From assembly GCA_963702425.1 (NCBI GenBank), contig CAVPCQ010000005.1, forward strand, positions 1-64,000: a stretch of 64,000 nucleotides of DNA. The letters are read 5' to 3'. The stretch's first letter is position 1; each line of letters begins with the position of its first letter. The notes under the pieces were generated by a model. It had not been told where the DNA came from. It did no database searches and saw only the letters and a list, made by a program, of their open reading frames with translations. Positions 1 through 64,000 of the stretch are shown one piece after another. The translations under genes and the position numbers were made by a program. The stretch comes from an uncultured Acidobacteriota bacterium. Lineage in GTDB: Bacteria; Acidobacteriota; Polarisedimenticolia; J045.

Positions 1-380
1 TCGTTCGACGGGACATCGGCGAGCGCGTCGAGCGCCCGCGCGAGGTCGCGCTCCTCGACGTAGAACCGGACCTCGGCGTCCGTCCCCAGCAGCGGGCCCC
101 AGACCTGCGGCATGTCGCCGGTGACGAAGCCGATCCCGGCGCTCTCCAGCCGCGCGCGGGTCAGTTCGGTGTCGACCATCGTCGCAGCAGCGCACAGGAA
201 GACGCTCCGTTCGGCGGTGTCGGGCGGCGGCGACTTCCGCCATTCCTCGAGCGCCTCGGCGCGCGAGATGAGCGCCGCGTCGCAGTCCTCGCAGCGCCCC
301 GCGGCGATCCGGAAACCCAGGCCGCACTCCGGACAGTAGGACAGCGCGTCGGGGTCGGTGAAGTCGTAGCGGGTCGACAT
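1..380 (-). CDS. Hypothetical zinc-ribbon protein with DUF2007-like C-terminal part (3' end runs off window)
   Basis: Not in ORF track. ATG at 380 preceded by GGAGGTG. Reads MSTRYDFTDPDALSYCPECGLGFRIAAGRCEDCDAAL...RARLESAGIGF...EVRFYVEERDLARA with no stop before base 1. Confidence 0.65.
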   Translation of the reverse strand, partial: MSTRYDFTDPDALSYCPECGLGFRIAAGRCEDCDAALISRAEALEEWRKSPPPDTAERSVFLCAAATMVDTELTRARLESAGIGFVTGDMPQVWGPLLGTDAEVRFYVEERDLARALDALADVPSN

Positions 381-412
381 GGGCACCTCCCCCATGATTG
401 TAGCCCCGCTGG

Positions 413-1675
413 CTACTCGTAGCGCAGCGCCTCGATCGGGTCGAGCCGCGCCGCCTTCAGCGCCGGCCACATCCCGAAGATCAGGCCGACCGAGGTCGAG
501 ACCCCCAGCCCCAGCGCGACCGACCACAGCGGGGTCGAGACCGGGAAGTTGAGCGTGGCCTTGACGATCAGCGCCAGCCCCATCCCGATCGCGATTCCCA
601 GCGCCCCGCCGACGGCGGTCAGCGTCACCGCCTCGGCCAGGAACTGCGTCGCGATGTCCCCGTCGGTCGCGCCGATCGCCTTGCGCAGGCCGATCTCGCG
701 CGTCCTTTCGGTGACGTTGACCAGCATGATGTTCATCACGCCGACGCCGCCGACCAGCAGCGCGATCCCGGCGATCACGATCATCGCCGCCGCGACCCCG
801 CCCGTGATCTGGCGGAAGTTGTCGAGCTGGCCCTGGCTGGTGAAGACCGCGAAGTCGTTCTCCTGATCGGGCTTCAGCTGGCGCCGCGTACGCAGCACCG
901 CGGTTCCCTGCTCGATCAGCGCGTCGTAGAGCTCCGGGGTCTTCGGCACCGTCGCGATGTGGATCGTGTCGCCGTGGCTGTTCTTGACCTCCGGGTACAT
1001 CACGTCGAAGGTCGTGATCGGCAGCGCGACGTAGTTGTTGTTGCCGCCGTCCAGGAACGACCCCTTGCGCTCGAAGAGCCCGATGACCGAGAAGGCCCGC
1101 CCGTCGATCCGGATCGCCTCACCGATCGGGTCCTTGAACGGGAACAGCGTCTCAGCGACGTCCGGTCCGATGACGGCGACCTGCGCCGCGTGCTTGAGGT
1201 CGGCCTCGGTGAAGAAGCGGCCGTCCTCGACCCAGTGGACGTTGGCCTGCATGTAGTCCGGCGCGCAGCCGAAGACGAGCGGCGAGTTGGCCTCGCGGTC
1301 GCCGGCCATGACGCGGGGGGTGCGGAAGAAGTTGTAGCGCTCCGGCGAGACCGCCGCCGCCGCGGGCACCAGTCGCTTCAGTGCCTCGGCGTCCTCGAGC
1401 GTCAGGTCGCGCCGATTGCGCTGCTCCTCCGTCGGCCCGTTGGGACCGAAGCGCGGCTCGAACTTCTGGAACTGCACGAGCTGCGTCCCGAACTGCGTGA
1501 ACTGCTCGGTGATCACGTTGTTGAAGCCGGCGACGAAGCTGACCATCAGGATCACGGTCGCCACCCCCGCCATGATCCCGAGCAGCGTCAGGAACGAGCG
1601 CAGCTTCTGGCCCCACATCGCCGTCAGCGCGGAGGCCGCGTTCTCGAGCAGCAGGGCGCGCGCCAGCCGACCCAT
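413..1675 (-). CDS. MacB/FtsX-family ABC transporter permease
   Basis: LRSFLTLLGI N-terminus; VGGVGVMNIMLVNVTERTREIGLRKAIGA motif; C-terminal AARLDPIEALRYE. ATG overlaps the upstream stop (TGATG). Confidence 0.92.
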   Translation of the reverse strand: MGRLARALLLENAASALTAMWGQKLRSFLTLLGIMAGVATVILMVSFVAGFNNVITEQFTQFGTQLVQFQKFEPRFGPNGPTEEQRNRRDLTLEDAEALKRLVPAAAAVSPERYNFFRTPRVMAGDREANSPLVFGCAPDYMQANVHWVEDGRFFTEADLKHAAQVAVIGPDVAETLFPFKDPIGEAIRIDGRAFSVIGLFERKGSFLDGGNNNYVALPITTFDVMYPEVKNSHGDTIHIATVPKTPELYDALIEQGTAVLRTRRQLKPDQENDFAVFTSQGQLDNFRQITGGVAAAMIVIAGIALLVGGVGVMNIMLVNVTERTREIGLRKAIGATDGDIATQFLAEAVTLTAVGGALGIAIGMGLALIVKATLNFPVSTPLWSVALGLGVSTSVGLIFGMWPALKAARLDPIEALRYE

Positions 1676-2898
1676 CACTCCGCCCGGAGCGCCTCGACGA
1701 CGTCGAGCCGCGAGGCGTTGCGCGCCGGGAAGTAGCCGGCGACCAGTCCCACGATGATGGAGAGCGCGAGGCCGAGGCCGATGATGCCGGGGGTGACTCG
1801 CGCCGGGAAGCCGGTCTGCGACTCGACCAGCGACGCCGCGCCGGCACCGGCCGCCGCCCCGACGATCCCGCCGGCGAGCGACAGGATCGTCGCCTCCAGC
1901 AGGAACTGGCGCCGGACGTCGGACTCGTTCGCGCCGACCGCCTTGCGCACGCCGATCTCCTGCGTCCTCTCGATCACCGAGACCAGCATGATGTTCATGA
2001 TCACGATCCCGCCCACGCCGAGCGACACCGACGCGATCAGGAACAGCAGGATGAAGGCGGCGCCCGAGATGTTGCGCCACAGCTCCTGCAGCGCCTCGGC
2101 GGTCACGACGCCGAAGGGATCCTCGCCCTTGAAGGAGGTGTGGCGCAGGGCGCGCAGCACGCCGCGGACCTCGTCCACCGAGGCCTCGACACCGGGCACT
2201 CCCCCCTTGGCCCGGATCAGCACGTCGAGCGAGCGGCGCGTGCCGAACTGCTGCAGCGCGCTCTCGAGCGGGATCAGCACCAGGTTGTCCTGGCTCTGGC
2301 CGAGCGTCCGCCCCTGCTTCTTGATCAACCCGATGACCTCGTACTCCCGGCCGCCGACCAGGATCTTGCGGCCCACCGGATCGAGCTGTGGGTAGAGCTC
2401 GTCCTTGACGTCCCACCCGATGACCGCCACCGGCGCCGCCGCGCGGTCCTCGGCCTCGACGAAGTAGCGGCCCGATTCGAGGTCGACCGTGATCAGCGCC
2501 GGGAAGTTGGCGCTGGTCCCGCTGACCTGGACGTCCGCCAGCCGCTTGTCCCGGTACTTGACCGGGGCCCGCGATCCGTCGGCCTGGACCGCGATCTCGG
2601 CGGCGAGCGTCAGGGTGTCCTCCAGCCGGCGGATGTCGGACTTCGTGATGTCGCGCCGCTTGAGCGCCTCGATGAACTCGTCGCGCCCCTGGATGATCCC
2701 GAACTTGGTGACGACGTAGACGTCGGGCGAGAGGATGATGATCCGCTCCTGGACGTACTGGTCGAGCCCGGCGATCACCGAGACGACGCCGACGATCGTC
2801 GCCACGCCGATGATGATCCCCAGGAGCGTCAGGAAGCTCCTGAGGCCGTGGGAGCGGATCGCGTCGAGCGACTCGCGAATGAGGTCGCCGAAGTCCAT
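1675..2898 (-). CDS. MacB/FtsX-family ABC transporter permease (paralog)
   Basis: LRSFLTLLGIIIGV; IMNIMLVSVIERTQEIGVRKAVGA; C-terminal ASRLDVVEALRAE. Confidence 0.92.
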   Translation of the reverse strand: MDFGDLIRESLDAIRSHGLRSFLTLLGIIIGVATIVGVVSVIAGLDQYVQERIIILSPDVYVVTKFGIIQGRDEFIEALKRRDITKSDIRRLEDTLTLAAEIAVQADGSRAPVKYRDKRLADVQVSGTSANFPALITVDLESGRYFVEAEDRAAAPVAVIGWDVKDELYPQLDPVGRKILVGGREYEVIGLIKKQGRTLGQSQDNLVLIPLESALQQFGTRRSLDVLIRAKGGVPGVEASVDEVRGVLRALRHTSFKGEDPFGVVTAEALQELWRNISGAAFILLFLIASVSLGVGGIVIMNIMLVSVIERTQEIGVRKAVGANESDVRRQFLLEATILSLAGGIVGAAAGAGAASLVESQTGFPARVTPGIIGLGLALSIIVGLVAGYFPARNASRLDVVEALRAE

Positions 2899-2900
2899 CG

Positions 2901-4155
2901 TCAGGTCCGGTTCGCCTCGCCGGCGCCGGCCGTTCCCTTGGGCTGCTCCTTCTCCTTCACGACCGGGTCGCCGGGCTTGAGGGTCCGGAGCACCTTGAAC
3001 GGCCCGGAGACGACCTTCTCGTCCCCCTCGAGCCCCTCCTTCACCTCGATCGAGAGCTCGCCCATCAGGCCGGTCTTGATCGGGAGGAAGGCGACCTTCC
3101 CTTCCTCCTTCGCGCCCTCGATCACGTAGACGCCTTCCTCTTCGCGCGCCTCGCCGACCTGCGGCTGCGTCCCCGCCGGCCGCTCCTTCTCGCGCAGCAC
3201 GATCGACTGGATCGGGATCGCCAGGACCTGCGGGACGAAGCCGGTCAGGATGTCGGCCTGCGCGGTCAGCCCGGGCTTGATCCCCTCCGGCGGGTCCTTG
3301 ATCTGCGCCTTGACCTTGAACTTCACCGCCTGGTCGACGCCGCCGGACTGCAGGATCGGGCTCGAGCCGACCTCGGTGACGACGCCGTTGAAGGTGCGGT
3401 TCGGGTAGGCGTCGATCCGGAGCTTGACCTCCTGGCCAAGCTTGACCTGCGGGATCGAGGCCTCGTCGACCTCCAGCTCGGTCTCGACGACCGACATGTC
3501 GGAGATCGTGAGCAGCACCGTGCCCGGGCTGTTCTGGATCCCGATCACGGCGACCTCGCCCTCCTCGACCCGGCGCGCGGTGACGATTCCGTCGATCGGT
3601 GCGCGGACCACGGTCTTCGACAGCGTGTCCCTCGCCCCCTCGAGCTGCGCCCGGGCCTGCTCGACCCGGCGCTCGGCGGAGCGCAGCATCGCCTCGCTGG
3701 TCGTCACCCCGGTCTCGGCCCGCTCGTAGTCGGCGCGCGGGATGATCTTCGCCTCGAAATTCGCCCGCGCCCGGTCGTAGTCGCTCTTCGCCAGCTCGAG
3801 GTTCGCCCGCGCCGACTCGACGTCACGCAGCAGGGCCTGCATCGAGGCCTCGCTGCTGCGGGCGGCGGCACGGGGGTTCGCAGGGTCGATCTCGAGCAGG
3901 AACTGGCCCTTCCTGACCGCGTCCCCCTCGCGCACGGCGAGCTGGGTGATCTGGCCCATGATCGTGGCCGAGATCTCGACCTTCTTCTGGGCCTGGATCT
4001 TGCCGTTGGCCGCGACCTTGGCCTGGAGGTCCTCGCGCTTGACCTCGGCGAGCTGAACCGGGAGTCGGCTTCGGGCCGCGCTTGCTGGCCACGAACGCGC
4101 CCACTCCTCCGAGCACCACGACGGCCGCCAGGATCCATACCCACTTCTTGCGCAT
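2901..4155 (-). CDS. Efflux periplasmic adaptor (MacA/HlyD-like), frameshifted near 4061
   Basis: N-terminal anchor MRKKWVWILAAVVVLGG joins, after removing one extra C, to VQLAEVKREDLQAKVAANGKIQAQKKVEISATIMGQ; lipoyl-like VREGDAVRKGQFLL and RAPIDG motifs. Likely sequencing indel. Confidence 0.88.
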
Positions 4156-4214
4156 CACCCCTCCGGCCGGGTGTCGGACCCGGCGAAGCGATTGTAGGAG
4201 CGCGAGTTGGCGGG

Positions 4215-5102
4215 CTACCGACCGTTGGGGCGGCGCGCGGGACCTTCCGCCGGGTTCCGGCGTGGCGGGCTGCTTTCCGCCTCTTCCTGCGGCTCGATCT
4301 CGAGCAGGACCTCGACCGTGAGGGCCAGCCCCTGGCGGCTGAGCGCCAGTTCCACCTTGGCCCCGTCACCGACCCGCGCGATCCGCTGGACCATCTCCGG
4401 GACCGCCGCGACGGGCTCCCCGTCGACCTCGAGCACGAGGTCTCCCGGGCGGACGCCGGCGCGATCGGCGGGGCCCAGCTCGACCACCGCACCGACCAGC
4501 ACGCCGCGCTCCTCCGAGCCGCCCCACTGCTCGCGCAGCTGCAGCGGCACGTCGAGCGCCTCGATCCCGGCCCAGCCGAGCTTGACGTCGCGCAGCCGCG
4601 CGGCGTCGTCCGGGAACCGCTCGAGCCGCACCGTCACGCGCCGGGTGGATCCGCGCCGCCAGACCTCGAGGTCGAGCCACGCCCCCGGCCCACGGGTCGA
4701 AATCGAGCGGATGAACTCCTGCGTGCTCTCGATCGGCTGGCCGTCGATGGTCGTGACGAGGTCGCCGCCCCGCAGGCCGGCTCGATCGGCGGGGCTGCCG
4801 CGGATGACCGCGCCGATCCGAATGCCGGTCGGGGGCGGTTCCGCGGAGTCGATCGCCGTGGCGGCGGAGGCGGACTCGTCGGCGGCGGACGGTGCTGCGG
4901 GCAGTGGATCGCGGTCGAGCGAGACGCCGATCCAGCCGCGATCGGGGGCGGCCGGCGTGCCGGCGAGGACGGGCGGGGGGGTGACCCGCCGCGGCGCCGG
5001 TACCGGCGTCGGTGCCGACTGCGCGGCGGCCGACGGCACGGCGAGCGCGGCCGCGACCAGGCCGAGCATCGTGATCCGGCGTGTGCGGCGACCGAGGCTC
5101 AT
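4215..5102 (-). CDS. Secreted protein with two PDZ domains
   Basis: Signal-like N-terminus, Pro-rich linker, two PDZ signatures (GSPADRAGLRGGDLVTTIDG; GPADRAGVRPGDLVLEVDG). No protease domain seen. Confidence 0.8.
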   Translation of the reverse strand: MSLGRRTRRITMLGLVAAALAVPSAAAQSAPTPVPAPRRVTPPPVLAGTPAAPDRGWIGVSLDRDPLPAAPSAADESASAATAIDSAEPPPTGIRIGAVIRGSPADRAGLRGGDLVTTIDGQPIESTQEFIRSISTRGPGAWLDLEVWRRGSTRRVTVRLERFPDDAARLRDVKLGWAGIEALDVPLQLREQWGGSEERGVLVGAVVELGPADRAGVRPGDLVLEVDGEPVAAVPEMVQRIARVGDGAKVELALSRQGLALTVEVLLEIEPQEEAESSPPRRNPAEGPARRPNGR

Positions 5103-5244
5103 CGGAGTCGAGCATAGCCCACGGCGGCGCGACGCGCCGTTTCGTGCGCACCCCGGATCGACCGGGAACCGGGGCCGCGCGACGGCGTTAGAGTGTCGAG
5201 GATCGGGAGGCAGGACCCTCCCGGTCGCTCCCCGAGGTGATCCC

Positions 5245-8200
5245 ATGCGCGTTCGCCCCTGGCCCGCCGTCGTCGCCGCCCTTCCGCTCCTGCTTGCCGC
5301 CGCTCTCACCCTCGCCGGGCCCGCCCTCGCCGGGATCCCGCTGACGGGGCGCGTGCTGGGCCCGAGCGGTGCTCCGCTTCCCGAGGCGACGGTGATGCTG
5401 CTCGGCCTCCCCTCGACGGTCGATGCGGCGCGCGCCGCGCTGGCGGGGAAGTCCCACGGCGAGCCGATCGTGGCGGCGCTCTCGGACTCCCGCGGCGCCT
5501 TCCGGCTGGAGGCGCCGCGCGCGGGCCTGTTCACGATCCGGATCGAAGCTCCGGGCCACGCCCCCGTCGCGGCCTGGCTCGGCGCGGTGGTCGAGGAGAC
5601 CGACTCTCCCGGACGCGGAACTCGAGACCGACGCGGGCCTCGCGGTTACGGTCACGGGGGCCCAGGGCCAGCCGCTCGCGGGAGCGCTGGTCGCGGCGCG
5701 GCGCGACACGACGACGCGGAGCTTCGGCGGCGGTTTCTGGTACCCGGCACCGCGGGTCGCCCTGACCGGTCCCGAGGGAACCGTGCGGCTGCCGCGCGGC
5801 GCGAAGGAGCTGCTCACGGTCGCCGCGGTCGCGCCGGGCCTCGCCTCGGCCTCGCGCTCCGGCCACGCGCCGGCCTCGCTCGCGCTGGCGCTCGTCGCCT
5901 CCCCCGCGCTGCCGGTCGAGATCCGCGGCGCCGACGGCAAGCCGGTACCCGACGCGGTCGTGCTCGCCGACGAGGCCGGACTGCCGCTCGGCTGGAGCGG
6001 CGCCGACGGCCGGGCCTCGCTGATCCTGCCCGCCGCGGGCCTCGCCGTCGCGATCCACGCCGCCGACGATCGCTCGCTCGAAACCCGCCTCGCACCGCCT
6101 CCCGCCGAGCCGCAGCCGCCGAAAGTCGTCGCGCTGACGCTCCCGGCGCTCACGGCGCTGTCCGGCCGGGTGATCGATGCGCAGTCGCGCAAGCCGATTC
6201 CGGGCGCGCTCGCCTACGAGCCGGGCACCCGGCGCCTCACGGCCGTCACCGACGACGGCGGGCGCTACACGCTCAAGGTGCCCGCGACCAAGGGCTCCCG
6301 TCTCACCGCCGCGGCGCCCGGCTATCGCAGCGCGGGGCGGGCCTCGTCGCTCGAGGTTCCGGCGGGAAGCACGAAGGGCCCGACGCTGGCGCTCGAGCCG
6401 GCGGCACGCGTCGAGGGAACCGTCAACGACGACAAGGGACGGCCGGTCGCCGGTGCGCTCGTCAGCGCGTCCGAGAACGACCCGCGCTTCGGCGGCGGCC
6501 GGGGGCGCATGATGCGGCGCGCGTTCCGCGACGCCGAGGTGGGCGACCAGGCGCGGTCCGACGCCCAGGGGCGCTTCCGGATCGGCGGTCTCGACCCCGC
6601 GGCGGCCTACACGCTGGCCGCGGAGCTGAAGGGCTACGCGCCGGCCGAGGTCGAGGTCAACGGACTGCGGCCGCGGCAGACCAAGGGCGGAATCGCGCTC
6701 GTCCTGAAGCCCGGCGCGCGCGCCGTCGGACGCGTCGTCGACGCCGAGCAGCGGCCGATCGCCGGTGTCGAGATCCGGGCGAGCGAGACGCCGGAGGGGG
6801 GCAGCCGCCGCTTCTTCGTCATGAGCTTCGGCGAGACCGACTCGCGCCCCGACGCGACCACCGACGCCGATGGTGCGTTCGCGCTCGGCGACCTGAAGGC
6901 GGGGCGGCACGACCTCTCCGCCCGTCACCGCGGCTTCGCGACGAAGACGGTCCCGGGCCTCGAGATCGCCGCCTCCGCGGAGCCGATCGACCTGGGCGCG
7001 ATCACGCTCGAGCCGGCGGCGCGGATCGAGGGGACGGTGACGGGACCGGGCGGCGCGCCGGTCGAAGGGGTCGAGGTGCGAGCCCTGCCTGGCGGACCCT
7101 TCCCGAACCTCCCCGGGATGCGGCCTCCCGGAGAACCGAACGCGGTCACGGCGTCGGACGGCTACTTCGCGATCGAGGACCGCCGCGCCGGCGAGAAGGT
7201 CGACCTGATGTTCTGGCGCAGCGGCTACGTCACCGAACGCCGGCCCGGCATCGAGGCCGGTCTCGCTCCCCCGCTGGAGATCAGACTCCGGCCAAGCTCG
7301 AAGGTCAGCGGCACCGTCACCTCCGGCGGCAAGCCGGTGGCCGACGCGCGGATCATGCTCTCGCGCAGCGCGGTCGGCGGCGCGGGCGGCATGACCTTCG
7401 TGATGATCGGCGGCGGCGACTGGGCCGGCAGCGACGACACCGGCTACTTCGAGTTCGAGACGGTCGAGCCGGGGAAGATCTCGCTCCAGGCCACGGCCGA
7501 GGGGTTGCAGGAGAAGAAGCTCGACGAGCTCGAGGTCCCGGAAGGGGAAGACCTCACCGGGCTGGAGCTGATCCTCGAGCCGGGGGCCGTCGTCGAAGGG
7601 ACGGTCCTGCTCGCCGACGGGCGCCCGGCGATCGGCGCGAGCGTGGAGCCGGTCAACCGCAGCGAGACGCGCGGGGCGCGCATGATGATCAACTCGGTCG
7701 CCAGCGACGGCGACGGACGCTTCCGGCTGGAGGGACTCAAGGGGGGCGCGGCATCGATCCAGGCGACCCACGACGAGTACGGCCGCGCGGTGAAGGACAT
7801 CGAGCTGAAGCCGGGACTGAACCGGCTCGATCTCACCTTCCCCGGCGGCCAGCCGGTCGCGGGCCGAGTCGTCGATGCGGGGGGTGCGCCGGTCGCCGGG
7901 GCGGCGGTCGAGGTCCTGCCGGCGGGCCAGCGCTGGGGCGGCAACGACACGACCACCGGACCCGACGGCGGCTTCACGGTCGACGGCGTGCAGGACGGCA
8001 GCTACGAGTTGGAGGTCACGCGCAACGGCTTCGCTCCGTCGAGCGGAGAGGTCAAGGTCGAGGTCAAGGGCTCACCGGTCTCGGGCCTCGTCGTCACGCT
8101 GCGCGCGGGTGGCGTGCTCGTCGGCACCCTGCAGGGCCTGCCGCCGGAGGAGTACGCCGGCGTGATGGTCAACGCCTGGGCCGAAGGGAGCTCGGGCTCC

Positions 8201-9397
8201 GGGAACGTCGACTTCAAGGGGAACTACCGGATCGCCGACCTCGCCCCCGGCCGCTACTCGGTGCGCGCATCGACGCGGGACGGTGGCCGGTCCGCCAGCG
8301 CCAACGTCGAGCTCGTCGCCGGGACGCCGGAGACGCGGCTCGACCTGGACTTCGGCAAGGGGTTGACCCTCTCCGGCCGCGCGCTGCTGGGCGAGCAGCC
8401 GGTGGCCGGTGCGGCGATCTGGGCCCGCGGCAAGACGGTGCAGGCGTTCGGCCAGGGGCGCACCGACGCCGAGGGGGCGTTCGCGATCGAAGGGCTCGAG
8501 CCGGGCAGCTACGACGTGACGCTCAACCTCTTCGAGAAGGGGCTCACCTACAACGAAACGGTCGAGGTCGCCGCCAGCCGCGAGATCACGCTGCGGCTGC
8601 CGACGATGAAGGTCGGCGGGCGCGTCGTCGACGCGCTCGACCGGGCGCCGCTTGCCGGCGTGTCGCTCGCCCTCGCCCCCGAGGGACAGGCCGAGGAGCC
8701 GGGCTGGTTCCGCGGCGGCTACGGCGCGCTGAGCGCGGAGTCCGGGCGCTTCGCGATCGCCAACGTCGCCGCCGGAACCTACCGCGTGACGGCGAAGAAG
8801 GAAGGCTACGCGGCGCGCACCGAAACGGTCTCGGTCATGTCCGGCCAGGACCTCGAGAACTTCGACCTCACGCTCGATCCGACCGAGGGGCTGTCGCTCC
8901 AGGTCCGCCTCCCCGGCGGCGGCGTCCCGGACGCGGTCTTCGTCAGCGTGCTCGACGCGGCCGGCCGCGTGATCAGCGGCGGGCGCTACCCGACCGGAGA
9001 GGCCGGACGGGTGCGCATCCCGACCGTCCCGCCCGGGGGCTGGGAGGTGCTCGTGCGCAGCTCGGGGTCAGCCGTCGCGACGCTGCAGGCGACGGCGCCC
9101 GGTAGTCCGATCCCGGTCCAGCTTCAGCCGGCCACGCAACTGAAGCTGCGCGTCCCGGAACTGGAGGGTAGCCGGGTGATCGCGACCGTCACGGTGACCG
9201 GCGCCGACGGGCGGCTCCACCGCTCGGTCGGCTGGGGCGCCGCACCGCAGGCGGAGCGTCCGGCCGCCGAGGGTCGGGAGTCGATCGACGACCTGCCGGC
9301 GGGTGCGTGGACGGTGACGGTGAAGACCCCCGACGGGCGAAGCTGGCAGGGAACCGCGACGACGACGCCGGGACAGGTCGCCGAGCTCGTCCTGTAG
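5245..9397 (+). CDS. Large secreted protein of tandem carboxypeptidase-regulatory-like beta-sandwich domains, frameshifted near 5605
   Basis: Signal peptide MRVRPWPAVVAALPLLL after GAGGTG; repeated GRVVD..G.PVAGA.V...TDADG.F..GL.PG.Y units. One extra base at ~5605 links the two ORF-track frames. Confidence 0.85.
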
Positions 9398-9436
9398 CTC
9401 GCTTCGCGCCGAACCCGCCGGCCGCGCCGGCCGGCG

Positions 9437-11413
<1,977 letters not shown>

Positions 11414-11511
11414 CGGCGGGAGGTTACCCGGATCCCCCGGGCCGGCCCACCGCCCCGCCCTCTTCCGCCGCTCCGCCTGGCACGCACGCGACTCGGGTAT
11501 CGTCCGGGGGC

Positions 11512-12003
11512 ATGGACGACGCCCAGGTCCAGCTCGCGCTCACCGCTGCCGGCACGCTCGCGATCCTCGCCGGCGCCGGTGGCTACGCACGCTGGCGGGC
11601 CCTCGGCCGTCGCCCGCCGCTGCAGCGGCCCGTGCTCGCCTGGCGGCCGGCCGCGCGCGCGGTCCGCCCCGCGCTGGCGCTCCTCACCGCGCTCGGGCTG
11701 CTGCTCCTGGCGCTCGGCTCCCGGACGGTCGCCCTGGCCGCCGCCGCGCTGCTGGGGGTGGCACTCCTCGGCCGGATCTGGCACGACAGCCCCGCGGCCT
11801 GCCGCAGGCGGGTCGCCGCGGCCCTCGCCGAGCACGAGCGGCGTCACCCGGGCCTCGCCCCCGCCGCGCAGCGCCGGGCCTTTCTCGCCGCGCGCCGGCC
11901 CGAGTGGGGCGCGGAACTGGGGGCGCAGCTCGTCGACGACTGGCCCGAGCGCGGCGACTTCGTCCGCTTCGTCGCCGGGCTGGAGCGGCAGCTGTCCGCC
12001 TGA
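11512..12003 (+). CDS. Hypothetical membrane protein
   Basis: 163 aa with about 3 hydrophobic segments; fills the gap between the ABC-F and HDOD genes. Confidence 0.6.
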   Translation: MDDAQVQLALTAAGTLAILAGAGGYARWRALGRRPPLQRPVLAWRPAARAVRPALALLTALGLLLLALGSRTVALAAAALLGVALLGRIWHDSPAACRRRVAAALAEHERRHPGLAPAAQRRAFLAARRPEWGAELGAQLVDDWPERGDFVRFVAGLERQLSA

Positions 12004-12009
12004 CCGCGC

Positions 12010-12036
12010 TCAAGTCGGAGCGCGCGCGTCCGAAAC
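12010..12036 (+). promoter_or_regulatory. Putative sigma28 (FliA)-type promoter of the HDOD gene
   Basis: TCAAG-N14-TCCGAAAC, 27 nt before the ATG; same spacing as the stronger copies at 23236 and 42809. Confidence 0.45.
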
Positions 12037-12063
12037 GCCTCGTCGGGAGGATCACGCGGACCC

Positions 12064-13149
12064 ATGAGCTGGTTCCGGCCCCGTTTCCTGTCGGATCACA
12101 GCGCGGCGACAGCCGTCGCCGAACGCCCGCCCGGCCACGACCCGGGACCGGCGACGGCAAGCGACACGCCCCCCGCGGCGGCGACGCCCGCCGAGGGGCC
12201 GGCGCGCGCCCACGCCCAGGGCTGGATGTCCCGCGAGCAGCTCGACGACCTGGTGAAGATCACCGACGAGTCGCAGCTCGCGCGGCGGCTGATCCAGATC
12301 TCGCCCGACTGCCCGCGCGACGAGATGCTCTTCCGCTATCACCTCTCGCGGGTCGTCATGTTCGGCGAGTTCGAGCTGCCGATCCTGCCCGCCACCGCGA
12401 GCCGGCTGCTGGTCCTCTCCCGCGACACCTCGACCGGCGTCTCCGACATCGCGCGGGTCGTCGAGGCCGATGCCGCGCTGGTGCGCGCGATCATCCGCGC
12501 CTCCAACTCGGCCTTCTTCTCGTCGCTCTACGAGTGCGCCGCGCTGAACCAGGCGATCGTGCGGATCGGGCTCTCGCAGGTCGAGCAGATCGCGATGGCC
12601 CAGACGCTGCGCAGCCGGCTGGTCCGGATCAAGGGCCAGGACCAGCGGATCAATCAGCTCGGCCTCCACGGCCTCGCCGCGGCGCTGGCGGCGCGCCACG
12701 TCGCGCAGCGCACCGGGGCCGCCTCCAGCAACGCCTATCTCGGCGGGCTGTTCCACGACGTCGGGAAGCTGGTGCTCCTGGGGATCATCGCCCGCGTGCA
12801 GAGCGACCTGCGCAGCACGGTCACGCAGCGCCTGATCAACCAGGCTTTCGGGGCGTTCCACACGACGCTGGGGGAGATGGCCTGCCGCAGCTGGGAGCTG
12901 CCGGCCGAGATCTGCCGCAGCATCGCGGTCCACCACGACCCCGGCCAGGCGGCCGAGGCTCCGCTGGACGCGACGGTCTACCTGGCGAACCTCGCGGTCC
13001 GGGGGCTCGAGCGGCCCGACGGGCTGTTCGCGGTGATGCCCGGAAACGACCCGGTGGCGCAGCGCTACGGCCTCGAGCGGGCGGACCTCGACGCGCTGCG
13101 GCAGCAGGCGGCGATCGACCTCAAGGCCTACAGGACCTTCACCGCGTAG
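12064..13149 (+). CDS. HDOD domain signalling protein
   Basis: ELPILP...DAALVRAIIRASNSAFF...AIVRIG and AYLGGLFHDVGKLVL, WELPAEIC..IAVHH motifs. Confidence 0.88.
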   Translation: MSWFRPRFLSDHSAATAVAERPPGHDPGPATASDTPPAAATPAEGPARAHAQGWMSREQLDDLVKITDESQLARRLIQISPDCPRDEMLFRYHLSRVVMFGEFELPILPATASRLLVLSRDTSTGVSDIARVVEADAALVRAIIRASNSAFFSSLYECAALNQAIVRIGLSQVEQIAMAQTLRSRLVRIKGQDQRINQLGLHGLAAALAARHVAQRTGAASSNAYLGGLFHDVGKLVLLGIIARVQSDLRSTVTQRLINQAFGAFHTTLGEMACRSWELPAEICRSIAVHHDPGQAAEAPLDATVYLANLAVRGLERPDGLFAVMPGNDPVAQRYGLERADLDALRQQAAIDLKAYRTFTA

Positions 13150-13161
13150 GAGCGCGCGCCA

Positions 13162-14454
13162 TCACGCCGCAGCCGCGTCCGGCAGCACGTCCTCGGTCCG
13201 CTCGCCGCGCAGTTGCAGCAGCGCCGCGCCCATCCCCGTCACCGTGACGATCAGCCAGGCCAGGTTCCCGAGGTAGGGGATCAGGGTCAACAGGAACAGG
13301 GTCGCGACGCCGATGACGAGCGCCAGGACCGGATGCGTGGTCGACCACGGGCTGCGCGGCGCCCCGGCGGCGGCGGCGCGGCCCGTGAGGCGCCGCAGCA
13401 TCGCGAGCGCCCAGAGACCGAGCACGATCTTCCCGATCACGCCGCCGAAATAGATCAGCGCGCCGAGGGCCGACCAGATGCCGGCGGCGAGCGGCAGCTG
13501 CAGCAGGCAGACGCACAGCACGCCGGCGACGAGCAGGACGAGCAGCCCGACCAGCCCGATCCCGAACGACGCCCCGAGCCCGTTGCCGCTCGCGGTGCGC
13601 TCGAGCGCCCCGTCCACGAAGGGCCGGAAGAACAGGAGCAGCGCAACGCCGGCGACGAGCGCCACGACGGCGAGATAGCCGCGCCAGAGCGCACGCATCC
13701 CGAAGCCGCTCCCCTCCGCTTCGGCCGCCGGGTCCGGCGTCTCGCCCGCGCCCGGCTCGGGCCCCTTCGTCACCGCCCCGGCCACGATTCCCTGCGGCAC
13801 GGCGACCTCGTTGCGCGCGGAGTAGGTCAGGCGTCCGCCGATCCGGGCGAGCGGGCCGAAGGACAGCTCGTCGCAGCGCACGTCGACGTCGCCGTCGACC
13901 GGTCCGTTGATCTCGACCTTGCCGGAACGGGCGACGAGGCTCCCGCCGATCGCTCCCTCGATCGTCGTCGCCCCGGCGTAGGCCGCGACCGACCCCGCGA
14001 TCCGGCTGCCGGGATCGAGGCGGAAGTTGCTGGCGAAGATCATCGCGTTGCGGCCGACGCTCCCCCGGATCACGATCTTGTTCGCGGCCGCACGGACCCC
14101 GCCCGTCACGCTGCCGTCGATCGAGACATCCTCGGTGAAGCTCATCAGGTCGCCCTCCACGGTCCCGGGAACGTGGACGGTGACGGCGAAGGTCGCGACG
14201 TCGCCCTGGAGCGTGCCGTCGATCCGGGTCGTCGTCGCGAAGGCGTAGAGGTCGGCGGCAGTCGCCTGCCCGGCCGGCACGTCGACGCGCCCCCCCTTGA
14301 CCATCCAGATCCCACCGAGCTTCAGTTCCTGCGGCGGGGGCGACGGTGGCGATGGCGGCGGCTGTTCCCCCGGTGCGTCGGCGCCCCGCGCCGCGCCGCA
14401 CGTCGCGAGCGCGACGGCGGCCCACGCGGCCGCTCGGACGATCCTGGGGATCAC
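13162..14454 (-). CDS. Polymer-forming cytoskeletal (bactofilin-like beta-helix) protein with C-terminal multi-TM domain
   Basis: GTG after GAGAGGAGG; signal peptide; repeats such as IDGTLQGDV, VPGTVEGDL, IDGSVTGGV, IRGSVGRN, INGPVDGDV; then about 5 TM helices. Confidence 0.75.
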   Translation of the reverse strand: MIPRIVRAAAWAAVALATCGAARGADAPGEQPPPSPPSPPPQELKLGGIWMVKGGRVDVPAGQATAADLYAFATTTRIDGTLQGDVATFAVTVHVPGTVEGDLMSFTEDVSIDGSVTGGVRAAANKIVIRGSVGRNAMIFASNFRLDPGSRIAGSVAAYAGATTIEGAIGGSLVARSGKVEINGPVDGDVDVRCDELSFGPLARIGGRLTYSARNEVAVPQGIVAGAVTKGPEPGAGETPDPAAEAEGSGFGMRALWRGYLAVVALVAGVALLLFFRPFVDGALERTASGNGLGASFGIGLVGLLVLLVAGVLCVCLLQLPLAAGIWSALGALIYFGGVIGKIVLGLWALAMLRRLTGRAAAAGAPRSPWSTTHPVLALVIGVATLFLLTLIPYLGNLAWLIVTVTGMGAALLQLRGERTEDVLPDAAAA

Positions 14455-14534
14455 GACGGCCTCCTCTCTCGCGCTCTTTTCGCCATTCGCGGACAAGCAA
14501 ACACCTCGTTGCCTCCGCCGTCTGCCGCGGAGCG

Positions 14535-14586
14535 GCGAGCGGTGCGGAAAGCGGTCGCCAGCGGTCGAGCCGCGGCGTCCGGCGGT
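14535..14586 (-). promoter_or_regulatory. Direct-repeat array (ACCGC core), candidate LytTR binding boxes
   Basis: GCGGT on + strand at 14539, 14561, 14582 (22 and 21 bp apart) plus 14551, in the gap upstream of the bactofilin-like gene. Confidence 0.4.
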
Positions 14587-14593
14587 CTCCGGC

Positions 14594-15340
14594 TCAAAAG
14601 CCGATCTCATTGCGCAGGCCGCGGGCGCGGCGGCGCGAGAGCGCGATCCGGGTGTGCTCGGGGTCGTCCAGCTCCAACTCGAAGTTTCCCGACTCGGCGG
14701 GCTGCACGGAGGCGATGTGCGCCAGGTTGACCAGCGCGCCGCGGTGGGTCCGGCGGAAACCGTGCGGACCGAGCAGGTCCTCCAGTTCCTGGAGCGTGCG
14801 GGGCACGAGGTACGAGTGCCCCTCCTTCCAGGCGAAGACCAGCGTGTGGTCGGCGGTGACGTGCGTCACCTGCCCGGGGTCGAGCAGGATGATCCGGCCG
14901 CGCCGGCGGGCGACGACCCGCGGCGGCATGCCGGGCTGGGCCGTCACGATCCGCGCGATCGCCTCGGGCGCCTGCTCCTTCTCGATCCGCCGCGCCAGGC
15001 GGCCGAGCGCCTCGTCGAGCCGTTCCTTCGTCACCGGCTTCACGAGGTAGTCCACGGCGTCGGCCTCGAAGGCGCGCACCGCGTAGTCGTCGTAGGCGGT
15101 GACGAAGACGACCTCCGGCAGCTCGTCGAGCCGCCGCAGGACCTCGAAGCCGTCGCCGCCGGGGATCCGGATGTCGAGGAAGATCGCGTCGGGGTCGAAC
15201 TCCCGGGCCTTGGCGAGCGCGTCCCGGACCGTGTCGGCCTCGGCCACGACCTCGACCTGCCCCGATTCCTCGAGCATCCGGATCAGGCGCCGCCGCGCGG
15301 GCGGTTCGTCCTCGACGATGAGAGCGCGGATCTTCGGCAT
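14594..15340 (-). CDS. LytTR-family response regulator
   Basis: Receiver IVEDEPPARRRL...FLDIRIP...FVTAYDDYAVRAFEADAVDYLVKP; LytTR domain FRRTHRGALVNL...LSRRRAR. Confidence 0.93.
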   Translation of the reverse strand: MPKIRALIVEDEPPARRRLIRMLEESGQVEVVAEADTVRDALAKAREFDPDAIFLDIRIPGGDGFEVLRRLDELPEVVFVTAYDDYAVRAFEADAVDYLVKPVTKERLDEALGRLARRIEKEQAPEAIARIVTAQPGMPPRVVARRRGRIILLDPGQVTHVTADHTLVFAWKEGHSYLVPRTLQELEDLLGPHGFRRTHRGALVNLAHIASVQPAESGNFELELDDPEHTRIALSRRRARGLRNEIGF

Positions 15341-16557
15341 CAGTCCTCCTCTTCGGTTCCGGCGTCGCCGGGTGTCGCCGGCGGCAGCACGATGCGCGCC
15401 AGTGTTCCCGGTCCGTCGGACGCCCGGTCGATCTCCAACCATCCGCCACGCGTCGCGGCGACGCGGGCGGCGATGTTCTCGAGCGCGTGGCCCCGCGGCA
15501 GGGCCTCCCCGACCCGGCCCGGCCCCGGCCCGTGGTCGCGCACCTCCAGCACCAGCGCGTCGCCCCGCCCGCGGTAGGCGCGCACGTAGATCCGCCCCTC
15601 GCCGGTCTCCGGATCGCGGCCGTGGAGCACGGCGTTCTCGACCAGCGGCTGGAGCAGGAGCGGCGGCACCGGCTCGCCCCACACGTCGGGCGCGGCCTGG
15701 ACCTCGCAGCGCATGCGGTCGCCGAAGCGGGCCCGCTCGATCTCGAGGAAGTCGCCGATGAAGTGCAGCTCCTCCTCCAGCGGCACCGAGGGTTCGCCGC
15801 CGCGGCGGAAGGCGTAACGGAACAGGTCGGCGAAGCGCTCGAGCAGGTCCTCGGCCCGACGCGGGTCGTCGCGCACGAACGCCGCCGCGGTGTTCAGCGC
15901 GTTGAAGAAGAAGTGCGGGTTGATCCGCGCCTGGAGCGCGAGCAGCTCGGCCCGCGCGGCCCGCTCGCGGGCCTGCGACTGCGCCAGCCGCGCGGCGGCG
16001 AGGATCTCGTTCGCCCGCGCCAGCCGGTGGTGCAGGTCCTCGTAGGCGAAGACCAGCGTCCCCGCAACCAGCGCCAGCAGGCCGTTCATCGAGCCCACGA
16101 GCAGCACCGAGCGGCCCGCGTGCACGCTGAACGCCGGATCGATCAGGAAGCCCAGGAAGGTCGCGCCGAGCGCCCCGCCGACGAGCGTGAGCAGCACCAT
16201 CGCCACCCGCGCCGGGAGCGAGAAGCCCGACAGCCGCGGCAGCACCTCGCGGCCGGCGACCGTAGCGATCACGCCGGCCAGCAGCCCGGAGGCGGCGCCG
16301 ACGAGCACGAGCGGCCGCTGGAACGCGCCCGCCTCGAGCAGCGCCGCGAGGAAGCCGATCACCGCCCCGCTGACCGCCCCGGCGAGTCCCGCCAGCGCGA
16401 GCTCGGTCAGCATGTTGACCAGGTAAGAACGGCCGCGGCGGCGGCCGAGCCAGTCGTACGCGGGGGGCGGCGGCAGCGCCATCTCGGTGACGTGGAAGAT
16501 CACCGGGAACCGCATCGGCTTCCGCCGGCGGGCGGGGGCGTCGGAGCGCGTGCTCAT
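15340..16557 (-). CDS. LytS/YehU-type sensor histidine kinase
   Basis: LQARINPHFFFNALN H-box; RFGDRM; PPLLLQPLVENAVLHG; DHGPG; 4 N-terminal TM helices. Confidence 0.92.
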   Translation of the reverse strand: MSTRSDAPARRRKPMRFPVIFHVTEMALPPPPAYDWLGRRRGRSYLVNMLTELALAGLAGAVSGAVIGFLAALLEAGAFQRPLVLVGAASGLLAGVIATVAGREVLPRLSGFSLPARVAMVLLTLVGGALGATFLGFLIDPAFSVHAGRSVLLVGSMNGLLALVAGTLVFAYEDLHHRLARANEILAAARLAQSQARERAARAELLALQARINPHFFFNALNTAAAFVRDDPRRAEDLLERFADLFRYAFRRGGEPSVPLEEELHFIGDFLEIERARFGDRMRCEVQAAPDVWGEPVPPLLLQPLVENAVLHGRDPETGEGRIYVRAYRGRGDALVLEVRDHGPGPGRVGEALPRGHALENIAARVAATRGGWLEIDRASDGPGTLARIVLPPATPGDAGTEEED

Positions 16558-17798
16558 GACGCCCGCTCCACGCAGCGGCGGACGACGACCAGCGTCGTGT
16601 CGTCGGCCAGCGGCCCGTCGCCGGTGTGCGCCGCGTGAGCCTCGAGCAGCAGGGCCAGGAGGTCCCGCGCCGGCAGCGCGTGGCCGCGCCGCAGGATCTC
16701 CGCCACCCGCGCGCGGCCAAACTCGTCCGCGGAATCGTTCGCCGCTGGCGCCTCGACCAGGCCATCGGTGTAGAGCACCAGCGTCTCGCCGGGCTCGAGC
16801 GTCGTCTCGCCCGAGCCGTAGGGGATCCCGGGCGCCATCCCCAGCGGGAGCCCGCCTTCCTCGAGCGCGCGCACGCCGCGGGGACCGGTGACGAGCGGAA
16901 ACGGGTGGCCCGCCAGCGAGTACGACAGGCGCCCGGTCGCCGGCTCGAGCGCGGCGTAGGCGAAGGTCACGTAGCGCCCCGAGCGGGTGCGCGACGCCAC
17001 CGCGGCCGAGAGCGCGGCATTGAGCCGCGCCGGGTCGGGCTCGGCCATCGCCAGCGACTCGAAGAGGGTCTGCACGCCGGCCATCATCAGCGCCGCGGAG
17101 ACCCCCTTCCCCATCACGTCGCCGATCGACAGCGCGATCGCGCCATCGGGCAGCCGGACGAAGTCGAAGGTGTCGCCGCCGAGCATCCCCGCCTGCCGCG
17201 AGCTGAAGACCAGCTCGTAGCCCGTCAGGTCCGGGGCGGCCTTCGGCAGCAGCTCCTCCTGCACCTGCCGCGCCAGCTCGACCTCACGCTCGATCGTCTC
17301 CTTCCGGCGCAGCTCGGCGATCGTCCGCTCCAGGCGGGCCTGCAGCGAGTCCCACGCCACGATCGCGCCGCCTACCAGCAACGCCAGCGCGGAGTTGGCC
17401 CCGAGCTGCCAGAAGACGGCCGCCGGTCGGGAGTAGACGACCCCCAGCCGGTCGGCGATCGAGACCCCGGTCGCGGCGATCGCTCCGCCCACCAGCGTGA
17501 GCAGCATGACCCCGTAGCGGAGCGGAGCGGGCAGGCCGGAGAGCAGCGGGATCGCCAGCCGGGAAGCGACCAGCGCCGACGCCAGGACGGTCTCCGCGAC
17601 CAGCACCCCCTTGCGCACGAACCACCACTCGACGCCGGTGCCGGAGGCGACGCCGACGGCGGCACCGATCATCGCGCCGGTCGCGGCAGCGACCAGCACC
17701 CAGGCACCGAGCAGCCGCACGGAGCGGCGCCGGGCGAGGCGGGCGGGCTCGGCATGAGCCGACACGGCGGGTCCGTTCCTCCGGGAGGTCTCGGTCAC
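16554..17798 (-). CDS. Membrane PP2C/SpoIIE (RsbU-like) protein phosphatase
   Basis: ARQVQEELLP, GGDTFD, GDVMGKG, AGHP, LYTDGLVE and DDTT motifs; 4 N-terminal TM helices. Confidence 0.9.
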   Translation of the reverse strand: MTETSRRNGPAVSAHAEPARLARRRSVRLLGAWVLVAAATGAMIGAAVGVASGTGVEWWFVRKGVLVAETVLASALVASRLAIPLLSGLPAPLRYGVMLLTLVGGAIAATGVSIADRLGVVYSRPAAVFWQLGANSALALLVGGAIVAWDSLQARLERTIAELRRKETIEREVELARQVQEELLPKAAPDLTGYELVFSSRQAGMLGGDTFDFVRLPDGAIALSIGDVMGKGVSAALMMAGVQTLFESLAMAEPDPARLNAALSAAVASRTRSGRYVTFAYAALEPATGRLSYSLAGHPFPLVTGPRGVRALEEGGLPLGMAPGIPYGSGETTLEPGETLVLYTDGLVEAPAANDSADEFGRARVAEILRRGHALPARDLLALLLEAHAAHTGDGPLADDTTLVVVRRCVERAS

Positions 17799-17807
17799 GG
17801 TACTACA

Positions 17808-17895
17808 ACCGTTCGTTGCGGACGGCGGGCCCGGGGGCCTCGAGCGGTCGTTCCCGGGCGACGAGCGGCTGTCGTTGCCCGCCGCGAGGAGCGGT
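17808..17895 (-). promoter_or_regulatory. Candidate LytTR boxes between the PP2C operon and top6A
   Basis: Minus strand GCCGCTCGTC-N11-ACCGCTCGAG (21 bp period, 17869-17839) and a third ACCGCTCCTC; also ACCGTTCGTT on + at 17808, one mismatch from the AlgR box ACCGTTCGTC. Confidence 0.4.
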
Positions 17896-17971
17896 GGAAC
17901 ACTCTCCGGCCCGCCGGAGCCGGCCGGAGGGCTGGCCGGGTGGCACGGGACCGGCGAACGGCGAGGACGCG

Positions 17972-19114
17972 ATGGGCAAGCGCAGGGACACGTCGCAGGC
18001 GAAGAAGTCCAAGGAGGCGCTCGACCGCAAGACGGTGACCGCGATCGTCGGCGCCGCCGACCGGGTCTACGACCGGATCATGGAGGGCCAGAAACCCTCG
18101 ATGTCGTTCCCGCTGCGGACGCTCTCGAACGTCCGCTACGACAAGGACCGCGGCTATTTCGAGATCGGTCGCTCGAAGAAGAGCCGCACCATGACCGTCT
18201 CCACCGTCCGGACCTTCGCCCAGACGCTGCGGATGATGTCGCTCTCCAAGGAACTGGTCGAGACCGACGACTTCGCGACCAAGCGAGACGCCTACTACCA
18301 GTCCAAGAACTGGGCCGACGCCGCCTTCGCCGAGCAGGGCGAGTCGGACACGGTGATGGACGACATCGAGGCACTCTTCTCGGTCGAGGGGATCAGCCGC
18401 GAGCAGCTGCGCTTCGTCCCCGACGAGCACGGCGGCGCCGTCGCCGGCCGGCTGGTCGTCTTCGATCCGGACTACGCCACCGGAGAGGTCCACCGGATCG
18501 ACTGCACCCAGTTCGGTTCGGGGGCCTACAGCATCCCCTCGCTCGTGGAACACCTCTCGTTCGAGACCGACGCCAGATTCGTGCTGGCGATCGAAACGGG
18601 CGGCATGTTCCAGCGCTTGCAGAGCCACCGGTTCTGGGAGAAGGCGAACTGCATCCTGGTCTCGATGGCGGGCGTCCCGACGCGCGCCACACGCCGCTTC
18701 ATCCGCAAGCTCTCGGACGAGTGCAAGCTCCCGGTCTTCGCCTTCGTCGACTGCGATCCCTACGGGATCTCGAACATCTACCGCACGCTCAAGGTCGGGT
18801 CGGGCAACGCGGCGCACATCTCGCGCTTCTTCTGCGTCCCGAATGCGCGCTACCTCGGCGTCACGCCGCAGGACATCGTCGACTACAAGCTGCCGACCCA
18901 TCCGCTCAAGGACGTCGACGTCAAGCGGGCCAAGGACGCCCTGAAGAACGACCCGTTCTTCAAGGCCTTCCCGGTCTGGGCGAAAGCGATCGAACAGCTG
19001 CTGAAGATGGGGGTCCGCGCGGAGCAGCAGGCGCTGGCGAAATGGGGCCTGAACTACGTCCTCGACGAGTACCTGCCGCGCAAGTTGGCCCAGCCCCAGC
19101 AGTTCCTCCCCTGA
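17972..19114 (+). CDS. top6A: DNA topoisomerase VI subunit A (Spo11-like)
   Basis: Catalytic-Tyr motif ATKRDAYY, Q.ESD..MDDIE, TOPRIM glutamate (AIETGGMFQRL), GVPTRATRRF, DCDPYG, C-terminal RAEQQAL. Confidence 0.9.
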   Translation: MGKRRDTSQAKKSKEALDRKTVTAIVGAADRVYDRIMEGQKPSMSFPLRTLSNVRYDKDRGYFEIGRSKKSRTMTVSTVRTFAQTLRMMSLSKELVETDDFATKRDAYYQSKNWADAAFAEQGESDTVMDDIEALFSVEGISREQLRFVPDEHGGAVAGRLVVFDPDYATGEVHRIDCTQFGSGAYSIPSLVEHLSFETDARFVLAIETGGMFQRLQSHRFWEKANCILVSMAGVPTRATRRFIRKLSDECKLPVFAFVDCDPYGISNIYRTLKVGSGNAAHISRFFCVPNARYLGVTPQDIVDYKLPTHPLKDVDVKRAKDALKNDPFFKAFPVWAKAIEQLLKMGVRAEQQALAKWGLNYVLDEYLPRKLAQPQQFLP

Positions 19115-19241
19115 GGGGGCCTCCTTTCCCTGCGGCGAGGCGGCATTCGGCGTATCTTCTCCGGCGCCGCTCGACCGGGGTCAAGCGGGAGCGGCCGGGG
19201 CAGGACCCGCGGGTCGGCCGCCCGCGGGTGGCGAGGATCGG

Positions 19242-20252
19242 ATGTCGGAGACGGGTACACGATTCCTGCTGCGCGGGATGGGTGCGGCATTGCCCACCGG
19301 GCGGCTGGACAACGAGCGCCTGGGCGAGGCGCTCGGCATGGACGCCGAGTCGATCCTGTCGCGCACCGGGATCGTCGAGCGTTGCATCGCGGCCGCCGAC
19401 GACACGGCCTCGTCGCTCGGTGCCCGCGCGGCCCGGGCCGCGCTCGAGCAGGCGGCGGTCGACCCGGCCGAACTCGATCTTGTCCTGCTCTCGACCTACA
19501 CCCCCGACCACTGGCTCTGCCCCACCGCACCGGAACTGGCGCGGCAGATCGGGGCGACCCGGGCCGGCGCGTTCGACCTCAACGCGGCCTGCTCGGGCGG
19601 GAACACCGCGCTCCTGACCGCAACGTCCCTGATGCGGGCAGGCGTCTTCCGCACCGTTCTCGTCGTGACCTCCGACCTGACGACGCGCTACGTGCGGGCC
19701 GACGACCCGAAGACCCGGCTGGTCTTCGGCGACGGTGCCACGGCGATGCTGATCTCCGAAGCCCGCGCGGACGACCCGCGCGCCTGGACCATGGTCGCGT
19801 CGACGATGGGCGCGGACGGCGCCGGCGCCGACCTCTTCTGGGTCCCGCACGGCGGAACCGCCACGCCGCCGGTCAACGGGCACCGCTTCGAGGAGGTCCG
19901 GACAGTGGAGATGGACGGCCGCGCAGTCTTCCGTTTCGGCATCGAGCGCGGCCTTCAGGTGATCGAGGAGCTCTGCCGGCGGGCCGGGCTGGCGCCGGGC
20001 GACGTCGCCTGGGTGATCCCGCACCAGGCGAACCTGCGCATGATCTCGGCGCTCCGCGACCGATGCGCGATCCCTTCCGAGCGCTTCGTGGTCAACATCG
20101 ACCGCTACGGGAACACGGCCTCGAGCTCGATCCCGCTCGCCCTCTCGGAACTGCTGGCGTCGGGACAGGTGCGACGGGGCGACACGCTGCTGCTGGTGGC
20201 GTTCGGGGCCGGCCTGACCTGGTGCGGCCTGGCCCTCCGCGCCGGCGGGTAG
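19242..20252 (+). CDS. fabH: 3-oxoacyl-ACP synthase III (KAS III family)
   Basis: Cys-His-Asn triad: FDLNAACSG, IPHQAN, YGNTASSSIP; also FGDGA and AFGAGLTW. Confidence 0.85.
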   Translation: MSETGTRFLLRGMGAALPTGRLDNERLGEALGMDAESILSRTGIVERCIAAADDTASSLGARAARAALEQAAVDPAELDLVLLSTYTPDHWLCPTAPELARQIGATRAGAFDLNAACSGGNTALLTATSLMRAGVFRTVLVVTSDLTTRYVRADDPKTRLVFGDGATAMLISEARADDPRAWTMVASTMGADGAGADLFWVPHGGTATPPVNGHRFEEVRTVEMDGRAVFRFGIERGLQVIEELCRRAGLAPGDVAWVIPHQANLRMISALRDRCAIPSERFVVNIDRYGNTASSSIPLALSELLASGQVRRGDTLLLVAFGAGLTWCGLALRAGG

Positions 20253-20311
20253 GATTCAGCCGGAACGCCGTTTCGGCGCCTCGTGTTTGATCCGCGCTAG
20301 AATCCCCCGCG

Positions 20312-23029
20312 GTGAGTGTCCACCGCCCGCAGGTCGTTGTTGCCCTCGCGTTGATCCTCTCCGCGACCGCGTCGGGCCGTGCCCACGCGCAATCCAGCCT
20401 GCTCGACGACTACAGCGCCGCCGCCCAGCTCGCGCGCGGCGGGCAGGTCGACACGGCGTGCGACCGCCTCGCGGCCTTGGCGGTCGAGCACCCCTCCTCG
20501 GTCGCGGTCCATCGCGCGTGGGGCATGCTCGCGGTCCCGGCCCAGCGGACCGGGACGGTTGAACCGCTGCTGCGGGCCCGCGCCGAGCGCGGCTCGAGCG
20601 ACTGGGCGGCGCAGGTCGGGCTGGCGGCCCTGCTGGCTGCGCGCGGGCGAAAGGCGGAGGCCTGGCGCTTCGTCTCCGGCGCCGTCGTTGCGGGGGAACG
20701 CGACCCCCTGATCGTCCCGCTCCTGCTCGATACGGCCCCGGGAACCGACGCTGCGCTGCGCTTCGTCGACGCCGAGATCGCGAAGCACCCGCGCGATGCG
20801 CTGCTGGCCGCGCTCGCCGTCCGCGCCGCGCTCACCGCCGGCCGGATCGTCGCGGCGCGGCGTACGCTCGATGAGGCTCTCGAGCGAGGCCTCGAGCACC
20901 AGGAGCTCTCCCTGCAGCACGCGATCCTGCTGCGCGCCGCGGGGCGGGAGCGGGCGGCGTGCGAGGAGGCTACCCTCGTCGGCTCGGTCGTCGGCTCGGT
21001 CGTCGGCCCGGAGCTCGAGGTCCCCGAGCTCCGCGTGCCGCGCCGCGTCGCCCTGGCTCGGATCCTGATCGCCTGTGGCCGCACGGAGCCGGCCCGCCGC
21101 GTGCTCGCGGCGCTGGGCCCGGCCGTGAGCTTCCCGGGTGAGGTCCCGCTTCGACCGCTTGCGCGCACCGCCGACGCCGAGTGGGCCCTGTCGCGCGAGG
21201 ATCCGCTCGGCGCGCTTGCCCTGCTCGACGAGACCCCCGGCCTCGACGAGGCCCCGGCGGTGCGCGAGTACGCGCTCGCCGTCCGCGCCCGCGCCCTCGC
21301 GCTGCTCGGCGAGATCCCGGCGGAGGTCCGCGAGGCGGCGTTCGAGGCGCTTCCGGACGGGCTCGCACTGGCCGACCGGTCGGCCGCGCTGGCCGCGATC
21401 GCCGGCGACAGCGCTCCGCCGGGCGCGGCCCTGCTGCCGACGCTCGACGGTCTCGCCGCGCGGCTGGAGAACGAGGGGTTCGCCGAGCGCGCCGCGCGGG
21501 TGCGCACGCTCGCCGCGTGGCGCCTGGCGGACGACGATGCGCCGGGCGCGCGCCGGGAGCTGCGCCAGGCACAGGCGCTGTACGCGGGTCGGGAGGACTC
21601 GGCCCAGCTCGCGCTCGCGGTGGCGCTCGTTGAGGCCCGGATGGCCCGCCGGGCCGGCGATCCGGCCGCGGCGCTGCGCGCGCTCGAGTTGGGTCGGACG
21701 GGTACGGCCGGGGTCCCGGGCGCGCTGCTCGCCGCGGCGCACGTGGAAGCGGCGCAGGCGGCACTCGCGTCGGGCGACCCCGCGCGCGCACGGGGCCTGG
21801 CGCGCGAGGGGATGCTCGACGTCCAGGAGGCCGCACGCGGGGGTCTGCAACCGGCCGTCGAAGCGCTGGCCCTGGCCGGCAATCCGGCCGAGCGGGCGGT
21901 GGAGCTGGCCGGCCTGCTGTTCCGTGCAGCTCTGGCCCTCGGCCGCGAGCCGCGGGAGGCCGCGGGGACGTTCGTCCACAACCTGGGGCGCGCGGCCCGC
22001 AGCTGGTCGTTGCTGGAGGCGCCGTGGCCCGACGACCTGGCGAAGCTCGCGCCCAGCATTCCGCGAGGCGGCTGCGCGGTCTTCGCGGCGCTCGGCGAAG
22101 GAGCGCCGGCGCTCGCGGTCGGATTCGGCGGCGAGTTCGAGGTCTCGACGCCCGGCGCGGCATTCGGCGCCGCGCCGTGCGCAGGGGCGAGCACGATCTA
22201 CTGGGCCGGCCCGGCCCCGGCCGAAGGCGGCCTCGCCCCCGCACCCGGCGACCGGCGGTTGCTGCTGCGCTGGATCAGCCCCGTTCCGCAGGGCGAGGGG
22301 TTCCCGGCCAGCCTGCCGGACGACGGCGACGAGCCGGCGCCGGCGGTCGGACCGGGACCCGAGCGGCCGCTGCGCCGGTTGGTCGAGCGGCTGGCCGGAG
22401 CGTCGCCGTCGCAGGACGGCGAAGCCGCCCCGGTTCCCGGCCCGGCGGAAAACGGCACGGCGCGCTGGCCGATCTTCGCCGGAGCGGGCCTGGCCCCCGC
22501 GCGCGCGCCGCTGTCGGCGGGATGGCTGGTTCCTCCCGGGTACCTGCGGAGCTCGGGGTGGCTCGGACCGGAGTCGATCCAGACGATCTCCCCGTCCCGC
22601 GGCCCGGGCCTGGTCGCGGTCGGCCTGCGCGCGATGCCCGAAGGACGGGCGCCGGAGAGCGGCTTGTCGGTGCTCGCCGATTCCGCACTGGTGGCCGGCT
22701 GGCGTTGGGCGCTGCTGGCGCGCACTCCGCTGGCCGCGGAGGAGGTGCAGGCCCTTCGCGCGCGCCTTTCCGCCTGGTCCTCGAACCCCTACAAGGAATC
22801 GCGCCGGCTGGCAGGGTCGTCCCCGGCGACGGCCGCCAAGCTCACCCTCTGGACCGTGCCGGGCCGGCGGAGCGCGCGCGACATCGCGGCCCGCACGTTC
22901 GGCCGGACGCTGGCACTGCTCGGCGCGGCGTCGATCGTCTCGGCCGTGCTGTGGGCCGTCGCGCTCAGGCGACGACGTTCAGGCGGCCGCCCTTCTCGCC
23001 GCCGGGCCCGGCGTGACCGTTCGAGGTGA
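20312..23029 (+). CDS. Secreted TPR-like helical protein with degenerate CHAT-like C-terminal region and C-terminal TM anchor
   Basis: Signal peptide, Ala/Leu/Arg-rich helical repeats, C-terminal hydrophobic helix followed by RRRR. Confidence 0.6.
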   Translation: MSVHRPQVVVALALILSATASGRAHAQSSLLDDYSAAAQLARGGQVDTACDRLAALAVEHPSSVAVHRAWGMLAVPAQRTGTVEPLLRARAERGSSDWAAQVGLAALLAARGRKAEAWRFVSGAVVAGERDPLIVPLLLDTAPGTDAALRFVDAEIAKHPRDALLAALAVRAALTAGRIVAARRTLDEALERGLEHQELSLQHAILLRAAGRERAACEEATLVGSVVGSVVGPELEVPELRVPRRVALARILIACGRTEPARRVLAALGPAVSFPGEVPLRPLARTADAEWALSREDPLGALALLDETPGLDEAPAVREYALAVRARALALLGEIPAEVREAAFEALPDGLALADRSAALAAIAGDSAPPGAALLPTLDGLAARLENEGFAERAARVRTLAAWRLADDDAPGARRELRQAQALYAGREDSAQLALAVALVEARMARRAGDPAAALRALELGRTGTAGVPGALLAAAHVEAAQAALASGDPARARGLAREGMLDVQEAARGGLQPAVEALALAGNPAERAVELAGLLFRAALALGREPREAAGTFVHNLGRAARSWSLLEAPWPDDLAKLAPSIPRGGCAVFAALGEGAPALAVGFGGEFEVSTPGAAFGAAPCAGASTIYWAGPAPAEGGLAPAPGDRRLLLRWISPVPQGEGFPASLPDDGDEPAPAVGPGPERPLRRLVERLAGASPSQDGEAAPVPGPAENGTARWPIFAGAGLAPARAPLSAGWLVPPGYLRSSGWLGPESIQTISPSRGPGLVAVGLRAMPEGRAPESGLSVLADSALVAGWRWALLARTPLAAEEVQALRARLSAWSSNPYKESRRLAGSSPATAAKLTLWTVPGRRSARDIAARTFGRTLALLGAASIVSAVLWAVALRRRRSGGRPSRRRARRDRSR

Positions 23030-23171
23030 CCGACTGGGCCTTGCCGTCGCCTCGCACTTCGTTCCGCTCCCCGCCGCGACGGGGCCGCTCCAGCGGCTGG
23101 GCCGCGTGCTCCTGGGCGGCGCGGGGGACGTCCGCCGTGCCGACGAGCGGGGGAACCGCCGTAGTGGACAC
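22965..23171 (-). CDS. Small 68-aa protein with YjfB-like C-terminus
   Basis: GTG after GAGGTG, downstream of a sigma28-like promoter; MSTTAVPPLVG...GGEKGGRLNVVA. Overlaps the 3' end of the opposite-strand gene. Confidence 0.5.
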   Translation of the reverse strand: MSTTAVPPLVGTADVPRAAQEHAAQPLERPRRGGERNEVRGDGKAQSVTSNGHAGPGGEKGGRLNVVA

Positions 23172-23235
23172 AGGATCACCTCGTGGGTCGTTCGCTCCCC
23201 GGGGAGGCCTGAGGCCGGACTCCCGCTCATCACCC

Positions 23236-23262
23236 TCATCGGCCGCCGTTGCGCGAACTTGA
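23236..23262 (-). promoter_or_regulatory. Putative sigma28 (FliA) promoter
   Basis: TCAAG-ttcgcgcaacggcg-GCCGATGA versus consensus TAAA-N15-GCCGATAA. Confidence 0.65.
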
Positions 23263-23386
23263 GCTCGCCCGGGCGCGGTGCTCCTCATCGGCCCTTCGGG
23301 CGGATCGCGGATCCCGTGGTAAACCATTGAAAAGAAGACGCTTGATGGATACCGGATGAAGTGAGCGGGGGGCCTGCGGGGGCCGG

Positions 23387-24030
23387 TCAGGGAGCCAGGC
23401 GCACCTGGCTCCAGCCCCCGTCGTCCCGGCGCGCGTACCGCAGCCGGTCGTGCATCCGGCTCGGCCGCCCCTGCCAGAACTCGAGACAGTCCGGCCGCAG
23501 CCGGTACCCCCCCACCCTGGCGGCCGGGCCACGTCGCGTTCCGCGAAGCGCACCGTCGCGTCCTCCAGGCGGCGCTCGAGGTCGTCGCGGGACGGGACCG
23601 GCTCGCTCTGCGGCGAAGCCCAGGCGCCCAGTTGGCTGGCGCGCGGGCGGCGGGCGAAGTAGAGGTCGGCGACGGCGTCCGCCGTGCGCTCGACCCGGCC
23701 TTCGACCCGAATCTGGCGCTCGAGTTCGAGCCAGACGAAGCAGAGCGCGGCGGCCGGGTTCGCGGCCAGCTCGCGACCCTTGCGGCTGGCGTCGTGCGTG
23801 AAGAACACGAACGTCCCCTCGTCGACAGATTTCAGCAGCACGGCGCGCGACGACGGCCGCCCGTCCGGGGTCGCCGTGGAGAGCACCATCGCGTTCGGAT
23901 CGGGAAGCCCGGCCTCGATCGCGTCGTCGAGCCAGGCCCGGAACAGGCGCAGCGGATCGTCGCCGGCGTCCGTCTCGGACAGTCCGCGCGCGCGGTATTC
24001 GCGCCTCAGATCGGCCAGTTCTCGGTCCAT
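23387..24030 (-). CDS. pdxH: Pyridoxamine 5'-phosphate oxidase, frameshifted in a G7 run at ~23510
   Basis: [48 protein letters not shown], then in the next frame [18 protein letters not shown]...RLAP. Confidence 0.9.
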
Positions 24031-26021
24031 CAGCGCGGCCTCTCCCTTGCCTCGTCGGCCGGGGCGGCCTCGGAAGACGCCCCGCTGTCCGGCGCACCGT
24101 CGGGCGTCTCGGCCAGCGCACGCAGTCCGGCCTGGGCCCGGCCTGCAAGTCTATCCGCTTCGCCGCACTCGGAAACGACCGTCGCGAGCTCCGCCGCCGC
24201 GTCCGCGCGTCGTCCGCCGCGCCGCAGCGCGTCGGCGCGCTCCAGCCGGATGCGGCAGGCCGCGAGCGGCGGCACGCCGCGCAGGTGGAAGTCGGGGCGC
24301 CCCGCCGTGCGGGGGTGGTCGGGGTCGGCGTCGAGGGCCTGCCGGTAGGTCGCGGCGGCCTCGTCGAAGCGCCCCAGGGCGGCGAGGCAGCGCGCCGTCG
24401 AGCGCGTCGCTGCCAGCCGCCAATCCGCCGAGACGTCGGCCCGCGCGGTGACCCGCGCGTAATGGTCGAGCGCCTCGGCGCATGCCCCCTGCACGCGCAG
24501 CGTGTCGGCGAGGCGGATCCGGACCATCACGTCGTCGGGGTCGCGTTCGGCGGCCCGGCGGCGCCAGGCGAGCGCTTCGGCGGAACGTCCCGCGTCGGCC
24601 GCCGCGTCGGCCAGGTTCAGTTCCTCCGACGGCGGCAGCTGCGTGTGCGCCGGGATCGTCGCCGACGCCACGACCGCCAGCAGCAGGGCGAGTCCGATCG
24701 CGAGCGCGACGCGGCGGCGCCCGCCCTCGCGCCAGAGCGCGGGGGTCCGGACCCAGCCGGCGGCGGCCGGGGCGAGCAGCAGGACGACCGCCGGGAGGCG
24801 GAAGCGGGCGGTGTTGAAGAACAGGATCGGCGTCACGGCCCAGGCCGCCGCGAGCACCAGCCACGGCGCGGCGGCGGCCGCGCGCCGACGGTCCAGCAGC
24901 GCCAGGCCGGCGCCGATCAGCGGCGCGAGCAGTCCGAACGGAAGCGCCAGCCTGCGCCCCTGCACCAGCAGCGCGGCGAGCAGCGGGGAGTGGCGCGAGG
25001 CGTCCTCGAAGCGCTGGTTGTTGGCGATCTCGTAGCCCGAAAGCAAGAGCACGGCCTTGCGACCGACGAGCCCGAGCGCCGTCGCCGGGTGCGCGGCCGC
25101 GGCGGCGAGCGCCTGGCGCACGAAGAACCGCTGGTGGTCCGCTCCGCGGGTCAGTCCGAGCTCGGCCGGCGCGTCGTAGAGGCGCATCCACGCGAGATCG
25201 GGATTCCAGTTCCCCGACGCCTGGTCGAAGCCGGGATCGTTGCCCATGAAGAGGTTGATCCCGCCGTTCCACGAGATCAGCACCGGGTCGTTCGCCACCA
25301 GCACGTTGCGCGCCGTCGCCGGCAGGACGACGGCGAGCGCCGGAACCAGGACGAGCGCCGCCGCGCGCACCGGGCGCAGCCCGCTCCAGTCGCCGCGCCG
25401 CGCGCCCGCCGCAGCCCAGCCGGCGGCAGCGAGGACCGCGAGGAGCCCGTCGGCACGCGTCAGCGCGACGAGTCCCAGCAGCGCGCCGCCGATCGCCAGC
25501 GTCCTGGCGCGCGCTCCGTCCTGGAGCCTCTGCGCGTCGGCGAGCCGGCTCGCCGCGAGAAGCAGCAGCACGGCGGTCAGCGAGACCGGGAGCAGCACCG
25601 CGTCGTAGAAGAGTGCAATGCCGTTCAGCGCGAGCGCGAGGCCCGCCGCCCAGGCCGCCGCCGGTCCGCCGAGGCGCTCGGCCGCGCGCGCCACCAGTCC
25701 GACGGCGACCACCCCGAGTCCGACCGACAGCAGCCGCCCGGCCACGACGCCGCCCACGGGCCCGAGCAACGCCATCAGCGCCGCCAGCAGGTAGGAGTAG
25801 AGCGGCCCCTTGTAGAACGCGGCGCTCCCGGGAAGCAGCCAGCCGGTGTCGAGGATCCGCAGCGCCTCCTTCGCGTGAAACAGGCTGTCGACGACCGGGA
25901 CCGCGAACAGCGGGTCGCGCGCGGCGAGCAGGCCGAGATGGGCGAGACGCAGCACCGCCGCGACCGCGACGGGAACGGCGATGCACGCCGGCAGGCGGAG
26001 CTGTCGCGCGGGAGCGGTCAT
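24030..26021 (-). CDS. GT-C fold (GT39/PMT-like) membrane glycosyltransferase with C-terminal TPRs
   Basis: VDSLFH first-loop Asp, [24 protein letters not shown], about 11 TM helices, then TPR-like repeats. Confidence 0.78.
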
Positions 26022-26268
26022 GCGGCGCGGATTCTAGCGCGGATCATCCGGAGGGAGCCGATGCGGTGCCGCGACGTGGGGGGCGGGGAACGGCGCAGCC
26101 CGGACGGGCCGCCCCACCGTGGCGGCGCCTGCCGGACGGCAGGCCCCGGGGATCTCCGCCGCGCCGTCCCGCTCGCGGGAATCCCGCAGCGGGGAGGAAC
26201 CGCCCCACTCCCACTTTCCATTTCTCACGTCGGGGCCGACGATCATCAGGAGACAAGGAGGACATGCC

Positions 26269-26613
26269 ATGACAGGATTTTCGCTCGCCCTTCCGCTGCT
26301 CATGCTCTCGCTCGCGCCCGCTCCCCCCGCCGATCACACCACCCCCACCTGTCCGGCGCCCGGCGCCGCGCGGCTGCTCCTCGATGCGCGGCTTCCGGCG
26401 GCGGACGACCCCCGCCTCAACGGTTCGTGGCTCGACTGCTACGTGGCGTGCATCGAATCCCAGTGGCCGGGGTGCGTCAACCAGTGCGGCTCGCACGACC
26501 CGATGACGAACCCCTGCCTCGCGGTCTGCTACGACTCGATCGCGCTAGGCTGCGCGATCGGCTGCACGCACTGGGGGGGGGTGCCGAACGCCCTCGACGC
26601 GGGGACCCCCTGA
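26269..26613 (+). CDS. Small secreted Cys-rich protein (4x CX3C)
   Basis: Strong RBS AAGGAGG, signal-like N-terminus, 114 aa with 9 Cys. Confidence 0.75.
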   Translation: MTGFSLALPLLMLSLAPAPPADHTTPTCPAPGAARLLLDARLPAADDPRLNGSWLDCYVACIESQWPGCVNQCGSHDPMTNPCLAVCYDSIALGCAIGCTHWGGVPNALDAGTP

Positions 26614-26912
26614 CCCGAGGCGGAAACGCCCGGACGGCCCGACCGCTTTTCGGACGCGCCGTCCGGACGGAGCTCGCGCCGGAGGCTGCCGTCGACGGCG
26701 CAAGCCGTTGACGCACCGGTGCTTGGCGCGTGGCACCGGGATCGCATGGGTGATCGGCACAGGAGGCCGCCGCAGCCTCTCCTCCTTCCTCCTCCGAACC
26801 AGGCCCCGGGCCGGGCTCCCGGGTGCACGCGGCGGCCAGGGTGGACTCATGGGGAGCGGGACGCCGCTCCCCGACTTTTTCCTCCGCCCGCGGGGCGGGC
26901 TAGACTGCCGGC

Positions 26913-28715
26913 ATGCGCCGCATCGCCCGGGCTTCCCTGCTCCCCGCACTCTGCGCTCTGCTGCTCCTCGCTCCCCTCGCGCGCGGCCAGCAGCCGCCCC
27001 CGCCCGCCGCGCCGCCCCCCGCTCCTCCTCCCGCCGACTCCGAGATCGAGGAGAAGGTGACCGTGCGCCTCGCCGAGGTGCAGATCCTGGTCACCGGCCG
27101 CGACGGCAACCCGATCACCGACCTCAAGCCCGGTGAGGTCGAGGTCCGCGAGGACGGCGAGTCGTGCAAGGTCGCCTACCTCGAACCGTTCTCGACCGCC
27201 GGTTCCCTGAGCAAGGCGATCCCCCAGCCCACTCCGGTCGCCGCGCCGGGCGAGAAGGCGGCCGCCCCGGAGGTCCCGGTCGCGATCCCCAACCCGGCGC
27301 CCCAGCGCTGGGTCGTCATCCTGTTCGACGTGCTCAACTCCCGCACGATGGACCGCAAGCACTGGGTCGCCGCGTCCCGCAACTGGGTCGCCACCGAAAT
27401 GCGGCCCGAAGACCGGGTGGCCCTGATGGTGCTCGAGAGCCAGGGTGCGGTGCGGGAGCTGGTGCCCTTCACCGGCGACCGGGAACTGCTCTCGCACGCA
27501 CTGGCGGAGGACACGCTGCTCGACGGCTATCCGCACCAGGACTACACCAACGACATGCGGCGCATCGTCGAGGACCTGACCGAGACCTGCGGCGAGTCGC
27601 GGGATCCCCAGGCCTGCATGAGCGGGGCCACCGACCCGATCGTGTTCGAGTGGCGCGGCCGCGGGGAGCAGACCCTGCGCGGCCTGACGCGGCTCTCGGG
27701 CAGCCTGGGCGCGATCCCGGGACGGAAGGCGGTCCTGTTCCTCGGCCCGGGCATCGTCGCCGATCCCCGGCTGGTCGCAGCCAACGCCGCGGTCGCCGTC
27801 TTCGGCATGGACCGTCTGAACGTCAATTCGGCCCTGCTCGCGCGGGACGCCGACCTCAACCAGCTGCTGCTGGAGATGACCCGCATCGCCGCCACCGCGG
27901 ACGTCAGCTTCTTCACCATCGACAGCCGCCCGTCGTCGTTGCGCGACCAGTCGACCAGCGTCGAGCAGAGCGACGGCATGGCCGAGCGACGGCTGTTCGA
28001 TCCGTTCCAGCAGATCTTCGACACGACCCGCGGATCGCTCGACACGATCTCGATCCGCACCGGGGGCCGCTCGCTGCACGGCACCGCGCTGGACAAGAAC
28101 CTGCCGATCCTCGCCCGCTCGGTCGAGGGGACGTACAGCCTCGGCTTCTACCGCGATCCGACCTCGTCACGACGGCCGAACGTGAAGGTCAAGGTGGCCC
28201 GCCGCGGGGCCGTGGTCACCTTTCCCGACCGGTACGACTCGCGCCGTGACGAGCCGACCACGATCCCGGTCGAGATCGCGATCGGCAAGACCGAGGGGCT
28301 GGCCGGCGGCATCCTGGTGCCGGTCGTGATCCAGGCCCGCGCTTCGGCGCTGACCTTCCAGGAGGAAGAGGGGCAGGACATGGCGCGCCTCTCGGTCTAC
28401 GCCGAGGCGATCACCCGCGACGGGAAGCGCGAGGCTTCGGCCTACCAGCAGGTCGAGGTCCGGCTCGACATCTCCCGGCGGGCGGACCGGGCCCGCATGG
28501 CCTTCTCTCACGAGGTCCCGCTGGTCCTCCCCCCGGGTGGCTACCGGATCCGGGTCCGGCTCTCGGAGGTCAGCTTCAAGCACGTGTCGGACAGGTCCAT
28601 CGACATCACCCTGAACAGCGACGGAACGGTGACGCCGGGCATCCAAAAATCCGTACCAATTCAAGGATCCGAGCGTCCCGAGCCCCCCCCGGCAGCCGCT
28701 GAGCGGCCGTTCTGA
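26913..28715 (+). CDS. VWA domain protein, Acidobacterial VWFA-related type
   Basis: Signal peptide; VTVRLAEVQILVTGRDGNPITDL..EVREDG; ILFDVLNS; DRVAL; PGRKAVLF; TGGR; YSLGFY. Confidence 0.8.
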   Translation: MRRIARASLLPALCALLLLAPLARGQQPPPPAAPPPAPPPADSEIEEKVTVRLAEVQILVTGRDGNPITDLKPGEVEVREDGESCKVAYLEPFSTAGSLSKAIPQPTPVAAPGEKAAAPEVPVAIPNPAPQRWVVILFDVLNSRTMDRKHWVAASRNWVATEMRPEDRVALMVLESQGAVRELVPFTGDRELLSHALAEDTLLDGYPHQDYTNDMRRIVEDLTETCGESRDPQACMSGATDPIVFEWRGRGEQTLRGLTRLSGSLGAIPGRKAVLFLGPGIVADPRLVAANAAVAVFGMDRLNVNSALLARDADLNQLLLEMTRIAATADVSFFTIDSRPSSLRDQSTSVEQSDGMAERRLFDPFQQIFDTTRGSLDTISIRTGGRSLHGTALDKNLPILARSVEGTYSLGFYRDPTSSRRPNVKVKVARRGAVVTFPDRYDSRRDEPTTIPVEIAIGKTEGLAGGILVPVVIQARASALTFQEEEGQDMARLSVYAEAITRDGKREASAYQQVEVRLDISRRADRARMAFSHEVPLVLPPGGYRIRVRLSEVSFKHVSDRSIDITLNSDGTVTPGIQKSVPIQGSERPEPPPAAAERPF

Positions 28716-28973
28716 CCGTCGAAGTATCTCTTAATGAGAGAGTTGGCCCTCCTAACGTAACTTGGCAGGCATTTTGCCTATGGTTCGGGTGGAAGGGTCC
28801 GCCCAGCCGGGGTTGCTTTGCCCGGTTTGGCCGGGCGGGGTGTCCCGGTAGGGTGCTTCCCGGCGTTCCCACCCGGCGTCGGGGGCTTCGGAGGCCTGGA
28901 GGTCCGGCCGCGGCGAAGTCGCCTCGGCCCCCAGTGCCCTGGGGTGCACCCGAGGCGCCCAAGGAGAGACGGG

Positions 28974-30332
28974 ATGTCGCGTGATGGTTCGGGATCCGTT
29001 CGCAGCGCGCTGCGACTGCTCGGGGTCGGCCTCGTCCTCGGCGCCGCGGTGGTCGGCGCTGCGCTGGCCCAGGAGACGCTGCGCATCGCCGGGGACGTCG
29101 CGAACCCGGGCGGGGAGCCGGTGGTCGGCGCGGAGGTCCTCCTGTCGCCCTCCGCCAACGGTCAGCCCATTTCCGGCGGCGTGCCGCAGCGGGCCAAGAC
29201 CAACAAGAAGGGGCACTTCACGATCGCCTTCGCCCGCCCCGGCGAGTACCTCATGTCGGTCACCGCGCCCGAGCTCGTGCTGACCAAGCTCTCGATGAAG
29301 ATCCGCGACGCGTCGAAGAAGCCGATGACGCTCGCGGACGGCACGGAGCTGAAGGACATCGTCGACGCCGCGGTCGACCCGGCCCGCAAGGAGATCCCGA
29401 TCGCGATCCCCAAGAACGCGTTCTACGTCGACTTCGTCCTGGTCCTCGGCCCCCCGCAGGCGGCCCGCGCCGCGACGCGCGCGACCGACCCGGCGGCGGT
29501 GGCCGCCGAGGCCACGATCAAGGAGCTGATGAAGGCGCGCGACGACCTGATCGCCGGGAACTTCGAGATCGTCGTCACGGGAATCGACAGCGCCCTGGAG
29601 AAGAAGGAAACGCTCGCGGACCCGAAGGACCTCGCGATCGCCCAGTACATGAAGGGCTACGCGCTGTTCAAGCTCGGCCGCGCGCCGGAAGCGGAAGCCG
29701 CGCTGGGCGAGGCGATCGCCGCCGACCCGACGATGACGGACGCCTACGTGATGCGGGCCGGCATCCTGGTCGAGTCCAAACGGTTCGACGAAGCGGCCGA
29801 GGCGTTCCGCAAGGCGCTCGAGCTCAACACCGACCCGGCCCGGCGCCCGGCCCTGCTCGCCAACCTCGGGAAGGCACTGATCGAGGCCGGCAAGGTCGAC
29901 CAGTCGGTCGTCTACCTCGAGGAAGCGCGCACGCTCGCGCCCGACGACACGGACGTGATCGTGAACCTCGTGGATGTCTACACCCGGCTCGGCCGGGCCG
30001 ACGACGCCGAGGCGCTGATCTCCGACAAGCTGTCGCCCAAGGACGCAGCGACGCTGCACTTCAACATCGCGGCCATGAATGCCAACGCCAAGAACTACGC
30101 GGAGGCCGAGCAGCACTTCCGCCAGGTGATCGCGCTCGACCCGTCCCTCGTGACGGCCCAGCGCTACCTGGCCGAGGTGCTCCTCGCACAGGAGAAGCGC
30201 GAGGAGGCGCTCGCCGAGTACGAGAAGTACCTGCAGGTCTACCCCGGCGCGGAGGACGCGGCCGAGGTGAAGCAGATGATGGACGCCCTCAAGAAGTCGA
30301 TGCCGAAACCGGGGGGCGCGAAGAAGAAGTGA
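28974..30332 (+). CDS. Secreted carboxypeptidase-regulatory-like domain plus TPR protein
   Basis: AAGGAGA RBS; signal peptide; G.PVVGAEV...KTNKKGHF..PGEY; multiple TPRs ending YEKYLQVYP. Confidence 0.8.
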   Translation: MSRDGSGSVRSALRLLGVGLVLGAAVVGAALAQETLRIAGDVANPGGEPVVGAEVLLSPSANGQPISGGVPQRAKTNKKGHFTIAFARPGEYLMSVTAPELVLTKLSMKIRDASKKPMTLADGTELKDIVDAAVDPARKEIPIAIPKNAFYVDFVLVLGPPQAARAATRATDPAAVAAEATIKELMKARDDLIAGNFEIVVTGIDSALEKKETLADPKDLAIAQYMKGYALFKLGRAPEAEAALGEAIAADPTMTDAYVMRAGILVESKRFDEAAEAFRKALELNTDPARRPALLANLGKALIEAGKVDQSVVYLEEARTLAPDDTDVIVNLVDVYTRLGRADDAEALISDKLSPKDAATLHFNIAAMNANAKNYAEAEQHFRQVIALDPSLVTAQRYLAEVLLAQEKREEALAEYEKYLQVYPGAEDAAEVKQMMDALKKSMPKPGGAKKK

Positions 30333-30463
30333 CGCCGGCGCACGATGCTCCGGCGTGACCATGGGAGCGCCGGGGGCCGCGTGGGGCGGTTCCCGGCCGG
30401 AACGGACGCTGGCCGCCACCAGAGCGACCAGCGAGGGAAACAGGGAACAGAGGAGGCACAGAC

Positions 30464-33400
30464 ATGAGGAAAGCGATCCTGATCGTCGCTCTGGCGATGC
30501 TCGTCGCGATCCCGGTGGTCCTCGCCCAGCAGCCGACCACGGGGACCCTCCAGGGTCTCGTCGGCGAGCAGGACGGGAAGCCGCTGCCGGGCGCGACGGT
30601 CGTCGTGAAGGGCCCCCTGGGCGAGCGCGCTGCGCAGACCGACGCCAAGGGCCAGTTCGAGTTCCGCTTCCTGCCGGCCGGTACCTACACGGTGCGGGCG
30701 GAGATGCCGGGCTATTCCACCGTCGAGATCGGTGGGGTCGACATCAACGCGGCGGGGCGGACACGTCTGCCGATCACGCTGCTCCCGGGCCAGACCGCGG
30801 AGATCACGGTCTCAAGCGCCGCGCCGCTGCTCGACGTGAAGCGCACGACCGTCGCCACCTCCTTCAAGTCGAAGTCGCTCGAGACGCTGCCGATCGGCCG
30901 CAACTTCACCGACGCGGTGTCGTTCGCACCGGGCGTCGTCTCCGGCCTCGGCACCGGCCAGGGGAACTACTCGATCGGCGGCTCGTCCGGCCTCGAGAAC
31001 AGCTACATCATCGACGGCGTCAACATCACCGACAGCGGCTACGGCGGCGTCGGGACCTACTCGCTGGTCTACGGCTCGCTGGGCACCGGCATCACGACCG
31101 ACTTCCTCGACGAGGTCGCGGTCAAGACGGGCGCCTTCGACGCCGAATACGGCCAGGCGCTGGGCGGCGTCATCACCGGCGTCGTCAAGTCCGGTACCAA
31201 CGCCTTCAGCGGCGCGCTGCGCGCCTACTACAGCATGTGGAACGAGGGCAAGAACGTGTCGCTCCCGACCGGCGCCACGAACACCGGCTGGCAGGACTCG
31301 GACCAGTGGGACGCCGGCATCTCGCTCGGCGGCCCGATCGTCAAGGACAAGCTGTTCTGGTTCGTCGCCTACAACCCGGTGAAGACGACCACGAACTTCA
31401 CGCGCCAGTCGGTCCAGAACCCGATCTTCGCGCTCAGCAACCCCCTCGGCCCCGGCATTCCCTCGATCTACGACAGCGAGCAGGCCTTCCCGGCCTCGCA
31501 GACCGGCGGCGTCAACATCGAGCGGACCAACCAGAACTACGCCGCCAAGGTCAACTGGCAGATCACCCCGAGCCACCGGATCGAGCTCACCGGCTTCGGC
31601 GACCCGTCGGACGGCGACGGCCGCACCGGCATCACCTACAGCACGTTCAACATGACCGGGCGCCAGAGGGCCCTCGGCGCGGCCCCAGTTTCTCGCTCAA
31701 TGTCGAGAAGACGGCGGAGGGCTTCGGCTCCGGCGGCAAGTCGAACATCGACTACGGCGCCGACCAGTACTCGCTCAAGTACTCCGGCCTGTTCGGCAGC
31801 GACTGGTTCGTCGAGGCCCAGGTCAACTACCGGAACAACGAGTTCACCGAAACCCCGGTCGACAACGACTACGCCTACACCGACACCCGCATCGCGCGCG
31901 AGTGGACCTTCGGCGGCACGCTGCCGTACTCGGTCTCCCCGAACTCCGGCGGCCCGGGCTACATCGGCCCGCAGACCGACAAGAGCTGGGACTACGCGCT
32001 GAAGGTCTCCAAGGTCTTCGGCAACCACGAGCTCAAGGCCGGTGTCCAGTACTTCGACCTCGAGTACGCGCAGACCTCCGCCTATTCCGGACCGAGCGGC
32101 GACCTTCAACTTCCCGGCCGACTTCAACGGCGACGGCACTCAGGACGGCTTCGTTCCGCTGCAGTCCGCCTCCGGCGCGACGGTCTCGATCCGCGGCGGG
32201 TTCGACTACCGCGATGCGGAAGGGGACCTGGTCGTTCCGTGCACCGGCTGCTCGTTCTCGCGCGGCTTCCCGAGCTACCGCACGACGCGCGCCCGCTTCA
32301 ACCCGGAGTCGCGGCTCCGACCAAGGCGACCGACCTGTCGTTCTTCCTCCAGGACACCTGGACGATCAGCGACTCGTGGATGGTGAAGGTCGGCCTGCGC
32401 ACCACGACGCAGACGCTCGAGGGCTCCGGCGCCTTCACGCTCGGACTTCGCGCGCGCCGGCACCGTCGATCCCGAGTACCTGAGCGCCCCGACGTTCGAC
32501 GCGGGTTTTACACCGACACCCCGACCACCTACGCGCCGAACAAGTACGATTTCAGCCACCGAGTGGTCGCCGCGCATCGGCGTGACCTGGGACCCGGGCG
32601 CCGACGGCAAGTCCAAGATCGCCTTCAACTTCGCGCGCTACTTCCAGCGCGTCCCGAACGACCTGGCGGTCCGTCAGTTCTCGAACGAGGTCGGGACCAC
32701 GACCTTCACCTTCACCGACCCGTACCTCACCACCCCGACCGCGACCAACGCCCCGAACGTCCAGGGGATCGACCTCGGCGTCGTGGCCAACGGCACCAAG
32801 CTCCCGTACGTCGACGAGTACGTCCTGGGCTGGCAGCAGCTGATCCGGCCCGACCTCTCGATCGAGGTCCGCGGGATCTACCGCGACCAGGGCCGCGTCC
32901 TCGAGGACACCCAGAGCGGCACCGTCGAGGGGATCAAGAACTCCTACTACGGCGTCCGACGATCGACCCGGACGGGGACGGTACGTTTGATCAAGTGGAC
33001 GGCGACAGCATCAACTCAGTCCCGTTCCCCGGCTTCGGCTTCGACGTCTTCGGCGCCTACGTCCTGTCCAACCCGGGCGAGAACGCGCCCGGCGGCTTCA
33101 CGGCCCCGATCCGCAAGTACAAGGCCCTCGAGATCGCGCTGACCAAGCAGCTCTCCAACAACTGGCAGTTCGCCGCCAACTACCGCTACGCGCGGCTGCG
33201 CGGCAACTACGAGGGCCTGTTCCGCAACGACAACGGCCAGTCCGACCCGAACATCACCTCGCTGTTCGACTTCCCCGACTCGCCGCTGATGCGCGGGCAG
33301 TTCGAGACCGGCCCGCTCAACTCCGACCGCCCGCACGTCTTCAACATGTTCGGAACCTACTTCTTCGACTTCGGCCTCGAACTCGGCGGCGCCTTCCAGT

Positions 33401-33843
33401 GGCAGTCCGGCGTCCCGCGGACCGCGCTGCTGGCCCACCCCGAATACCTGAACGCGGGCGAGATCCCGGGCCAGGACCCGCTCTATACCTTCTACCAGGG
33501 CGATCCCGCAATCGACGGCCAGTGGGTGCTTGGCCAGTGCGACGCCCTCTCCGCAGCCTCCGGCCTGTGCTTCCTCGGCGCCTACACCGACGCGCCGCGC
33601 GGCAGCATCGGCCGCACGCCGGACTTCGCGGCGATGGACCTGCACATCGGCTACGCCCTCAAGATCTCCGACATGGGCCTCAAGTTCGTACTCGACATCC
33701 GCAACCTGTGGAACGCGCAGGAAGTGACGTCGCTGTCCGACATCGTCGAGTCGCAGGCCGCCATCGGGAATCCCAACTTCAACAAGATCACCTCCTACCA
33801 GGAGCCCCGTCAGTGGCGCTTCGGCGTCATCTGGGACTTCTGA
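30464..33843 (+). CDS. TonB-dependent outer-membrane receptor (Oar-like), with about 7 apparent frameshifts
   Basis: GGAGG RBS; N-terminal carboxypeptidase-like domain; plug NSYIIDGVN...FDAEYGQALGGV; LGGPIVKDKLFWF; FFLQDTW; SPRIG; C-terminal PRQWRFGVIWDF. Reading frame switches between two frames from ~31680 to ~32955. Confidence 0.85.
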
Positions 33844-33897
33844 TCGACACCCGCCGCCCGGGCCTCACGGCCCGGGCGGTCACCTGATCCGACCGCG

Positions 33898-33929
33898 GCG
33901 CGGGGCCCTTGCGGGCCCCGCGCTTTTTT
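33898..33929 (+). terminator. Rho-independent terminator after the TonB-dependent receptor
   Basis: GCGCGGGGCCC-TTGC-GGGCCCCGCGC followed by T6; a second hairpin lies just upstream. Confidence 0.85.
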
Positions 33930-33978
33930 GTCCGCGCCCGCGACAGTGGCAGAATCCCTCTGTCCCCGGGAGCCCCGC

Positions 33979-36789
33979 GTGCCGAAGCGAACCGTCCTCG
34001 CCGCCTCCGTCGCCCTGCTCGTCGTCGCCGGCGGCACCGCGCTCGTCTGGCGAGCCGCCCCGTCGGCGCGCGAGGGCGAGCTCCTGGTCCTCGCGGATCG
34101 CGCGTGGGCCGGCCCGATCCGCCTCTTCGTCTCTCCGCTCGCGGAGCGCCGGACGGTCCCGGCGCGCTGGCAGCAGACGATCGAGATCCCGCTGCCGCTC
34201 GGCGAGGGGGCGAGCTGGCCGCTCGCGGTGCAGGTCGAGGCGGCGGTCGATCCGGCGGCCCTCGACGCCCGCGGCCGGCAGGCGCTGCTCGACGGAAGCG
34301 CCCAGCGGCTGATCGCCGAGGCGGCGCAGCAGGCCGCGGAGGCGGCTCTTCGCGTGACTCCGAGCGATCGCGTCGTCGGGCGCCCCGCGGCGCTGGCCGA
34401 CCCGATCGCCCGGCAGCTCGGCGCCACGCTGCCGCCGGGCTTCTCGGTGCGGGAGATCGTCGTGCGGGTCGACGTCCCGCCCGAGCAGGCCCGCGCCGCC
34501 GCGCTCGCCGCGGTGCGGCGCGCCACCGTCCCGCCGCTCGCCCGCGTGCTCTACATCGGTCTCGACGGCATGGACTGGGAGATCCTCGGGCCGCTGATCG
34601 CGCGGGGCGAGGCCCCCCACCTCGGCCGCCTGGCGCGCGAAGGGGTCCGGGCCGAGCTGCTCGCCTACGAGCCGATCGTCTCTCCGCTGCTCTGGACGAC
34701 GGCGGTCACCGGGCGGACTCCGGACGAACACGGGGTCGCTGACTTCGTCGTCGAGAACGCCGCGGGCAAAGCGATCCCGATCCCGTCCGGCTTCCGCAAG
34801 GTGCCGGCCCTCTGGGAGATCCTCGGCGCGGCCGACCAGTCCACGGGATTCGCCAACTTCTGGGCCACCCAACCGGCCGAGGAGGTGCAGGGGGTCCTCG
34901 TCTCCGACGTCGCCGACCGGGTCCTCAGCGAGCCGGGGAGGAAGCCGACGCTCCCCGCGGGAACCGCCTCGCCGCGCAGCTTCCTCGAGCAGCGGATCGG
35001 GTCGTTCTACACCACCGACACGCTCCCGGCGGAGCGCGTGCGGGCCTGGGCGCCGTCCCTGACCGACAGCGAAATCGACGACGCCCGCCGCTACTGGCGC
35101 GAGCACGCGCTGCGCGACGCGTGGGAGAAGGCGCACCCGGCCGACGGCGACCGCAAGACGCCGATCCCCGCCTTCCTGCTCAGGAACGCGACCCACGTGG
35201 CCAACATCGAGCGGATCGGGCTGGCGCTGCTGGAGGACCGGTCGCTGGGCGCGGTCGGCCTCTACTTTCGCGACCCGGACGATACGGGACACAGCTTCCA
35301 GCACCTCGCTCCCCCGCCCCATCCGCTGGCGCCGCCCGACGAGCGGGCCCGCTATGCCGAGACGGTGGCGAACAGCTACCGCGCGCTCGACGGCGTGATC
35401 GGCCGGCTGGTCGCGGCGGCCGGGCCGGAGACCGCGGTGATCGTCCACTCCGACCACGGCTTCCGCTGGGGAGCCCGGCGCCCGGTGGAGGTGATGCCGT
35501 TCGCCAAGGGGCAGCCCGTCGAGTGGCACCGCCTGCAGGGGGTCTTCCTCGCCGGCGGCGGCCCGCTGCGGCGCGGCGTCGACGTCGCGCCGGTCACGCT
35601 GTTCGAGATCACGCCGACGATCCTCGCGCTGCGCGGCGTGCCGGCCGACGAGTCGATGCCCGGCCGCGTGCGCGACGACCTGCTCGAGCCGGCGGCGGCG
35701 GCGCGCCTGCCCCACCAGCGGATCCCGTCCTGGGCGGCGCTCGTCGCGCCCCGGCGCTACGAGACCGCCTCCGGCGAGGAGCTCGCGGCTGCGCAGGAGC
35801 AGATGGTCGAGGCGCTCAAGGGGCTGGGCTACGTCGACGAGCGCGAGCGCCGGCCGGGCGCCGCCGCCGCGGCCGGCGGCACCGTCGAATCGGCGGCCGG
35901 CGGCGACCATCCGACGGTGATGTACCACCGCAACCTCGCGACGTTCCTGATGAACGAGGATCGCTTCGCCGATGCCGAGCGCGAGCTGCTGCTCGCCAAC
36001 GCGGTCGAGCTGCAGCCCAAGACGTTCTGGCTGCTCTCGGAGGCGCGTGCGGCGCGGGGCGACGTGCGCGGCGCACGGCAGGCGCTGGAGGACGGCCTCG
36101 CGGCGCTCCCCGACAAGACCGAGCCGAGCACCGTGCTCTGGCTGGTCGAGCTGGCGCTGCGCGAGGGGGACATCGCCGGCGCCGAGGCGGCGCTGACGCG
36201 CCAGGCTGCCCTCCTCGCGCCCGAGCCGGCGGTCCGCGCGACGGCGGAGGGCCGGATCGCAGAGGCGAAGGGGGATGTCTCCGGCGCGCGCACGCGGTAC
36301 TTCGAGGCGCTCCGGCGCGATCCGCGCCAGAGCCGCGCCGCCGAGCGCATCGCCCTGCTGTCGACCACCCCGGCAGAGCGCGCGGCGCTGGTGCCGTTCC
36401 TGGAACAGGCCCTGGCCCGCGACCAGCGGATCGAGCTGTACTGGAAGATGCTCGGCCTGATCCGCCTCGAGGAGGGCAACGCGCCCGGCGCGGCGGCCGC
36501 GCTCGGCCGCGCCGCCGAGCTGGAGCCCGCCGACGAGGAGCTCGCGATGACCCTCGCCACCGCGCTCATGCGCGCCGATCGCACGGCGGACGCGCGGGTC
36601 GTGTTCGAGCGGATGGCGGCAACGGGAACCCGGCGTGCGCCGGCGTGGGTCAACCTGGGAAGCCTGCGGGCCCAGGCCGGCGACTGGCGCGGGGCGCGCG
36701 CAGCCTGGGAGCAGGCGGTCGCCCTGGGGGCCGACAGCCCGCAACTGCGGGACGGGCTGGCGGAGGCGCGGCGCCGGACGGGAGGGTAG
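33979..36789 (+). CDS. Alkaline phosphatase superfamily (nucleotide pyrophosphatase/phosphodiesterase) protein with TPRs
   Basis: IGLDGMDW, SPLLWTTAVTG..P..HG, DDTGH, SDHGF, WHRLQG, ITPTILAL.G, LKGLGY, then TPRs; N-terminal TM. Confidence 0.8.
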   Translation: MPKRTVLAASVALLVVAGGTALVWRAAPSAREGELLVLADRAWAGPIRLFVSPLAERRTVPARWQQTIEIPLPLGEGASWPLAVQVEAAVDPAALDARGRQALLDGSAQRLIAEAAQQAAEAALRVTPSDRVVGRPAALADPIARQLGATLPPGFSVREIVVRVDVPPEQARAAALAAVRRATVPPLARVLYIGLDGMDWEILGPLIARGEAPHLGRLAREGVRAELLAYEPIVSPLLWTTAVTGRTPDEHGVADFVVENAAGKAIPIPSGFRKVPALWEILGAADQSTGFANFWATQPAEEVQGVLVSDVADRVLSEPGRKPTLPAGTASPRSFLEQRIGSFYTTDTLPAERVRAWAPSLTDSEIDDARRYWREHALRDAWEKAHPADGDRKTPIPAFLLRNATHVANIERIGLALLEDRSLGAVGLYFRDPDDTGHSFQHLAPPPHPLAPPDERARYAETVANSYRALDGVIGRLVAAAGPETAVIVHSDHGFRWGARRPVEVMPFAKGQPVEWHRLQGVFLAGGGPLRRGVDVAPVTLFEITPTILALRGVPADESMPGRVRDDLLEPAAAARLPHQRIPSWAALVAPRRYETASGEELAAAQEQMVEALKGLGYVDERERRPGAAAAAGGTVESAAGGDHPTVMYHRNLATFLMNEDRFADAERELLLANAVELQPKTFWLLSEARAARGDVRGARQALEDGLAALPDKTEPSTVLWLVELALREGDIAGAEAALTRQAALLAPEPAVRATAEGRIAEAKGDVSGARTRYFEALRRDPRQSRAAERIALLSTTPAERAALVPFLEQALARDQRIELYWKMLGLIRLEEGNAPGAAAALGRAAELEPADEELAMTLATALMRADRTADARVVFERMAATGTRRAPAWVNLGSLRAQAGDWRGARAAWEQAVALGADSPQLRDGLAEARRRTGG

Positions 36790-36829
36790 CGCGGCACGGT
36801 CCTCGCGGACACGCCGCGGTGCGCCGCGC

Positions 36830-37120
36830 TCAGCGCAACCGGTCGCGGAGCGCGATCCCGGGCCGGAACGCCGCCGCGCGCCGCGCCCCCACGGTGCGGC
36901 ACAGGCCGGTGCGGGGGTCCCGGATCGTCCGCTCGGCGCGCTCGCGCACGACAAACGTGCCGAACCCCGTCACCGCAACCCGTTCGCCGCGGTCGAGCGC
37001 GTCCGCGATCATGCCGTGATCGCGCTGCGAGCCGAACAGCGCCTTCACGACGCGTCGCGCGGCGGCCTCGGGCAGGCCCGTGCGCGCCGCGAGCCCCTCG
37101 ATCAGTTCCTGACGGTTCAT
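36830..37120 (-). CDS. hup: HU family DNA-binding protein
   Basis: MNRQELI...GERVAVTGFGTFVVRERAERTIRDPRTG...AFRPG. Confidence 0.85.
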   Translation of the reverse strand: MNRQELIEGLAARTGLPEAAARRVVKALFGSQRDHGMIADALDRGERVAVTGFGTFVVRERAERTIRDPRTGLCRTVGARRAAAFRPGIALRDRLR

Positions 37121-37279
37121 CCGGTCCCCTGGGGGCGCTTCGGCGCCGCTCCCGAGAGGTGTACGCCGACCGGTCGCCTCCCGCCCGCCCGGGCAGAGGC
37201 GACACGACAACCGTCTTGCACCGGCAGGAGGAGGGGGCGCGATAATGGCCGCGGTGCGACAGCACCCGGGGGTGCCCGC

Positions 37280-37672
37280 GTGGAGAACAAGGTCGTCGCC
37301 CACACGCTCGACGGTCAGGTGCACAAAGGGATCACGCACGACTTCGATCCGGGAGCGGAGTTCTTCCACCTGCTGCCGGCGGAGGGCGGCGGGGTGCCGG
37401 TGCGGCTGCGGCTGCGCGAGCTCAAGGCGCTGTTCTACGTCAAGGACTTCTTCGGCAACCGGGACTACAAGCCGCCGCTCGGGTTCGGCAGCTCCTCGGG
37501 GCGCGGCCGGCGCTGCGTCGTCACCTTCCATGACGGGGAAGTCGTCTTCGGCACGACGCCGGACTACGTCGAGGGGGCCACCGGGTTCTCGCTCTTCCCT
37601 TCCGATCCCGAGGACAACAACGTCCGGCTGTTCGTCGCGCAGCGGGCGGTTCGCGAGATCCGCTTCCCGTAG
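37280..37672 (+). CDS. Hypothetical protein (DUF6982-like)
   Basis: NKVVAH..DG..KG.T.DF, LKALFYVKDF.GN, V.F.DGE..G, GF.LFP.DP..NN pattern. Confidence 0.7.
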   Translation: MENKVVAHTLDGQVHKGITHDFDPGAEFFHLLPAEGGGVPVRLRLRELKALFYVKDFFGNRDYKPPLGFGSSSGRGRRCVVTFHDGEVVFGTTPDYVEGATGFSLFPSDPEDNNVRLFVAQRAVREIRFP

Positions 37673-37677
37673 GCCCG

Positions 37678-38454
37678 TTACAGGCAGCGCGCGGTCACGC
37701 CCCCGTCCACCGGGATGATCGCCCCCGTCACGTAGCTGGCCTGCTCCGAGCAGAGGAACGCGACCGGCGCGGCGATCTCTTCCGGCGAGGCCAGGCGTCC
37801 CATCGGCACCATCGCCTCGAGGGCGCGCACCCGCTCCGGGGTCGCGGCGAGCTCCTCGATCCGCGCCGTCCGCGTCATCCCCGGGCAGACCGCGTTGATG
37901 GTGATCCCGTGGACCGCGTTCTCGCGCGCCAGGTCGCCGATCAGTCCCGCCACCGCGGGGCGCAGCGCGTTGCTGGTCGTGAGCCCCCCGAGCGGCTGGC
38001 GCGCCGTGAGGGACAGCACGTGGACGATCCGGCCGAAGCGCAGGTTCCGCATCCGCGGCAGGACCGCGCGCGACAGGCGGATCGCGGGCCAGAGCACGCT
38101 GTCGATCGCCTCCCGCCAGGCCGGCTCGTCGAGCGCGTCGAAGTTCCCCGGCGGCGGTCCGCCGACGTTGGCCACGAGCAGCTCGACCGGCCCCAGCTCG
38201 CGGGTCACTTCGGAGACCGCGCGAAACGGCGCCTCGGGGTCGGTCAGGTCGCCGGGCACCGCCAGCACCGGACGCCCGCAGCTCTCCGCGATCTGCCGCG
38301 CGGCGCCGGCCAACCGCTCGGCGTCCCGCGAGAGGATCGCCACCCGCGCCCCGGCTCGCGCCAGCGCGCGGGCGCAGGCCAACCCGATTCCCGAGCTGGC
38401 GGCCGTCACCAGCGCAACGCGCCCCGGGATCGCGTACATCGCCTCGTCGATCAT
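37678..38454 (-). CDS. SDR family oxidoreductase
   Basis: ALVTAASSGIG, NVGGPPPG, SNALR, INAVCPG, YVTG..IPVDGG. Confidence 0.88.
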   Translation of the reverse strand: MIDEAMYAIPGRVALVTAASSGIGLACARALARAGARVAILSRDAERLAGAARQIAESCGRPVLAVPGDLTDPEAPFRAVSEVTRELGPVELLVANVGGPPPGNFDALDEPAWREAIDSVLWPAIRLSRAVLPRMRNLRFGRIVHVLSLTARQPLGGLTTSNALRPAVAGLIGDLARENAVHGITINAVCPGMTRTARIEELAATPERVRALEAMVPMGRLASPEEIAAPVAFLCSEQASYVTGAIIPVDGGVTARCL

Positions 38455-39689
38455 CCCGCGGCCTCCCCCCGCATCAGCCGCAGCGCGGCGCGGAGCATGA
38501 TCTCGACGCCGATCGGAAGGACTTCGTCGGCGACCCGGAAGCGCGGGTTGTGGTGCGGGTGGATCGCACCCTGCGCCGGATCGCGCATCCCGAGCAGCAT
38601 GAACGCCCCGGGCCGCTGCTGGAGGTAGATCGCGAAGTCCTCCGCCGCCATCGTCGGTGGCCCCTCGCGCACCGCGCTCTCGCCGAGCACCGCGCGCGCC
38701 GCCTCGCGCAGCACGCGGGCGACCTTCGGATCGTTCACGGTCGGGGGGTATCCGGTCCCGAAGTCGACCTCGACCGAGACGCCGTGCGCCAGCGCGATCG
38801 CCTGCGCCAGCTCGCCGATCCGGTGCAGGATCCGGCCGCGCACGACGCCGTCGGGCGCGCGGAACGTGCCGTGCAGTTCGCCCCGCTCCGGCAGCACGTT
38901 GCAGGCGTGCCCGGCCGCGATCTTGCCGACCGACAGGACGGCCGGCTTGAGTGGGTCGATCTCGCGCGCCACCACCTGCTGCAGCGTGACGACGAGGTGC
39001 GAGAGCGCCAGCACGACGTCCTGCGCCTCGTGCGGCAGCGCGCCGTGCCCCCCCTTGCCCGAGATGGTGACGTGGAACTCGTCCGACGACGCCATCACGT
39101 GGCCGTCCGGGATGATCGCCTGGCCGCGCGGCAGGAAGCTCCAGAGGTGCAGGCCGAGCACGTAATCGACCCCCCAGGTGTCGAGCACTCCTTCCTCGAC
39201 CACCCGTGCGGCGCCCGGGCCGTTCTCCTCGGCCGGCTGGAACAGCAGCACGATCCGCCCGGGAAGCGTCCCCGCGCTCCCGGACTGCGCGCGCGCGATC
39301 GTCTCGGCCACGCCGAGCAGGATCGCCATGTGCCCGTCGTGACCGCAGGCGTGCATGAAGCCCGGACGGCGCGAGCGGGGGGCGTGCTCGGGATCCTCTT
39401 CGATGGGCAGCCCGTCCATGTCCGAGCGCAGCAGCACGGTCGGGCCGGGGCCGGCGCCCGGGAGCTCGGCCACGAGCCCGGTGCCGGCGACGCCGGTCCG
39501 GGCCTCGATCCCGCACGCCGCGAGGGCCGTCCTCAGGTACGCGGCGGTCTCGTGCTCCTCGAAGCCTCGCTCGGGGATCTCGTGCAGCGCGTGGCGGTGC
39601 TGGACCACCGCCGCACCGGTCGCCCGCGCGCGGCACGCCAGGTCCTCGTCGAGCGGGGACCCGGTCCCGGGAACGTTCGCTGGACTCAT
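38451..39689 (-). CDS. M20 family amidohydrolase
   Basis: LHEIPE.GFEE, RSDMDGLP, MHACGHDGH, FQPAEE, GGHGA.PH, AEDF, HHNPRF. Confidence 0.92.
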   Translation of the reverse strand: MSPANVPGTGSPLDEDLACRARATGAAVVQHRHALHEIPERGFEEHETAAYLRTALAACGIEARTGVAGTGLVAELPGAGPGPTVLLRSDMDGLPIEEDPEHAPRSRRPGFMHACGHDGHMAILLGVAETIARAQSGSAGTLPGRIVLLFQPAEENGPGAARVVEEGVLDTWGVDYVLGLHLWSFLPRGQAIIPDGHVMASSDEFHVTISGKGGHGALPHEAQDVVLALSHLVVTLQQVVAREIDPLKPAVLSVGKIAAGHACNVLPERGELHGTFRAPDGVVRGRILHRIGELAQAIALAHGVSVEVDFGTGYPPTVNDPKVARVLREAARAVLGESAVREGPPTMAAEDFAIYLQQRPGAFMLLGMRDPAQGAIHPHHNPRFRVADEVLPIGVEIMLRAALRLMRGEAAG

Positions 39690-39702
39690 CGATCCTCCGC
39701 GG

Positions 39703-40395
39703 TCAGGGGGTCCTGAGCCCGACGTCGACGCGCTCGGCGACGAGGCGCGGCGGGTTGAGTGCGCGACCCGCGGTCATCCCATAGCTCTTCGAAAAGACGA
39801 TCGCGCGGCCGGCTGCCTTGCGCGTCGCCCCGTAGTCGATCGAGCGCTTCATGAACTCTCGCGACGCGACCGGCGTCTCCGGATCCTTGCGCGTGTCGAG
39901 CTCCCACTGCCCTTCCCACACCTTGCGCGGGCGCGACAGGTCGTCGAAGACCCAGATCTCGCCCCAGCGATCGACCTTCTCGGCGCTGAGCGAGCGGTCC
40001 CAGGTCAGGATCAGCTCGTTGCGGCGGTCGCCGTCCAGGTCCGCGGCCTGCAGGTCGCCGCCGTGCGCCGGCCGGCCGGTCGTCGCCGCGAGGTGCCGCG
40101 TCCACAGCAACGCACCCTTCTCGGCCGGCGCCTTCCCTTCGATCACGCCGACGATCACCTCGGTCCCCTTGGCCGGGTCCTTCTCGCGCGTGATGGCGGT
40201 CACGATCACGAGCGTCTCCGGTACCCCGTCGCCGTCGAGGTCGGCACTGCTGCGGGTGTAGTTCATGCGGGCCCCGACCGGGACCTGGCGCGGATCCTGC
40301 GGAACGGTGGCCACGGACTCCGCGGCCAGGGCGATCCCTTGGCCCGCGAGCAGAACCGCCAGGAACCGAAGGGTGAGGGCACGATTCGGGGTCAT
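39703..40395 (-). CDS. Secreted protein with two FG-GAP/Ca-binding-like motifs
   Basis: Signal peptide; ADLDGDGVPE and ADLDGDRRNE. Confidence 0.65.
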   Translation of the reverse strand: MTPNRALTLRFLAVLLAGQGIALAAESVATVPQDPRQVPVGARMNYTRSSADLDGDGVPETLVIVTAITREKDPAKGTEVIVGVIEGKAPAEKGALLWTRHLAATTGRPAHGGDLQAADLDGDRRNELILTWDRSLSAEKVDRWGEIWVFDDLSRPRKVWEGQWELDTRKDPETPVASREFMKRSIDYGATRKAAGRAIVFSKSYGMTAGRALNPPRLVAERVDVGLRTP

Positions 40396-40486
40396 CCAGC
40401 CTCCCCGCCGCCTCGGCGACGGACGGTCAGGATAACCCGGGCGGCGCGTCCGCCGGGGCCTGGCCGCCCGGTCCCTGCTCAGGCCC

Positions 40487-41644
40487 TCAGGAGCCCGCGG
40501 GGGCCCCGGAGCCGCCCCCTGCGGCGGGTCCCTGCGCGGCCGGAGGCGGGGTCACCTGGAGCCGGACCGGAACCTCGAGCCGCGGCGCCTTGGGGTGGGA
40601 GGTGGTCACCACCAGCGTCCCGAGGTGGACCCCGGGCGCCAGGGCGGGGCCGCGAACCGCGATCTCGATCGGATGGACCCCGGCCGGGCCCGCGTTCAGG
40701 GAGCGCGCGGTGGCGCCGGCGAGGTCGCCTTCGACGGCGAGCCCGGTGACCTCGAACTGCTGGGCCCCGCTCGCCCGGAGATCGACCCGGCCGTAGGCCG
40801 CCACGGCGGCGCCCTGGGCGACGATCGACACCGCCGGCGGGTAGGCCTCGAGCGGCGCTGCGACCCGGATCCAGACCGGCAGGTTGATCGTGGGGCGCGC
40901 CGGGTGGTTGGTCTTGAGCGCGAGCGAGGCGTTCTGCTGCGTCGCCGCGTCCGCCGGACCGAAGCTCAGGGTCGCCTTCACATCGCCGGCTTTCGTTCCG
41001 CCGGGAACGCCCGGGGTGCCCGGGTCCGCGGCCGTCACCGGCTCGAACCGGGCCTCGACACCGGCCGGAAGCGCCGCGCCGTCGGCCAGTCCGACCTGCA
41101 GCGGCTGCCCGTCGTCACGCCGGAAATAGACCGAGGCGGTCGCCTTGTCACCGATCGTGGTCGGGAGGGCGATCGTCCCCGGCGGGAACTGCGCGACCGG
41201 CATCTTCACGTCGAATGCGATCGTCAGGTACGGATTCGGTTGCGCCGGATCGTTGGTCGTGACGGCGATCGACTTCGTGACCCGCCCCTGGTAACCGCGG
41301 GTGTGGACCTTGGCGACGATCTTCCCCGACCCACCGGGCGGGATGGCCGAGTCGTACTCGGCGACGGTACAGCCTCACCCAGGCTTCACCTGGAGCAGCT
41401 TGAGCTCCGCGTTGCCGGTGTTCTTCACCACGAAGGTCCCGACCGCGTCATCCCCCTCGGGGATCGAGCCGAGATCGACGTTGAGCGCCTCGAAGGCGGC
41501 GGCGGGCGCGGGCGCTCCGGGTGCAGCCACGGGGACGACGGCCGGCGCGGGGGGCGCGCCGGCGGCCGGCGCCTTCTCCGCGGCCGGCACGGCGGCGGCG
41601 GCCATGAGGAGCGGCAGGAGCACAGCGAACGGGCGGCGGCCCAT
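40487..41644 (-). CDS. DUF1573 (Ig-like) secreted protein, probable selenoprotein (in-frame UGA at 41375-41377, codon 90)
   Basis: ORF-track fragments 41375..42055 and 40487..41209 are in the same frame and separated by one TGA: F.VKNTGNAELKLLQVKPG-U-GCTVAEYDSAIPPGGSGKI...KSIAVTTNDP. GGAGG RBS and signal peptide present; 385 aa if read through. Confidence 0.8.
41346..41362 (-). other. Candidate bacterial SECIS hairpin
   Basis: GCCGAGU-ACG-ACUCGGC perfect 7-bp stem starting 12 nt 3' of the UGA. Confidence 0.55.
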
Positions 41645-41718
41645 CGAACCCTCCACGAGAGGCTGGGGATTGTACGGTGTGTGGGGCGCCGCGCCCACCG
41701 TGGCCGAGACGATCCGGG

Positions 41719-42771
41719 CTAGCGACGCCGGGTGCCGCCCGGCGAGACGAGGGTCTCGATGAAGATCGACAGCATCTCCTGGTCGAAATGCGCGCCCATC
41801 TCGCGCCGCATCAGCCACAGCGCCTGGAACCCGGTGAACGCCGGACGGTTGCGGAACGAGGTCGTCAGGGTGTCGAAGGCGTCGGCGATCCGGACCAGTC
41901 GGGCGGCGAACGGGATCGCGCGACCGGTGAGCCCGGCCGGGAAGCCGCTGCCGTCGGCGTTCTCGTGGTGATGCGCGACCACCTCGAGGCAGGTCCGGTC
42001 GTCCCAGCCGGCCTCGCGCAGCAGCGAGGTGCCGCGCATCGCGTGCTCGCACCACTTCGGGTAGTCGGGGTCCCCGGGCGGGCAGTCCTTCTCGGTGATC
42101 GAGCGCGGCAGGCCGGCCTTGCCGATGTCGTGCAGCAGCGCGGCCCGCCCGATCCGGGCCACCTCGTCGAGATCGCCGACGCCGCAGGCGAGCGCCAGCT
42201 CGGTCGTGTAGAACGCAGCGTGCTGGCAGTGCGAGAGCGAGTTGTAGTCCAGACGCATCAGCTGGACCATCGTCCCGTAGGCGGCCGGCTCGTCCATCAG
42301 GAAGCGCCCGGTCGCCTCCGCGACGTGGTGCACGCGCTCCGGTAGCCCGGGCGAGGCCAGGTCGGCCATCGCCGCCTCCACCACGCGGCGCGAGACGCCG
42401 AGCAGCGCGACGCAGCGCTGGTCGACCGGCCGGCAGGGATCGCCGAGGACCTGCGGCAGCCGGGCCTCGTCGGGCGGCAGCGGCGGTGCCGGTGGGACGG
42501 CCGCGGGGGGCGGGCCGAGCGGCGCCTTGTTGTGGCGGACCCGGTAGCTCTCGAACACCCCCATCTGCCCGGCCGGGACGAGCAGCCGCTCGACCCCGTT
42601 GGCGATCAGCCGCGCCTGGATCTCCGGCGTGAACTCCATGTCCTTGTGGCGGTAGTGCAGCGGCTTGCGCCCGGGGTGCCAGAGATAGAGGTCGAAGTCG
42701 AGCACCGTCGCCGGCTCGAGGTGCTCGAGCTGGATCGCGAAGAAGTTCGGATCGACGGCCACCGACTCCAC
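41719..42771 (-). CDS. HD-GYP domain phosphodiesterase (c-di-GMP)
   Basis: GTG after GGAGGGG; LLHDIGK, HHENADGSGFP.GL.G..IP..AR..IADAFD, HFD motifs (GFP variant of GYP). Confidence 0.85.
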   Translation of the reverse strand: MESVAVDPNFFAIQLEHLEPATVLDFDLYLWHPGRKPLHYRHKDMEFTPEIQARLIANGVERLLVPAGQMGVFESYRVRHNKAPLGPPPAAVPPAPPLPPDEARLPQVLGDPCRPVDQRCVALLGVSRRVVEAAMADLASPGLPERVHHVAEATGRFLMDEPAAYGTMVQLMRLDYNSLSHCQHAAFYTTELALACGVGDLDEVARIGRAALLHDIGKAGLPRSITEKDCPPGDPDYPKWCEHAMRGTSLLREAGWDDRTCLEVVAHHHENADGSGFPAGLTGRAIPFAARLVRIADAFDTLTTSFRNRPAFTGFQALWLMRREMGAHFDQEMLSIFIETLVSPGGTRRR

Positions 42772-42808
42772 GGTCTCTCCCCTCCGGCGCCGCAGCGGGT
42801 TACCGCTC

Positions 42809-42835
42809 TCATCGGCCGCGGACGGCGGCCCTTGA
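42809..42835 (-). promoter_or_regulatory. Putative sigma28 (FliA) promoter of the HD-GYP gene
   Basis: TCAAG-ggccgccgtccgcg-GCCGATGA, with boxes and spacing identical to 23236-23262. Confidence 0.65.
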
Positions 42836-42869
42836 ACCGGGAACGGGGGATTCATGCGGGAGCAGCGGC

Positions 42870-42957
42870 TGGCGGAGGGGGCGGGATTCGAACCCGCGGT
42901 GGCTTGCGCCACGCCGGTTTTCAAGACCGGATCCTTAAACCGCTCGGACACCCCTCC
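42870..42957 (-). tRNA. tRNA-Ser(TGA)
   Basis: GGAGGGG/CCCCTCC acceptor stem + GCCA; anticodon arm CCGGT-CTTGAAA-ACCGG; long variable arm; GGTTCGAATCC. TACAAT -10 box just upstream. Confidence 0.96.
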
Positions 42958-43013
42958 GGCTGCTCCATTGTAGAGGGGACCGGCGATCGGGCCCGCGGTC
43001 CGGCGCCGGGGAC

Positions 43014-43922
43014 TCAGACCCCGACCGTCTCGTGCGCCGCGGCCACTGCCGGACCGGTGACCGTCCGCCCGCTCTCGATCGCGACCCGCTGCGCGAGCCG
43101 CACCAGCGCTTCGGCGGCCGGCGCGCTCGGCGCGAGCGCGATCAGCGGCTGCAGCATCCGCATCGACATCTCGACCTGCGGGTCGTCGGGAACCTCGGCC
43201 AGCAGGGGCAGCTCGAGCCCGCCCAGCTGCTGGGCCAAGGAACGCAGGTGCTGCTCGGCGCTCACCCCCGTCCCGGGGCGACAGCGGTTCAGGATCAGAG
43301 CCGGGCGCAGCGTTCCGCGCTCCACGGCCGACTCCTCGCGCAGTGCGTTCATGTCGCGTACCAGGTCGTCGAGCGAGGTGTAGACGCGCGGCCGGCGCGG
43401 CGACTTGCCCCGCTGCCCGCGCGTGGAGCGGCGCACGCGGGCCAGCGACAGCAGGCGCCGGGCGTCGGCCAGCGAGACCGGGTCGGGCGTGGCGACGACG
43501 ACCTGCTGGTCACCGGCCAGGAACAGGTCGAGCACCTGCGGCGTCACGCCGCCGGGCAGATCGACGACGACCACCTCGGCGTCGAGCTGCCTGAGGCCGT
43601 GCGCCAGCTGCACGATCTCGGCCCCGGTGAGACCCGACATGCGCAGCGTCTCGCCGGTACCGGGAACGAGCGACAGCAGCGGGTGGCCGGCGACCGGCAT
43701 CACCGCGTCCTTCATCGCGGCGACCTCGCCGCGGAGCAGTTCGAGCAGACCGCGCTGCGGCGAGAGCACCCCGAGCATCAGGTGCAGGTCCGCACAGCCC
43801 AGGTCGAGATCGACGAGCGTGGTGCGCACGCCGGAGTGCGCGAGCGCCAGGCCGAGGTTGGCCGCGAGGAACGACTTCCCCGTTCCACCCTTTCCTGAGC
43901 CGAGCGTGATGACGCGCGCCAC
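43014..43922 (-). CDS. MinD/FlhG(FleN)-family P-loop ATPase
   Basis: ITLGSGKGGTGKS..AANL, VDLDLGCADL, VVDLPGG, VATPDPVSLADA, LILNR. Confidence 0.85.
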   Translation of the reverse strand: MARVITLGSGKGGTGKSFLAANLGLALAHSGVRTTLVDLDLGCADLHLMLGVLSPQRGLLELLRGEVAAMKDAVMPVAGHPLLSLVPGTGETLRMSGLTGAEIVQLAHGLRQLDAEVVVVDLPGGVTPQVLDLFLAGDQQVVVATPDPVSLADARRLLSLARVRRSTRGQRGKSPRRPRVYTSLDDLVRDMNALREESAVERGTLRPALILNRCRPGTGVSAEQHLRSLAQQLGGLELPLLAEVPDDPQVEMSMRMLQPLIALAPSAPAAEALVRLAQRVAIESGRTVTGPAVAAAHETVGV

Positions 43923-44060
43923 ACGTTCCTCCCGATCGGGAAGATGGGGAATGCGCGGCGACGAAGCAACGGTTTTCGCTCGTCGTGCGCGGGTTTCCGC
44001 GAACCTTCGCCGCAAACGAACGGGCGCGGAAGAACCCGGCGGAAGCGGAGCGGCCGGTGT

Positions 44061-44426
44061 TCAATCCCTGAGCACCTGGCCAAACGCGTCGCGGTCGATG
44101 ACGCCGACCAGGAGCAGGATCCCCTCGATGAAGCCCCACGCTCCGGCGATCAGCCAGGTCAGGCCGCAGGTCAGGGGCGAGAGCACGGTGAGCAGCAGCT
44201 GCGCGAGCCCGATCCCGACGAAGCCCAGGTAGAAGCGGTGCACGCCGAGCGAGCCGAGGAAGATCCCGAGCAGTCCCGCCCCGAGCCGCGACTTCGTGTG
44301 CGGCCCTGCACCCGGCACCCCGGTCGCGACGGGATCGGCACCCGCGGCTCCCGGCGCGGGCGCGCCGCAGCCGATGCAGACCACCGCGTGGGGTGCGAGT
44401 TCCTTGCCGCAATACGAGCAGTACAT
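44061..44426 (-). CDS. Zinc-ribbon plus TM2 domain membrane protein
   Basis: MYCSYCG...CIGCG; KSRLGAGLLGIFLGSLGVHRFYLG; WGFIEGIL. Confidence 0.88.
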   Translation of the reverse strand: MYCSYCGKELAPHAVVCIGCGAPAPGAAGADPVATGVPGAGPHTKSRLGAGLLGIFLGSLGVHRFYLGFVGIGLAQLLLTVLSPLTCGLTWLIAGAWGFIEGILLLVGVIDRDAFGQVLRD

Positions 44427-44522
44427 GCGTCCTCCCCTTTCCGCGGAATGGTACGAGAGCGCGGCCGCGGGGGTTTCACCGGGACTCCGAACGGGCGCCC
44501 GCGGGGGGGCGAGCGGTCGCCG

Positions 44523-45812
44523 TCAGGCGCTCGGGCGCCGGCCGGCGCGCGCCACCATGCGGACCAGCGGCCTCACGAAGGACCGTTCGAGCCAGAACCA
44601 GCGCAGCCCCAGCGCGATGTAGATCGCGCTGAAGATCCACTTCTCGGTGTTGAAGAGCTGCTGGTGCTGGACGGCCGGGGTGAAGTTCTCGATGAACACG
44701 GAGGCCGCGAACTGGGCGACGAAGAGCACGAGCAGCCACATCGCCTCGCCGATCGCGAAGCGCCGGTTGAGCACGATCGCCAGCGCGAAGAACGACTGGG
44801 CCGAGGTCAGGAGCAGCTCCCCGGTCTGGCGCGGGTCGAGCGGGAGCTGGTGCCAAGGCAGGCCGTGGTAGACGAGCGCCGTCGCGTAGGCGATCGGGAC
44901 CATGCTGACGAGCAGCGTCCACTGGTTGACCTTCGACGACACCAGGGTTCCGAAGCCGGCCGCCGCCTGGCCGCGCAGCGCGAAGATCAGCACGATCAGG
45001 AACTCCGGCGACTCGCTGGCCAGCGGCGCGAGCCACTGGATCAGCAGGAACTCCGACACCCCCCAGGCGTGGCCGGTCAGCTTGAGCCCTTCGGCGAACG
45101 GCTCGGCCGAGGCGAACAGCACCGCGCCGGCGTACGCGAAGAGCGCCCCGGTGACCAGCCGCCGCGCCGCCGTCGGCAGGCCACCGACGATCCCGACCGG
45201 TCCACCTTCGAGTTCCGGCTCGTGGACCTCCTGCCGCGTCACGTAGCGCAGGTAGAACCCGAAGATCGCCAGGAACACGACCGAGTCGAAGAGGTTCAGG
45301 CTCCCCTTGAGCGGGACCACGAACGAATAGAGCGTGGCCAGCGCGAGGAAGAAGGTCTCGCCCCACCGCGAGCGTTCGATGCGGATCAGCTTCTGGCCCC
45401 GCGTCCAGAGCACGGCGAGCGCGATCGCCGGCCAGCCGATGCCGATCAGCAGCCGGTTGGCGCCGGTCATGTTGGCCAGCGCCAGCGGGGCGTTGGCCGG
45501 AACCGTGGCGGCCGTCCACGCGAGGTAGATGTCGACCGTGTACTCGGGGAGCACCGCCAGCAGGGCCACCATCGCCGTCGCGAGGTTGCGGCTGACGTCG
45601 AACTGCATCAGCTCCGCCGCCCAGGAGACGACGAACGCCCCCGCGAGCACGCCGATCCCGAAGACGAGGCTCGCCATCGGGGCGCTCAGCTGGCCGCCGC
45701 TCCACGCGATCGTGCCGCTCGCCTCGTCGGGGCGCGCGCCGGCCAGGCGTAGCAGCAGCGCCGGTAGCCCGGCGGCGAGGGCGACCAGCATCGTGAGGAG
45801 CGCTCTCTGCAT
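44523..45812 (-). CDS. Ca2+/cation (sodium:calcium) antiporter family protein
   Basis: Alpha-repeats AVLPEY...ANMTGAN and ASESPEF...SSKVNQW; about 11 TM helices. Confidence 0.85.
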   Translation of the reverse strand: MQRALLTMLVALAAGLPALLLRLAGARPDEASGTIAWSGGQLSAPMASLVFGIGVLAGAFVVSWAAELMQFDVSRNLATAMVALLAVLPEYTVDIYLAWTAATVPANAPLALANMTGANRLLIGIGWPAIALAVLWTRGQKLIRIERSRWGETFFLALATLYSFVVPLKGSLNLFDSVVFLAIFGFYLRYVTRQEVHEPELEGGPVGIVGGLPTAARRLVTGALFAYAGAVLFASAEPFAEGLKLTGHAWGVSEFLLIQWLAPLASESPEFLIVLIFALRGQAAAGFGTLVSSKVNQWTLLVSMVPIAYATALVYHGLPWHQLPLDPRQTGELLLTSAQSFFALAIVLNRRFAIGEAMWLLVLFVAQFAASVFIENFTPAVQHQQLFNTEKWIFSAIYIALGLRWFWLERSFVRPLVRMVARAGRRPSA

Positions 45813-45918
45813 GGGATCCCCGGCGTCGCGCGGGCCGACAGCAAGCGGGCGGGCCCGAAGACCCGCCCGACTCGGAACGATAGCACAGGGGGCGGCGCCG
45901 GGGGCGCCGCCCGGGCCC

Positions 45919-46929
45919 TCACGAGAGGTACTGGCCGAGCCGCTCCGTGAGGTCCACCACGCGCTGCGAGTAGCCCCACTCGTTGTCGTACCAGGCCAGG
46001 CAGCGCAGTTCCTTCGGCCCGACCATCAGGGTCGACGGCGCGTCGAAGATCGAACTGTGCGGGTTGCCGATGATGTCGGACGACACCAGCGCCTCTTCCG
46101 AGTACTGGAGCACGCGCTTCAGGGGCCCGAGCGCGGCAGTCTTCATCGCCGCATTGACCTCCTCGGCGGTCGTCGTCCGGTTCAGCCGTACGACGAGGTC
46201 GACGACCGAGCCGTCCGGAACCGGGACGCGGATCGCGGTGCCGTCGAGCCGTCCTTTCAGTTCCGGCAGCACCTTGCCCACCGCGCGCGCGGCCCCGGTC
46301 GTGGTCGGGATCAGGTTCTCGGCCGCCATCCGGGCGCGCCGGAAGTCCTTGTGCGGGACGTCGGCCAGCCGCTGGTCGTTGGTATAGGCGTGGACGGTCG
46401 TCATGAAACCGCGCTCGATGCCGAAGCTGTCGTGCAGCACCTTCGCAACCGGGGCGAGACAGTTCGTCGTGCACGAGGCGTTGCTGACGATGTTGCTTCC
46501 CGGCCCCAGCACGCCGTCGTTGACGCCGAGCACGACGATCGCGTCGACCTCGTCCTTCGGTGGCACGGTCAGGATGACCTTCCTGGCCCCCGCCGCGAGG
46601 TGCGGCTCGAGCTTCGCGCGGTCCCGGAAGATACCGGTCGCCTCGATCACCACGTCGACGCCGACCGCCTTCCAAGGCAGCTTCGCCGGATCCTTCTCCG
46701 AGGTCAGCCGGACCTTGCGCCCGTCGAGGATCAGCGCCCCGTCCTCCCAGCTGATCGTGCGCTTGAACGGCCCCATGACCGTGTCGTAGCGCAGCATGTA
46801 GGCCAGCGTCTTGGCGTCGAACAGGTCGTTGATCGCCACGACCTCCATGTCGTCGCGGTGGCTCATGATCCGGAAGACGGCACGGCCGATGCGCCCGAAT
46901 CCGTTGATTCCGACCTTGATCTTCGTCAT
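45919..46929 (-). CDS. gap: Type I glyceraldehyde-3-phosphate dehydrogenase
   Basis: GINGFGRIGR, SNASCTTNCLAP, TVHAYTNDQ, PTTTGAA, AIRVP, WYDNEWGY. Confidence 0.95.
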   Translation of the reverse strand: MTKIKVGINGFGRIGRAVFRIMSHRDDMEVVAINDLFDAKTLAYMLRYDTVMGPFKRTISWEDGALILDGRKVRLTSEKDPAKLPWKAVGVDVVIEATGIFRDRAKLEPHLAAGARKVILTVPPKDEVDAIVVLGVNDGVLGPGSNIVSNASCTTNCLAPVAKVLHDSFGIERGFMTTVHAYTNDQRLADVPHKDFRRARMAAENLIPTTTGAARAVGKVLPELKGRLDGTAIRVPVPDGSVVDLVVRLNRTTTAEEVNAAMKTAALGPLKRVLQYSEEALVSSDIIGNPHSSIFDAPSTLMVGPKELRCLAWYDNEWGYSQRVVDLTERLGQYLS

Positions 46930-47964
46930 GCCCGCACCTCCGGGAGCTTGCCGTCCTGCCGACCGCAGAGCCGCACGAGGTCGGTGACGCGGTTCGCGTA
47001 GCCCCAGCTGTTGTCGAACCAGAGCAGGACCTTGGCCAGGTTCCCCTCCTGGACCATCGTCGCCAGCGAGTCGAAGTGCGACGAGTACGGGCTCTTGAGC
47101 ACGTCGCTGCTGACGATCGGGTCTTCGAGGTACTCGAGGATGGCGCGGTAGGGCCCGGCGGCGGCGCTGCGCATGATCTCGTTGATGCCGTCCTTCGTCA
47201 CCGCTTTGCCGAACCAGAGCGTGAGGTCGACGATCGAGCCGTTCTGCACCGGCACCGAGAGCGCCGCGGCCGTCAGCTTCCCCGCGATCGGCGGCAGGAC
47301 CTCGCCGATCACCGCGGCCGCATTCGTCTCGGAGGGGATGATGTTCTGCGCGGCCGCGCGGGAGTTGCGGAGGTTGGTGCCCGCCGGCACGTCGGCCAGG
47401 CGCTGCGCATTGGTGTAGGCGTGGATCGTGGTCAGGTGCGCGCGCTCGATCCCGAAGGCGTCGTTCAGCGCCGCCAGGGCCGGCGTCGTGGCGTGCGCGG
47501 TGCACGAAGCGGCGCTGATCACCTTGTGCGCCGGGCTTCAGCACGCGGTCGTTGACGCCGTAGACGATGTACGCGTCGGGGTGCTCGGCCGGCGTCGGCG
47601 GCGCGCAGAGGACCACGCGGCGGGCGCCGGCGTCGAGGTGCCGGCGCAGCGCGCCGACGTCGCGCGGCTTGCCGGTGGCTTCGATCACGTAGTCGACGCC
47701 GTAGTCGCTCCAGCGGATCTCCCCCGGCTCTCGGGCGTTGAGCAGCGGAATCTCGCGGCCCCAGGTGTAGAGCTTGCCGTCCCGGTGGCGGACTTCGTCC
47801 TCGAAGCGGCCGAAGGTCGTGTCGTAGCGCAGGAGGTAGGTCAGGGCCTCCGGGTCGGCGATGTCCGAGATCGCGCCGATCCGGATCTCCTCGCTGCGGG
47901 CGAGGAGCCGGAAGACGTTCCTCCCGATGCGACCGAAGCCCATGAGCCCGATCGTAATCGGCAT
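46926..47964 (-). CDS. Divergent GAPDH-family paralog, frameshifted near 47533
   Basis: GLMGFGRIGR N-domain joins (one extra base) to HKVISAASCTAHA, TIHAYTNAQ, WFDNSWGY; stop overlaps the gap start (ATGA). Confidence 0.85.
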
Positions 47965-48080
47965 GTGCGGTGTCCCCTTTCTGCGTGGACTGCGTGGTCC
48001 GGCCTGCGGCGGGCCCCTCGCCCGCGGCACGGCCGCAAGGGTTCATATTATGCCGCGGCGACCGGAAGGCTAACCGGTGG

Positions 48081-48932
48081 CTAAGGTTTCGCCGCGGGCC
48101 GGCTCCTCCCCGGAGACCCCGCCAGCAGCACCGCGGCCACCAGCAGGAGGCCCCCGGCCAGGGTCGGCCAGCCGAGCCGCTCGCCGAAGACCACCCAGCC
48201 GAGGAAGGCCCCGAAGACCGTCGTCAGCGGGTTGGCCAGCGTCGCTCGCCCGGCCGGCACCCGGTACAGCCCGCGGGTCAGGAAGATCTGCCCCAGCTGG
48301 CCGGCGAGCGCGATGAACCCCAGGCCGAGCCACTCGGCGCCACTGGGCCAGACCGGCCCGGCGGCGACGGTCCCGGGCACCGCCAACACGACGCTCACCG
48401 CGGGGAACCAGAAGACGAGGGCCATCGGGTGCTCCGTGCGCGACGCGTCGCGCACCGCGACGTAGGCGCCGGCGCTGAACAGCGCGCCGCAGAGCGCGAC
48501 CAGCACGCCCCAGCCGCCGACGAACGACGCCGCCGCGCCGGGCTGCACCAGGACCGCGACCCCGGCGATCGCCAGCGCCAGCGCGGGGGCGAAGCGGCGT
48601 CCCGGCGGCTCGCGCAGGAACAGCCAGGCGAAGGCGGCGGCGAAGACCGGGTGCGTCTGCTGGATCAGGATCGCCTCGGCCAGCGGCAGGTGGTGCACCG
48701 ACCAGAAGTAGCAGGAGAGCGCCGCGTAGCCGAGCGCGCCGCGCAACAGCAGGATGCCGGGGCGACGCCCGCGCCACGACACCCCGGCAGAGGAGAGCCA
48801 CCAGAGGGTCAGCAGCGCGCACAGGACCCCCCGCACGAGGACGATCTGCTGCATCGGCACCCGCTCCCCGACGATCTTGGCGGCCGCCGCCATGACCGCG
48901 AAGAAGAGGGACGAGAGGACCATCTCGCGCAT
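48081..48932 (-). CDS. DMT/EamA family transporter
   Basis: About 10 TM helices; LLLRG..G, LPLAEA, P.F...FAWLFLRE, GQIFLTRG, VFGE motifs. Start uncertain. Confidence 0.85.
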   Translation of the reverse strand: MREMVLSSLFFAVMAAAAKIVGERVPMQQIVLVRGVLCALLTLWWLSSAGVSWRGRRPGILLLRGALGYAALSCYFWSVHHLPLAEAILIQQTHPVFAAAFAWLFLREPPGRRFAPALALAIAGVAVLVQPGAAASFVGGWGVLVALCGALFSAGAYVAVRDASRTEHPMALVFWFPAVSVVLAVPGTVAAGPVWPSGAEWLGLGFIALAGQLGQIFLTRGLYRVPAGRATLANPLTTVFGAFLGWVVFGERLGWPTLAGGLLLVAAVLLAGSPGRSRPAAKP

Positions 48933-49021
48933 GAGCGGATGAGGATATCCGGGATCGAGCGTCGCAGCGGGCGCCCGATCCTCGCCGAGCGCCGGAAGGG
49001 CCCCGGCCCCGCGCTTCACGG

Positions 49022-49588
49022 ATGATCCGGGCTAAGATGCGCCGGTGCAGGGACCCGGCGGCGCTGCCGTACGAGGGCCTATTGGATCGGTTGACGCGAC
49101 GGACGGTGGTGCGGCTCGCGGTGCTCGCGGGGCTGCTGCTGCTGTTTCCGGCCGCCGCGATCCTGCTCCACGAGACCGGATCGCCACCACCCCGCCCGAC
49201 CGCGTTCGCGCTCACGGGCGCGCTCGAGTCCGCAGCCGGCCCGTCCGGTTCGATCGAGTACCTCGTGCGCCTCGAGCTCCGGAGCCGGGCCGGCGTCCCG
49301 TGGCGGGTCGACCAGGTCTTTCTCACGCTGCTCGACGGCGAGCGTCCGGTCTCGACGCTGATCGAGGACCCCCCCGCGCTCGCGGCGCACCACCCCGGCG
49401 CAGTCGACGTCCCGGCCGGCGCGCGCACGCCGCTCGGAACGTTCGCGATCGTGGTCCCGGAGGGGGCGGGCGGCGACGTGCTGCTGGCGACCGTCCGGCT
49501 GACCGAGCCGGCGTCGGGAGGCTCGGCTACGGTGCAGGTGGAGCTGCCGGTGGACCCGGCGAAGCCGCAGGCGGAGACGGGCCGCTGA
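49022..49588 (+). CDS. Hypothetical membrane-anchored protein
   Basis: Single hydrophobic helix then a beta-rich domain; fills the gap; start uncertain. Confidence 0.5.
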   Translation: MIRAKMRRCRDPAALPYEGLLDRLTRRTVVRLAVLAGLLLLFPAAAILLHETGSPPPRPTAFALTGALESAAGPSGSIEYLVRLELRSRAGVPWRVDQVFLTLLDGERPVSTLIEDPPALAAHHPGAVDVPAGARTPLGTFAIVVPEGAGGDVLLATVRLTEPASGGSATVQVELPVDPAKPQAETGR

Positions 49589-51404
49589 GCTGGGCCAGGC
49601 GCTGCCGCGCCCGCGTGACGAAGCCGTCGGAACGCGGGTAGACGCGCTCGGCCTCGTCGAGCTGCCGGCGGGCCGCCTCCAGTTCGCCCGCGTCCATCAG
49701 AAGCTGCGCGTAGAGGGCCCGCGCGCGGCGGTTGCAGCCGTTGGTGGTCACGGCTTGCTCGATCATCGCGCGCGCCTGGGCGCGGTCGCCGCGGCGCTGC
49801 CAGTAGACCGCCAACGCCTGCCACCCGGCGTCGGCCTCCGGCGCCAGCGCGACCGCGCGCTCGAGCTGGGCCCGGGCCTCCTCGGCGCGCTCCAGCTTGC
49901 CGAGCACGAGGCCGAGGTAGAGCGCGATGTCGGCATTGCCGGGGGCGCGGCGCGCGGCCTCGGCCAGGAATGGCAGCGCATCGGCCGGGCGCCCGTCCAT
50001 GTCGAGGTCGACCGCGATCTCGTAGAGCGTCTCCCCGGCCGGGATCGGTGGAATACCGTGCGGCACCAGCGACACCGCGAGGGCCGCCGCGCCCGCGACG
50101 GCCGCGGCCACGGCGTGGCTGCGGACGCGCGGCAGGCCGGCGGCAGCCAGCACGATCAGCAGCGGGATCGCCGGGGCGCGGTAGCGCGCGGCCGGGAAGA
50201 AGACCACCGAGACCGCGAGCACGCCGATCACGACCAGGAACGGCAGCAGCGGGTCGCCGCGCAGCGCGCGCGAGCGCGCGAGCACCGCCGTCCCCGCCGC
50301 TGCAAGCGGGAAGAGCACGACGAACGGAAAGCCCCACGGCCAGAAAAGGAGCCGCGCGACGAGCGACTCGTCACGCGCATCGTACTCGTCGCGGTTGCGC
50401 CCGATCTCCTGCGCCGTGACCGCGGCCGCGGTCTTCCACAGGACGTTCCCGGCGAAGTCCAGCGGGTCCCCCAGCGCGTAGCCGCGGGCCCGCGCCGCGA
50501 ACCAGGCCGATTCGGCGGCGCGGGTCGCCGCCCCGGACTCGCAGCGCGGCGCCTCCATCAGCCGCGTCCAGCGGACGCCGGGCCGGATGCCGACCGTCGC
50601 CGGGTAGTCGGGGTTGTTGCCGATCCAGAGGTTGGTGCCGCCGTTCCACGAGACCGGCACGATCGACCGCTCCCAGGCCCGGTTGCGCAGCGTCACGCCG
50701 GCCACCGGAAGCAGTGCGATCAGCCCGACGAGGAGCGCCGGGCGCCACCCCTCGCGCCGCGCGAGCCAGGCCAGCGCGAGCGCCGCCGCGAGACCGAGCG
50801 GGGGGAGCAGGATCCCTGCCGCCCCGAGCAGGACTCCGGCGGCGGGGAGCCGCAGCCGCCGCCACCACCTGCGCGAGCCGCGGCCTCCGGACAGGAGCAG
50901 AACCAGCACGAACGCGCTCACCAGGAAGGTCGCCAGGCTCGCCGGCAGCAGCTCGGCGTCGAGCGTCGCGAGCGGCGCGTAGAGGGCCGCCGCCACCCCG
51001 GCCGCGGCGGCGGCCCGGGGGCCCGTGCAGCGCCGCGCGAGCAGCGCGGTGAAGACGGCGGTGAGCGCGCCCAGCAGGGCTTGCACGACCCGCGCGAGGA
51101 ACGGGCTGGGTCCGCCGGCCAGCGCGTAGAGGCCGCGCAGGAACCACGGATAGAGGGGCGGCTGCCAGAACGGCTCGGCCGGGTCGCCGGTGACGGCGAT
51201 CCGGTGGTAGGTCGCCGCGTCGAGCACGAGGAAGCGGTGGTACGGCGCGTCGGCGCCTTGGACGATGATCGCCAGGCGGATCGCCAGCGCCAGGACGAAG
51301 ACGCCGAGGAGCGCGAGACGCCACCAGCCCGGGTCGGCGCCCGGCTCCGGCGAGCCGTGGGACGACCCGGGTGCGGTCCGCTTCGCCTTCGCCGGGGCGA
51401 TCAC
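49527..51404 (-). CDS. GT-C fold (GT39/PMT-like) membrane glycosyltransferase with TPRs (paralog of 24030-26021)
   Basis: LDAATY, PFWQPPLYPWFL, SWNGGTNLWIGNNP, ARYRAP, then TPRs. Confidence 0.78.
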   Translation of the reverse strand: MIAPAKAKRTAPGSSHGSPEPGADPGWWRLALLGVFVLALAIRLAIIVQGADAPYHRFLVLDAATYHRIAVTGDPAEPFWQPPLYPWFLRGLYALAGGPSPFLARVVQALLGALTAVFTALLARRCTGPRAAAAAGVAAALYAPLATLDAELLPASLATFLVSAFVLVLLLSGGRGSRRWWRRLRLPAAGVLLGAAGILLPPLGLAAALALAWLARREGWRPALLVGLIALLPVAGVTLRNRAWERSIVPVSWNGGTNLWIGNNPDYPATVGIRPGVRWTRLMEAPRCESGAATRAAESAWFAARARGYALGDPLDFAGNVLWKTAAAVTAQEIGRNRDEYDARDESLVARLLFWPWGFPFVVLFPLAAAGTAVLARSRALRGDPLLPFLVVIGVLAVSVVFFPAARYRAPAIPLLIVLAAAGLPRVRSHAVAAAVAGAAALAVSLVPHGIPPIPAGETLYEIAVDLDMDGRPADALPFLAEAARRAPGNADIALYLGLVLGKLERAEEARAQLERAVALAPEADAGWQALAVYWQRRGDRAQARAMIEQAVTTNGCNRRARALYAQLLMDAGELEAARRQLDEAERVYPRSDGFVTRARQRLAQLSGPSPPAASPGPPAAPPAP

Positions 51405-51414
51405 GCGGGGTCCG

Positions 51415-54975
<3,561 letters not shown>

Positions 54976-55023
54976 CGGACCGTGTACCTCCGTGGTCTCA
55001 AAACGGCGATGGTAGCACCCCGA

Positions 55024-56046
55024 TCAGCGATCGCGGTCGAGGATCGTCAGCGGCAGCTCCAGCAGCACGTCGCGATACGGCCCGGGCGCGAACCCCTCGA
55101 TCAGCTCGCGGGCCTGCTCGGCGTACTGCTCGGCCAGCGCGCGGCTGCGCGCAAGGCACCCGGTGCGTTCGAGCGCGGCCCGCAGTTCGGCGAACGGCAG
55201 CGTCTCGAACCGCCCGCTGGACAGCACGGCGAGCACCGCGTCGCGCTCGCGCGGGGCGCCGTTACGCAGCAGGTCGATCCAGGGAAGGGTCAGCCGTCCT
55301 TCGCACAGGTCCTGCCCGACCGGCTTTCCCAGCGTCTTCTCTTCGGCGGTCACGTCGAGCAGGTCGTCGACCAGCTGGAAGGCGAGCCCCAGGGCCATCC
55401 CGTAGCCGGCCAGCGCTTCCTCGACCTCGGCGCCGCGGTGGCCGAGGATCGCCGGCACGCGGCAGCAGGCGGCGAAGAGCCACGCCGTCTTGCGCTCGAC
55501 GATCGCCAGGTGCTGGGCCTCGGTGACGTCGGCGCGGGAGCGCAGGTGGTGGCCGAGGATCTCGCCCTCGATCATCCGCTCCGTCGCCTCGGCCAGGACG
55601 TCGATCACCCGGATCTCGCGCGCCGCCAGCGCCATGTTCATCGCGTGGATGTAGAGGTAGTCCCCCAGCAGAACCGTGAACTGATTGCCGTAGACGCGGT
55701 TCGCGGAAGGGAGCCCGCGGCGGGTCTCCGCCTCGTCGATGATGTCGTCGTGGACCAGCGTGGCGGTGTGGATGAACTCGAACACCGCGCCGAGCGTGAT
55801 GGCGTGCTCCCCCTCGTACCCGACGAGCCCGGAGGAGAGCAGGACGAGCGTCGGCCGCAGCCGTTTGCCGGCGCCCTGCGCCAGGAAGCGGCCAGCGTCG
55901 TCGATCGGGTCGAACTGCGAGCGCAGGTGGGACTGGATCGTCTCCTCGACCCGGGCCAGCCGCGGCCCGACCAGGGTGTTCACCTGGGCGAAGAGGTGCT
56001 CGGCCGGGATCCCCGCCGCCGCGGCCCGGCGCGCGTCGCCGCTCAC
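55024..56046 (-). CDS. Polyprenyl diphosphate synthase (IspB/HepT-like)
   Basis: GKRLRP, HTATLVHDDIID..RRG, KTA, AFQLVDDLLD, GKPVGQD. Confidence 0.92.
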   Translation of the reverse strand: MSGDARRAAAAGIPAEHLFAQVNTLVGPRLARVEETIQSHLRSQFDPIDDAGRFLAQGAGKRLRPTLVLLSSGLVGYEGEHAITLGAVFEFIHTATLVHDDIIDEAETRRGLPSANRVYGNQFTVLLGDYLYIHAMNMALAAREIRVIDVLAEATERMIEGEILGHHLRSRADVTEAQHLAIVERKTAWLFAACCRVPAILGHRGAEVEEALAGYGMALGLAFQLVDDLLDVTAEEKTLGKPVGQDLCEGRLTLPWIDLLRNGAPRERDAVLAVLSSGRFETLPFAELRAALERTGCLARSRALAEQYAEQARELIEGFAPGPYRDVLLELPLTILDRDR

Positions 56047-56741
56047 GGCTTCGGCCCCGCCGGAAGCGGACCCTCGACCAGTTCGGGGCCGCGGAAGCGG
56101 TAGGCGGCGTCCGGGTAGCGCCACTCGACCACGCCGTCGACGAGCGTGACCGTCTCGGGCGGCAGTCCGCGCGCCCGGAGCACTTTGCCGCGCGGCGTTC
56201 TCAGTCCGCCGGCCTGGTTGATCTCGCGGGCCAGTTCGGGCCACCCCGCGGAGTCCGCGAGCACGCAGTTGACCACCGCGGCGCGCCCCTTGCGGATCCG
56301 CGCGGTGACGTCGAGCTCGGGCGGCGGAGCGTACCGGATCGAGTCCCAGCGCGCCGGATCTCCGCAGCGCAGCAGCAGCGCCCCCTCGAGGTCGGCGTCT
56401 TCGAACGCCAGCGTGAAAAAGCCGCTGGCGTCGCTGACCGCACTCGCGACCACCCGCTCGCTGACCTCGACCGGCTTCCAGGGCAGGGACGCCGACTCGA
56501 CGCGCAGCGTCGCACGCACGGCGAGGCCGGCGAGCGACGCGCCGGACCGATCGAAAGCCTGGCCCTGGAGCGCGGTCTTCGGCGCGGCCGGCGCCTTGGC
56601 CGGAGGCTGGGCCTGGGCCGTGGCCTGCGCGGGCGCGGGCAGCGCCGCGAGCGGGCAGAGCGCGAGCAGCACCCCGGCGAGGCGACACGAAAGGCGCGTC
56701 CGGGAGTCTCCCGGGCCAGCAGAACGGCGGTCAAAACGCAC
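56043..56741 (-). CDS. Hypothetical secreted protein
   Basis: Signal-like LAGVLLALCPLAALPAPAQA; stop overlaps the polyprenyl synthase start (GTGA). Start uncertain. Confidence 0.55.
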   Translation of the reverse strand: MRFDRRSAGPGDSRTRLSCRLAGVLLALCPLAALPAPAQATAQAQPPAKAPAAPKTALQGQAFDRSGASLAGLAVRATLRVESASLPWKPVEVSERVVASAVSDASGFFTLAFEDADLEGALLLRCGDPARWDSIRYAPPPELDVTARIRKGRAAVVNCVLADSAGWPELAREINQAGGLRTPRGKVLRARGLPPETVTLVDGVVEWRYPDAAYRFRGPELVEGPLPAGPKP

Positions 56742-56814
56742 GATTTCGCGAGGATAGCACCCCCCCCGGAAGCGGGACAACAAACGGCGTTCCGGTCCGC
56801 ATGGACGATCCGGA

Positions 56815-57558
56815 CTAGCGCACGAGCGTCCAGCCGGGCGGCACCTCCACCCGGAAGGAGCCATCCGGCAGCGGCGTCTCGCGCTCGGGGACGCCGAGCT
56901 CGAAGAGCATGCGGCCACCGAGCGGATCGCCGACCTCGACGCGGCGCACGTCGCCGGTCGCGGGGTCGATCTCGAGCCGCAGCCACTCGATGTCGTCGCG
57001 CGGCCGCTGCGGCCAGAGCTCGACCAGCAGCCGGCCGGGCCCGGTCGGAAGGGCCGAGTCCGGCGCGCGCGCGACGAAGAGCTTCAGGAGGTCACTGCGC
57101 CCGGCGAGCAGGTCGGAAAGCGGGCTGTCCTCGCCCGGCTGTGACTCGCGCATCTGGACCTCGCGGTCCTCCGGCACCACGAACCACCAGGTATTGCCGT
57201 CGAGCACGCCGCGCTGGCCCTTCGGCTCGACGTAGTCCCACAGCATCCGCTGCGGCGGCGAGACGTGGATCGTGCCGTGCGCCTCGTCGCCGGCCCCGAA
57301 CGCCGCCGACTCGAACGACTGCCGGAATGACGCGCGGAACGAGCCGCTCCCGCGGTAGCGCGCCTCGGCCTTCCGGAGCAGGGCCTCGATGGCGTCGGGA
57401 GGCAGCTTCCGAGCGCCGGCCGGCGGCGGCGCCACGGCCGGCGGCGGCGCCACGGTCGGCGGCCCGGCGGTCGCGCCCGCGATCGCTCCCGCCGCGACGG
57501 CGAGCGCGAGCAGCGCGGGGGTGGTTCGACGACGCCGCGCGGACCTGGGGGGGATCAT
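56815..57558 (-). CDS. lolA: Outer-membrane lipoprotein carrier LolA family protein
   Basis: FRASFRQ, G.I.V.PP.RM.WDY..P, DG.TWWF, SPL..L, D..GG...F, F...P.G. Confidence 0.75.
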   Translation of the reverse strand: MIPPRSARRRRTTPALLALAVAAGAIAGATAGPPTVAPPPAVAPPPAGARKLPPDAIEALLRKAEARYRGSGSFRASFRQSFESAAFGAGDEAHGTIHVSPPQRMLWDYVEPKGQRGVLDGNTWWFVVPEDREVQMRESQPGEDSPLSDLLAGRSDLLKLFVARAPDSALPTGPGRLLVELWPQRPRDDIEWLRLEIDPATGDVRRVEVGDPLGGRMLFELGVPERETPLPDGSFRVEVPPGWTLVR

Positions 57559-57653
57559 CGCTTGCCTCCGGGAACCGATTATCGCGGTCGGTCACCCCCT
57601 CGGCCACGCCGCTCGAGTCGCGCTATCGTGGGCATCCCTTGCAGGAGGATCCC

Positions 57654-58910
57654 GTGCGCCCCAGTCGGCTCGTGTTCCCGGTCCTCGCCGGCCTCGCCGC
57701 CGTCCTGTTCCCGGGCGGCCCGGCGGGTGCGCAGTCCCCGGCCGACCCCGCCGGCATCGCCGTGCCGCCGGAGTCGTCCCTCGTGGTGAATCGCGCCGCC
57801 CAGGCCTACGAGAACGGGCGCTGCACCGAGGTGCTGGAGGCTTTCGGCACGCTCCCCGCCGGCGCGGCCGCCGCGCTCGACGGGATCTCGCTCTATCGCT
57901 GGGGCTTCTGCTCGGGCAGCGCGGGGGGGGCCGACGCGTTCGACTACTACCGCCGCGCGGCGGAGAAGCTGCAGGGCGCCACTGCGTCGCCCGGGGCACC
58001 GCTCGACGCCTATTTCTATCGCGTGAACGCCCTCCTGAACCTCGATCTGCAGCCCGAGGCGCAGGCTGCGGCCAAGCTCGCGGTGGAGCGCTTCCAGGCG
58101 GGGACCCTGACGGTGCCGCAGGACGACCCTGCGGCCTGGTTCAGGATGGGGAAGCTCTTCACCGATGCGGGCGACGCGCAGGGGGCGATGGGACCGTTCG
58201 GCCGGGCGCTCGACGCGGCCGCGGCGAAGCCGGGCTCGCTGCGCTCCGCCTACCTCGAGCGGATCGCCAACTACGCCCGGCAGGCCGGCGACCCCGCGCT
58301 GGCCCAGCGCGCGAACGCGATGCTGCTGGCGGCGGGCGCCGCGACGCCGGGCGCGGCGTCGGACAACCCGCTGCAGCGCATGCGGGCGCTGGTGCGCGCC
58401 GGCCAGTACGAAGAGGCCCGCGCGGCGCTGGAGACGCTGGCCCGCGACCGCGGGGACGTCGGGATGGTGGCCCAGTACGCGCTGGGGGCGCTCGACCGCG
58501 TGCGCGAAGTCGAGACCCAGGGCGGCAAGCCCGACCCGCGCGCGACCATCGGTGGCGAGGGGGGCGGCTCCTACCCCGGCAGCCTCCCGCTCGAGGAGGC
58601 GCTGGCCGCCACCGGCCGCGAGGCCTGGGGGGCGATCGGCGAGGGGCGGGTGGTCGAGGTGCCGCGCAAGAACCGGACCCTGCCCGGAACGCGTCCGGCC
58701 GCGTCGACCGAGACGCTCGCGCGCCTGCTGCCGATCGAGTCACGCTTCGCCGGGCTGCTGCTCGACGCCGTCGCCACCGGGGCTCCGCTGCGGGAGTGGG
58801 CGGTGCAGGCGGGCTTCGCCCCGCTCGTGCTCCAGCCGTGGGAGCGGCTCGTGATCGATCGCGATTCGGCCGCACGCCAGGCCGACGTGATCGACCTCAA
58901 GCAACCGTAG
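57654..58910 (+). CDS. Secreted TPR-like hypothetical protein
   Basis: GGAGG RBS, GTG start, signal peptide, helical repeats (AWFRMGKLF..AGD). Confidence 0.65.
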   Translation: MRPSRLVFPVLAGLAAVLFPGGPAGAQSPADPAGIAVPPESSLVVNRAAQAYENGRCTEVLEAFGTLPAGAAAALDGISLYRWGFCSGSAGGADAFDYYRRAAEKLQGATASPGAPLDAYFYRVNALLNLDLQPEAQAAAKLAVERFQAGTLTVPQDDPAAWFRMGKLFTDAGDAQGAMGPFGRALDAAAAKPGSLRSAYLERIANYARQAGDPALAQRANAMLLAAGAATPGAASDNPLQRMRALVRAGQYEEARAALETLARDRGDVGMVAQYALGALDRVREVETQGGKPDPRATIGGEGGGSYPGSLPLEEALAATGREAWGAIGEGRVVEVPRKNRTLPGTRPAASTETLARLLPIESRFAGLLLDAVATGAPLREWAVQAGFAPLVLQPWERLVIDRDSAARQADVIDLKQP

Positions 58911-58920
58911 GGGGGCCCCC

Positions 58921-60153
58921 TCAGCGGTGGGCGACGATCGCGACGATGGCCCGCTCGGGGAGCACGCTCGCGAGCGCCATCAGCCGGCGCGCCCGCACCT
59001 CCGGCGTGTCCGCGGGCCAGGGCTCGAAGAGCACGACCGGCCACGGTGCGGGCAGCTCGCGCTCGACCCGCTCCGCGATGCGCGCCAGCGAGGCAGCGGC
59101 GCGGAGATCGCTGCCGGCGCGCGCCGCAGCGACCTCGAACGGCCAGCCGGCCGCCTCGTCGGGGTTCTCGATCGCGAAGCTCCGGGGATCGAACGGCCCC
59201 GGCGGCACGACCCCGATCGCGATCGCGATCCGCTCCGCCCAGCCCAGCGTCTCCGGCCCCGGCGCGAGCTGCGCCTCGATCGCGCGCCGTCGCGTCCCGG
59301 CCTGGTCGATCCGCGCGGTCAACCCCCAGGGGTCCTCGGCGCCCAGGCGCGAGGCCGCCGCGCGCGCGCGCCGTTCCAGCTCGTCGTGACGCGCTGCAAG
59401 GTGCGCCAGCCGCGCCGCGCGCACCGAGCGCCGCGCGGCCAACCCCCGGGCGCGACGCCGCCCGGCGGCCCACGTCAGGGCCAGGGCCAGGGTGACGGTG
59501 CCGGCCGCGAGCATGAGCGCGGGCTGGCGCCAGCGCGCCGCGGCGAGCCCCGCGCCGACCGCCAGCAGCGTGGCCGCGGCGGTTGCGAGCGACCATCGGT
59601 TCCGCACCCGCAGCGCCTCGTCCAACTGCCACTGCGCGCTCTCGAGCCGCCGCCGCCAGGCGGCGATCGCGCGGCGGCGCCGCGGGTAGATCCGCAGCGC
59701 CTCGAGTTCCTGCGGGCCTAGCGTCTCGAGCGCTCGGGCGTAGAGCCTCCCCGCGGCGGCCTCGTCCGCGGGCGGCAGCGGCGGCCAGCCGGACGGGCCG
59801 GTCAGGATCGCCGACGGTAGCGCGCCCGAGCGCGGCCAAGTTGCAGGCACGTCGACGAAGACCTCGACCTCGCCCTGTCGGATGCGGACCCGCGTCTCGC
59901 GCGACGAGGCGGCCCGGTCGAGCGCGCCGAGCAGTGCGACGAGCAGGTCCTTCGCCACGGGACCGGCGCCGACCAGCAGCGGTTCCCCCGCCGTCGGGCC
60001 GAGCGGCAGCTCGTGCACCATCCCACCGGCGCTCCAGCGCAGCCGCGCCTCAGGCGGGCCCGGAGCGCCGGTCCGGGCGGGCGGAGAGGAGCCGGGAATC
60101 GCGTCCGGAACGGCAACGCGGTTCCGGTCGAGGCGCTCGGTCCCCTCCACCAC
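58921..60153 (-). CDS. Membrane protein resembling a degenerate YhaN/SbcC-like ATPase
   Basis: Central 2-TM hairpin flanked by coiled coils; eroded Walker A, Walker B and H-loop-like segments at the termini. Start uncertain (60153 or 60021). Confidence 0.5.
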   Translation of the reverse strand: MVEGTERLDRNRVAVPDAIPGSSPPARTGAPGPPEARLRWSAGGMVHELPLGPTAGEPLLVGAGPVAKDLLVALLGALDRAASSRETRVRIRQGEVEVFVDVPATWPRSGALPSAILTGPSGWPPLPPADEAAAGRLYARALETLGPQELEALRIYPRRRRAIAAWRRRLESAQWQLDEALRVRNRWSLATAAATLLAVGAGLAAARWRQPALMLAAGTVTLALALTWAAGRRRARGLAARRSVRAARLAHLAARHDELERRARAAASRLGAEDPWGLTARIDQAGTRRRAIEAQLAPGPETLGWAERIAIAIGVVPPGPFDPRSFAIENPDEAAGWPFEVAAARAGSDLRAAASLARIAERVERELPAPWPVVLFEPWPADTPEVRARRLMALASVLPERAIVAIVAHR

Positions 60154-60155
60154 CG

Positions 60156-60551
60156 TCAGTCCTCGTCCGCGAGGTCGGCCAGCCACGGAACGCGATAGCG
60201 CTGGCCCGCGAGCGCCCGCTCGATGCAGAAGCAGAGCACGACGAAGAAGCCCAGGAAGACGAAAACCTCGGCCGCGTGGAACATCCGGCCGAGCAGCGGG
60301 ATCATCGAGAAGAGCCAGTGGAATGGCGTCAGCAGCGCGATCAGCGCGACCAGCGCGAGACCGAGCATCGTCCCCTGCCGGGCGTGCCAGCGTACGAACG
60401 GCTCGCGGCTGGCGAACAGCGGGATCAGGCTCAGCGGGCCGAGGTAGGCGAAGACGAGCATCAGCCGGTCCTCGTCGCGCAGCGCGTGCGCGACGTGGCT
60501 CGCCCCGTTCGAAGCGTCGAGATCGGTGCCCTGCTCGTCGAGATCCGTCAT
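60156..60551 (-). CDS. DUF4870-like membrane protein
   Basis: FAYLG..SLIP...PFVRWHARQG; C-terminal AL.G..YRVPW. Confidence 0.75.
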   Translation of the reverse strand: MTDLDEQGTDLDASNGASHVAHALRDEDRLMLVFAYLGPLSLIPLFASREPFVRWHARQGTMLGLALVALIALLTPFHWLFSMIPLLGRMFHAAEVFVFLGFFVVLCFCIERALAGQRYRVPWLADLADED

Positions 60552-60645
60552 CCGCCTGCTCCGGGTCGGCCCGGTGGCATCCCTTGTACCGACCCCGTGG
60601 ACCGATTGTCAACATCGCCGGCCTTTTCGGGTACCCTTCCGCGCC

Positions 60646-63321
60646 GTGAAGCCGGACGATCCCATCGCTGCAGGCGCCGCAGGCGCGCTCGCGCCGGACA
60701 GGCTGACGCCGATGTTCCGCCAGTGGCGCGAGGCCAAGGCGCAGCATCCCGATGCACTGCTGCTGTTCCGGATGGGCGACTTCTACGAGCTGTTCTTCGA
60801 CGACGCGAAGACCGCCGCGCCGATCCTGGAGATCGCGCTGACCGCGCGCGGCAAGGGGACCGCGGTCGAGGCGCCGATGTGCGGCGTGCCGCACCACGCG
60901 ATCGACCAGTACGTCGCCCGGCTGGTCGAGCGCGGGCTGAGGGTCGCGATCTGCGAGCAGGTGGAGGACCCGCGCACGGCGAAGGGGATGGTGCGCCGCG
61001 AGGTGGTGCGGGTCGTCAGCCCGGGGACCGTGACCGACCCGGAGCGGCTCGACCCGGCCTCGTCCAACTTCCTGGCCGCCGTCGGCGCGGCCGCGGGGGG
61101 CGGGTTCGGCGTCGCCCTGATCGACCTCTCGACCGGCAGCGTCGTGCTGGCCCGCGCCGGCGACGGGGGCGAGCTGGGCGACCTGCTGGCGCGGCACGAG
61201 GTGCGCGAGGTCCTGCTGGCCGACGCGCAGCGCGGCGCCGTGGAGCCGTTCCTGCCCGAGATCGCCGGCCGGTGCCCGCTGGTCACGCCGCTCGCGGCAG
61301 AGCGCTTTCACCCCGCGCTGGCCCGGCCGCGGGTGCTCGAGGCGCTGGGCGTCGCGACCCTCTCCGGCTTCGGTTGCCCGGACGATCACCCGGCGCTGCC
61401 CGCCGCGGCCGCCGGGCTCGCGCACCTGGCGGCGACGCAGCGCGTGAGGCCGGCGCATCTGGACCGGTTGCAGGTCGACGACCCGCGGCGGCAGCTGCTG
61501 CTCGATGCGGCGACACGGCGCAACCTGGAGCTGGTCGCGAACCTGCGCGACGGCACGCGCGCCGCGACGCTGCTCGAGACGCTCGACCGCACGCGCACGC
61601 CGATGGGCGCGCGGACGGTCCGCGCCTGGCTGCTCGAGCCGCTGGCCGACCTGGAGCCGCTGGCGCGGCGGCATGCGCTGGTCGCGGAGCTGCTCGAGCG
61701 CAGCCTCGCGCGGCGCGGGATCGTCGAGGCGCTGGCCCGGGTGCGCGATCTCGAGCGGCTGCTCGGACGTGCCGCGCTGGGAAGCGCGAGCCCGCGCGAC
61801 CTGCTCGCGCTGCGGCACTCGCTCGAGGCGCTGCCCGAGGCGCGGGCCCGGCTGGCCGAACTGGCGACGGCGGCGGCCGCCGCGCTCGCTGCGCGGATCG
61901 ATCCGCTCGAGGACCTGGCGGCGTTGCTGGCGGCCGCGCTGGCCGACGATCCCGGCGCGCTGCCGGGCGAGGGGCGCGTCATCCGACCCGGGCACGACCC
62001 CGCGCTCGACGAGGCGCGCGAACTGGCGCGGGGCGGGAAGCAGCTCGTCGCCGAGATCGAGACGCGGGAGCGCGGGCGGACCGGGATCGCCTCGCTGAAG
62101 GTCCGCTACAACCGCGTCTTCGGCTACTTCATCGAGGTCAGCAAGAGCAACCTCGCGCGCGTCCCGGCGGAGTACGAGCGGCGCCAGACGATCGCCACCG
62201 GCGAGCGCTACAACACCGCCGAGCTGCGCGCGCTCGAGACCAAGATCCTGTCGGCCGAGGAGCGCCTGGCGGCGCGCGAGAACGAGCTGTTCGAGGCGCT
62301 GGTCCGGGAGGTCGCGGCGCGGGCCTCGCGGCTGCGCGAGACGGCCGCCGCGGTCGGCGAGCTGGATGCGCTGGCCGGGTTCGCGGAGGCCGCGGCGGAG
62401 CATGGCTGGACGCGGCCGGAGATCGACCGCGAGGACCGGATCGAGCTGGCGGAGTCGCGGCACCCGGTGGTCGAGCGGTTGATCCCTGCCGGCCGCTTCG
62501 TGCCCAACGACTGCCGGCTCGACGCGGCGCAGCGGATCCTCGTCGTCACCGGTCCGAACATGGGAGGCAAGAGCACCTTCCTGCGCCAGGTCGCGCTGGC
62601 GATCGTGATGGCCCAGGCCGGGTCGTTCGTGCCGGCGCGGCGGGCGGCGATCGGCCTGGTCGACCGCGTCTTCTGCCGCGTCGGGGCCTCGGACAACCTG
62701 GCTGGCGGCGAGTCGACCTTCATGGTCGAGATGACCGAAACCGCGAACATCCTGCACAACGCGACCCCGCGGAGCCTCGTCATCCTCGACGAGATCGGCC
62801 GCGGGACCGCCACCTGGGACGGGATGGCGATCGCCTGGGCGGTGGTCGAGGCGCTGCACGACGATGCGCGGCTCGCGCCCAAAGCGCTGTTCGCGACCCA
62901 CTACCACGAGCTGACCGAACTGGCCTCGGTCCTGCCGCGGCTCGCGAATGTCCACATCGCGGTCAAGGAGCACGGCCACGACGTGCTGTTCCTGCACCGG
63001 GTCGAGCCCGGCCCGTCCGACCGCTCGTACGGGATCCACGTCGCGCGGCTGGCCGGCCTGCCCGACCGGGTGGTCGGACGCGCGCGGGAGATCCTCGAGC
63101 ACCTGACGGCCGAGCACCCGCGCCCCGCGGTCCTCGCGCCGCGCGCCGACGGCGGTCCCGTGCCGGGCCGCCAGCTCGGGCTGTTCGGGGAGACCGCGCC
63201 GCGCGACCCGCGGGAGGAGGAGGCACTCGCCGCGCTGCGGGCCCTGGACCTCGACGCGCTCTCGCCGCGCGAGGCGCACGCGCTCCTGGCGCAGCTGCTC
63301 GAGCGGCTCCGCAGGGGCTGA
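60646..63321 (+). CDS. mutS: DNA mismatch repair protein MutS
   Basis: TPMFRQW, FRMGDFYELF, MCGVP, TGPNMGGKST, STFMVEM, LDEIGRGT, ATHYHEL, SYGIHVARLAG. Confidence 0.97.
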   Translation: MKPDDPIAAGAAGALAPDRLTPMFRQWREAKAQHPDALLLFRMGDFYELFFDDAKTAAPILEIALTARGKGTAVEAPMCGVPHHAIDQYVARLVERGLRVAICEQVEDPRTAKGMVRREVVRVVSPGTVTDPERLDPASSNFLAAVGAAAGGGFGVALIDLSTGSVVLARAGDGGELGDLLARHEVREVLLADAQRGAVEPFLPEIAGRCPLVTPLAAERFHPALARPRVLEALGVATLSGFGCPDDHPALPAAAAGLAHLAATQRVRPAHLDRLQVDDPRRQLLLDAATRRNLELVANLRDGTRAATLLETLDRTRTPMGARTVRAWLLEPLADLEPLARRHALVAELLERSLARRGIVEALARVRDLERLLGRAALGSASPRDLLALRHSLEALPEARARLAELATAAAAALAARIDPLEDLAALLAAALADDPGALPGEGRVIRPGHDPALDEARELARGGKQLVAEIETRERGRTGIASLKVRYNRVFGYFIEVSKSNLARVPAEYERRQTIATGERYNTAELRALETKILSAEERLAARENELFEALVREVAARASRLRETAAAVGELDALAGFAEAAAEHGWTRPEIDREDRIELAESRHPVVERLIPAGRFVPNDCRLDAAQRILVVTGPNMGGKSTFLRQVALAIVMAQAGSFVPARRAAIGLVDRVFCRVGASDNLAGGESTFMVEMTETANILHNATPRSLVILDEIGRGTATWDGMAIAWAVVEALHDDARLAPKALFATHYHELTELASVLPRLANVHIAVKEHGHDVLFLHRVEPGPSDRSYGIHVARLAGLPDRVVGRAREILEHLTAEHPRPAVLAPRADGGPVPGRQLGLFGETAPRDPREEEALAALRALDLDALSPREAHALLAQLLERLRRG

Positions 63322-63336
63322 CCCGCCCCGGTGCAG

Positions 63337-63678
63337 CTACTGCGCGGCGCGGGCGACCGCGGCGTCGAGATCGTCGAGCACGGGGACCAGGATGTCGACG
63401 CGCGTCAGGGCGATCAGGTCGCGCGGCTTGCCGCGCGGGCGCGCCAGCACGAGCGAGCCGCCGCGCTCGCGGCAACGGCGCCGCGCGGCGACGATCTCGC
63501 CGAGACCGGCCGAGTCGAGGAAGTGGACCGCCTCCAGGTCGAGCACCAGGCGCGCCACGCCGCGGTCGAGTACTTCCTGCACGACTTTCCGGAAGTCGTC
63601 GGCGTGCGGTCCGGCGTCGAGGCTGCCGGCGATCGAGAGGATGCCGACCTCGCCGCGCTCTTCGAAGCGGGCCTGCAC
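63337..63678 (-). CDS. STAS anti-anti-sigma factor (RsbV/SpoIIAA-like)
   Basis: LVLDLEAVHFLDSAGLG with the phosphorylatable Ser. Confidence 0.88.
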   Translation of the reverse strand: MQARFEERGEVGILSIAGSLDAGPHADDFRKVVQEVLDRGVARLVLDLEAVHFLDSAGLGEIVAARRRCRERGGSLVLARPRGKPRDLIALTRVDILVPVLDDLDAAVARAAQ

Positions 63679-63689
63679 CGCCCCCCCAC

Positions 63690-64000
63690 CTAGGCGCTGG
63701 CGCCCGCCGCGAGCGCGGGGCGGCGCTTGACGAGGACCAGTTCCATCCCCGGCGACCGGCGGTGGAAGCGCACCTCGTCGACCAGCGTGCGGATCAGGAA
63801 CAGGCCGCGGCCGGAAGACTTGAGGATGTTCTCCGGCTGCGTCGGGTCGGGCACTGCCTGCGGGTCGAACCCGTGCCCGCGGTCGCGGACCACGATCGTG
63901 ACCCGCTCGACCGACCCGGTGATCTCGACGTCGATCGGCAGGCGCGGATCGAGCCCGTTGCCGTGTTTCATGGCATTGACGGCCCCCTCGCGCATCGCGA
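63690..64000 (-). CDS. Anti-sigma factor Ser kinase (RsbW-like), 5' end outside window
   Basis: EGAVNAMKHGN, VRDRGHGFD, GRGLFLI..LVDEV. Confidence 0.88.
   Translation of the reverse strand, partial: AMREGAVNAMKHGNGLDPRLPIDVEITGSVERVTIVVRDRGHGFDPQAVPDPTQPENILKSSGRGLFLIRTLVDEVRFHRRSPGMELVLVKRRPALAAGASA

Follow-up and report, generated by a model that had tools for sequence, protein, structure and literature searches.

Within the analysed stretch of 64,000 nucleotides from an uncultured Acidobacteriota bacterium (hereafter the window), two minus-strand open reading frames share a frame and are parted by a single TGA, and the question raised by this locus is whether that codon ends a protein, marks a broken gene, or is translated as selenocysteine (Sec). 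A sequence-only reading of the window had proposed the last of these, namely a secreted DUF1573-type selenoprotein that gene callers would miss. This interpretation is now supported by the Sec machinery of the genome, by an alignment column that holds either TGA or a Cys codon, and by a covarying hairpin, and we are highly confident that the UGA of codon 90 is a genuine site of Sec insertion.

The locus and its reading frame

The ORFs called under translation table 11 (41375..42055 and 40487..41209) lie in one common frame with only the TGA at 41375-41377 between them, which confirms what had been read from the letters. When TGA is translated as Sec (U), the minus-strand frame starts at an ATG (41644-41642), ends at a TGA (40489-40487) and yields 385 residues with zero other stops; around codon 90, the codons read AAG CCT GGG TGA GGC TGT ACC. 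The basic elements of the gene are as follows.

40487..41644, minus strand: selenoprotein gene with 385 codons, one of them the internal Sec codon, and a closing TGA at 40487-40489; orthologues align with it over its entire length
41649..41654, minus strand: Shine-Dalgarno-like GGAGGG, 5 nt upstream of the ATG, read directly from the sequence
41375..41377, minus strand: Sec codon UGA, residue 90; TGA in 28 of 28 stop-bearing copies at this column, with TGC or TGT in the two Cys forms (L024, L048)

TGA also terminates the selenoprotein gene itself and two of its neighbours (39703-40395 and 38451-39689), and it is therefore an ordinary stop codon in this genome, with no global recoding of UGA, as the sequence-only reading had argued. 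The GC content of the window is 73.4%.

The expectation that gene callers would split the gene was borne out in a protein-collection search restricted to proteins of 212-678 aa. The 12 closest database relatives are fragments of 238-273 aa, which share 69-92% identity with the query and cover 56-71% of it; Pfam domains are absent from all of them, and any name given is "hypothetical protein". Within the size range of 212-678 aa, this large collection returned no entry for the full-length read-through product. Judged by the named public records, the close relatives come from Acidobacteriota and Thermoanaerobaculia metagenome-assembled genomes. The gene is systematically split in this Thermoanaerobaculia-related lineage and is hence hidden.

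Family assignment and earlier records

The read-through protein belongs to a family already described. It matches PF07610 (DUF1573) over residues 51-137 with an E value of 1.1e-19 and 70.7 bits, above the cut-off of 26.1, and it also matches a HYDIN/VesB-like Ig domain in Pfam. Against the NCBIfam model NF041425, "OS_HP2 family (seleno)protein", it scores 92.5 bits (E 1.6e-26) when Sec is written as C; the six-frame search gave 86.9 bits.

41234..41494, minus strand: DUF1573 / OS_HP2 Ig-like domain, residues 51-137, with the motif U90-G91-C92 (PF07610, NF041425; domain model pLDDT 94.8)

In this motif, Sec takes the position of the first Cys in the invariant CGC of the family, and both Cys/Sec columns are invariant in the 27 full-length and 46 domain sequences aligned; the earlier placement of the UGA on the first Cys of a DUF1573 domain was thus sound. 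The curated NF041425 cut-off of 100 bits is not reached by the window protein. In a survey of the phylum, this model found a match at E <= 1e-10 in 144 of 301 sampled genomes; its cut-off is evidently strict, since only 4 of the 301 score above it, and none of those four matches contains a stop. Among the matches listed, 40 of 150 have one TGA anywhere in the match, and 71 further matches exist.

Whether the family was already catalogued had been left as a question, and the answer is yes. Table 2 of a 2007 study (PMC1976440; Zhang & Gladyshev) introduces OS_HP2 ("Olavius symbiont's hypothetical protein 2") among new selenoprotein families, and a 2008 study of the GOS data has the entry "OS_HP2 pfam07610 UxC" and counts 2 selenoprotein sequences against 354 Cys homologues (PMC2398784). 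OS_HP2 / DUF1573 with the UxC or UGC motif also stands in tables of reviews from 2022 and 2026 (PMC9312934, PMC13188914). The main text of the BSepDB paper makes no mention of DUF1573, OS_HP or Acidobacteria, and a literature search found no paper combining 'Thermoanaerobaculia' and 'selenoprotein'.

The window gene is a new, unannotated member of the OS_HP2 / DUF1573 selenoprotein family. Because the family has been listed as a selenoprotein family since 2007 with the same motif, the locus was recognized correctly but is nothing new in kind. Like the known members, it combines PF07610 with a U-G-C motif whose Sec replaces the first Cys of CGC, has many Cys homologues, and carries a SECIS-like hairpin shortly downstream of the UGA; it differs from them in falling below the NF041425 cut-off. 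The host differs as well: the original members are from deltaproteobacterial worm symbionts and ocean reads, whereas the window belongs to a Thermoanaerobaculia-related acidobacterium. The three-domain architecture and length of 385 residues are common to orthologues in 27 other genomes of the class.

The main value of the finding is for annotation. Since the gene is systematically split and NF041425 narrowly misses it, the selenoproteome of these soil and sediment Acidobacteriota is under-counted. Knowledge of Sec recoding is left unchanged, and the locus does not reveal the function of DUF1573.

Conservation of the UGA column

A six-frame search of 61 related genomes gave matches in 38, including all 22 genomes of the same taxonomic family (the tallies of the 61-genome and 301-genome searches include two genomes, G034 and G082, flagged as unpublished, on which none of the specific claims depends). 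Thirty-one loci (L024-L054) were examined, of which 30 cover the Sec column; the remaining one, L042 of G002, is cut off by a contig end and retains only the C-terminal third. When homologues were compared at the UGA column, as the sequence-only reading had suggested, TGA was present in 28 of the 30 covering loci, with no other stop codon at this position, and Cys in the other two. The 28 TGA loci are that of the window and those of 27 other genomes; 20 of these genomes are among the 22 of the same family, and the other 7 represent five further families of the class. The two Cys codons are TGC in L024, a paralogue in the genome of the window, and TGT in L048 of G037. L024 is a Cys-form DUF1573/OS_HP2 paralogue at 261194-261484 of contig 6 (G000); it has no hairpin and coexists with the Sec form. 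One further genome of the family, G019, gave only a more distant, stop-free match.

Relative to the window gene, the orthologues range from 91% down to 26% in whole-protein identity, and the best-conserved part of the protein is the region after the UGA. The conservation of the downstream two-thirds among orthologues argues that the UGA is not the end of the protein. Going by these sequences, the putative Sec form is near-universal in the Thermoanaerobaculia-related family of the window (20 of 22 genomes). Several Acidobacteriota genomes (e.g., G081, G066, G084, and G099) have two or three OS_HP2-domain matches, each with one in-frame TGA, and the Sec form may be multi-copy in some lineages of the phylum.

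Further TGA forms, all with a hairpin at the equivalent place, occur in Syntrophobacteraceae, another "delta proteobacterium", Chitinispirillaceae, Ignavibacteria, and Zixibacteria. They belong to a second set of loci (L055-L092), from which 7 TGA copies and 44 Cys-codon copies were scored and in which the Bacteroidota copies are all of the Cys form. Loss of the Sec trait was considered as the cause of replacement of Sec by Cys and rejected, selA being present in all 5 genomes tested, including three with only stop-free matches.

The downstream hairpin as a probable SECIS element

The perfect 17-nt hairpin noted earlier, GCCGAGT-ACG-ACTCGGC, was confirmed at 41362-41346, starting 12 nt after the TGA. 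A second, weaker element follows it directly.

41343..41365, minus strand: SECIS-like hairpin with a core 7-bp stem and 3-nt loop at 41346-41362; the RNAalifold stem extends to 41343-41365
41325..41342, minus strand: second, weaker conserved hairpin over the Pro-Pro-Gly-Gly codons, with 92% of cells paired and one covarying pair

Folding energy relative to shuffled sequences is unremarkable (z = 0.01 for a 76-nt fold) and uninformative in a window of 73% GC. Since the energy is no better than that of shuffles, the comparison across genomes must carry the argument for a SECIS element. An Rfam scan of 40000-43200 at E <= 1 returned only a tRNA-Ser and chance matches, none of them on the hairpin.

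The 28 Sec forms align without gaps over the hairpin. In the 7-bp stem (helix 1), 95.8% of cells are paired, and three of the seven pairs show changes on both sides. Pair 19-29 is GC in 21 sequences, UA in 3, CG in 2, and UG in 1; pair 20-28 is AU in 15, CG in 6, GC in 2, and other or unpaired in 4; and pair 16-32 is GC in 13, GU in 11, and AU in 2. A single stem mismatch occurs in five sequences: four have A opposite G at pair 20-28, and one breaks pair 21-27. The two tested helices jointly reach a covariation score of 0.212, against 0.089 +/- 0.014 for shuffles (reached by 0 of 500) and 0.001-0.089 for controls in which the 3' partners were slid by 1-3 columns, a comparison to be read with the relatedness of the sequences, the coding nature of the region, and the derivation of the tested structure from one of the sequences in mind. 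RNAalifold independently recovers the same stem and adds up to three pairs.

The compensatory changes cross codon boundaries, so that Glu...Ser (GAG/TCG) becomes Arg...Arg (CGG/CGG), Ser...Glu (TCG/GAG), or Ala...Ala (GCG/GCG). Two amino acids changing in step are what a constraint on the RNA over a coding sequence predicts, and the locus offers a clean example of RNA structure shaping a protein: residues four positions apart change jointly while the SECIS stem stays paired. The hairpin is thus maintained through compensatory changes and is missing from the Cys forms, which settles in the affirmative whether it is conserved together with the TGA. Folded over 29 nt, the 28 Sec forms average -13.6 kcal/mol (range -6.9 to -19.3), compared with -3.6 and -5.4 kcal/mol for the two Cys forms, L024 and L048. 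The second set gives -8.5 to -14.6 for its 7 TGA forms and 0 to -8.3 for its 44 Cys-codon copies, many of the latter being from low-GC Bacteroidota; the 8 Cys copies with a window GC of at least 0.59 fold at -2.2 to -8.3, touching the weakest TGA form (-8.5).

The apical loop is ACG, or TACGA if the closing pair opens, and across the Sec forms it reads TACGA or TTCGA, with the loop G (column 25) conserved in at least 90% of sequences. The bSECISearch rule places a G among the first two loop bases; the conserved G of the window hairpin is third or fourth, presumably one or two positions later than that consensus. The E. coli minimal SECIS is reportedly a 17-nt upper stem-loop located 11 nt from the UGA, as Liu and colleagues are said to have found in 1998. 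The window hairpin resembles this fdhF-type element in forming a stem-loop within the coding sequence a few nucleotides past the UGA, at the same length of 17 nt and 12 nt downstream, and in having a conserved loop G. It is unlike the fdhF-type element in its TACGA/TTCGA loop, which is not of the GGTC type, and in having no bulged U, and it is a predicted target of SelB.

In the second hairpin, the pair formed by columns 39-50 is GC in 12 sequences, UA in 6, GU in 2, and other in 7. This hairpin may be a by-product of the CCN/GGN codons; as a lesser possibility, it could form part of a two-part recoding signal.

Selenocysteine machinery of the host genome

The genome of the window (5.1 Mb, 42 contigs, 91% complete) was searched for the Sec machinery, and all four components sought are present. 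The matches to selB (313 bits), selA (507 bits), and selD (340 bits) are all over their respective cut-offs, and a tRNA-Sec on contig 39 scores 70.8 bits and is called by ARAGORN as tRNA-SeC with anticodon TCA. The selD gene has its own in-frame TGA in an N-terminal Cys-Ala-Gly-Sec context and is itself a selenoprotein gene; it lies on contig 16 (G000; L010:1471-2460), with a long hairpin with a GGTC-type loop directly after its UGA. The loop of the window hairpin differs in type from this selD SECIS of the same genome.

Within the window, a tRNA-Ser (anticodon TGA) at 42870-42957 on the minus strand scores 49 bits on the Rfam tRNA-Sec model, for which the gathering score is 47. It was rejected as a tRNA-Sec, being a long-arm tRNA-Ser, with the real tRNA-Sec on contig 39.

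Each of the 23 genomes of the taxonomic family has a selA match, and in 22 it exceeds the cut-off. The 5-contig assembly of the closest relative, G004, has selA (contig 4, 1016061-1017270) in two adjacent pieces that cover model positions 2-207 and 208-409, which suggests a frameshift or an assembly indel.

Decoding of the UGA

In the mechanism that we propose, the UGA at codon 90 would be read as selenocysteine during translation of a 385-residue OS_HP2 / DUF1573 protein. The hairpin 12 nt downstream would act as a bacterial SECIS, recruiting SelB with Sec-tRNA(Sec) to the ribosome.

A different form of read-through, independent of SelB and Sec, would place Trp, Cys or Arg at the UGA by near-cognate decoding, with the hairpin only slowing the ribosome or reflecting constraints on the protein. 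The dissimilarity between its loop and that of the selD SECIS, as well as its location within conserved coding sequence, would fit such a reading; however, the column alternates solely between TGA and Cys codons, the hallmark of Sec/Cys pairs; this genome has the full Sec machinery, and selA occurs throughout the taxonomic family; and the protein family is curated as a selenoprotein (NF041425). Read-through of this kind is therefore considered improbable.

It is more improbable still that the UGA terminates translation, so that two products would arise, an N-terminal peptide of 89 residues and, by restart at the GTG at 41209, a C-terminal protein of 240 residues. A GTG-started ORF (40487..41209) does exist, and proteins of the corresponding size, 238-273 aa, are the close relatives found in public collections. 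Nevertheless, a break at the UGA would halve the DUF1573 beta-sandwich, which in the structural model folds confidently as one unit across the UGA; residues 91-145, between the TGA and the GTG, are the most conserved part of the protein and include invariant residues; and the restarted product would do without the signal-like N-terminus carried by all orthologues.

Finally, a nonsense mutation or sequencing or assembly error, which would make the gene a pseudogene or a misassembly, can be set aside, since, despite the apparent indel lesions elsewhere (e.g., a GAPDH copy with domains in different frames near 47530) and the split selA of a close relative, TGA stands at the same column in 27 other, independently assembled genomes even where whole-protein identity drops to 26%, the domains beyond the UGA are conserved, and the other lesions seen are all frameshifts and not substitutions, just as the sequence-only reading had described them.

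Architecture and possible function of the protein

With Sec at residue 90, the full-length product would have an N-terminal signal peptide and probably be exported by the Sec pathway, followed by three tandem Ig-like (ASH/PapD-like) beta-sandwiches, as predicted by modeling. Apart from the DUF1573 domain given above, its parts are as follows.

41576..41644, minus strand: candidate N-terminal signal peptide, residues ~1-23, recognized by eye from a basic start, a hydrophobic core, and an Ala-rich end
40859..41197, minus strand: predicted second Ig-like beta-sandwich, residues ~150-262 (AlphaFold2 pLDDT > 90; tandem Ig/ASH matches)
40550..40852, minus strand: predicted third Ig-like beta-sandwich, residues ~265-365, then a Pro/Ala/Gly-rich tail (AlphaFold2 model)

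The N-termini of the orthologues are equivalent and, judged by eye, signal-like; the confidence of the model is low in this region. Export by the Sec pathway appears likely from these N-termini. The RR at residues 3-4 might point to a Tat signal, but this is unlikely because the RR pair is not kept in the orthologues.

The full-length AlphaFold2 model, built from 27 sequences, has a pLDDT of 90.1 and a pTM of 0.75 and shows three tandem beta-sandwiches after a disordered Pro/Ala linker. Domain 1 modeled alone from 46 sequences reaches a pLDDT of 94.8, with the U-G-C motif between strands 37-44 and 49-53 (domain numbering); Sec90-Gly91-Cys92 is accordingly predicted to occupy a turn between two strands of domain 1. 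A PDB sequence search with the whole protein gave 0 matches at E <= 1, and Foldseek with the whole model returned only generic tandem-Ig and HYDIN-like matches. With domain 1 alone, Foldseek retrieved a Porphyromonas gingivalis protein and ASH/PapD-like domains, among them those of HYDIN and related proteins. The former (PDB 2qsv, strain W83, a protein of unknown function) has the same fold at a TM of 0.80, an rmsd of 2.1 A, and 21% identity, and the HYDIN ASH/PapD-like domain (2e6j) shares the beta-sandwich fold at a TM of 0.75. Unlike the window protein, both are Cys or non-Cys forms, and they have no assigned chemistry, so that no function can be transferred from them. The literature searched for the term DUF1573 likewise yielded no function.

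The U-G-C turn of domain 1, in which Sec90 and Cys92 flank a glycine, could plausibly be redox-active as a selenylsulfide or bind a soft metal or metalloid. The CXC motif (Cys-Gly-Cys) is said to be a redox motif and small mimic of protein disulfide isomerase, as Woycechowsky and Raines reportedly described in 2003. The likeness, drawn from sequence and model, consists of two chalcogen residues with one glycine between them in an exposed turn; the window protein differs in having Sec first and an Ig-like instead of a thioredoxin-like scaffold. By this analogy, we tentatively suggest, as one possibility less probable than its alternatives taken together, that the Sec-form protein may be an extracytoplasmic selenoenzyme, the exposed U-G-C turn of which either cycles as a selenylsulfide, as in an oxidoreductase or isomerase of the CXC type, or binds a soft metal or metalloid. 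If true, this would be the first biochemical function for DUF1573.

Genomic neighbourhood and other features of the window

Upstream of the selenoprotein gene lies an HD-domain protein (41719-42951), the listed ORF of which overlaps the tRNA-Ser gene, so its true start is further in. Downstream, the genes at 39703-40395 and 38451-39689 encode a small secreted FG-GAP-like protein and an M20 peptidase, respectively. Among the 30 loci with matches, the HD-domain gene is upstream in 16 and the FG-GAP-like gene downstream in 13; these loci all belong to the one taxonomic family, and neither neighbour was found in the other families of the class. The arrangement is read as inherited gene order and does not count in favour of a functional link to these neighbours.

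Elsewhere in the window, tandem GAPDH genes are present on the minus strand. In the upstream copy (46926-48042), the N-domain runs from ~47965 and the C-domain (46926-47537) lies in another frame, which places a frameshift near 47530-47540; this copy is either a pseudogene or the product of an assembly indel. The downstream copy, ~46905-45919, looks intact. A TonB-dependent receptor-like ORF at 30464-33142 on the plus strand ends after 512 aa, having covered CarboxypepD_reg, Plug, and the first part of the barrel. Short ORFs with no Pfam matches follow it, and this may be another frameshifted gene. Additionally, a topoisomerase VI subunit A / Spo11-like gene with TP6A_N and Toprim domains is located at 17816-19114 on the plus strand, in agreement with the sequence-only reading.
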